Both the position numbers and the translations under genes were made by a program. Below are positions 1 to 64,000 of a DNA stretch of 64,000 nt, one piece after another. The stretch lies in NCBI RefSeq assembly GCF_009914755.1, contig NC_060927.1. One strand, 5' to 3'. Below the pieces are notes generated by a model. It was not told the DNA's origin, searched no databases, and saw only the letters and a list, made by a program, of their open reading frames with translations. Position 1 is the first letter of the stretch; each line of letters opens with the position of its first letter. The DNA comes from the human T2T-CHM13v2.0 reference genome, Homo sapiens.

Positions 1-56
1 ATTGCACTCCAGCCTGGGCGACAGAGCAAGACTAAAAAGAAAAAAAAAAAAAAAAA
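1..56 (+). mobile_element. Alu 3' end and poly-A tail (truncated by window edge)
   Basis: TGCACTCCAGCCTGGGCGACAGAGC + poly-A. Confidence 0.95.
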
Positions 57-129
57 GGTTTGGTGACTTCCCCAAGGTCACACAGGTAGTCATTAATGGT
101 CAAGGCTGTGTTAAAACTCGGTAAACCTG

Positions 130-800
130 TCTAGGAACGGGGCCGTGAAGTTGTGCACGGCTCCAGACACAGAAAACAGAAGCCAGAGGAGGCTCTCCTA
201 GCGGGCCGTTGGCCTCCTTGGGCCCGCGGAAGGCGGCCCTTTGGGAGCGCCTCTCTGCACCGTCCCAGCTCCGCTCCCCTCTCGGGGAAGTTGTGGGCCT
301 CGGGGGTGAGAGGACGACTGCCTGGGTTGTCGTGGCCGCAGTGACCGCTAGGGGTCGCCTTGGACACGCGAAATACGTCCGCGAGCGGAGTCCCTGCGGT
401 GGGGAAGGCGCGGGCTCTCCCAGACCAGGAGGAGGGGGACCCACCCACCTCTCTTCTTCTGCGCTGGTAAGTCCGGGGGCTCCAGCGCAGAAGCTTCGGG
501 GGTGGGGCAGAGAGGCTGTCTGGAGTTCTAGCAGCAGACTCCGCCCCGCAACCGATTGACTCCAGGGTCCTGCCGCCCCCAAGCCCCGAAACTCCTGACT
601 TCCTCCCTTCACCCCTCACCCCCACTGTCCCCAGTAACAGAGCCAATGTGAAGTGCGCCTAGGCATAATTTACTTGAGCACATTTCCCGGGCACCTACTG
701 TGTGCCAGGCTCGGCCCGCGGAGACACCCGAGTTACAGGGCAGGGCAGGATCAGCTCCGCGAGGCCAGGGCGTTTTGTCCTGTTGTTCACTTGCAGCCCG
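130..800 (+). promoter_or_regulatory. Small CpG-rich island / candidate promoter with RFX X-box-like motif and a consensus splice donor
   Basis: CpG-dense unique sequence; GTCGCCTTGGACAC 354-367; CTG|GTAAGT donor at 466/467; GC box at about 541; CCAAT at about 643. Confidence 0.55.
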
Positions 801-2336
801 GGACACACAGTAGGCCCTCCGCCAGGAGAGAATGACTAACTGGTGCTTAGCTCCTGCTCAGGCAGCCTGCAGGCGAAAGGTTCATCAGTCACTACTGTGC
901 GTGCCCCGGGGAGGCATCTCAGACCCAGCTATTCCACTTAACCTGAGTTTCTTCCCCAAATTTCCCAAACCCCTCACAGTCCATTTCACACGTGGAAAGA
1001 CTGAGGCCCAGAGGGCAGTCTATACATCCGTGGCCTTTCTTGCCTTTCTAACTGGGGGGTCCCAGGCTGCAACACTCTTCCCCTGTGCTTTGCCCCTGGC
1101 TAACTCATGTTCACAGTTCAGGTCTCAGTCAAACGGCACCTCTTCCAGGAAGCCTTCCCTGACCCACTCACTGCAACCTGGCTAAGCGTCTGCCTCCCCT
1201 TCTAGAGGGTGAAACCCTGAGAGCAGGAAGTACCTGGGCTCTGTCTTTCCTCATCTACATTTTGAGCCTGGCTTGGTGCCTGGCACAGGGTCAGAAGCTA
1301 ATGACGTTTGTTGAATGAAAAGTGGAAGGCAAGCGGCCCCAGGGCCCTGTGGGCAGCCTCCTTCTCCCTGGTCAGGGAGGCAGAAGGTGTGAGGATCCAG
1401 GTGGCTGACTTTGTGGTACCGCCGAGGCGTCAGGTGGGTCCTCCCCTGCCCCGCCCTGCCTGCGCCTCTCTCAAGTGCCCATCCCACTTCCTGGGAGAAT
1501 TTTGTGTCTGTAACACAAGGACGTGGGTTTTGGGGTTAAACCCAGAGATTCCTCAGTTTACTCATTTGCGAGAGTGACGCAAGACGGCCTGTTTGCAAAT
1601 CACTGTGAGGATTAAGTGATGTAACAGTAAAGTCCCCAGCCCGGGGCCTGGCATGGAGTAGGTACACACCAGCGGGCACACCAGCCTCAGTGCCCTGGGG
1701 CAGTCACATGGTTTCCAAGCCTCCATTGCCCCACTTGGAAAGGAGGACATGAAAGCCTACTAATGGGGAGGATGGTTTAAGGCACACAGAGCACAGCTTA
1801 GCACCTGGCACCTCACGGGTGCTTGTGAAACTGCAGCTGATGTTGAGGGAGCACTTCCTCCCAGCCAGACACTGTCCAAGTGTTTTATATGCTGGTCTAG
1901 TGTCATTCTCCCAATACTAAGGGTAGTTCCCACTCTCACCCTCCTGTACAGATGAGGCCACTCCGCTAGCAAGGGACAGAGCTGCGTATCTGAGGAGCTG
2001 GACCCTAGAGTTGCCCTGGAAACCTCCTCAGCTGCGTGTCCAGCGCTCCCTGAGGCCGGGGAAGACTGGGCCTCTTTTTGGACCCCCATTGGGTGCCTGG
2101 CACATAGTAGGTGTGCATCAGAGTTTGCTGAATGGAATAGAGGCTGCAGCACCCCGTGCGCCACCCCAGAGCCCTGTGGGTGTGAAGGTAAAGGCCTGGG
2201 CCCGTCCCTCGGGGGAAGGACAGGCACCTTGGGTGGGTTGTGGCCAGGCTCTGCACCCTTTTCCAGCCTGGTCTGTTCTTCTGCCTGTGGGACCCCCCAA
2301 GTCCCCCAGGGCAGCCCAGCCTCTCCTCTCTTTCAG

Positions 2337-2980
2337 GGCCTTGGCAACCCAGCCCTCATCGGCTGCATGTATCCTTGGAGATGAGGCTCTGGGAGCCCAA
2401 ACACAGGCCGCAGAGCTGTGGGAAGAGCCATTCTTCCCTCCTCCACCTCTCCCTGCCCCTGGGGAGCTGTGGACCTCCCAGAACCAGGCCTGCTGGAAGG
2501 AATGCATCCAAAAGGAGGCCACCACCCAAGTTGCCTGGAAGATCAACGATGGCCACAAGTACCTAAGGGAGGGGACCGTGCCCAGGAAGCAGCTCCAGCA
2601 GGCCCCATCCAGGTCAGCCTTGGTAGCGGGCCCAGTGCCTGCCACCAGCTCCCGTGATAGCAAGGAGGTACAGGTTGGATGGCCAGAGACCAAGGGGGCC
2701 CAGAACCAGCTGTCCAAGGGAGTGGGTGTCCAGGACTCCCCACCCAAGGGAGACAGAGTCTGGAAGGCCAGAAAAGCAACTCAGGGGCCAGCAGGTCAGA
2801 CCAGGCCGGAGAGTTTAGAAATGAGGCAGGTCTCCCCAAGAATCCTGCAGCTGCTCTTCCCAGGCATCTCCCACGATGGCCAAGGCCACGCCCTGGACCT
2901 CCAGGCACGGCATCGGCTGAAGCCCGAGGAGAAGTTCCAGTACCCAGTCATGTCATCCTAGGAGTACAGCTGGCACGTGG
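2337..2980 (+). pseudogene. SPMIP1/ATP6V1FNB-like disabled gene, main coding exon
   Basis: Acceptor CTCTCCTCTCTTTCAG| at 2336; the frame from 2461 reads GELWTSQNQACWKECIQKE...EMRQVSPRILQLLFPGISHDGQG...PEEKFQYPVMSS*EYSWHVG, resembling SPMIP1 as recalled; in-frame TAG 2959-2961; donor G|GTAAGG at 2980/2981. Confidence 0.8.
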
Positions 2981-4029
2981 GTAAGGGCCACCACCATCTT
3001 GCCATTCCAGGCCTCTGGCAGGCAGGCCTGGCCTCCCTCCCCAGCCTCATCCTTCACCACCCCTCACCCCGGCTCATGGACCTGGATCACCTTCCTCTGA
3101 GCACATAGACCTTGGGGATGTGCTTAGGCACCTTCACACTTCCAGGCCTTTTCATGCTCTGGTCTCTCCACTTGGGATGCTCCTCCTGCTGCCCCACCCT
3201 GATGAAATTTCACACATCACCTCCTCTGGGAAGTCTTCTGAGATGCCTCCAAGCAGATTAGTTGAGCCCACCTTCATGCTTCTGCAGGTTTTTGAGTCCA
3301 CAGAAGCACTGGGCACACGGAATCACCATTCCTTATATATCCATCTGGCCTGGGGAGCCCTTTGGGTTCCAAGACTTCTTAGTTAACTTTATTCATGCCC
3401 TCCCAGCTCCCAGCCTGGGGCTGGTACTTGACTGTGGAATGAATGAACAAATGAATGAACATGGACTAGGGATGAGAACTTGATTTGCAATCAGGAGGTA
3501 TGAGTTCAAATCCTGGTTCTACCACTTCTGAGTTGTATGATCTCAGGCAAGAGCCTCAACTTCTCTGGGCCTCAATTTTCACATCTGAAAAATGGGAATA
3601 ACCTAGTATGTGCCTTCCTGTGTCATGGAGTTTTGGGGAAATCAAGTGGGAAAGCACTTGGAATAGGAACTGTCCTCACAAACCCCCTGTGAGGTAGGAA
3701 CCAAGTGTGATTCCATCATTCAGAATGGAGAGGAGATCTGGAGTTACTGAATCCCAGCTCTACCTGGAAATGAGTCACTGAACAAACAAGCACAGAATTG
3801 TGAATCAGTTTAATTAGGAGGCTTGGGTTTGATTTCTGGCTCATTCATTCATTCAGTCTGTCAATCATTTAACAAGTGTTTATTGAGCTCCTGGTATGTG
3901 TCAGACACTTACACTTTTTGTCCCTGGGCATACAACAGAGAACAAGACAGACATGATCCCTGCCCTCACCAAAGGTAGACAACAAACAGATAATGATGCG
4001 GTGTCAGGCAGTGGTCCACACTACTACAG

Positions 4030-4775
<746 letters not shown>

Positions 4776-4954
4776 TCAGGAAAGGCCTGCTGGGAGGGAG
4801 CATTTGAGCAGAGTCCTAGGTATTACAGTATCTACTCCACAGGACTCATCCACAGAGCAGGTCTCAGCTGAGGCGCCACACAGCAACCTCCCAGTCCCCT
4901 CCTGCTCTGGCACATGCGTCTGTGTCCACTGCCTTTGAAGCCAGTGCCAGTTAT

Positions 4955-5122
4955 AGGGTTGCCAGATCTAGCAAATAAAAATGCAGGATGCCCAGTTACC
5001 TTTGAATTTCAGATAACAAATAATTTTTTAGTGTACATATTTCCCAGATACCTAAACAACAATTTGTTGTTTATCTGAAATTCAAAGGTAACTGGGCATC
5101 CTGAATTCCATCCTGGCAACCC
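4955..5122. mobile_element. MER53 palindromic hAT MITE
   Basis: Termini AGGGTTGCCAG...CTGGCAACCC; long internal inverted arms. Confidence 0.85.
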
Positions 5123-5154
5123 AATCATTGAGGTGCCGGTTCCCATGCCAGGGG

Positions 5155-5628
<474 letters not shown>

Positions 5629-6330
5629 GATGAGAGACTTACTATTGACCACTTCCCTTTCCCCACCACAGTTACAAACAGGGGCAGTGACATTCCAGTG
5701 GCTGCAAAAAGACACAGGGAAGAGGGGTTAAAGGCATAATCTGGACCCCAGCTAGGTCAGCCAAAAATGCCCTTTTACACATGTAAAGCACAGTCTAGGG
5801 CCTGGCATGAAGTAAGTGTTCAAACAAATGGTAGCTGGTATTATTAGCACTGTAGTTGGTGGTGGTGGTGACTCAACAGGCAGGATTTGCAGCCTATGGG
5901 CATGTGGGGAGCTAGTTCAGCCTTGAGTAGCCCCCACGTGCCTCCTGTGGAGCACTGGTATGGGTGGGGTATCCAGGGACAACAGGAGAAATGGGATGTG
6001 GGGTAAGTGAGCTTGGGGTGGGGTAGAGTCAGAATAGTTAATTGGAATTGCCCCCCTATCAGGACAGATCCTGGTGGTGCTGCCAAGGTGGGGTGTCAAG
6101 GTCTCCGTGCGATGTCAGGCATTACCCTTTGGTTATGAGGTCATAGGAGGGTCTGAGGGTCCTAAGGTAGGAAGGCATGGCTGGTCCTAGGTGGTACAGA
6201 AATATTGCACTTTTTTAACAACTGAAGCAGCTATAGTAGTGTGTCCCTGCTGGCCCTCGGCCCTGTGGGTTGGGGTAATGTGGCAGGAGGAAGGTGACCC
6301 TCACTCTCCCCAGCCTCTGCTGTGTTGCAG

Positions 6331-6449
6331 GGGACGCTATGAAGCACATCAAGGTTCCAACTTATGCCAAGGTCCAGTCCATCACAAAGGTGTTTTACAC
6401 CCAAAGTGGCATCTGCCATTTCCCACGGCAAACAGACCAGCTCACGTGA
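6331..6449 (+). pseudogene. SPMIP1/ATP6V1FNB-like disabled gene, terminal coding exon
   Basis: Acceptor TGTTGCAG| at 6330; phase-1 join completes Gly, then DAMKHIKVPTYAKVQSITKVFYTQSGICHFPRQTDQLT* (TGA 6447-6449); too short to appear in the ORF track. Confidence 0.72.
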
Positions 6450-6942
6450 GTCCACATGGGGAAAGGTCCCCAGAGCTGCTCCTATCCTATGCCTATGGCC
6501 CATCTGGACCCTCCGGCCAGACTCACCCTTGCTCTGCAGCTGTCGAGCCCCGCCGCCTTGCTGTGCATGGGTAGGCATGAGAGTGACTAAGGCGGGGTCT
6601 GGACCAATCGGTGGCCCTCCCTCCTGGCTGTCTGCCTCCAAGGACCTCAGCTCCTTGTAGGGCTGCCTCCGCCCCTGCCGTCATTGGCAAGGCGTGGACA
6701 TGGGGGCTGCTTTCCTGGGGGGAAACGGTGGGGTTTCCAAGTGCTCCCTCAGCAGACCCGGCGCAGGAGAGGGCTCGCTAAATCCTTAAGGTGCTAAAGG
6801 GAGAGAATATCTCCCTGCTTTTTATTTCTCTACATTCTGTTGAAGGGATCCATAGCTGGGTTGCTTAGTGCCAATTTACCCCATAGTTTAGGGAAGAAGT
6901 AGTTTACGTTTTTGCTTACCGCTTCTCTCATCCCTCAGAACC

Positions 6943-7810
6943 TGTGTTAGTCAGGGTTGCCTCACTGCTAAAACAAACAGCCCCTAAGTCCCAGTTGCTT
7001 AAACCAATAAAGACGTCTTTCCTACATGGCCGTCCAATCTGATGTTGGGCAGGTGACCTTCCACCTGCTGATCCGGGGACCCAGGCTTCTCCCACCTGGT
7101 AGCTCTGCCATCCCCTAGGGCCTCACAGCCCTCCTCTGAGTCCTCTACATCCAGCCAGGGAAAGGGGAGAGAGACTGAGCATGGAGAGAATACACCTGCT
7201 CTGAACCGCCTTGGCCTGGAGCTAAGCGGTGTCACTTCCTCTCCCATTCCACTGGTGAGAACAAGTCACATGACTCCTAGATGTGAGAGGGCTGGGTTGA
7301 TTCATGGAGCCATGCGCTCAGCAGGAAGAGGAGGAAGGGTACCACAGTGGCCTACATGTCTTGTGCAGCCACCATGCTAAATTCGAAGCTCCTTCCGGTA
7401 TCAGTTTCTTAGGGTTGCCATAATAAAGTACCCCAAACTCAGTGGCTTAACACAACAGAAATTGGCGATCTCACATTTTTGGAGGCTGGAAGTCAGATCA
7501 AGCTGTGGGCAGGGTCAAGCTTTCTCTGAAACCTATAGGGACAAACACTTTCTTGCCCTTCCTGGCTTCTGGTGGCCACCAGCATCCTTGGCCTTCCTCA
7601 GCTTCCAGCTGCAGCACTCCAGGCTCTGCGTTCCTCGTCACGTGGCTGTCTACCTGTGTGTCCCTCTGGCTTCCCATGACTGTCTCCTTAGAAGGGCATC
7701 AATCGTATTGGATTAGGGGCCCACGCCTCCAGTATGTCCTCATCTTAACGAATTACATTTGCAGTGGTCCTATTGCCAAATGAGGTGGCACTGGCAGTTA
7801 GAACTTGGAA
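6943..7810. mobile_element. Old MaLR (MLT1-type) LTR remnants
   Basis: Characteristic TGTGTTAGTCAGGGT.. and GGGTTGCCATAATAAAGTACCCCAAACTCAGTGGCTTAACACAACAGAAAT.. segments. Confidence 0.65.
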
Positions 7811-7833
7811 AAAAAAAAACTTAAATATTTTTG

Positions 7834-8313
<480 letters not shown>

Positions 8314-9457
8314 TCATTCCATACCACCTCCCTTCTGACAGCTAAACCTTGGTTACTCATATTATCTTGATGGGCCTCCCTCCTTCTCTCGGAAACAGTT
8401 CTCTTGCAGAATCCCAGACATGTCGAATGATTGTCCGTGGACCCATCTGATGTTGGTGCTCACAGAATCTGATTGCTTAGAAGGCCTCGGGCAGGTGGGG
8501 AATTCAAATAAACATCCCTGCATACAGCTCTTTCAAAACTAAAATGCTCATGGGCAGGTCTTGTTCAACCAGGATATTGTGGTACACTTCCCTCCTTACT
8601 TGGACAAAAGGGCAGTTCCTCATGCTGGACAGAGAAAGCACTGGGCAAACGAATCACTATTCCCTGGTCTCTGGTGGTCTGTCTCTTAGCCTGAACTGTC
8701 AGAGAGGAGCTAGACCACTTAAAACTGCGAATGCAACTATCTTGTCTGGTTTTCCCTGGGCAGTCTTGGGAATGTGAGTGAGCATCAATGTGGGAATGGA
8801 TTCCCTTGAGATGCACACAGCAGCCTTGCACAACAGAGCTGCTGGAAAAACACCTGCCAGGTTGAATCAAACACCAAATGACCCCCGGGTTCTCTAGAGT
8901 TACTTGATTGAATGCAACAAATATTGATCCAGCAGCTCCTGTGGGCCGGGCCTAGGCTGAGCTCCCGGGGAATGAGGGGTCAGATCTTGGAGCTCACAGG
9001 ACATAGTGAAAAGGGCTGTATGGGGGACAGTGGACACCTTTGGTGCACAGAGGAGCCTTCCTGAGGGAGGCCATTGTCATTTCTGTCATTGAAACAATGC
9101 TCAGAAAGACCTTAGCACAGTGCCTGGCTCTATACATGTGATTTATATTAATAATAATTATCTCTATCAGCAGCAAGTCTTCAAGCTCCTTAGAAAAGGA
9201 ATGGCTGCAGCATTTCTCAACTGGGATTCTGTGAATAAAAGAAACCCTACAGAAAATGACACCAGTGACTTTTCTCAGTCCTCCCAGGAATGACACCATT
9301 CTACAGGCATGGGAAAGAAGTTGATTCATTACAAACAGGGGCTGTCCCCGAATGTTAGGGCTTAATTCTTTCTGGAAGTCAGTTAAGAAAGGCTGGTGGG
9401 GAGTTTATTTAGGTATTTAATGAATACCTGTTTGATATCTGCGGGCATTGTTCTAAG

Positions 9458-10013
9458 CCCTACACTGTCCAGTTCGGTAGTCATGATCCAACCACATGTC
9501 CATTGAGCATTTGCAATGAGTCTTATCCAAATTGTGATGTACTCTAAGTATAAAACACACACTGAATTTCAAAGATTTAGTATAATGAAATGTAAAATTT
9601 CTCATTAATAATTTTTATATTGAATTTTATGTTGAAATGACCATACTTGGATAGATTGGGCTAAATCAGAGGTTGACAAACTTTCCCTCTAAAAGACTGG
9701 ATAGTAAGAATTTTCAGCTTTGTGGATCACCTGGTCTCAACTATGCAACTACTCAACTCTGCCATTGCAGTGCAAAATCAGCCATAGACAATATAAAAAC
9801 AAATGGGCATGGCTTGTTCCAATAAAACTTTATTTAAAAAAAACAGATGGTGGGCCAGATTTCCCCCACAGGCTGTATAGTTTGCTGATTTCTGTGTTAA
9901 ATAAAATATTAAATATATTAATTTCACTTATTTCTTTTACTTCTTAAAATATGGCTACCAGAAAATTTCAAATTACATTTTGGCTTATATTATATTCCTA
10001 TTGGACCAGACTG
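9458..10013. mobile_element. MER33-like hAT element interrupted by a MER58A-like hAT element (9667-9894)
   Basis: Inner termini CAGAGGTTGACAAAC...GTTTGCTGATTTCTG; degenerate 8-bp TSD GGCTAAAT/TGTTAAAT. Confidence 0.75.
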
Positions 10014-10069
10014 GTCTAAGAACTTTACAAATATTAACTCTGGGGGATGATGCTTTTACCCTGGCAGAG

Positions 10070-10071
<2 letters not shown>

Positions 10072-10105
<34 letters not shown>
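10072..10105. repeat. (GT)17 microsatellite
   Basis: Direct inspection. Confidence 0.95.
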
Positions 10106-10107
<2 letters not shown>

Positions 10108-12405
10108 GCTGAGATGTGTGAATTCCAACGACAGCCTCAAGTGAGTGTGGAGTTGGCTCCCTGGCCTGGCTTCACCACTGCTGAGTGTGGAGCCCAAGTG
10201 CAGACTGGCTTGTGGAGGTTTCCTGCGGGTATCTGGACCTGTCTGAGCCCTTTCTCTTTCTAGGTTCACCTCTGGACTAAAGGTAAGTTCCCCAAAAGGC
10301 CACCGGGTGGTGCTGTCGGACCACAAGCCATGGTGGTTGGCTCACTGGAAACCTGAGCTCTCCACCTGGCTCTGCCATTCGCTGTGTGGCCTTGGACCTC
10401 AGTTTCCTCACCTGTAAACAGGATTAGACTAGACTGAAGAGAGCACGAACTTTGAAGGCAGGCAGACCGGGATTTTAATTCTGCCTCCCCCAGGGCCCCA
10501 TTGTGGCTTTCACGGGCATTAGGCACCTTTGCCTTTATAGATCCTTTCCCCCATAAAAAATATTAAAATTGTATTTTACAACTATATTGGTATAAAGACA
10601 AACATGTTATTATTATTATGTTAATTTTTTCTTCATCCCCAAAGTTCATGTTTTTCTTTCTGATTCTGAAAGAAATTAACACATTTCCATGGGCCCTAGG
10701 CACAGTGCTGTGCCTAATGGGTGAGTCACCTGGGTTCAATACTCCCCAGCTGTGTGCCCTCGGGCAAGTTGTTTAACTTCTCTGGGCCTCACTCGCCTCG
10801 CCTATAAAATGGAGATGACATCAGACTCCACCTCGCTGCTGCGGTTGGAATTCAGTGAGATGGCCCACGCCACTGCCTCTTAGCACACAGCCTGGCACAC
10901 AGCAGCCCTTAGCAAATGGCAGCCATTACTTATTATTACCTTTAAGGATATTTTCAGCTCTAGCCTCTAGGAAACTGTGAAAAGATCTCAGGAGCGGGAA
11001 TCTCAAAGTAATGATAACTCGGAAAAATAAAACTCCCAGGGTATTTGGTGGTAGAGTTTCCCAGAGCATAGAGGGGCAGCAGGAGGAGTTTCTGTAAATG
11101 ACCAACCTCCTCCCACCTGCCATCGGAAGACGCATTTGAGGCAGGGACATGGGCTGGTATGACCCAGCCAGAAGCTGAGCAGGCCGAGGAATATGTGCCA
11201 GGCAGGGAGACCCCTGGGAAAGAGCTGAGTGCGTGTGTATGTGCACGTACACACACACACAAACCTGCATCCATAGATTCTTGTTTCCTCAAATTCCCTT
11301 ATTTTGATTTAATTTTAGTAGCTTCCCTGAATCCCAAAGATTGACGCCACTGTTGCCAGGGTCTTGGGGACCGTGGGGACCCGCTCCTCCTTTGAAATAT
11401 GGCCCATGGGCAAGTGACATGGGGATGCTGGCTCCTTCAGGATCATTCAGGTGGAAGCCCGCCCTGATCAGGAGACTCAGCAGCTGATGCAAATGTGAGC
11501 CTCTCTCAGCTGCCCTGCTTTCCACCCTCACGCCTGCCTGGGCTGGGTGCCTTTCCTCTTTCCGGGAGGGACGAGGGATGTGGCCCCCAGTTTGTCGCCC
11601 TTTCCTGGTTTGGCAACTACTCTTTATACTTGCCCTCTCCAGCCCAAGGGAGAGATAGGAGCAGGGTTGCTGAATTGCAGAAGCTCCCTTCACCCACCCC
11701 ACCCCCAGCAGGGTCAGGGAGAAGGTCACTGGGGGAGGGTTTCTGTATTTGTGGCAGGAAAGTGGTGTTGACAAGGAAAAGGATGTCACAAGGACTGGAA
11801 GCAGGGGCGTCTCCATCCTCAGGGTTACCTGCCAAAATATTTGCCGTGGTGAATGACAAAGAAATGGAACCCTGGCATGATTCCTTGTGTGGCAAAAATT
11901 CATTCTGAATAACTAAGCTCGAGCAACCTGCACACCCAGACTTAAAGCGGCCTACCCTTTAACAGAGCAAGCCCTGTTAATACAAATATACAAGTAAGGG
12001 AATTTAATTTATCGAGGGCTTACTAAGCATCAGGCACATCCTCCATGCTTTATATCCATCATCTTATTTAAACTTTACCTATGAGGTTGATTCTCTTATT
12101 ATCTCTGTTTTACACACAAGGAAACTAAAGGTAAGTAGCCTGCTCGAGGTCCCACAGCTGGTAGGTGGTAGAGACTATGGCTCCAAAGTGAGCCTGGTCC
12201 TTGCTACCATGCTACACCTCGCCTCACCAAGGGGGACTGGGAGAGTGATTTCAAATCTGGGCCTCAGATCATGTGCCTTGGAATCAACCGGGGGACTTGT
12301 TGAAATTGCAGGTTCCTGGGCCCTGGCCCAGACTCTGGGAGACTGGGACCTGGGAATCACCATGGTAACTGGTTCCCTGGGATTCCAGTGCACACCAAGG
12401 TTTAG

Positions 12406-13476
<1,071 letters not shown>

Positions 13477-15057
13477 CTTGTTTGACCATTTTGGACCTTG
13501 GAAACTGGTAAGTTTCCTGGGACTATGAGCTTTGGCTTAGGAGAAGGGTGACAGATGTGTTAGCAGCCTTGCCATCACTCACCCCTCACCAATTCCAGTG
13601 AGACCTTTGTCCAATGAGGTTAATTGGACATTTGAGGAAGATGGCTTCCCGTGCTTAACCAGGGCCCTTTTGATTTTATTCCCCCAGTCAGATGTTACAT
13701 AATTTCAAGTGTCAGACTTAAGGTCTTTTTCTCCTACATCAAAAGTCACATCATCCCCAATATATTAAAGGAAAAAAGCGAAGAGTGGAACCATGCATAT
13801 GGTGTGCTATATTTTGTATTTTTAAGGTTACATATAGTGCTCATTTCTGTGCAGACTCTCTGGAAAAACACATGAGCTGGGAAGAGGGGCTGTTTCTGAG
13901 ACAGGAAACTCGGGGATGGGGTCAGGGCACGGCATTCCTTTTCCCTGCTTATTCTTCGGTACTGTTCACACATTTAGCCATGTTCGTGTATGACTTGAAC
14001 AAAGAAACATCAGGGAAAACAAAGCAAAACAAACAAAAATGGGCACCTTGGATACAGGCTAAATGGTGCTGTGTTGTTGGACTCCAATGAGCCTCCTTGA
14101 TTGCAGAAAGATAACAAAATCCTCGAGTCCCAGCCAGCCCACTAGGTGTTTGTCACACTGGGGCCCCAAAGACCTCCAACACTGACCTTGGTGACAAATA
14201 TAATGTGGTGGATGTTGCAATAGAGGTAGGGCGCACATGAGGGCTGGGGGCACTTGGCCCGGGCTCTGGAATAGGGCAGGGCATGGGGGGGGCAGAGCCA
14301 AGGCCCCCAGGGAGGGAGAGCATGGGGTATGCAGGGCGGAGGACATCCTCCTGGAGCAGGGGTTCAGGGTGGGACCCTGGCAGAAGGTGGGGCTGGCTCA
14401 ATAAGCCAGATAGCAGAGACCTTCATGGTGGCCAAGACTGAGCTCTCTCCGATGGTGATGGGAGCCGCTGAAGGATTTATGGGCAGAGGGTGGGACTGAG
14501 GGTGGGACTGAGGGTGGGCTGTGGTCAGATTTGTATTTCAGAGGATGACACTGATGCTTCCTGGGCTGGCTGAGTTGGAGGACAATTCGAAGGCAGAGAA
14601 ACCAGGTGGGAGTGGCCTTTATCCCTCAACACTGTGAGACGTGATGGTGGCCTGACCTCAGAGAGGAGGGGGCAGACTCTTAAAACAGTTAATTGCCCAA
14701 ATCACAGGGGCAGCTGGGGCCTTGGTGTTTCTGGTCATTGCGTGTGGAACAGGACCCCTCATGAGGACTGAAAGCTGACGCTCTTCCTCCCCCTGCAGCC
14801 TCTCGCATGACAGGGTTGAGCAGGGCCAGTGACAGTGGATGGGGCTCTGGCTCAGGGCATGAAGATCATCATTTTGGTCTACAAATGCCCCTGGTTCCCT
14901 TTTAGACAATTCAGGGGAGGTATGAGACCAAGAGAGATACAAAAGATTCTCCTTCCAATTTGGCTCAAGTCAGAATAAATTCAGGTCAAAAAATGAAAGC
15001 AGTTGGATCACTCTTGTTTCCTAAGTACAGGGAGCAGTTCATATCTGTTAGAGACAT

Positions 15058-15063
15058 TTTATT
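15058..15063 (-). terminator. DNASE1L3: DNASE1L3 polyadenylation signal AATAAA
   Basis: TTTATT on + strand, about 40 nt past the stop codon. Confidence 0.75.
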
Positions 15064-15102
15064 TAGAGGCAAGAAATGGTTAATAAGATGAGACCCTTGG
15101 GT

Positions 15103-15219
15103 CTAGGAGCGTTTGCTCTTTGTTTTCTTCCTTAGAGTGACAGATTTTTTGCTGTTGGTGAAGGCCCTTGAAGACTGTAGTTTAAATTCAACTGGAAAGT
15201 GGTCGCTGACATCCAGGGC
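15103..15219 (-). CDS. DNASE1L3: DNASE1L3 coding exon 8 (SDHFPV catalytic motif, basic C-terminal tail, stop)
   Basis: 117 nt, ALDVSDHFPVEFKLQSSRAFTNSKKSVTLRKKTKSKRS*; the eight exons sum to 918 nt = 305 aa + stop. Confidence 0.98.
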   Translation of the reverse strand, partial: ALDVSDHFPVEFKLQSSRAFTNSKKSVTLRKKTKSKRS

Positions 15220-15466
15220 CTATAAGGAGAAAGGGGAGGTAGACATGGAAATTAGGAGATGCCTGGGAGATGCTTTCATTTTAGCGATGAGCAAATTTAG
15301 GACCAGGGAGGGGAGAGGAAATGCCCGAAGTCACCCCACAGAACACTTACTGGTAAGCGTCATTCCAAGACCAGCTCGATCAGAAATTTTGGAGGGGCCT
15401 CAAATCACAGAATCATAGGCATTGAGGGTCAAGGTCTAGTGCCCAATGTTGTGTCTTCAGTGGTGA

Positions 15467-20172
<4,706 letters not shown>

Positions 20173-20243
20173 GCCACCTTGCGTCTTTCCTAGTGCACAC
20201 CAAGCACTGTGGTGAGCCAGCAGCACCCTGCAGGGCCTCCTAC

Positions 20244-20401
20244 CTGTCATATGCACAGTTGGTGCTCTTCTTCACCGTGGTGTCCTCTTGGTCCCCGATC
20301 AGCCAAACAAACCTGGGGTCAGTCCTCAAGCGGATGTTCTTCCAGGCCTTCTTGGGGACGTAGCTGCAGCCGGCATTGAAGTCACCCATGAAAATGAAAT
20401 T
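20244..20401 (-). CDS. DNASE1L3: DNASE1L3 coding exon 6 (GDFNAGCSY motif)
   Basis: 158 nt, [52 protein letters not shown](R); acceptor TTTTAG|, donor CAG|GTAGGA. Confidence 0.98.
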
Positions 20402-20508
20402 CTAAAAGACAAGATTTGGAACTGTCACCTGGTGGGTGCTGCTGCAGAATGCTTTCACACTGGACTCTAGCAAAGACTCTGCGTCCCAGGCCCAGTAAAC
20501 AACAGGGT

Positions 20509-20921
20509 CTGTTATGGGCTGAATCTTGTCTACCCCCTGCTCCCGCCCCGGCCAAATTCCTATGTTGAAGTTCTAACCCCCAGCACCTTAGAATGCGACT
20601 GTATTTGGAGATAGAACCTTTCAAGAGGGAATTAAGGTAAAATGAGGTCATATGGATGGGCTCTAATCCAATATGACTGGCGTTCTTGTAAAAAGGGGAA
20701 ATTAGGACACAGAAAAGTGGAGCAAAGACCATGTAAAGACACTGGAAGAAGATGGCCGTCTACAAACCAAGGAGAGAGGCCCCCAAAAGACACCAGCCCT
20801 GCTGGCACACCTTGTTCTGGGACTCCAGCCTCCAGAACGGTGACGAACTCACTTTCTATTGTTTAAACTTCCCAGTCTTCAGTATGGTACTTTGTTATGG
20901 CAGCTCTAGCAAATGAATATA
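20509..20921 (+). mobile_element. MLT1B-like MaLR solo LTR
   Basis: TGTTATGGGCTGAAT...GAATGCGACTGTATTTGGAGATAG...TTTGTTATGGCAGCTCTAGCAAATGAATA. Confidence 0.8.
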
Positions 20922-21797
20922 AGGTCTTTAAAAATTTCTTTTTGTTGTTTAAAATTGAGTCACAGTTTTGATGAGTCGATGACAGGCGAGTGCGTACCAG
21001 GGAGGATGTTCTTAACAGGAAGGAGAATGTTTGCTGTTCTTAGTCGCCACATTTCCATAATTCAGCATGCAGAGTCAGGTGTGGATAAAAAAAATTTCAG
21101 TGAATCTATTCCCTCACATCTTTTGTCCCTGGCTCAAACTACTGTAGGGTGTAAATATACGAATGAATCAACGCCTTTTGCTTTCAAGCAGGAAAAGTGA
21201 ATTTGGGTGGTGTATTGACAACCCTGGCATCACTCTTTCTCTCCTATTGTTTTGAAGTTGGAAACTTATTTCTGTGAAAATTCAGTCCCTTGAGGAGGTG
21301 GGAGGCATCTTCAGGGGAGGGGACCATTGAGTGAGCTGTCCACCCCCACCCAAGGCCACCAAGAGAAACTTCCTATCTTGGAAATATTTTTCCCTGCAAG
21401 GCTCTTGGAACAGAATTTTCAACATTCCACAATCCAGAGGAAGTGCCAGATTTCCTTGTTTGTGCTATTGTTTGGTGGGGCATTGCTGACTTCAGAGTTT
21501 TCTTCAAGAACATTTTATTTTGACCTTGGTGATCACAATTTTCCCCGTGATTGATGGGTTCAGTTGAGGACAGAGTGTCATCCTTAACCTCAGTGATCAC
21601 CAGCTTCTGCTAATATAGACATGATTTGCTGAACATTCACTATGTGCCAGGCCTAGCACTAGGTGTTTTTAAATTTACACCTGGCAGCAATAAACAATAG
21701 GAGGTACAAGAGCCCACTAACTTCTATAGAAACAGGATTGAGAGATTAAGTGACCTGCTCTAGGCCACAGGACTGGGAGGTTCAAATGGTGAAGTCA

Positions 21798-22103
<306 letters not shown>

Positions 22104-23418
22104 GAATCACATCCCAGTCTGCTTCACTGAAGCAGTTTCCCCTCTTGTTCACTTTTAGGCCACTGATGCCTCCCCACAGCCCAACACTCAATAGATGCTC
22201 AATACATTCTTGTTTAATAAGTGAATGATTTCATAATTTTTGGAAAGAATGAATCTTTCTTTTGACCTATTTATTAATAAGCAATGAAACACACCCCTGG
22301 TCTTTTCCATGCCCCAGCTCTGATGGACTATGTTCACACTTTATTTGATTCATTTTGCATTTGAGCAGCAGAACTCAAGAGGAGGAAGGGGGATCACAGG
22401 AGTCACATTCCGAAACGAGAAAAGAGAAATACAGAAGAAGAACCCTTGGGTGCACTTCCATATTTACCAAGAGCTTTCACAGCCCCTCACAGCCACAAGT
22501 GGTCTCTTCCAAAAGTGGAAAGAACTGAGCCTATAGGGATGGCAAATATGTGCCCCCTTCTGTGAAAACAGCACCCCAAGTTCCTTTGGGAGACCACCCA
22601 TCCCTCCTCCACCTCAAACTGAGTTTGGGGTGGAGCTGGGGTGGACACAGATTTAGTCAATCAGAGTAGCTCAACACCCTGATCACAATGATTGGTTCAG
22701 GGATGGACACCTGACCCAGTCAGAGCCAATGAGACTCAGTCCCACACTATTTGTTGCCTTGTGGGAAAGAAAATTTATTTTGGTCTGGAGGCTGCTGGTG
22801 GCTGTCCTGCCATCCCAGGGATGGAGCCAACCTGAGAATGGAGCCACACAGAGGAAAGGGCAACCAGGAGATAGAAAGGAAGAGACAAATCAAGCTCTGA
22901 TTACCTTGTCTGAGCCCTGGATCCAGCTATGCCTGAAGTACTCCTGGACATTTCAGTTACACAAACCAATCAATTGCTCCTTTTTTTCATGAGCCATGTT
23001 AAGATTCTGTCCCTTGCAACTGAAACAATCCTGACTGCTCTATGCCTTACACTTCTCAATTGCAAAGTGGGAATGAGAAAGGTACTGTAGCTACCTCAAG
23101 GGATTATTGGGAGGATTAAATAAACTTGTCCATGTCAAGTCTCAGCACAGTGCCTGGCACTAGCTATTCACTCAGTAAATGTTGGCATCTGTTATTAATG
23201 GGAAAGTGTGGCAATTCCCAAGGCCCACATGCAGGGTACCCAGGCAGATTTAGCAAAAGGGATACTTAGGGCTGAAGAAAGGCCTTAAAGAATGCTGTAA
23301 GTGGTGGTAGCCTGCACATGCCCTTCCTCCTCCCCCTCCCTGGAGAGGTACTCATCCCACTCAGGGACCAGAGCCTGCCCCTGCTAGATGGGAATTCGTC
23401 TGACACAGCAGTCATCAC

Positions 23419-23531
23419 CTCCGCCTTCCAGCGGTGTTTCACGTCCGTGTAGACCTCAACCAACTCATCGATCTCCTTAACGGATGTCTCTGGGGTGGTG
23501 TGCAGGGGGATAATCACGAAGTCTTTGACAG
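23419..23531 (-). CDS. DNASE1L3: DNASE1L3 coding exon 5 (catalytic His in PLHTTP)
   Basis: 113 nt, AVKDFVIIPLHTTPETSVKEIDELVEVYTDVKHRWKAE; acceptor TCTCAG|, donor GAG|GTGATG. Confidence 0.98.
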
Positions 23532-23780
23532 CTGAGAAACAGGAAAGAGGCGGGGGTCACACACTTCCCCTGTCAAGGTCTCATAAACACTGCTGGAGGG
23601 AAACCGGCTGTCCCCTCCAGAAGGCACAGGCTGCATTATCTGGGTCCCCAGTTCCCAGAGGGTCCAGCCAGTGGCCGAGATTTTAATGATCTTGGGGTCA
23701 TTAGGCTGCCTATTTTTAGTACACGAAAGACTCATTTCTCCCAGTTGCCCTTCATGGCTAAGAGAAAGCTGGTAGACTGT

Positions 23781-24396
23781 TGTAGAAAGTAAAAAAGTTT
23801 CCTCTTCAAAGTTTCCCTTCTTATTAAAGAATAAATCATAAGTGTTAGAAATAATAGTTTCCTTTAAAGACTAACTTCCTTCAAGCCTCCTTGCTTTGTG
23901 CTAATAACTCTTTGTTAAGCTCTATCCTATGTAGCTGTTAGACATGCTCACAGGCACATAGTACATTCTATGTCCTTGTACCTTAACCAAGATATTTGTG
24001 CTGGACATTCCAGCTCACAGGCACATTCCAGCTCACAGCCTTTGCCCCTTCCCTATTTGGCATAAGCAACTTCCTCTTTTCCTTTGTTCTCCCTTGCCTT
24101 TACCTATTTAAGAAAGGTTTAAATTATTAGCCAGTCGGGTTAGCTTAGATTGTGTGGTCTGGCTCCAGCCAATAGAGAGACAGGACACAGTAGCAGGGAC
24201 AAGCTGAGTAAAGGATAAAAATTGCTTCCCTCCTTTATTCAGGTGTGCTCTCGCCATTGTTCCATCTGCAAGGAGCACCCTTTCTGCAGAAAGTAAAATT
24301 GGCTTGCTGAGAAAACTTTTTATCTGAATGTTGATTTTTCCTTGCAGTACCAGGGAACAAGCATTCTGTTTCTAAATAAACATTTTACTTATAACA
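23781..24396 (+). mobile_element. ERV1 solo LTR (LTR10B-like), antisense to DNASE1L3 in intron 4
   Basis: TG...CA termini, perfect 5-bp TSD ACTGT (23776-23780 / 24397-24401), CCAAT at about 24169, AATAAA at about 24375; subfamily from memory. Confidence 0.85.
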
Positions 24397-24480
24397 ACTG
24401 TGTTCCATGCTGGCATTGTGAGTGCTTTTATTTTCCCCTTTTTGTGTGTGTGGCAAATCTGTATTTTCTTTTGTTTCTGA

Positions 24481-27001
<2,521 letters not shown>

Positions 27002-27190
27002 TGAGTCATGGCATTCTGAGAAGCAAGCCTGGTGCCATCACACTGAACTGCATCGTCTACATTGAAGTATTAGAAGCAATGCACTGTCACATCCAGCCTA
27101 ATGCCTCCTTAATGGGCTCATGCTCAAGGCTGCTGCGCATTCATGGGCCGTTGGGGAGGTCCCAGACAGAAAGGCCTGTGTGGGTCTTAC

Positions 27191-27303
27191 CAGTGTGGGG
27201 AGATTGGAACCAGACCACAAAGGGCTCCCTGGAAAACACATCTGCGTCTCCATCCTGATAGTCATGGTAGTGATAACTCCTCTTCACAGACACCAGCTTT
27301 TCC
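27191..27303 (-). CDS. DNASE1L3: DNASE1L3 coding exon 4
   Basis: 113 nt, EKLVSVKRSYHYHDYQDGDADVFSREPFVVWFQSPHT; acceptor TTATAG|, donor CTG|GTAAGA. Confidence 0.98.
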
Positions 27304-27892
27304 CTATAAGAAGGAAAAGGAAGTCCTCCCAGCTGAGTCAGCCCTTTTCTTACTACTTTCATGAAGCAGAGATGTAGGTTCCCATGGCTTTCTCAGAAGC
27401 CAGAGCAGGCTCAAGCACAGGATCGTTTTCCTGAGAACAAGGCTAAGTCAACTCTTCTCAACAGCCAGGGAGCTGTTGCGAATCTGGGAGCTGAAGATCT
27501 GAGCCATACTAGTTATCTGTGGCACCCAAAAGTTAATGTTCAGACTTAAGAAATTACTAGCAGGAAGAGGAAAAGAATACGAAGTTCAGGAATCAGCTGT
27601 GCTGAGAACCTCAGCTTTCCAGCCCTGGGCCAGGACTTGACTATGAGGAGTAAAGAACACCTGGCCTGCCAACCATGGAGCCAACCAACAAATTAGGTGT
27701 TTGGAGACCCCTTGTGTTTTCAGCTTGAAGAGTCAATACTTTGCATAGGCCCCTAGTTTTGACAGCAATTATTTTGATGAACACTGAGAATTGGTTAGAA
27801 ATCAAAATTTGGTTTTGAAGAAAAGACATGCATTTTGATTCAATTCACGATTTATTGGTGGCCATGTTCCAGGGAGCATAGGTGATACTTAC

Positions 27893-27982
27893 TTGTAGAG
27901 AAAGGCATATTGTTCTTTATATGTGTTTCTTCCAAGCCGAGAGCTAATCACATAGTTGTACGTTATGCCTCTCCTTGAATTT
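27893..27982 (-). CDS. DNASE1L3: DNASE1L3 coding exon 3
   Basis: 90 nt, NSRRGITYNYVISSRLGRNTYKEQYAFLY(K); acceptor TTTCTAG|, donor CAA|GTAAGT. Confidence 0.98.
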
Positions 27983-29510
27983 CTAGAAAACAAAGATTTA
28001 ACACTGCATCTTGAAGAGTAAACATTCCCCTACTGTACATGTTCCTTTCTTTCCAATCTGCCTCCATACGCCCAATGGCATCATGTGGAAGGGCCACTGT
28101 TCATCATAACCTTTGAGTCCAATGAGAGGAGCCACCATTGATTGGCTGGAATGTGGCATCTGCCACGATCTTTACAGCCATTATTTCTTGCCTTATGAGG
28201 AGAGTGTTATCATTACCCCCTTTCTATGGTTTGCAAGCCCAAAGCTGGGATTTGAACCTAGATCCAACTCACCCCAAAACCCGCATGCTTTGGCCTGTAC
28301 CTGTGGGAGGCCACTGAGACCCTAGAAGACAATCTTGGCCAGAATCAGCCCCTGACCCCGCTCATGCCCATGGCTGCAGCTGCAGCTCATGCTTTCTGGT
28401 GGAATAAATGTCATCAGGCCACCTGTCCGTGTCCACGAACCACTCCTGAGCATTTATGATAAGCAGGAATATTCTCTCCTCTGAAAGCCTCCAGGCATTT
28501 TTTTACAAGCTTTGGGACCACGATTTCAATTCACTGTTGTTTATATCCTGGGTGCTGGGGATACAGCCATGAAGTCCCATTGACCTTGCCCCTCACCTGC
28601 ACCAGGGAAAGCGGACTCTTTCTGTGTGTTTACCAAACCTGCTGATAACTCCACTCTGGGCAGAGCCTAACATAATTTCACTCTATCTGCTCACAAAAAG
28701 ATCTAGGGCATGTCTAAAGCTGCAGCATATTCTCAGATTCAGTTGGAAAAAAAGCAGAAGGGGTATTTAGGGGCCAACTTAGACCTTACAGAAATTCCTG
28801 GGACTTCAGATGCAGTATGCTAAGGCAGACTTAGCCCCTGGGGCCCCAGGAGTGTGAACAGTAGGTTCTGCCGGGCTTCCACTTTGGGGAGACTGGCCCT
28901 ATTTTGAACATAGCCTGCCAAGTCCTGAGTTAGCAAACTGCTTGTGGTGACTCAGTTGCAAAGTGACTAAGGCCCATCCTGGCTTGTGGGGGATAAAGAG
29001 ACAAACAGGCTTGGCTCTGCTTGGAGTCCGCGACAGTCTAGATAGGTTGGGGTGTGCCAAGACCACTGGTGGTGAAAAGACTCGCCCCAGACTGACTGTG
29101 GAGGAGATGACTGGAGCCTACCTGTCCCCTCAGTCCCCCACAAACCTGTCCCCTCAGTCTCCCATAAACCTGACTGGGGACACTCCAAGGAAGGCTGAGA
29201 TGACAAAGAATAGAGCACTGGCTATGAGATCAGATGTGACGCAAGTTCAAAGGTAGGCTTGGCCACTTCCTGGCTGGGTGACTCAGGCAGGTCCCCCACT
29301 CAGTTCCCTTACTATAAGGGAAGCCCTTAGGCAGACTGACATGGATTCTTGCCTGTCCCTACAATTGTCCTACACATGCCTTCCCTATGATGGATAAGCC
29401 CAGAGCCTGGGGGATGATGGCACCAGGATCTACCATCTCATCTTGCTCCTGCCCAAGACCCAGACATGGCTTTTGTTCAAAAGTCCCTATTAAGTGTTTC
29501 TTGCTGAGAT

Positions 29511-31516
<2,006 letters not shown>

Positions 31517-32449
31517 CCTATAGGAGGTGCTTGGTCAATGGGCGCTAGGGATAATCCTATTCTGAATGCCTGGCATTCTCGGGTGACTGTGAGTGCCCTG
31601 TAGGGTAGCTCTTGCAGTGTTTTGGGGATGGCCTCTTGGTAGGATGGGGAGGGTGAGGCAGCCTTGACAAGGACTTCGGACATGCTCTGCAGGACACAGC
31701 TGCTCAGGGGAGATGCAGAGTTCAAGCCCCCACGATGGACTCACCAAGGAACAAAAAGACAGCCGGGTTTCATCAGTGAGGAAGGAGATGGGAACTCAGT
31801 GGCTACCCAGGCTCCACGGGCCATGTGTGAAGTGGGGAAAATCATTGCCTTGCATGTCAGGGTTTCCCATTGAACAATCTTGTCATGGCTCCCACAGGCT
31901 TGGCATTGCTATCCTGGCTAAACACCACCATCTAGAAGGCCTTGGTTACCTCCCAAAGGGCAGGGCCACCTGGGTCTGAGAGGCTCGTCCAAGGAAGAAC
32001 AGAGCCTGCCAGTCCTCACTCCAATCCTCCTTCCCAGTGACAGCAACAGCAGCGGCTCTGGCTCATGAATACCCACCTTGCTGCAGGCTCTGCTGGGTGC
32101 CTCAGGCACCCTGAGTTCTCTTCACCAGCCAGTGCTACAGGTGGTATTTGGATGTGGTCACCATTTTACTAGGGGAGCTGGTGGTTCAGGGAGGGGCAGG
32201 GCCTCCCAAGCTCACAAGTCTGGTAGGTGGAATCTGGACCCAGGGCTCCTGGCCCCCCTACCACACCATGGTGTCTCAGGTTTCCTAAGGTAATAAGTAC
32301 CTTTCCAGAGTCCCGGGAAAGGGTTAAGTTGCCAGCATCAAAAATTAATTAACCTGTAGGATAAAGGGAGTCAATTGACTCCAGAGAAAGCAAGCAGTGT
32401 CCCCAGACATTGGGTATATCACCCAAGGAAAGCGTAAGCGAAAGTGGAA

Positions 32450-32716
32450 GGAGTGGGGAAGTAGAGGAGAGGGAGAGAGGAAGGAAGGAGGAGAAGAAGA
32501 AAGAAAGACAAAGAGAGGGAGGGATGATGAGGATGGGAGAGAGAAGGAAGGAAGGAAAAAAGTAAGGAAGGGAAAGGAAGAAAGAAACAAAGAAAAAGAG
32601 AAAGGAAGAAGAAAGAAAAGACAGAAAGAAGAAAGAAAAAGGAAGAAAGAAAAAGAAAGAAAGAAAGAGAGAAAGAAAGAAAAGAAAGAAAGAAGAAAAG
32701 GAAAGAGAGAGAAAGG
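32450..32716. repeat. GA-rich polypurine low-complexity tract in DNASE1L3 intron 1
   Basis: Almost pure A/G for about 260 nt. Confidence 0.9.
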
Positions 32717-33172
32717 AGCTGGGCTTTGCTGGTGAAAAGGAGTAGCTGTATAAGGTTACTTCATCTTTCTTTGTTCATCACCTCTACATGGGGAGTAATA
32801 GTCCCTCTTCATAAAGATTATGAAGTGAAACCATGTGCTTATAGTGCCTGATACAGGCATTCAATAAATAGCAATAAAAATCATAATGGCTAACCCTTAT
32901 CTGGAACGTATAATGAGCCAGATACTACATTAAGAGCTTTCCATTTGCCAACTCCTGTAGTCCCCCCAGCAACCCTGGAGGGAACCATTGTTATCACCCC
33001 TGTTTTAAGATGACGGCAGGAGGTACAGAGAGTTGAAGTGGTTATTGTTCCAAGCCAGCTTCTACATTCCCCCTAAGGGCCAACTTTAAGTTCCTTGAGT
33101 CTCTTAAAGTCTGCAGACAGGAGAGAGGGTGTGAGGGGTGTCTGGGATCCTCCTCCCAGGAAAGGGGCTCAC

Positions 33173-33313
33173 CTTCACAATGACATCCATGGCATTCTTG
33201 TCTTCCTGCTTGCTTTCCCCAAAGGACCTGACGTTGAAGGAGCAGATCCTCATGGCCAGGGCGCTGTGGATGGAGAGGAGGAGAAGCAGCAGTGGGGCCA
33301 GCTCCCGTGACAT
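33173..33313 (-). CDS. DNASE1L3: DNASE1L3 coding exon 1 (signal peptide + start of DNase I domain, aa 1-47)
   Basis: Translates [47 protein letters not shown]; 141 nt; donor AAG|GTGAGC on minus strand. Confidence 0.99.
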
Positions 33314-33374
33314 CCTGGTGCTGCTCTGGCTTCAAGACTCTGTGAGAAGACAGCAGTGCTTGGAGTGCTGGATT

Positions 33375-33720
33375 CTGGCCACTTCCGCAGGCTCCACTGA
33401 CTTATAAAGCCTGCAGATAACAGGAATTACTGGATTTCTCCTTGCAACTTTCAGTTCTCTGAGGAACTGAAGATCATGGGTTTTAATCCCCAAGGAAATA
33501 CAGATACATTGGGCTAGCCTTTTAGGAGCCCTTATGTTCGTCACCCTGGTGCGGAAATTGGCATGCCTCATTTAGGCGCCATCCTCCACAAAGTCACTCA
33601 TATCCCAACCGGGAGCCAGCTCTGACATCTAGTCATCGGTCCTGCGGTTGCATGCCATGTGCCTTTTCCTGACAGTGGATGAACTCGGAAGTGGTCCACC
33701 CTAGAGGGCACCTGGGGTGA
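33375..33720 (-). promoter_or_regulatory. DNASE1L3: DNASE1L3 proximal promoter (TATA-like TTTATAA at 33402-33408, adjacent GATA and ETS motifs)
   Basis: TATA-like element about 90 nt upstream of the ATG; AGATAA 33415-33420; CAGGAA 33421-33426; CGGAAGT at about 33687. Confidence 0.6.
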
Positions 33721-34300
33721 CGGAACCTTCTGCTGGGGGACAATGAGGCAGGAGGCATGGGAAATTCTGCTCGGTTTTCTCTAAATCACTGGGATTTGGC
33801 GGCCTGCTGTCCTCAGACACACCCAGACTGTGACTCTAATTGCCCTGGTGGTGTAAAGTAAGGTCAAGAGTAGTTTGAATTACTTAATTTTTTTAGGCAG
33901 CTTTACCGTACAAATACTAGGAGTGTGTTGCCAGAGAAAGCAATTGGGGATCTGATGGAATGGATGAGGAAAATGTCCCTGGACTCTGCGAGCAAATAGC
34001 CCGTGAAACCCATGGAGAGACCCGTGATTGAAGCTGATATTAATTTAATATTGGCGAGAGTTGTGTGACCCTGGGAGAGAAAGGTCTTGTAAGAACTGTA
34101 GGATATCAACTCAAGCAAAATGACTTTTAGAGATATGGGCAGGAAACTATGAAGATCTGTAAAGCAAAAAAAAATTAAAAAAAAAAGCAAAATCCAATCA
34201 AGGTATATTAATGGACTTTGGCAAAGACAATTCTGTGAAAAGGGTAGGGAATAAGAATAACTCCAAGCCAGCATCGGGATCTGTGGACCAACCCCTCTTA

Positions 34301-40950
<6,650 letters not shown>

Positions 40951-41089
40951 TTAACAGCTCTTAATAACAGTAGCTAACATTTATTGAGAGCTTGCTATTT
41001 GACACTCCTTTCTGCATTTGATTTGGGGGTATTTTCCCTTTGGAACATACTGTGTAGTGTGCTTATGTTGGATTAAAATTGTAGCGATA

Positions 41090-44038
<2,949 letters not shown>

Positions 44039-44667
44039 TAACAGTGGCTGTGGGTTCTGACCTGTGGTAGACCCATATTACACATCTTTACATGGACTCG
44101 GTCCTTTAAACCTCACAACTACCTGACTACTATTATTCTCTTCATTTTACTGATGAGGAAACTGAGCTTCAGAGAGGGCAAGTCACCTCTCCAGGTCTCA
44201 CATCACATCTGGTAAGAGGCGTGGCCAGGACTGTTTGACACCAGAGTGTGACCACCTGGTCAGTCTCCTATAGCATTTCTTCTCTGGCACATAACAGTGA
44301 CAAGGCCCTGCCACTATTCCAGCTCAGAACACTGAGAACAATCCATGTCCCTGACCCCAGATTCCCAGCAAATGGAAATGCTTTCTCTCCATATTCTGAA
44401 AGCTTCTGTGTGTCCCATACATACATAAGGAGCCTGAGGGCTTGGGGGACACCCTGGCTGTGAGCAGAGGGCCCCAGAAAATCATCTGTTGTTCTTTGGG
44501 AGAAGGCTTCCCTCCTGAATCATCATGCATTAGGCATGATCTATAAATTTATCTATAAATCTATCTAAAACCACACCAGTTCTAAAGACAAGGTTTGCAG
44601 TGCAGGTAGGAGCACGTGTAAATCCTTAACTACACAGTGACTCATGAATGATTTTCCAGGCAGGAAT

Positions 44668-45121
44668 TGTTGGGAGCCAAAAAGGCCAAAGGGATTGTGA
44701 CCAGCTCAGCATTCCACTGGACGCTATATGATCAAACAGCAAACTGTTTATCATGAATGCAGGATGTGAGCAAACTCACACTGCACCTGCCACTGAAAGG
44801 TTTGCTGAGGGCCAACACTCCCTGGGGGCCGGGCTCCTTGAAGTTATCTACTGAAAAATCTAGCACCTATCGTACAAAGGATGCAGTCTTGCAAGCCTGC
44901 TGTGAACCAAATGGCCGACTGACAATTACCCAACAACCACCACCCCCTTTTCTCGTTATCTCTTTTACCAATAAATACGGAAGGCTGTGTAAAGCTCAGG
45001 GCCCTTGTCTACTAGAGGCAAGGTGTCCCTGACCCCTTCTTCCAAATATACTCTTATGTCTTTGTCTTTTATTTCCGCATTCCCCCTCTTTGTTCAGTCC
45101 ACCAGGTCCGTGCAGGCTACA
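44668..45121 (+). mobile_element. ERVK-class solo LTR (LTR3/HML-6-like)
   Basis: TG...CA termini, perfect 6-bp TSD AGGAAT (44662-44667 / 45122-45127); subfamily from memory. Confidence 0.85.
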
Positions 45122-45181
45122 AGGAATCCCATTCCCAGGAAGGGATCTCCCCCTCCAGGGGCAGAGCCTACTCCAATTTCA

Positions 45182-51486
<6,305 letters not shown>

Positions 51487-52921
51487 GATATGTTGTACTT
51501 CCTAAATCTGTGGAGTCACGTTCTATTTCCTGCCCTAGAAATTCTCAGCCATTTCCACCTCAAATATGGCCTCGCCTTCCTTCTCTCCATCTTTCACACT
51601 AATTAAATAAATATTAAACCTTCTCAGACTATCCTTCATATTCCATAACGTCTTTTTCATATTTAGTCATGTCATCACTCTGTGCTGAATTCTGGAGAAT
51701 GTCTTCAGATCTGGCTACCAAATCAATTGTCTCATTAGCTGTGTCTTACCTGTTGTTTCACCCATCCTTTGGGTAAGGATGGATCAAAGAAAGAATGAAT
51801 ATCTTTCACGTTCTTTGATATCTATTCCTTCAACTACAAAATAGATATTTTATTTTTAAAATTTCTATTTGTTCCTTTAAAAACATGTCTAATCATTTAA
51901 GAAATATACTGCTGTTTACTAATTTTTGTGATTCCACCTTTTATTTGTGCTAACATTACATACATAGTTTATAATCTAATAATTCTATATGCAAATATAA
52001 TTATAAAATTATATATATTTGCATTATAAAATTCTAAATATTTGCACGTATTTCTTTATGCAAGTTAAAGAAATTAATGCAAATTAAATAAATACATAGA
52101 AATATATCTTTATATACAAAGAAACTTGGGGACTGTAAATTTGTTGTTTGCCCTTACTGCTGACCTTCTTCCTCTCTCTCTCTCTCTTTCTGTCTCATTG
52201 TGACTCATTTCTTTGTGTGTGATGGTGATATTGGTTTTGACTTTATTGTTAAGAATATATTTGTATTTAAGCATAACATACATATAGAAAATTGCACGTA
52301 AGTATATAGTTTGAGAAATTTGCACAAGTGAATACACTTGCATAACTACCACCCCAGATAAAGATATAGAATAATTACTGGCACCTCAGATATCTGCCTC
52401 AAGCCCCCTTCCAGTCATTTCCCCCCAAAGGCAACCACTTCTAATTTTTAACATCTTAGAGTAGTTGTTCTGTTTTTGAACTTTATCGAGTGAGCTCATA
52501 CAGTATCTGCTTCTTTGTGTCTGGCTTCTTTCAATAAGCTCGTATGTGTTGAATTATGATCTATGAGAATCTTGGGTGGTTTACAGAGAACATCCTTCTT
52601 TGAACATGCTTGTAGTGAAGTCACACCAGCATCTGGCACTGCCATAGCTCATTTGAGGGTCCCGGCTAAACATGGAGCTTTCAGGTTCAGCTCCTCAAAG
52701 TTACAGCTGGCCAAGTTTAGTCTCCCAATATTGTTTATGGGTACGATATACACATTTGTTCTCAGGACAACACTGCATTTCACATTTATTTGTTGCTTAC
52801 TGCCCCCTACTCTTATTTTGATACATGTCAGCCCAACATATGAAAAAGTCTGTTTTATCCAGAATAGAGATGAGTTGAGAAGGCTGCATCTGGTCTACCA
52901 TATGCTGAGATACGATTTGGA

Positions 52922-53657
<736 letters not shown>

Positions 53658-54464
53658 TTAAACAAAATTGGGCCACTGTTGTTTAACCTTCTATGACTTC
53701 ACCAAACTGATATTTCGAAGTCTAAATTACTTCATCTTCTCCATAAACAGATTATAAAATGCTTTGTCCAAAGCCTACTACAGTCAAGATTCTGTATGCA
53801 ATTTCCTGCAACAGTCTCCAGGTCTATTTATGCTAGTAACTGTGAAATATTATTCCTTTGGTGTGATCATTCACAGGGAACCCAAATGAGCTCTTGTACT
53901 TAACCTCTTTTGTTTTAGTTTAATAATCAGGTGCAGAACTTTGCTAAAAATCAACACCATACCTCTTGGTCTCGAGATCTGTTTATCAGTCTTTCTCCTT
54001 TATTTGAAATGGGACTCTCACTCGTTAAAATCTTCTAGCATAATTTATCAAAGATCACTGAATATGTTTCTTAAGATCAGATCTAAATATCCTTTTAGTA
54101 TCTTGGGCAGTAATTTCTCTTGATCTGGTAATTTGAACTAATTTAAATTTTTGTGTGCTCTTTCTCCATCTTTTCTTCCTATCCTGAGCTCAGTTTCCCT
54201 CTTTGTGATATTTTCACCTGATCAAATCTTTTTCCATGATCAAGATGATGTAATATAGGAAACCGGTAGTTTGGCTTTCCCTCTGCCATCTGTTAACATT
54301 CCATATGCTCCGTTCCTTTTGCATTCATCATTTTTATCCTAATTTGGTTTTACATTAACCTTTTCCTGTCTTTAGCAGTGGAGTCCCAATCATTCTGGGT
54401 GTTAGTATCCCTCACCTCTTATTAAAGGTCCAGGTTAATCTTTTGGAAAATTTCCATCACCTTC

Positions 54465-55326
<862 letters not shown>

Positions 55327-55982
55327 TCTTCCCACTTCTTTTCAGGTGCTTGGCAAGCCTGAGCTTATCAGAGTGCTGCAGGTGCAGTGACACTGATCTC
55401 TCAAAGTCCTCCCTTTCCTTCCCATCCAGGACACTCTCTGGCCTAGTGCTATGCTCAACTGGCATTTTCAGTGAATGAATCAATATAGTAGGAATTACAG
55501 TCTTAGAACTTCCTGATTAGTGAGTCCTTTCTATGATTATATACTACATATGACATGTGTTGACATATGTTGACTTGTTGTCTTGTGATATGTTCTTATT
55601 ACTTAACTCTTGCACTGATGTTCTTTTTTTCAGGTGTATATAATTTAGACTGTTCTCCTTAAAGGAAGGGGTAAAATTGTATCTACCATAGCTTGGGTCC
55701 TATGCATAAGTAAATGCTTGTAAACATTTAATTCACAAATAAATGAATAAGCAATATTTTAAGGCATTTGGAAAGAAATATTTTTAGCCTAAAAAAGTTA
55801 TTACTTCATAAAATGCTCAGTACAAGCTTTTTAAGGTGAGATTTTGTTGTATTCTTCTTATTTAATTCCATTACTTGTCATGGCAGCAGGTGGCTGAATG
55901 GTTAGAATATAGATTTTGTGCTCAGACATACAAAACTTTGTTTGAATTCTGGCAGTATCGTTGACTAGCTGTGTGACCTTGG

Positions 55983-56773
55983 TGATATGGTTTGGATGCT
56001 TGTCCCCTCCAAATCTCATGTTGAAACGTGATTCCCAGTATGGGGGTGGGCCTAATGGGGGTGTTTGGGTCATGAAGGCAGGTCCCTCATGAATAGATTA
56101 ATGCCCTTTGGTAGGTAGGGGTGGTGGGTGAGTTCTCATTCTATTATTTCCCAGAAGAGCTGGTTGTTACTAAGAGTCTGGCAGGTGACTGGATCACAGG
56201 AGCAGACGCCTCATGAACGGCTTAGCATCATCCCCTTGGTGATGAGTGAGTTCTCAGTCTGGCAGTTCACATGTGATCTGATTGTTTAAAAGAGCGTGGC
56301 ACCTCCTTTCTTACTCTCTTTTGCCCTCACTGTCTCTTGCTCCTGCTCCCTCTTGCTCCCACTGTCTTGCCTGGTGACACACTGGCTCCCCTTTACCTTC
56401 CACTGTGATTGTAAGCTTCCTGAGGCCCTCATGAGAGGCAGATGCTGGCACTATGTACAGCCTGCAGAACTGTGAGCCAATTAAACCTCTTTCCTTAATA
56501 AATTACCCAGTCTTGGTTATTTCTTTACAGCAATGCAAAAACAGACTAAGAGGCCAACATGGGGAAATCTTGTCTCTACTAAAAATACAAAAATTAGCTG
56601 GGTGTGGTGGCAAATGCCTGTAATCCCAGCTACTCAGGAGGCTGAGGCAGGAGAATTGCTTGAACCTGGGGAAGTGGAAGTTGCAGTAAGCCGTGATCGT
56701 GCCGCTGCACTCCAGCCTGGGCGACAGAGTGAGTGAGACTCTCTCAAAACACACACACACACAGACTAAGATA
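55983..56773 (+). mobile_element. MST-type MaLR LTR with a 5'-truncated Alu inserted near its end
   Basis: TGATATGGTTTGGATG...CCTGCAGAACTGTGAGCCAATTAAACCTCTTT; TSD ACAGACTAAGA around the Alu. Confidence 0.8.
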
Positions 56774-59700
56774 TTTGGATAGGTGATTTAACACATTTGG
56801 GTAGATTTGAGGCTCAGAAACTCTCTGAGCCTCAAAATGTTCCTCATTTGTAAAATAGGGCTAATAACAGAGTGGTTGGGAGGAATCCATGAGATAATGC
56901 TTGTAAAGCACTGAGCACAAGGTGAGGAACACAGGAAAAGCTCAACACATGGTAGCTAATTAACATTTGCCTGTTCTGTGCTACTCATCATGCTTTTCCC
57001 TGGGGAGATGGAAGTGGAAAAGGAATTCACAACTCCGTGGAGTTGAGAGTTGCCTAAATAAATAAACATATCGTCATGTATAATGTGCTACAGGGGTGTG
57101 GACGATGGAAAAATTAATTTTGCCTGGATAGTCAGGTAAGGCTGCTGGGAGGCAGTGATACTGGAGTTCCAGATTGGGCAGAGGCCTCAGGGATTGGCTC
57201 AGAGTTGTCACACAGCAAATGCTTGGGGAATAGATGGTACGAATGACTCATAAGCTCAGGGGTGCTGCCCAGCTGGTGTCTGTGTACACATGGTATCTTG
57301 TGTTTTTTGCTTTTCTCCTGCACACATTTCCATGTGCTGACATGGCTTTTGTGTGATTCCCTCACAGCTTGTGTGTGATTCCCTGATTAAATAGCTTCTA
57401 ATATTTTATTATTATAAATAGACTCTAAGTCCTTGAGGGCAAGAAGTGTGTCTCTGTTCATCCAGACAGTACCTAGTATGTAGTAGGTTCTCAGTAATGT
57501 TTGCTACATAAATGAATGAGTGAACTCCTTTGACCGCTGGCCCTGCCATAAGCTGGCTGTGGGATCTTGAGTGAGTCCATTAACCCCTCTGTACCTCGGT
57601 GTGTCTGTAAAGTGGGTTAGTATAACTCACAGGTGAGCATATTTCACTATGTGTTGTGAGGACTAAGTGATTTGATGCCCTGCGGCTGAAGGTAGTAAGT
57701 GCGCATTAAATAATGGCATCCTTCAGCTCTGATAGCTGTGCTGCTGCATCCAGGAGACATGTACAGGCTTCATGGCAGAGTGAATCCTGGAGTGTTCTGC
57801 TGCAACTGCTGGCAGAGGAAAGGTTTCAAAACTCTTTCTTAATGCTAGGGTGAGACCTGTCCACTGATAAGGAGTTTCTATTTGGGATGACTAAAGGTGC
57901 CATCTGGAAAGTACCAGGCCCCTGGGACTGCTCCCTGGTCTCCCACCTAGGTGGGATTCCTCAGTGACAGCACTCAGGGGTATCACCGGCTCAGGGAGGG
58001 GCCGGAGGTGAGTTCCCTTATCTCCTCTTGCCTCCTTCACTGTAAAACTGGAGCTAATAAGGTTTCTCTCCTGTCAGCCATCCAGTGGAGATAAGTCACC
58101 CAGAATGTGACTCCCACATGGGGCTCAAAAAGGTGTTTCTAAATATAAAACTCTGAGGGAAAAAAACCCTCGGGATATAGAAATTCCAGGCCCTTGGAGA
58201 CGCCCAGGGTCACAGGCTGTGAGTTAAATAAAAAACCCACCAAACTGATGAACTACCCATTTTTAAGGTTTTGGAGAGGGAAAATTAAAAGACTAAGGAG
58301 CAATTGTTTTAAACTTTATACCAGGTGTATTGATGGCTTCTAGGCTGGGGCCTTCCAGGAAGTCATTCATCAATTTCATTGTCTATTTATTCACCCCCTG
58401 GACTCCTGTTTTGGTGAATGTTCCTGAGTCCAAGATGCTAATCCAATAGGTGGCCAGTAGTGACTGAAGGACATTTAATCCCCACATTTTGTGCTATCTC
58501 TGTGGACCTGCTCTGGGGATGTTGGTGGACTGCTGGCTTGGAAAGGTTCTGCTTCAGCCGTAAGGAGAGATAAAGCCAGAGAGGTGGGACTGAGCAACCC
58601 GCTGTTTGGTGAATAAATTGCCACTGAAACTCGGGGGCCATTCCCTGAAGTGAATCACATGCAGCCATTGAAGTCTAAGTGATAAGGCAGCCAACAATTT
58701 AAAGGAAAATGCTCCAGCCCAAGCCAGGGGGACTGTCCCAAACTCCGGATGAATTCCAGCTGCCCTGCAGAGCAGGGTTTACAGGCATGGGGATCACTAG
58801 TGGCTTCAGAGATGCCCCTTTGCCACTTCTCCGGGACTTCTTGACTGTGTCCTATTCTTAAAACCCAGGACCTGCACCACTCAGCCAGGCTCCACCAGCG
58901 TGGAGGCCTTGGCAGGCTGAGGCCCAAAGGCTGCCTTTGTGGGGGATTTAAACGGCCAAGAGAGTCTTGCTGAGCCCTGGCCCCTTGACGTCTGGAGTGG
59001 CAGGCCAAGCACTCAGTGCAGCAGGAAGATCTGGGTGCCACTAAGGCCCCTAACAGGTGTAGTAAATATCTGTTAAATGAACGAATACATGTTTTGATGA
59101 AAGAAGCCCACAGTGCAGTGTGAGCCCAAAGGGGTCTTACTGAAGGCTTCCTGGAGGAAGTGGCAGCTAAACTGAGACATGGAAAACACGGAAGAGTAGC
59201 CAGGCCAAGCTGGGGTTTAACTGTCCCTAAAAGAAAGAAACGACCATAGCAGGGGTTTAACCAGAGGTGGCCGAAGGCCTTTCCAGGTGCCCATTTCTCC
59301 CGTATAGCTTTGGAGTCAGACGATCCTCGGTTGGAATTCCCAGTTCAGTCCTTACAGTCTGACGTCCCGCACAACCCGACGCCGGCAACTGTCTCCAAAC
59401 ACCCGAGAGCCAGGGCGGGAGCATGAGCGCCTACGGTGTTCCTTGGGGTGGAGCCCTCGCAGTGTCCAGAGGATTTGGGGGCTCCTGCGCCCCCATTTCT
59501 CCCATTTCCTGGACTATCCAGGGCAAGCCCCTCACCTCCCTGAGCCTCGGTGTCTTCTGAGAAAAGAAGTCGACCCCAGTGCCTACCTCATAGGATTACG
59601 TGAGACAACCGATGTCAAGCAGTGTTGCTTTGCTGCCTGAGAACCCCTGCCTGTCCCTTTCTCTCTGATGCCCTTCGGGGCAGAGATCCAGAGATCCTGC

Positions 59701-59861
59701 CTGAGTCACTTTGGCGGGTTTAATGCCCAGCCGCGCCAGGCACACAGTAGGTGCTCAGTAAGTGAAACAGTGCCGGGAAGAATTCGGGCCGGGGATGTGG
59801 AACTGTGTGTGGCTCTGCGGGCTCAGAGGCCCTCCCCGCGCCCCGCCACCGTGTGCGTTCC

Positions 59862-59903
59862 GGGGCGGGGCGGGGCGGGGGCGGGGGCGGGGGCGGGGGC
59901 GGG
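59862..59903 (+). repeat. (GGGGC)3(GGGGGC)4GGG GC-box/G-tract array
   Basis: Direct inspection; eight G-tracts. Confidence 0.95.
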
Positions 59904-60199
59904 ACCGGGCGCTCGGGCTCCGCCCCCGGTACCTCTGTAGGCGATCCTGCTCTCGCCGTGGCTTTCGGGTGCTAGGAGACAGTTGCCGGCGTTGGGTTGT
60001 GCGAGACGCTAACTGTACCCTCCGGGTTTAACGCTGTGAGGCAGCGCGCGGAGGAACTGGGGATAAGCGCCCCGGAGCCCCCAAACAGAGCGCGGCCGCT
60101 GGGGGACAGCGCGCGGCGCCGGGTCGGGGCGGGGCGGCTTTTCTGTCGGAGGACGCGAACCGGCACGCTGCGCCTTTAAGGAGTCCAGCTGGGCTGGGC

Positions 60200-60315
60200 G
60201 CCGGAGCTGGGAGCGGCGCGGGTAGGAGCCCGGCGGCAGGTCCCAGCCCGGGGCTAGAGACCGAGGGCCGGGGTCCGGGCCCGGCGGCGGGACCCAGGCG
60301 GTTGAGGCTGGTCAG
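60200..60315 (+). other. ABHD6: Non-coding first exon (5'UTR), probably ABHD6; start approximate
   Basis: Strong donor CAG|GTGAGC at 60315/60316 inside the CpG island, downstream of the GC boxes. Confidence 0.7.
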
Positions 60316-62267
60316 GTGAGCGGAGGCGGGCGGGCGGGCGGTGGTGCGCTCCTAGGGGGATGGGGCGCCCTGATGGCCCCGTGACCTCTCCCCCAGTGTC
60401 TCCCTGCAGCGGCGCATCGAGTGGAAAGAGTCGGCGATCTGCACTTGCCTTTCCACTCCGCTCCCCGCGCGGGCGCTGCCCCCACCTCCCGCTGCCTGGA
60501 TAGGTTTGAGATGCCCGAAACCCGGCGCCCCATTTCCTGGGTCCAGCCAGCCTCTTGAAGCCGGGGGACAGAGTGAGGACGGGTCGGGACCTGCACCCTC
60601 TTTCTACTTCGCCTCCCCACCCCCTGCGCCCGCAGCAGCCCTTAGGCGCCCCTCGCAGTGCCGAGAGGATTTTGGGGTCCTGCAGCCCTGTTTCCCCCAT
60701 TTCCTGGAGAAGGACTGCAGCTCGCCCACCCAGATAGCATCTTGCTCCGTGTCACGCGCCGCCTCCGCGCCGTCCCCAAGATCTCGCTCCGCTACTCCCC
60801 TCCCCCAGCAGCCTTTCAGCTTCCCTTTCCCCAGCCTGCCCCGGCTCCCGTGCCCTTGCGCCCCTTCCGTGTCGAAACACTTGAATCAGGATGCTGTCCA
60901 GCCAGGTACCCGCCGGCAACTTGCGGTCCCCCGCCTACAGCGACACAGGTTTCACGGCTGCCTTAGAAATGCGGATTGTGTAACGCCGGCTGCAGGGCAG
61001 TGCACGTGCAGGGTTTGCGCCCCTGAGCCCACAGCGAGGCCAGGTGACAGAGTGAGGCATGGGGGAGTGGGGGAAGAGGAGGATGCCAGAGGGTCTAGAT
61101 ACTGTGCATGCAGAGAATATGTATTTTGAGCCCTTTGTATGCCCCAGGAGCTGGGTGGTTAGGAAGAGGAAATAAAGTGGGGGTCTTACTCCAGCTGGGA
61201 CCTGGAGGCCCTCATTTATCTCGCCGCCCCCCTCCCCGCTGCTCCCGCCTGCTCAGAAATCCCTAGTGGCTCCACCTGGCTAAGAGTTTAAAGTAGTTTA
61301 TAATGAATAATAGCTGACATAGAATAAGCAAATCTTGTGTGCCAGGCCCTGTCCTAAGCCCCTTAAAAGAATTACCTGCCATACTTTCCCCAACAGCCCC
61401 TTGAGGTAGGTACCACCGCTGTGCCCATTCCTGAGAGCAGGAATATGAGGCTTCCAGAGGTGGTACCTTCCCAAGACACGAAGTGAGTCTGGCCTCAGAA
61501 CCACCCCCTTCCCCCAACCGCCCCCCCAACCCGACCTCGAACCACTAGACTTTTTACCCAATTTCAACAAATTCTTATCAAGAACATTGTTATAATATAG
61601 GAAATTAGAAATAACAGAAATTAATCACCTGTGTTTCTAGCACTAATTTGTTTTTCTCAGACCAGCAAGGGCCTCTCAGCTTCTGGTAATAGTACCCACT
61701 TTAAAGGGTAGTGGCAATATTTAGATAAAATAATGCACAGGGCCCAGCATGTTTTAAGCACTCAGAAAGCAGCAGCTGTTATTATGAAGAGTGGTAGTTG
61801 ACCACTACCTTGAATTACTGGAAAAAAATAATTAATAAATGGCTCACACTGACTCTACAGAAATTAACCATTTTGTGTGCTCAGAAAGGCCTATGAGACT
61901 TTCTCTATTTTCATCTTTTTATTATTTTTATTATTTTGCCTTTTCGACACATTCTGTGGCTTTCGTCAACTCCAAATTATCCATTGTCTTTGTAGTTAGA
62001 GACAGAAGTGCCCTTCTGGTTTTTTTAGCTTTTAAAATGTGTGACCTTTGATTCTGTGAGCATCTGCAAACCTAGAGTAAAAGATGGGAATGCAGTTTGT
62101 GCAACTGGGAAGTAATTCTGAAACTTGATATGAGAAAAAAATTGTCCTTAGAGGTGATCCTGGTTTGCAGTATGCGTTGGGTGAGGTCTATCCTGGGGGC
62201 GAGAAGTTAGACTCAAAGATTATCTTTGGGTTTGGAGGGAAGAAAGGCAAGCATGAATGTTTTGTCT

Positions 62268-63600
<1,333 letters not shown>

Positions 63601-64000
63601 AAACTGGATATGATTTTCACAACATTAAAGTCCTTTCTGACCTTGCATGTAGTTGCCTCTTCCAAGAAGATCAAAGTATTCTCCTAAACCGGACCCTCAG
63701 AAACCCTCTGGATCCTATTTGACGCTTCCCAATCCTAGAGGCCACTTGGGGTGTTGCTGCCTGTGGCTGGATGGGTTTGGGGTCTGTCATGAGCTTCTGT
63801 GCGGCTCTCTGGTGCTGTACCAAGGAAACTGCTGATTCAGGGGAGCAGGACAGCACTCAGGAGGTGTGGGCAGAGGTTCTTACACTGCTGCAGGTTGGGA
63901 TCCTCTTCTTTTTAAGTAATATATTAACAGCAGCCTTTGCTCTTAGGCATTTTTCCAGAAGCTGTGGCTGTTTGGCTGTTGGCATTGGGTGTTTGCCTTG

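What the first reader, a model, noticed from the sequence alone, without database searches (positions are those of the whole stretch)
2381..2961. Only two apparent inactivating lesions: datable and possibly polymorphic gene loss
SEEN: there is no in-frame ATG before 2821. However, ATG 2381 and CTG 2459 share a frame that is one base off the conserved frame. Adding one base in the G run at 2461-2464 (CTG GGG GAG CTG) fuses them into one continuous ORF. The stop TCC TAG GAG TAC is one transition from TGG (S-W-E-Y). All splice sites are intact and no other frameshift appears over about 640 nt. INFERENCE: so little decay suggests a recent (hominoid or human lineage) inactivation. The TAG lies only 19 nt upstream of the last junction, so on its own it would escape NMD.
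Basis: partly seen in the sequence, partly recalled or inferred. Interest (0 to 1): 0.7.

Follow-up and report, generated by a model that had tools for sequence, protein, structure and literature searches.

The report
Known broken microtubule-lining gene beside FLNB
This is an already catalogued dead human gene (intact in mice as Gm45521) whose protein likely lined the microtubules of sperm tails or cilia; it has lost its start codon and gained a stop codon, and it likely began to decay in the common ancestor of monkeys and apes rather than recently in humans.

Summary
The sequence facts hold: ATG 2381, CTG 2459, G run 2461-2464, TAG 2959-2961 19 nt before an intact GT donor, and no frameshift in the body. 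The locus is a two-exon SPMIP1 (ATP6V1FNB)-family gene (Pfam PF22589), 213 codons, gap-free against the sloth protein. It matches the GENCODE unitary pseudogene ENSG00000283511 (mouse Gm45521), listed by Mudge et al. 2019 as 'primates, PTC'. The loss also looks older than proposed: 9 of 45 highly conserved residues are changed (median in intact genes 4%; mouse lemur 1 of 45), several shared with a tamarin model, including the glycine of the tubulin-binding SNYG motif. The TAG itself is younger (a relative about 7.5% diverged still has W). Against a long decay: only one stop, no internal indel. Small additions: the gene is the FLNB-linked twin of FLNC-linked SPMIP1 on chr7, and elephant seals carry a separate frameshift. 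Polymorphism could not be tested.

The parts
2458..2980 (+). Exon 1 coding remnant (codons 1-174 plus the first base of codon 175) of the SPMIP1-like pseudogene
   Evidence: Translation; tblastn-type match to P0005 at 67% identity, 1 TAG; gap-free alignment
2458..2460 (+). CCT at the position of the ancestral start Met (context P-L-P-A|P-G-E-L versus P-L-P-A|M-R-D-L in a bat-like relative); the overlapping CTG 2459-2461 may be the relic of the ATG
   Evidence: 33 of 38 named non-primate relatives have M-[RKGE]-[DEG]-[LVM] here, 0 of 3 primate models; relic reading is inference
2381..2383 (+). Out-of-frame upstream ATG, not a conserved start
   Evidence: M in 2 of 5 relatives read in this frame, T in 3 of 5; distance to the true start 63, 69, 72, 72, 81 nt in those and 77 nt here (counted)
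2953..2970 (+). Remnant of the SNYG motif (codons 166-171; S-S-W-E-Y-G in intact relatives, S-S-stop-E-Y-S here)
   Evidence: motif consensus from PMC10973386 section 11
2959..2961 (+). Premature TAG at conserved W168
2887..2907 (+). Cluster of missense changes at conserved residues of the predicted helix (R144H, Y147D, R149Q, E150A)
   Evidence: helix 142-153 predicted at low confidence
2981..2982 (+). GT donor, phase 1, same position as the intron of chr7 SPMIP1
6329..6330 (+). AG acceptor after a pyrimidine tract
6331..6449 (+). Exon 2 coding remnant with the natural TGA at 6447-6449
   Evidence: (54% identity to P0005 residues 174-212)
7006..7011 (+). AATAAA, candidate poly(A) signal after exon 2
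   Evidence: function untested

Best explanation
The locus is the already annotated unitary pseudogene of mouse Gm45521, a two-exon SPMIP1-family gene broken by a lost start codon (CCT at 2458) and a premature TAG (2959), whose decay likely began on the simian stem and whose intact protein is predicted to bind the inner wall of doublet microtubules. SHOWN: family membership, two exons, 213 codons without an internal indel, both lesions, excess missense at conserved sites. INFERRED order of events: (1) an old duplication left one copy after FLNB (chr3) and one after FLNC (chr7, SPMIP1); (2) in primates the canonical ATG was lost or displaced, and in the ancestor of monkeys and apes selection lapsed, hitting the tubulin-binding SNYG module (R144, E150, G171); (3) the TAG came later, in an already non-functional gene. 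INFERRED function of the intact gene: a SNYG-module microtubule inner protein of sperm or motile cilia; its loss would be buffered by SPMIP1 and other SNYG proteins. Any remaining transcript would give no functional family protein.
For: PF22589 at 58.6 bits, cut-off 32.1. Named orthologues from rodents, bats, carnivores, ruminants, afrotheres and sloth; three carry the label Gm45521 / predicted gene 45521. Mudge 2019 Supplemental Data S3 row: chr3:58180009-58183978 +, ENSG00000283511, Gm45521, 'primates', 'PTC', transcribed. Start Met at codon 1 in 33 of 38 named non-primates, 0 of 3 primates. Changes at sites conserved in at least 90% of 26 intact non-primate proteins (codons 1 and 168 left out): human 9 of 45, P0001 6 of 27, Saguinus 6 of 25, against Microcebus 1 of 45, Lemur 2 of 37, Tupaia 2 of 34, pooled background 58 of 1194, binomial p 0.0003 for human. 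Ratio of conserved-site to variable-site change: human 0.65, highest of 28. Shared derived states of human, P0001 and Saguinus: R149Q, E150A, Q154L, L165M, R144Q/H, G171 lost. Human versus P0001: exon 10 of 134 and domain 5 of 55 differences, translated intron 9 of 119, no sign of constraint. Neutral simulation: 9 or more of 45 has P 0.006 at 0.02 substitutions per site, 0.027 at 0.03, 0.15 at 0.05, 0.41 at 0.07. Filamin repeats lie about 9 kb and 8 kb upstream of the only two PF22589 matches in the genome; same intron position; two separate clades, SH-aLRT 92 and 94.
Against: One stop and no internal indel is little decay for 0.05-0.07 substitutions per site: 1.5-2.4 new stops expected, and P(no frameshifting indel) 0.28-0.015 depending on an assumed indel ratio of 0.06-0.14. 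Two intact genes on long branches reach similar conserved-site rates (shrew 10 of 48, tenrec 8 of 49), although with lower ratios (0.37, 0.42). The exon-versus-intron control is thin: only 6 of 153 pairs were usable, ratios 0-0.33 in three bovid pairs but 0.55-2.25 in three bat pairs, and the one bovid pair tested is not significant (p 0.11). Simian evidence rests on two protein records, one a patched gene model, one unnamed; no orthologue DNA was seen. Several human changes look like CpG transitions (inference from codons), which inflate the age. Both strepsirrhine models also lack the canonical Met while keeping conserved residues, so the start loss is not cleanly dated. No solved structure holds a mammalian member of the chr3 clade.
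Confidence: 0.78

Rival explanations
1. Selection only relaxed in simians: the gene kept being translated from another start (an upstream exon or a CUG) until the TAG ended it within apes.
For: No internal indel and one stop in 213 codons; splice sites intact; P0001 and Saguinus keep W168; the frame is open upstream to 1927 and through the two predicted upstream exons; Microcebus keeps a well-conserved protein without the canonical Met.
Against: Invariant residues of the SNYG module are changed in all three simian-type sequences; exon and intron diverge equally between human and P0001; the Saguinus model skips codons 101-135 and exon 2; no full-length simian protein among the hits (90% clusters could hide one).
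Confidence: 0.12
2. The gene died at the base of primates: the start codon was lost before lemurs split, and the lemur models are patched pseudogenes.
For: 0 of 3 primate models have the canonical Met; Microcebus has P at codon 1 as human does, Lemur reads P-C-P there and its model lacks exon 2; Mudge 2019 writes 'primates'.
Against: Microcebus 1 of 45 and Lemur 2 of 37 conserved-site changes, and the shortest branch of the mammal clade for Microcebus (0.049 versus 0.30 for human), point to continued selection.
Confidence: 0.05
3. One reading: recent hominoid or human loss by a one-base deletion after ATG 2381 plus the TAG, perhaps still polymorphic.
For: The fused ORF can be written; ATG 2381 has a counterpart in frame with the true start in two unnamed relatives, P0029 and P0091; CTG 2459 plus a one-base loss is a possible history of the start codon; TAG is younger than the split from P0001.
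Against: The 27-residue extension has no family match and no conserved length or frame; P0029 and P0091 themselves look disrupted; missense decay is too large for 0.02 substitutions per site or less (P 0.006); one revertant allele would leave the other lesion and G171S.
Confidence: 0.03
4. RefSeq's predicted LOC124909485 is a real protein that uses upstream exons and ends at the TAG.
For: The three in-window exons join in frame without a stop and have AG/GT ends; GENCODE lists the locus as transcribed.
Against: The stretch 2150-2457 matches carnivore and ruminant read-through translations in different frames, as non-coding DNA does; the region is stop-poor in all frames; the product would end inside the SNYG motif; the model starts within the end of FLNB (gene table).
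Confidence: 0.02

Closest known systems
GENCODE unitary pseudogene ENSG00000283511 / mouse Gm45521 (Mudge et al. 2019, PMC6886504, Supplemental Data S3)
   Same: chr3, + strand, span 3,970 nt (3,992 here from 2458 to 6449), PTC, a RefSeq predicted coding model on top, orthologues named Gm45521. Identity rests on these matches; no liftover was run.
   Different: The table lists only the PTC and a FAM183 domain; the lost start codon, the SPMIP1 family assignment and the link to FLNB/FLNC are not in that row.
SPMIP1 / ATP6V1FNB (chr7, after FLNC; chains 8OTZ_A and 9V10_Ia)
   Same: PF22589, same phase-1 intron, position just downstream of a filamin gene on the same strand.
   Different: Intact 176-aa frame; separate clade; 47% identity over the 59-residue matched core of P0005; N-terminus M-x-R-x-L-N-x-D rather than M-R-D/E-L.
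Sea urchin sperm doublet microtubule protein 8SNB_1i (labelled ATP6V1FNB)
   Same: Best solved-structure match of the sloth orthologue (97.7 bits, E 7e-27), begins M-G-E-L and keeps S-S-W-E-Y-G-W.
   Different: Invertebrate; likely co-orthologue of both vertebrate copies (it scores 76 bits with an SPMIP1-type protein).
SNYG-module microtubule inner proteins (PIERCE1/2, CFAP144/FAM183A, CFAP90, CIMIP1; PMC10973386)
   Same: Motif position and flanking helix; Atlas look-alikes are SPMIP1, FAM183 and LLC1 clusters at 0.88-0.90.
   Different: This locus is not in that paper's list of human members; its motif has S for N in the whole clade and, in human, a stop and loss of the invariant G.

Membership tests
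SPMIP1 family (PF22589) | Profile score above the curated cut-off (32.1 bits) | tested here: met
   58.6 bits for the truncated translation, 74.9 bits read through the stop
SNYG-module microtubule inner proteins | [ST]-N-x-x-[ILVY]-G motif with invariant glycine | tested here: not met
   Human reads S-S-stop-E-Y-S; intact orthologues read S-S-W-E-Y-G (G kept, S for N)
SNYG-module microtubule inner proteins | Associated short helix | tested here: inconclusive
   Model of the sloth orthologue has helices 5-31, 127-134, 142-153 but mean pLDDT 44; Foldseek found nothing at E <= 0.001
SNYG-module microtubule inner proteins | Location in the doublet microtubule lumen | not testable with these tools
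   No mammalian chr3-clade chain in the PDB copy (4 sequences matched); shown only for SPMIP1 and the sea urchin protein
Unitary pseudogene | Disabled reading frame with introns at the ancestral locus | tested here: met
   Start loss, TAG, intron with GT-AG ends
Unitary pseudogene | Intact orthologue in other species | tested here: met
   26 full-length named non-primate proteins; synteny seen only indirectly (a cotton rat record labelled filamin-B) and as published
Unitary pseudogene | No recent functional parent copy in the genome | tested here: met
   Only other match is SPMIP1 on chr7, in a separate old clade; it is a distant paralogue, not a parent
Polymorphic pseudogene | A coding allele segregating in people | not testable with these tools
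   No variant data; names absent from 7 supplements of PMC11576641; two lesions would both have to be absent
Vertebrate whole-genome-duplication pair (ohnologues) | Paired position in paralogous blocks and duplication at the vertebrate base | tested here: inconclusive
   Filamin adjacency on chr3 and chr7 shown, none on X; two clades with unnamed deeper members, support 92 and 94, 124 columns only; date not shown

The most novel reading that the evidence does not exclude
Vertebrates carry two filamin-linked SPMIP1 twins; the FLNB-linked twin (Gm45521) is an unstudied microtubule inner protein that has been lost repeatedly and independently (monkeys and apes, elephant seals, possibly further mammal lineages), so that simian and seal axonemes lack a lumen subunit that mouse keeps, giving a natural experiment on which inner proteins are dispensable.
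Probability: 0.3. Interest if true: 0.45.

Novelty: already known. Interest (0 to 1): 0.22.

Why it matters
Modest. The loss is catalogued. What is useful: the RefSeq T2T model LOC124909485 is probably a false protein-coding call; relatives in other mammals are mislabelled SPMIP1/ATP6V1FNB although they are the FLNB-linked paralogue; and mouse Gm45521 (no hit in the searched full-text library) is a testable candidate microtubule inner protein that humans lack, which bears on how far mouse sperm and cilia structures stand for human ones.

Tried and rejected
Frameshift from ATG 2381: rejected. Retrocopy origin of either paralogue: rejected, both have the same intron. The idea that this copy alone is the true orthologue of the sea urchin protein: not supported, the gap is small (97.7 versus 76 bits) and the tree does not resolve it. 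Structure prediction of the sloth orthologue gave pLDDT 44, pTM 0.17 and no fold match, uninformative. Orthologue DNA could not be had: the collections hold no other eukaryote genomes, so dN/dS and the DNA history of the start codon are open. The first residue of P0001 (M for V41) was dropped from the count because the same source reads TTG as M in P0023. Literature searches: 'Gm45521' 0 papers; four locus identifiers together 0 papers (AC137936.2 and LOC105377105 were recalled names, not from a call); ATP6V1FNB 17 and SPMIP1 15 papers, listings only; PMC7555810 main text has no Gm45521 (passages only, supplement not read). These searches do not cover most supplements or subscription journals. 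Earlier scan findings were not available.

Full report
Observation. ATG 2381 and CTG 2459 lie in one frame, one base off the conserved frame; the G run is 2461-2464; the in-frame ATGs are 2821 and 2950 only; TAG is at 2959-2961, 19 nt before a GT at 2981-2982. A second exon lies at 6331-6449 behind an AG and ends in TGA. Read from 2458, the two exons give 213 codons with one internal stop and align without a gap to the 213-aa sloth protein P0005.

What it is. The translation matches Pfam SPMIP1 (PF22589, 58.6 bits). Three homologue searches (22 of 47, 5 of 283 and 60 of 66 candidates) returned 41 species-named proteins, three labelled Gm45521 or predicted gene 45521. Supplemental Data S3 of Mudge et al. 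2019 (PMC6886504; I read the first of two parts of that file and main-text passages; files 1 and 8 were not searched) lists chr3:58180009-58183978 +, ENSG00000283511, mouse Gm45521, transcribed, point of pseudogenisation 'primates', event 'PTC'. The same table uses 'human', 'human / chimp' and 'apes' for other rows. Chromosome, strand, span and mouse name fit this locus; I ran no liftover. The gene loss is therefore known.

The first lesion is a lost start. Of the 41 named proteins, 33 of 38 non-primates have Met at the codon that reads CCT at 2458-2460 (three of them scored by eye from the printed N-termini); the five without are horse, tree shrew, rhinoceros, raccoon dog and one elephant seal model; 0 of 3 primates have it. 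Read-through translations put the context in register: P-L-P-A|M-R-D-L in P0192 against P-L-P-A|P-G-E-L here. At the place of ATG 2381, 2 of 5 relatives read in that frame have M and 3 have T, and the distance to the true start varies (63-81 nt; 77 here). The upstream DNA matches relatives in different frames. So the region is 5' non-coding and the fused ORF is not the ancestral protein. CTG 2459 may still be the relic of the ATG with a one-base loss after it; that needs orthologue DNA.

Age. At 45 sites conserved in at least 90% of 26 intact non-primate proteins (chosen as full-length; the two lesion codons left out), human differs at 9, the unnamed simian-like P0001 at 6 of 27 and the Saguinus model at 6 of 25, against 1 of 45 (Microcebus), 2 of 37 (Lemur) and 58 of 1194 pooled. 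Shrew (10 of 48) and tenrec (8 of 49) are as high, but they are also far more diverged elsewhere: conserved-to-variable ratio 0.37 and 0.42 against 0.65 for human, the highest of 28. Human, P0001 and Saguinus share R149Q, E150A, Q154L, L165M, a change at R144 and loss of G171, so relaxation predates the split of New and Old World monkeys, if the Saguinus model is sound. Human and P0001 differ at 10 of 134 exon residues and 9 of 119 translated intron residues, as expected without selection; the control for this test is thin (6 of 153 pairs usable, mixed). A neutral simulation on the window's codons makes 9 of 45 unlikely below 0.03 substitutions per site; from recall, the human line has about 0.02 since the ape ancestor, 0.03 since macaque and 0.055 since marmoset. 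P0001 keeps W168 at about 7.5% protein distance, so the TAG is a later hit. Against a long decay stand the single stop (1.5-2.4 expected at 0.05-0.07) and the absence of internal indels (P 0.28 to 0.015); this keeps alive the rival that a relaxed gene was still translated for a time.

Family and likely function. The genome has two PF22589 matches: here, about 9 kb after the last filamin repeat on chr3, and SPMIP1 on chr7, about 8 kb after the last filamin repeat there, both on the filamin strand. They share the intron position and fall in two clades (SH-aLRT 92 and 94; 79 rows, 124 columns, 68 unnamed representatives picked by length and motif from the 150 listed). This fits an old block duplication; the date is not shown. 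The best solved-structure match of the sloth orthologue is a chain of the sea urchin sperm doublet microtubule (8SNB_1i), then two mammalian SPMIP1 chains, 8OTZ_A and 9V10_Ia. PMC10973386 (passages and section 11 read) describes the SNYG motif with an invariant glycine that contacts tubulin in the doublet lumen and lists SPMIP1 among its bearers. The TAG falls inside that motif and the glycine is serine here. That the intact gene is a lumen protein of sperm or motile cilia, and that SPMIP1 buffers its loss, are inferences; no structure or paper found tests Gm45521.

RefSeq model. LOC124909485 joins 167-305, 386-466 and 1952-2961 in frame and ends at the TAG. Its extension is not conserved as coding and the region is poor in stops in all frames; it is probably a false call.

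Other losses. Two elephant seal models and one unnamed record share a frame change at about codon 153-154; their tails equal the shifted frame of this window. Unnamed P0029, P0044, P0091, P0039 and P0047 also look disrupted; not followed up.

Verdict.

Noticed in passing
P0034, P0037 (Mirounga), P0042: Shared frame change at about codon 153-154 of the orthologue, and L for the start Met in P0037: an independent loss in elephant seals.
   Followed up: partly
P0029, P0044, P0091, P0039, P0047 (unnamed): Relatives with deletions, frame changes or a lost start (T for M in P0091): possibly further independent losses.
   Followed up: no
window 130-560: CpG-rich stretch (GC 61-65%, CpG o/e 0.62-0.72 in the windows starting at 1 and 251); its translation VVVAAVTARGRL resembles the 5' part of the elephant seal model P0037, so transcripts of the locus may start here in both species.
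   Followed up: partly
P0002 (Microcebus), P0025 (Lemur): Both lemur models lack the canonical Met yet keep conserved residues and share a 5-residue in-frame deletion; a shifted start in lemurs is possible.
   Followed up: no
searches hit names: Many mammalian records of this clade are named ATP6V1FNB or SPMIP1 although they are the FLNB-linked paralogue; one cotton rat record is named filamin-B isoform 4.
   Followed up: partly
window 6443-6452: The natural stop overlaps a donor-like sequence (AC|GTGAGT).
   Followed up: no
window 8005-8210: An Alu with about five tandem copies of an internal unit of roughly 32 nt, seen by eye.
   Followed up: no
window 4510-4755: Purine-rich GAA/GGA simple repeat in the intron, following an Alu tail.
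   Followed up: no
G000:C7:130225599-130225982 (minus strand): A filamin-domain match with 2 TGA stops about 54 kb past the last FLNC repeat, probably a FLNC-derived pseudogene fragment.
   Followed up: no
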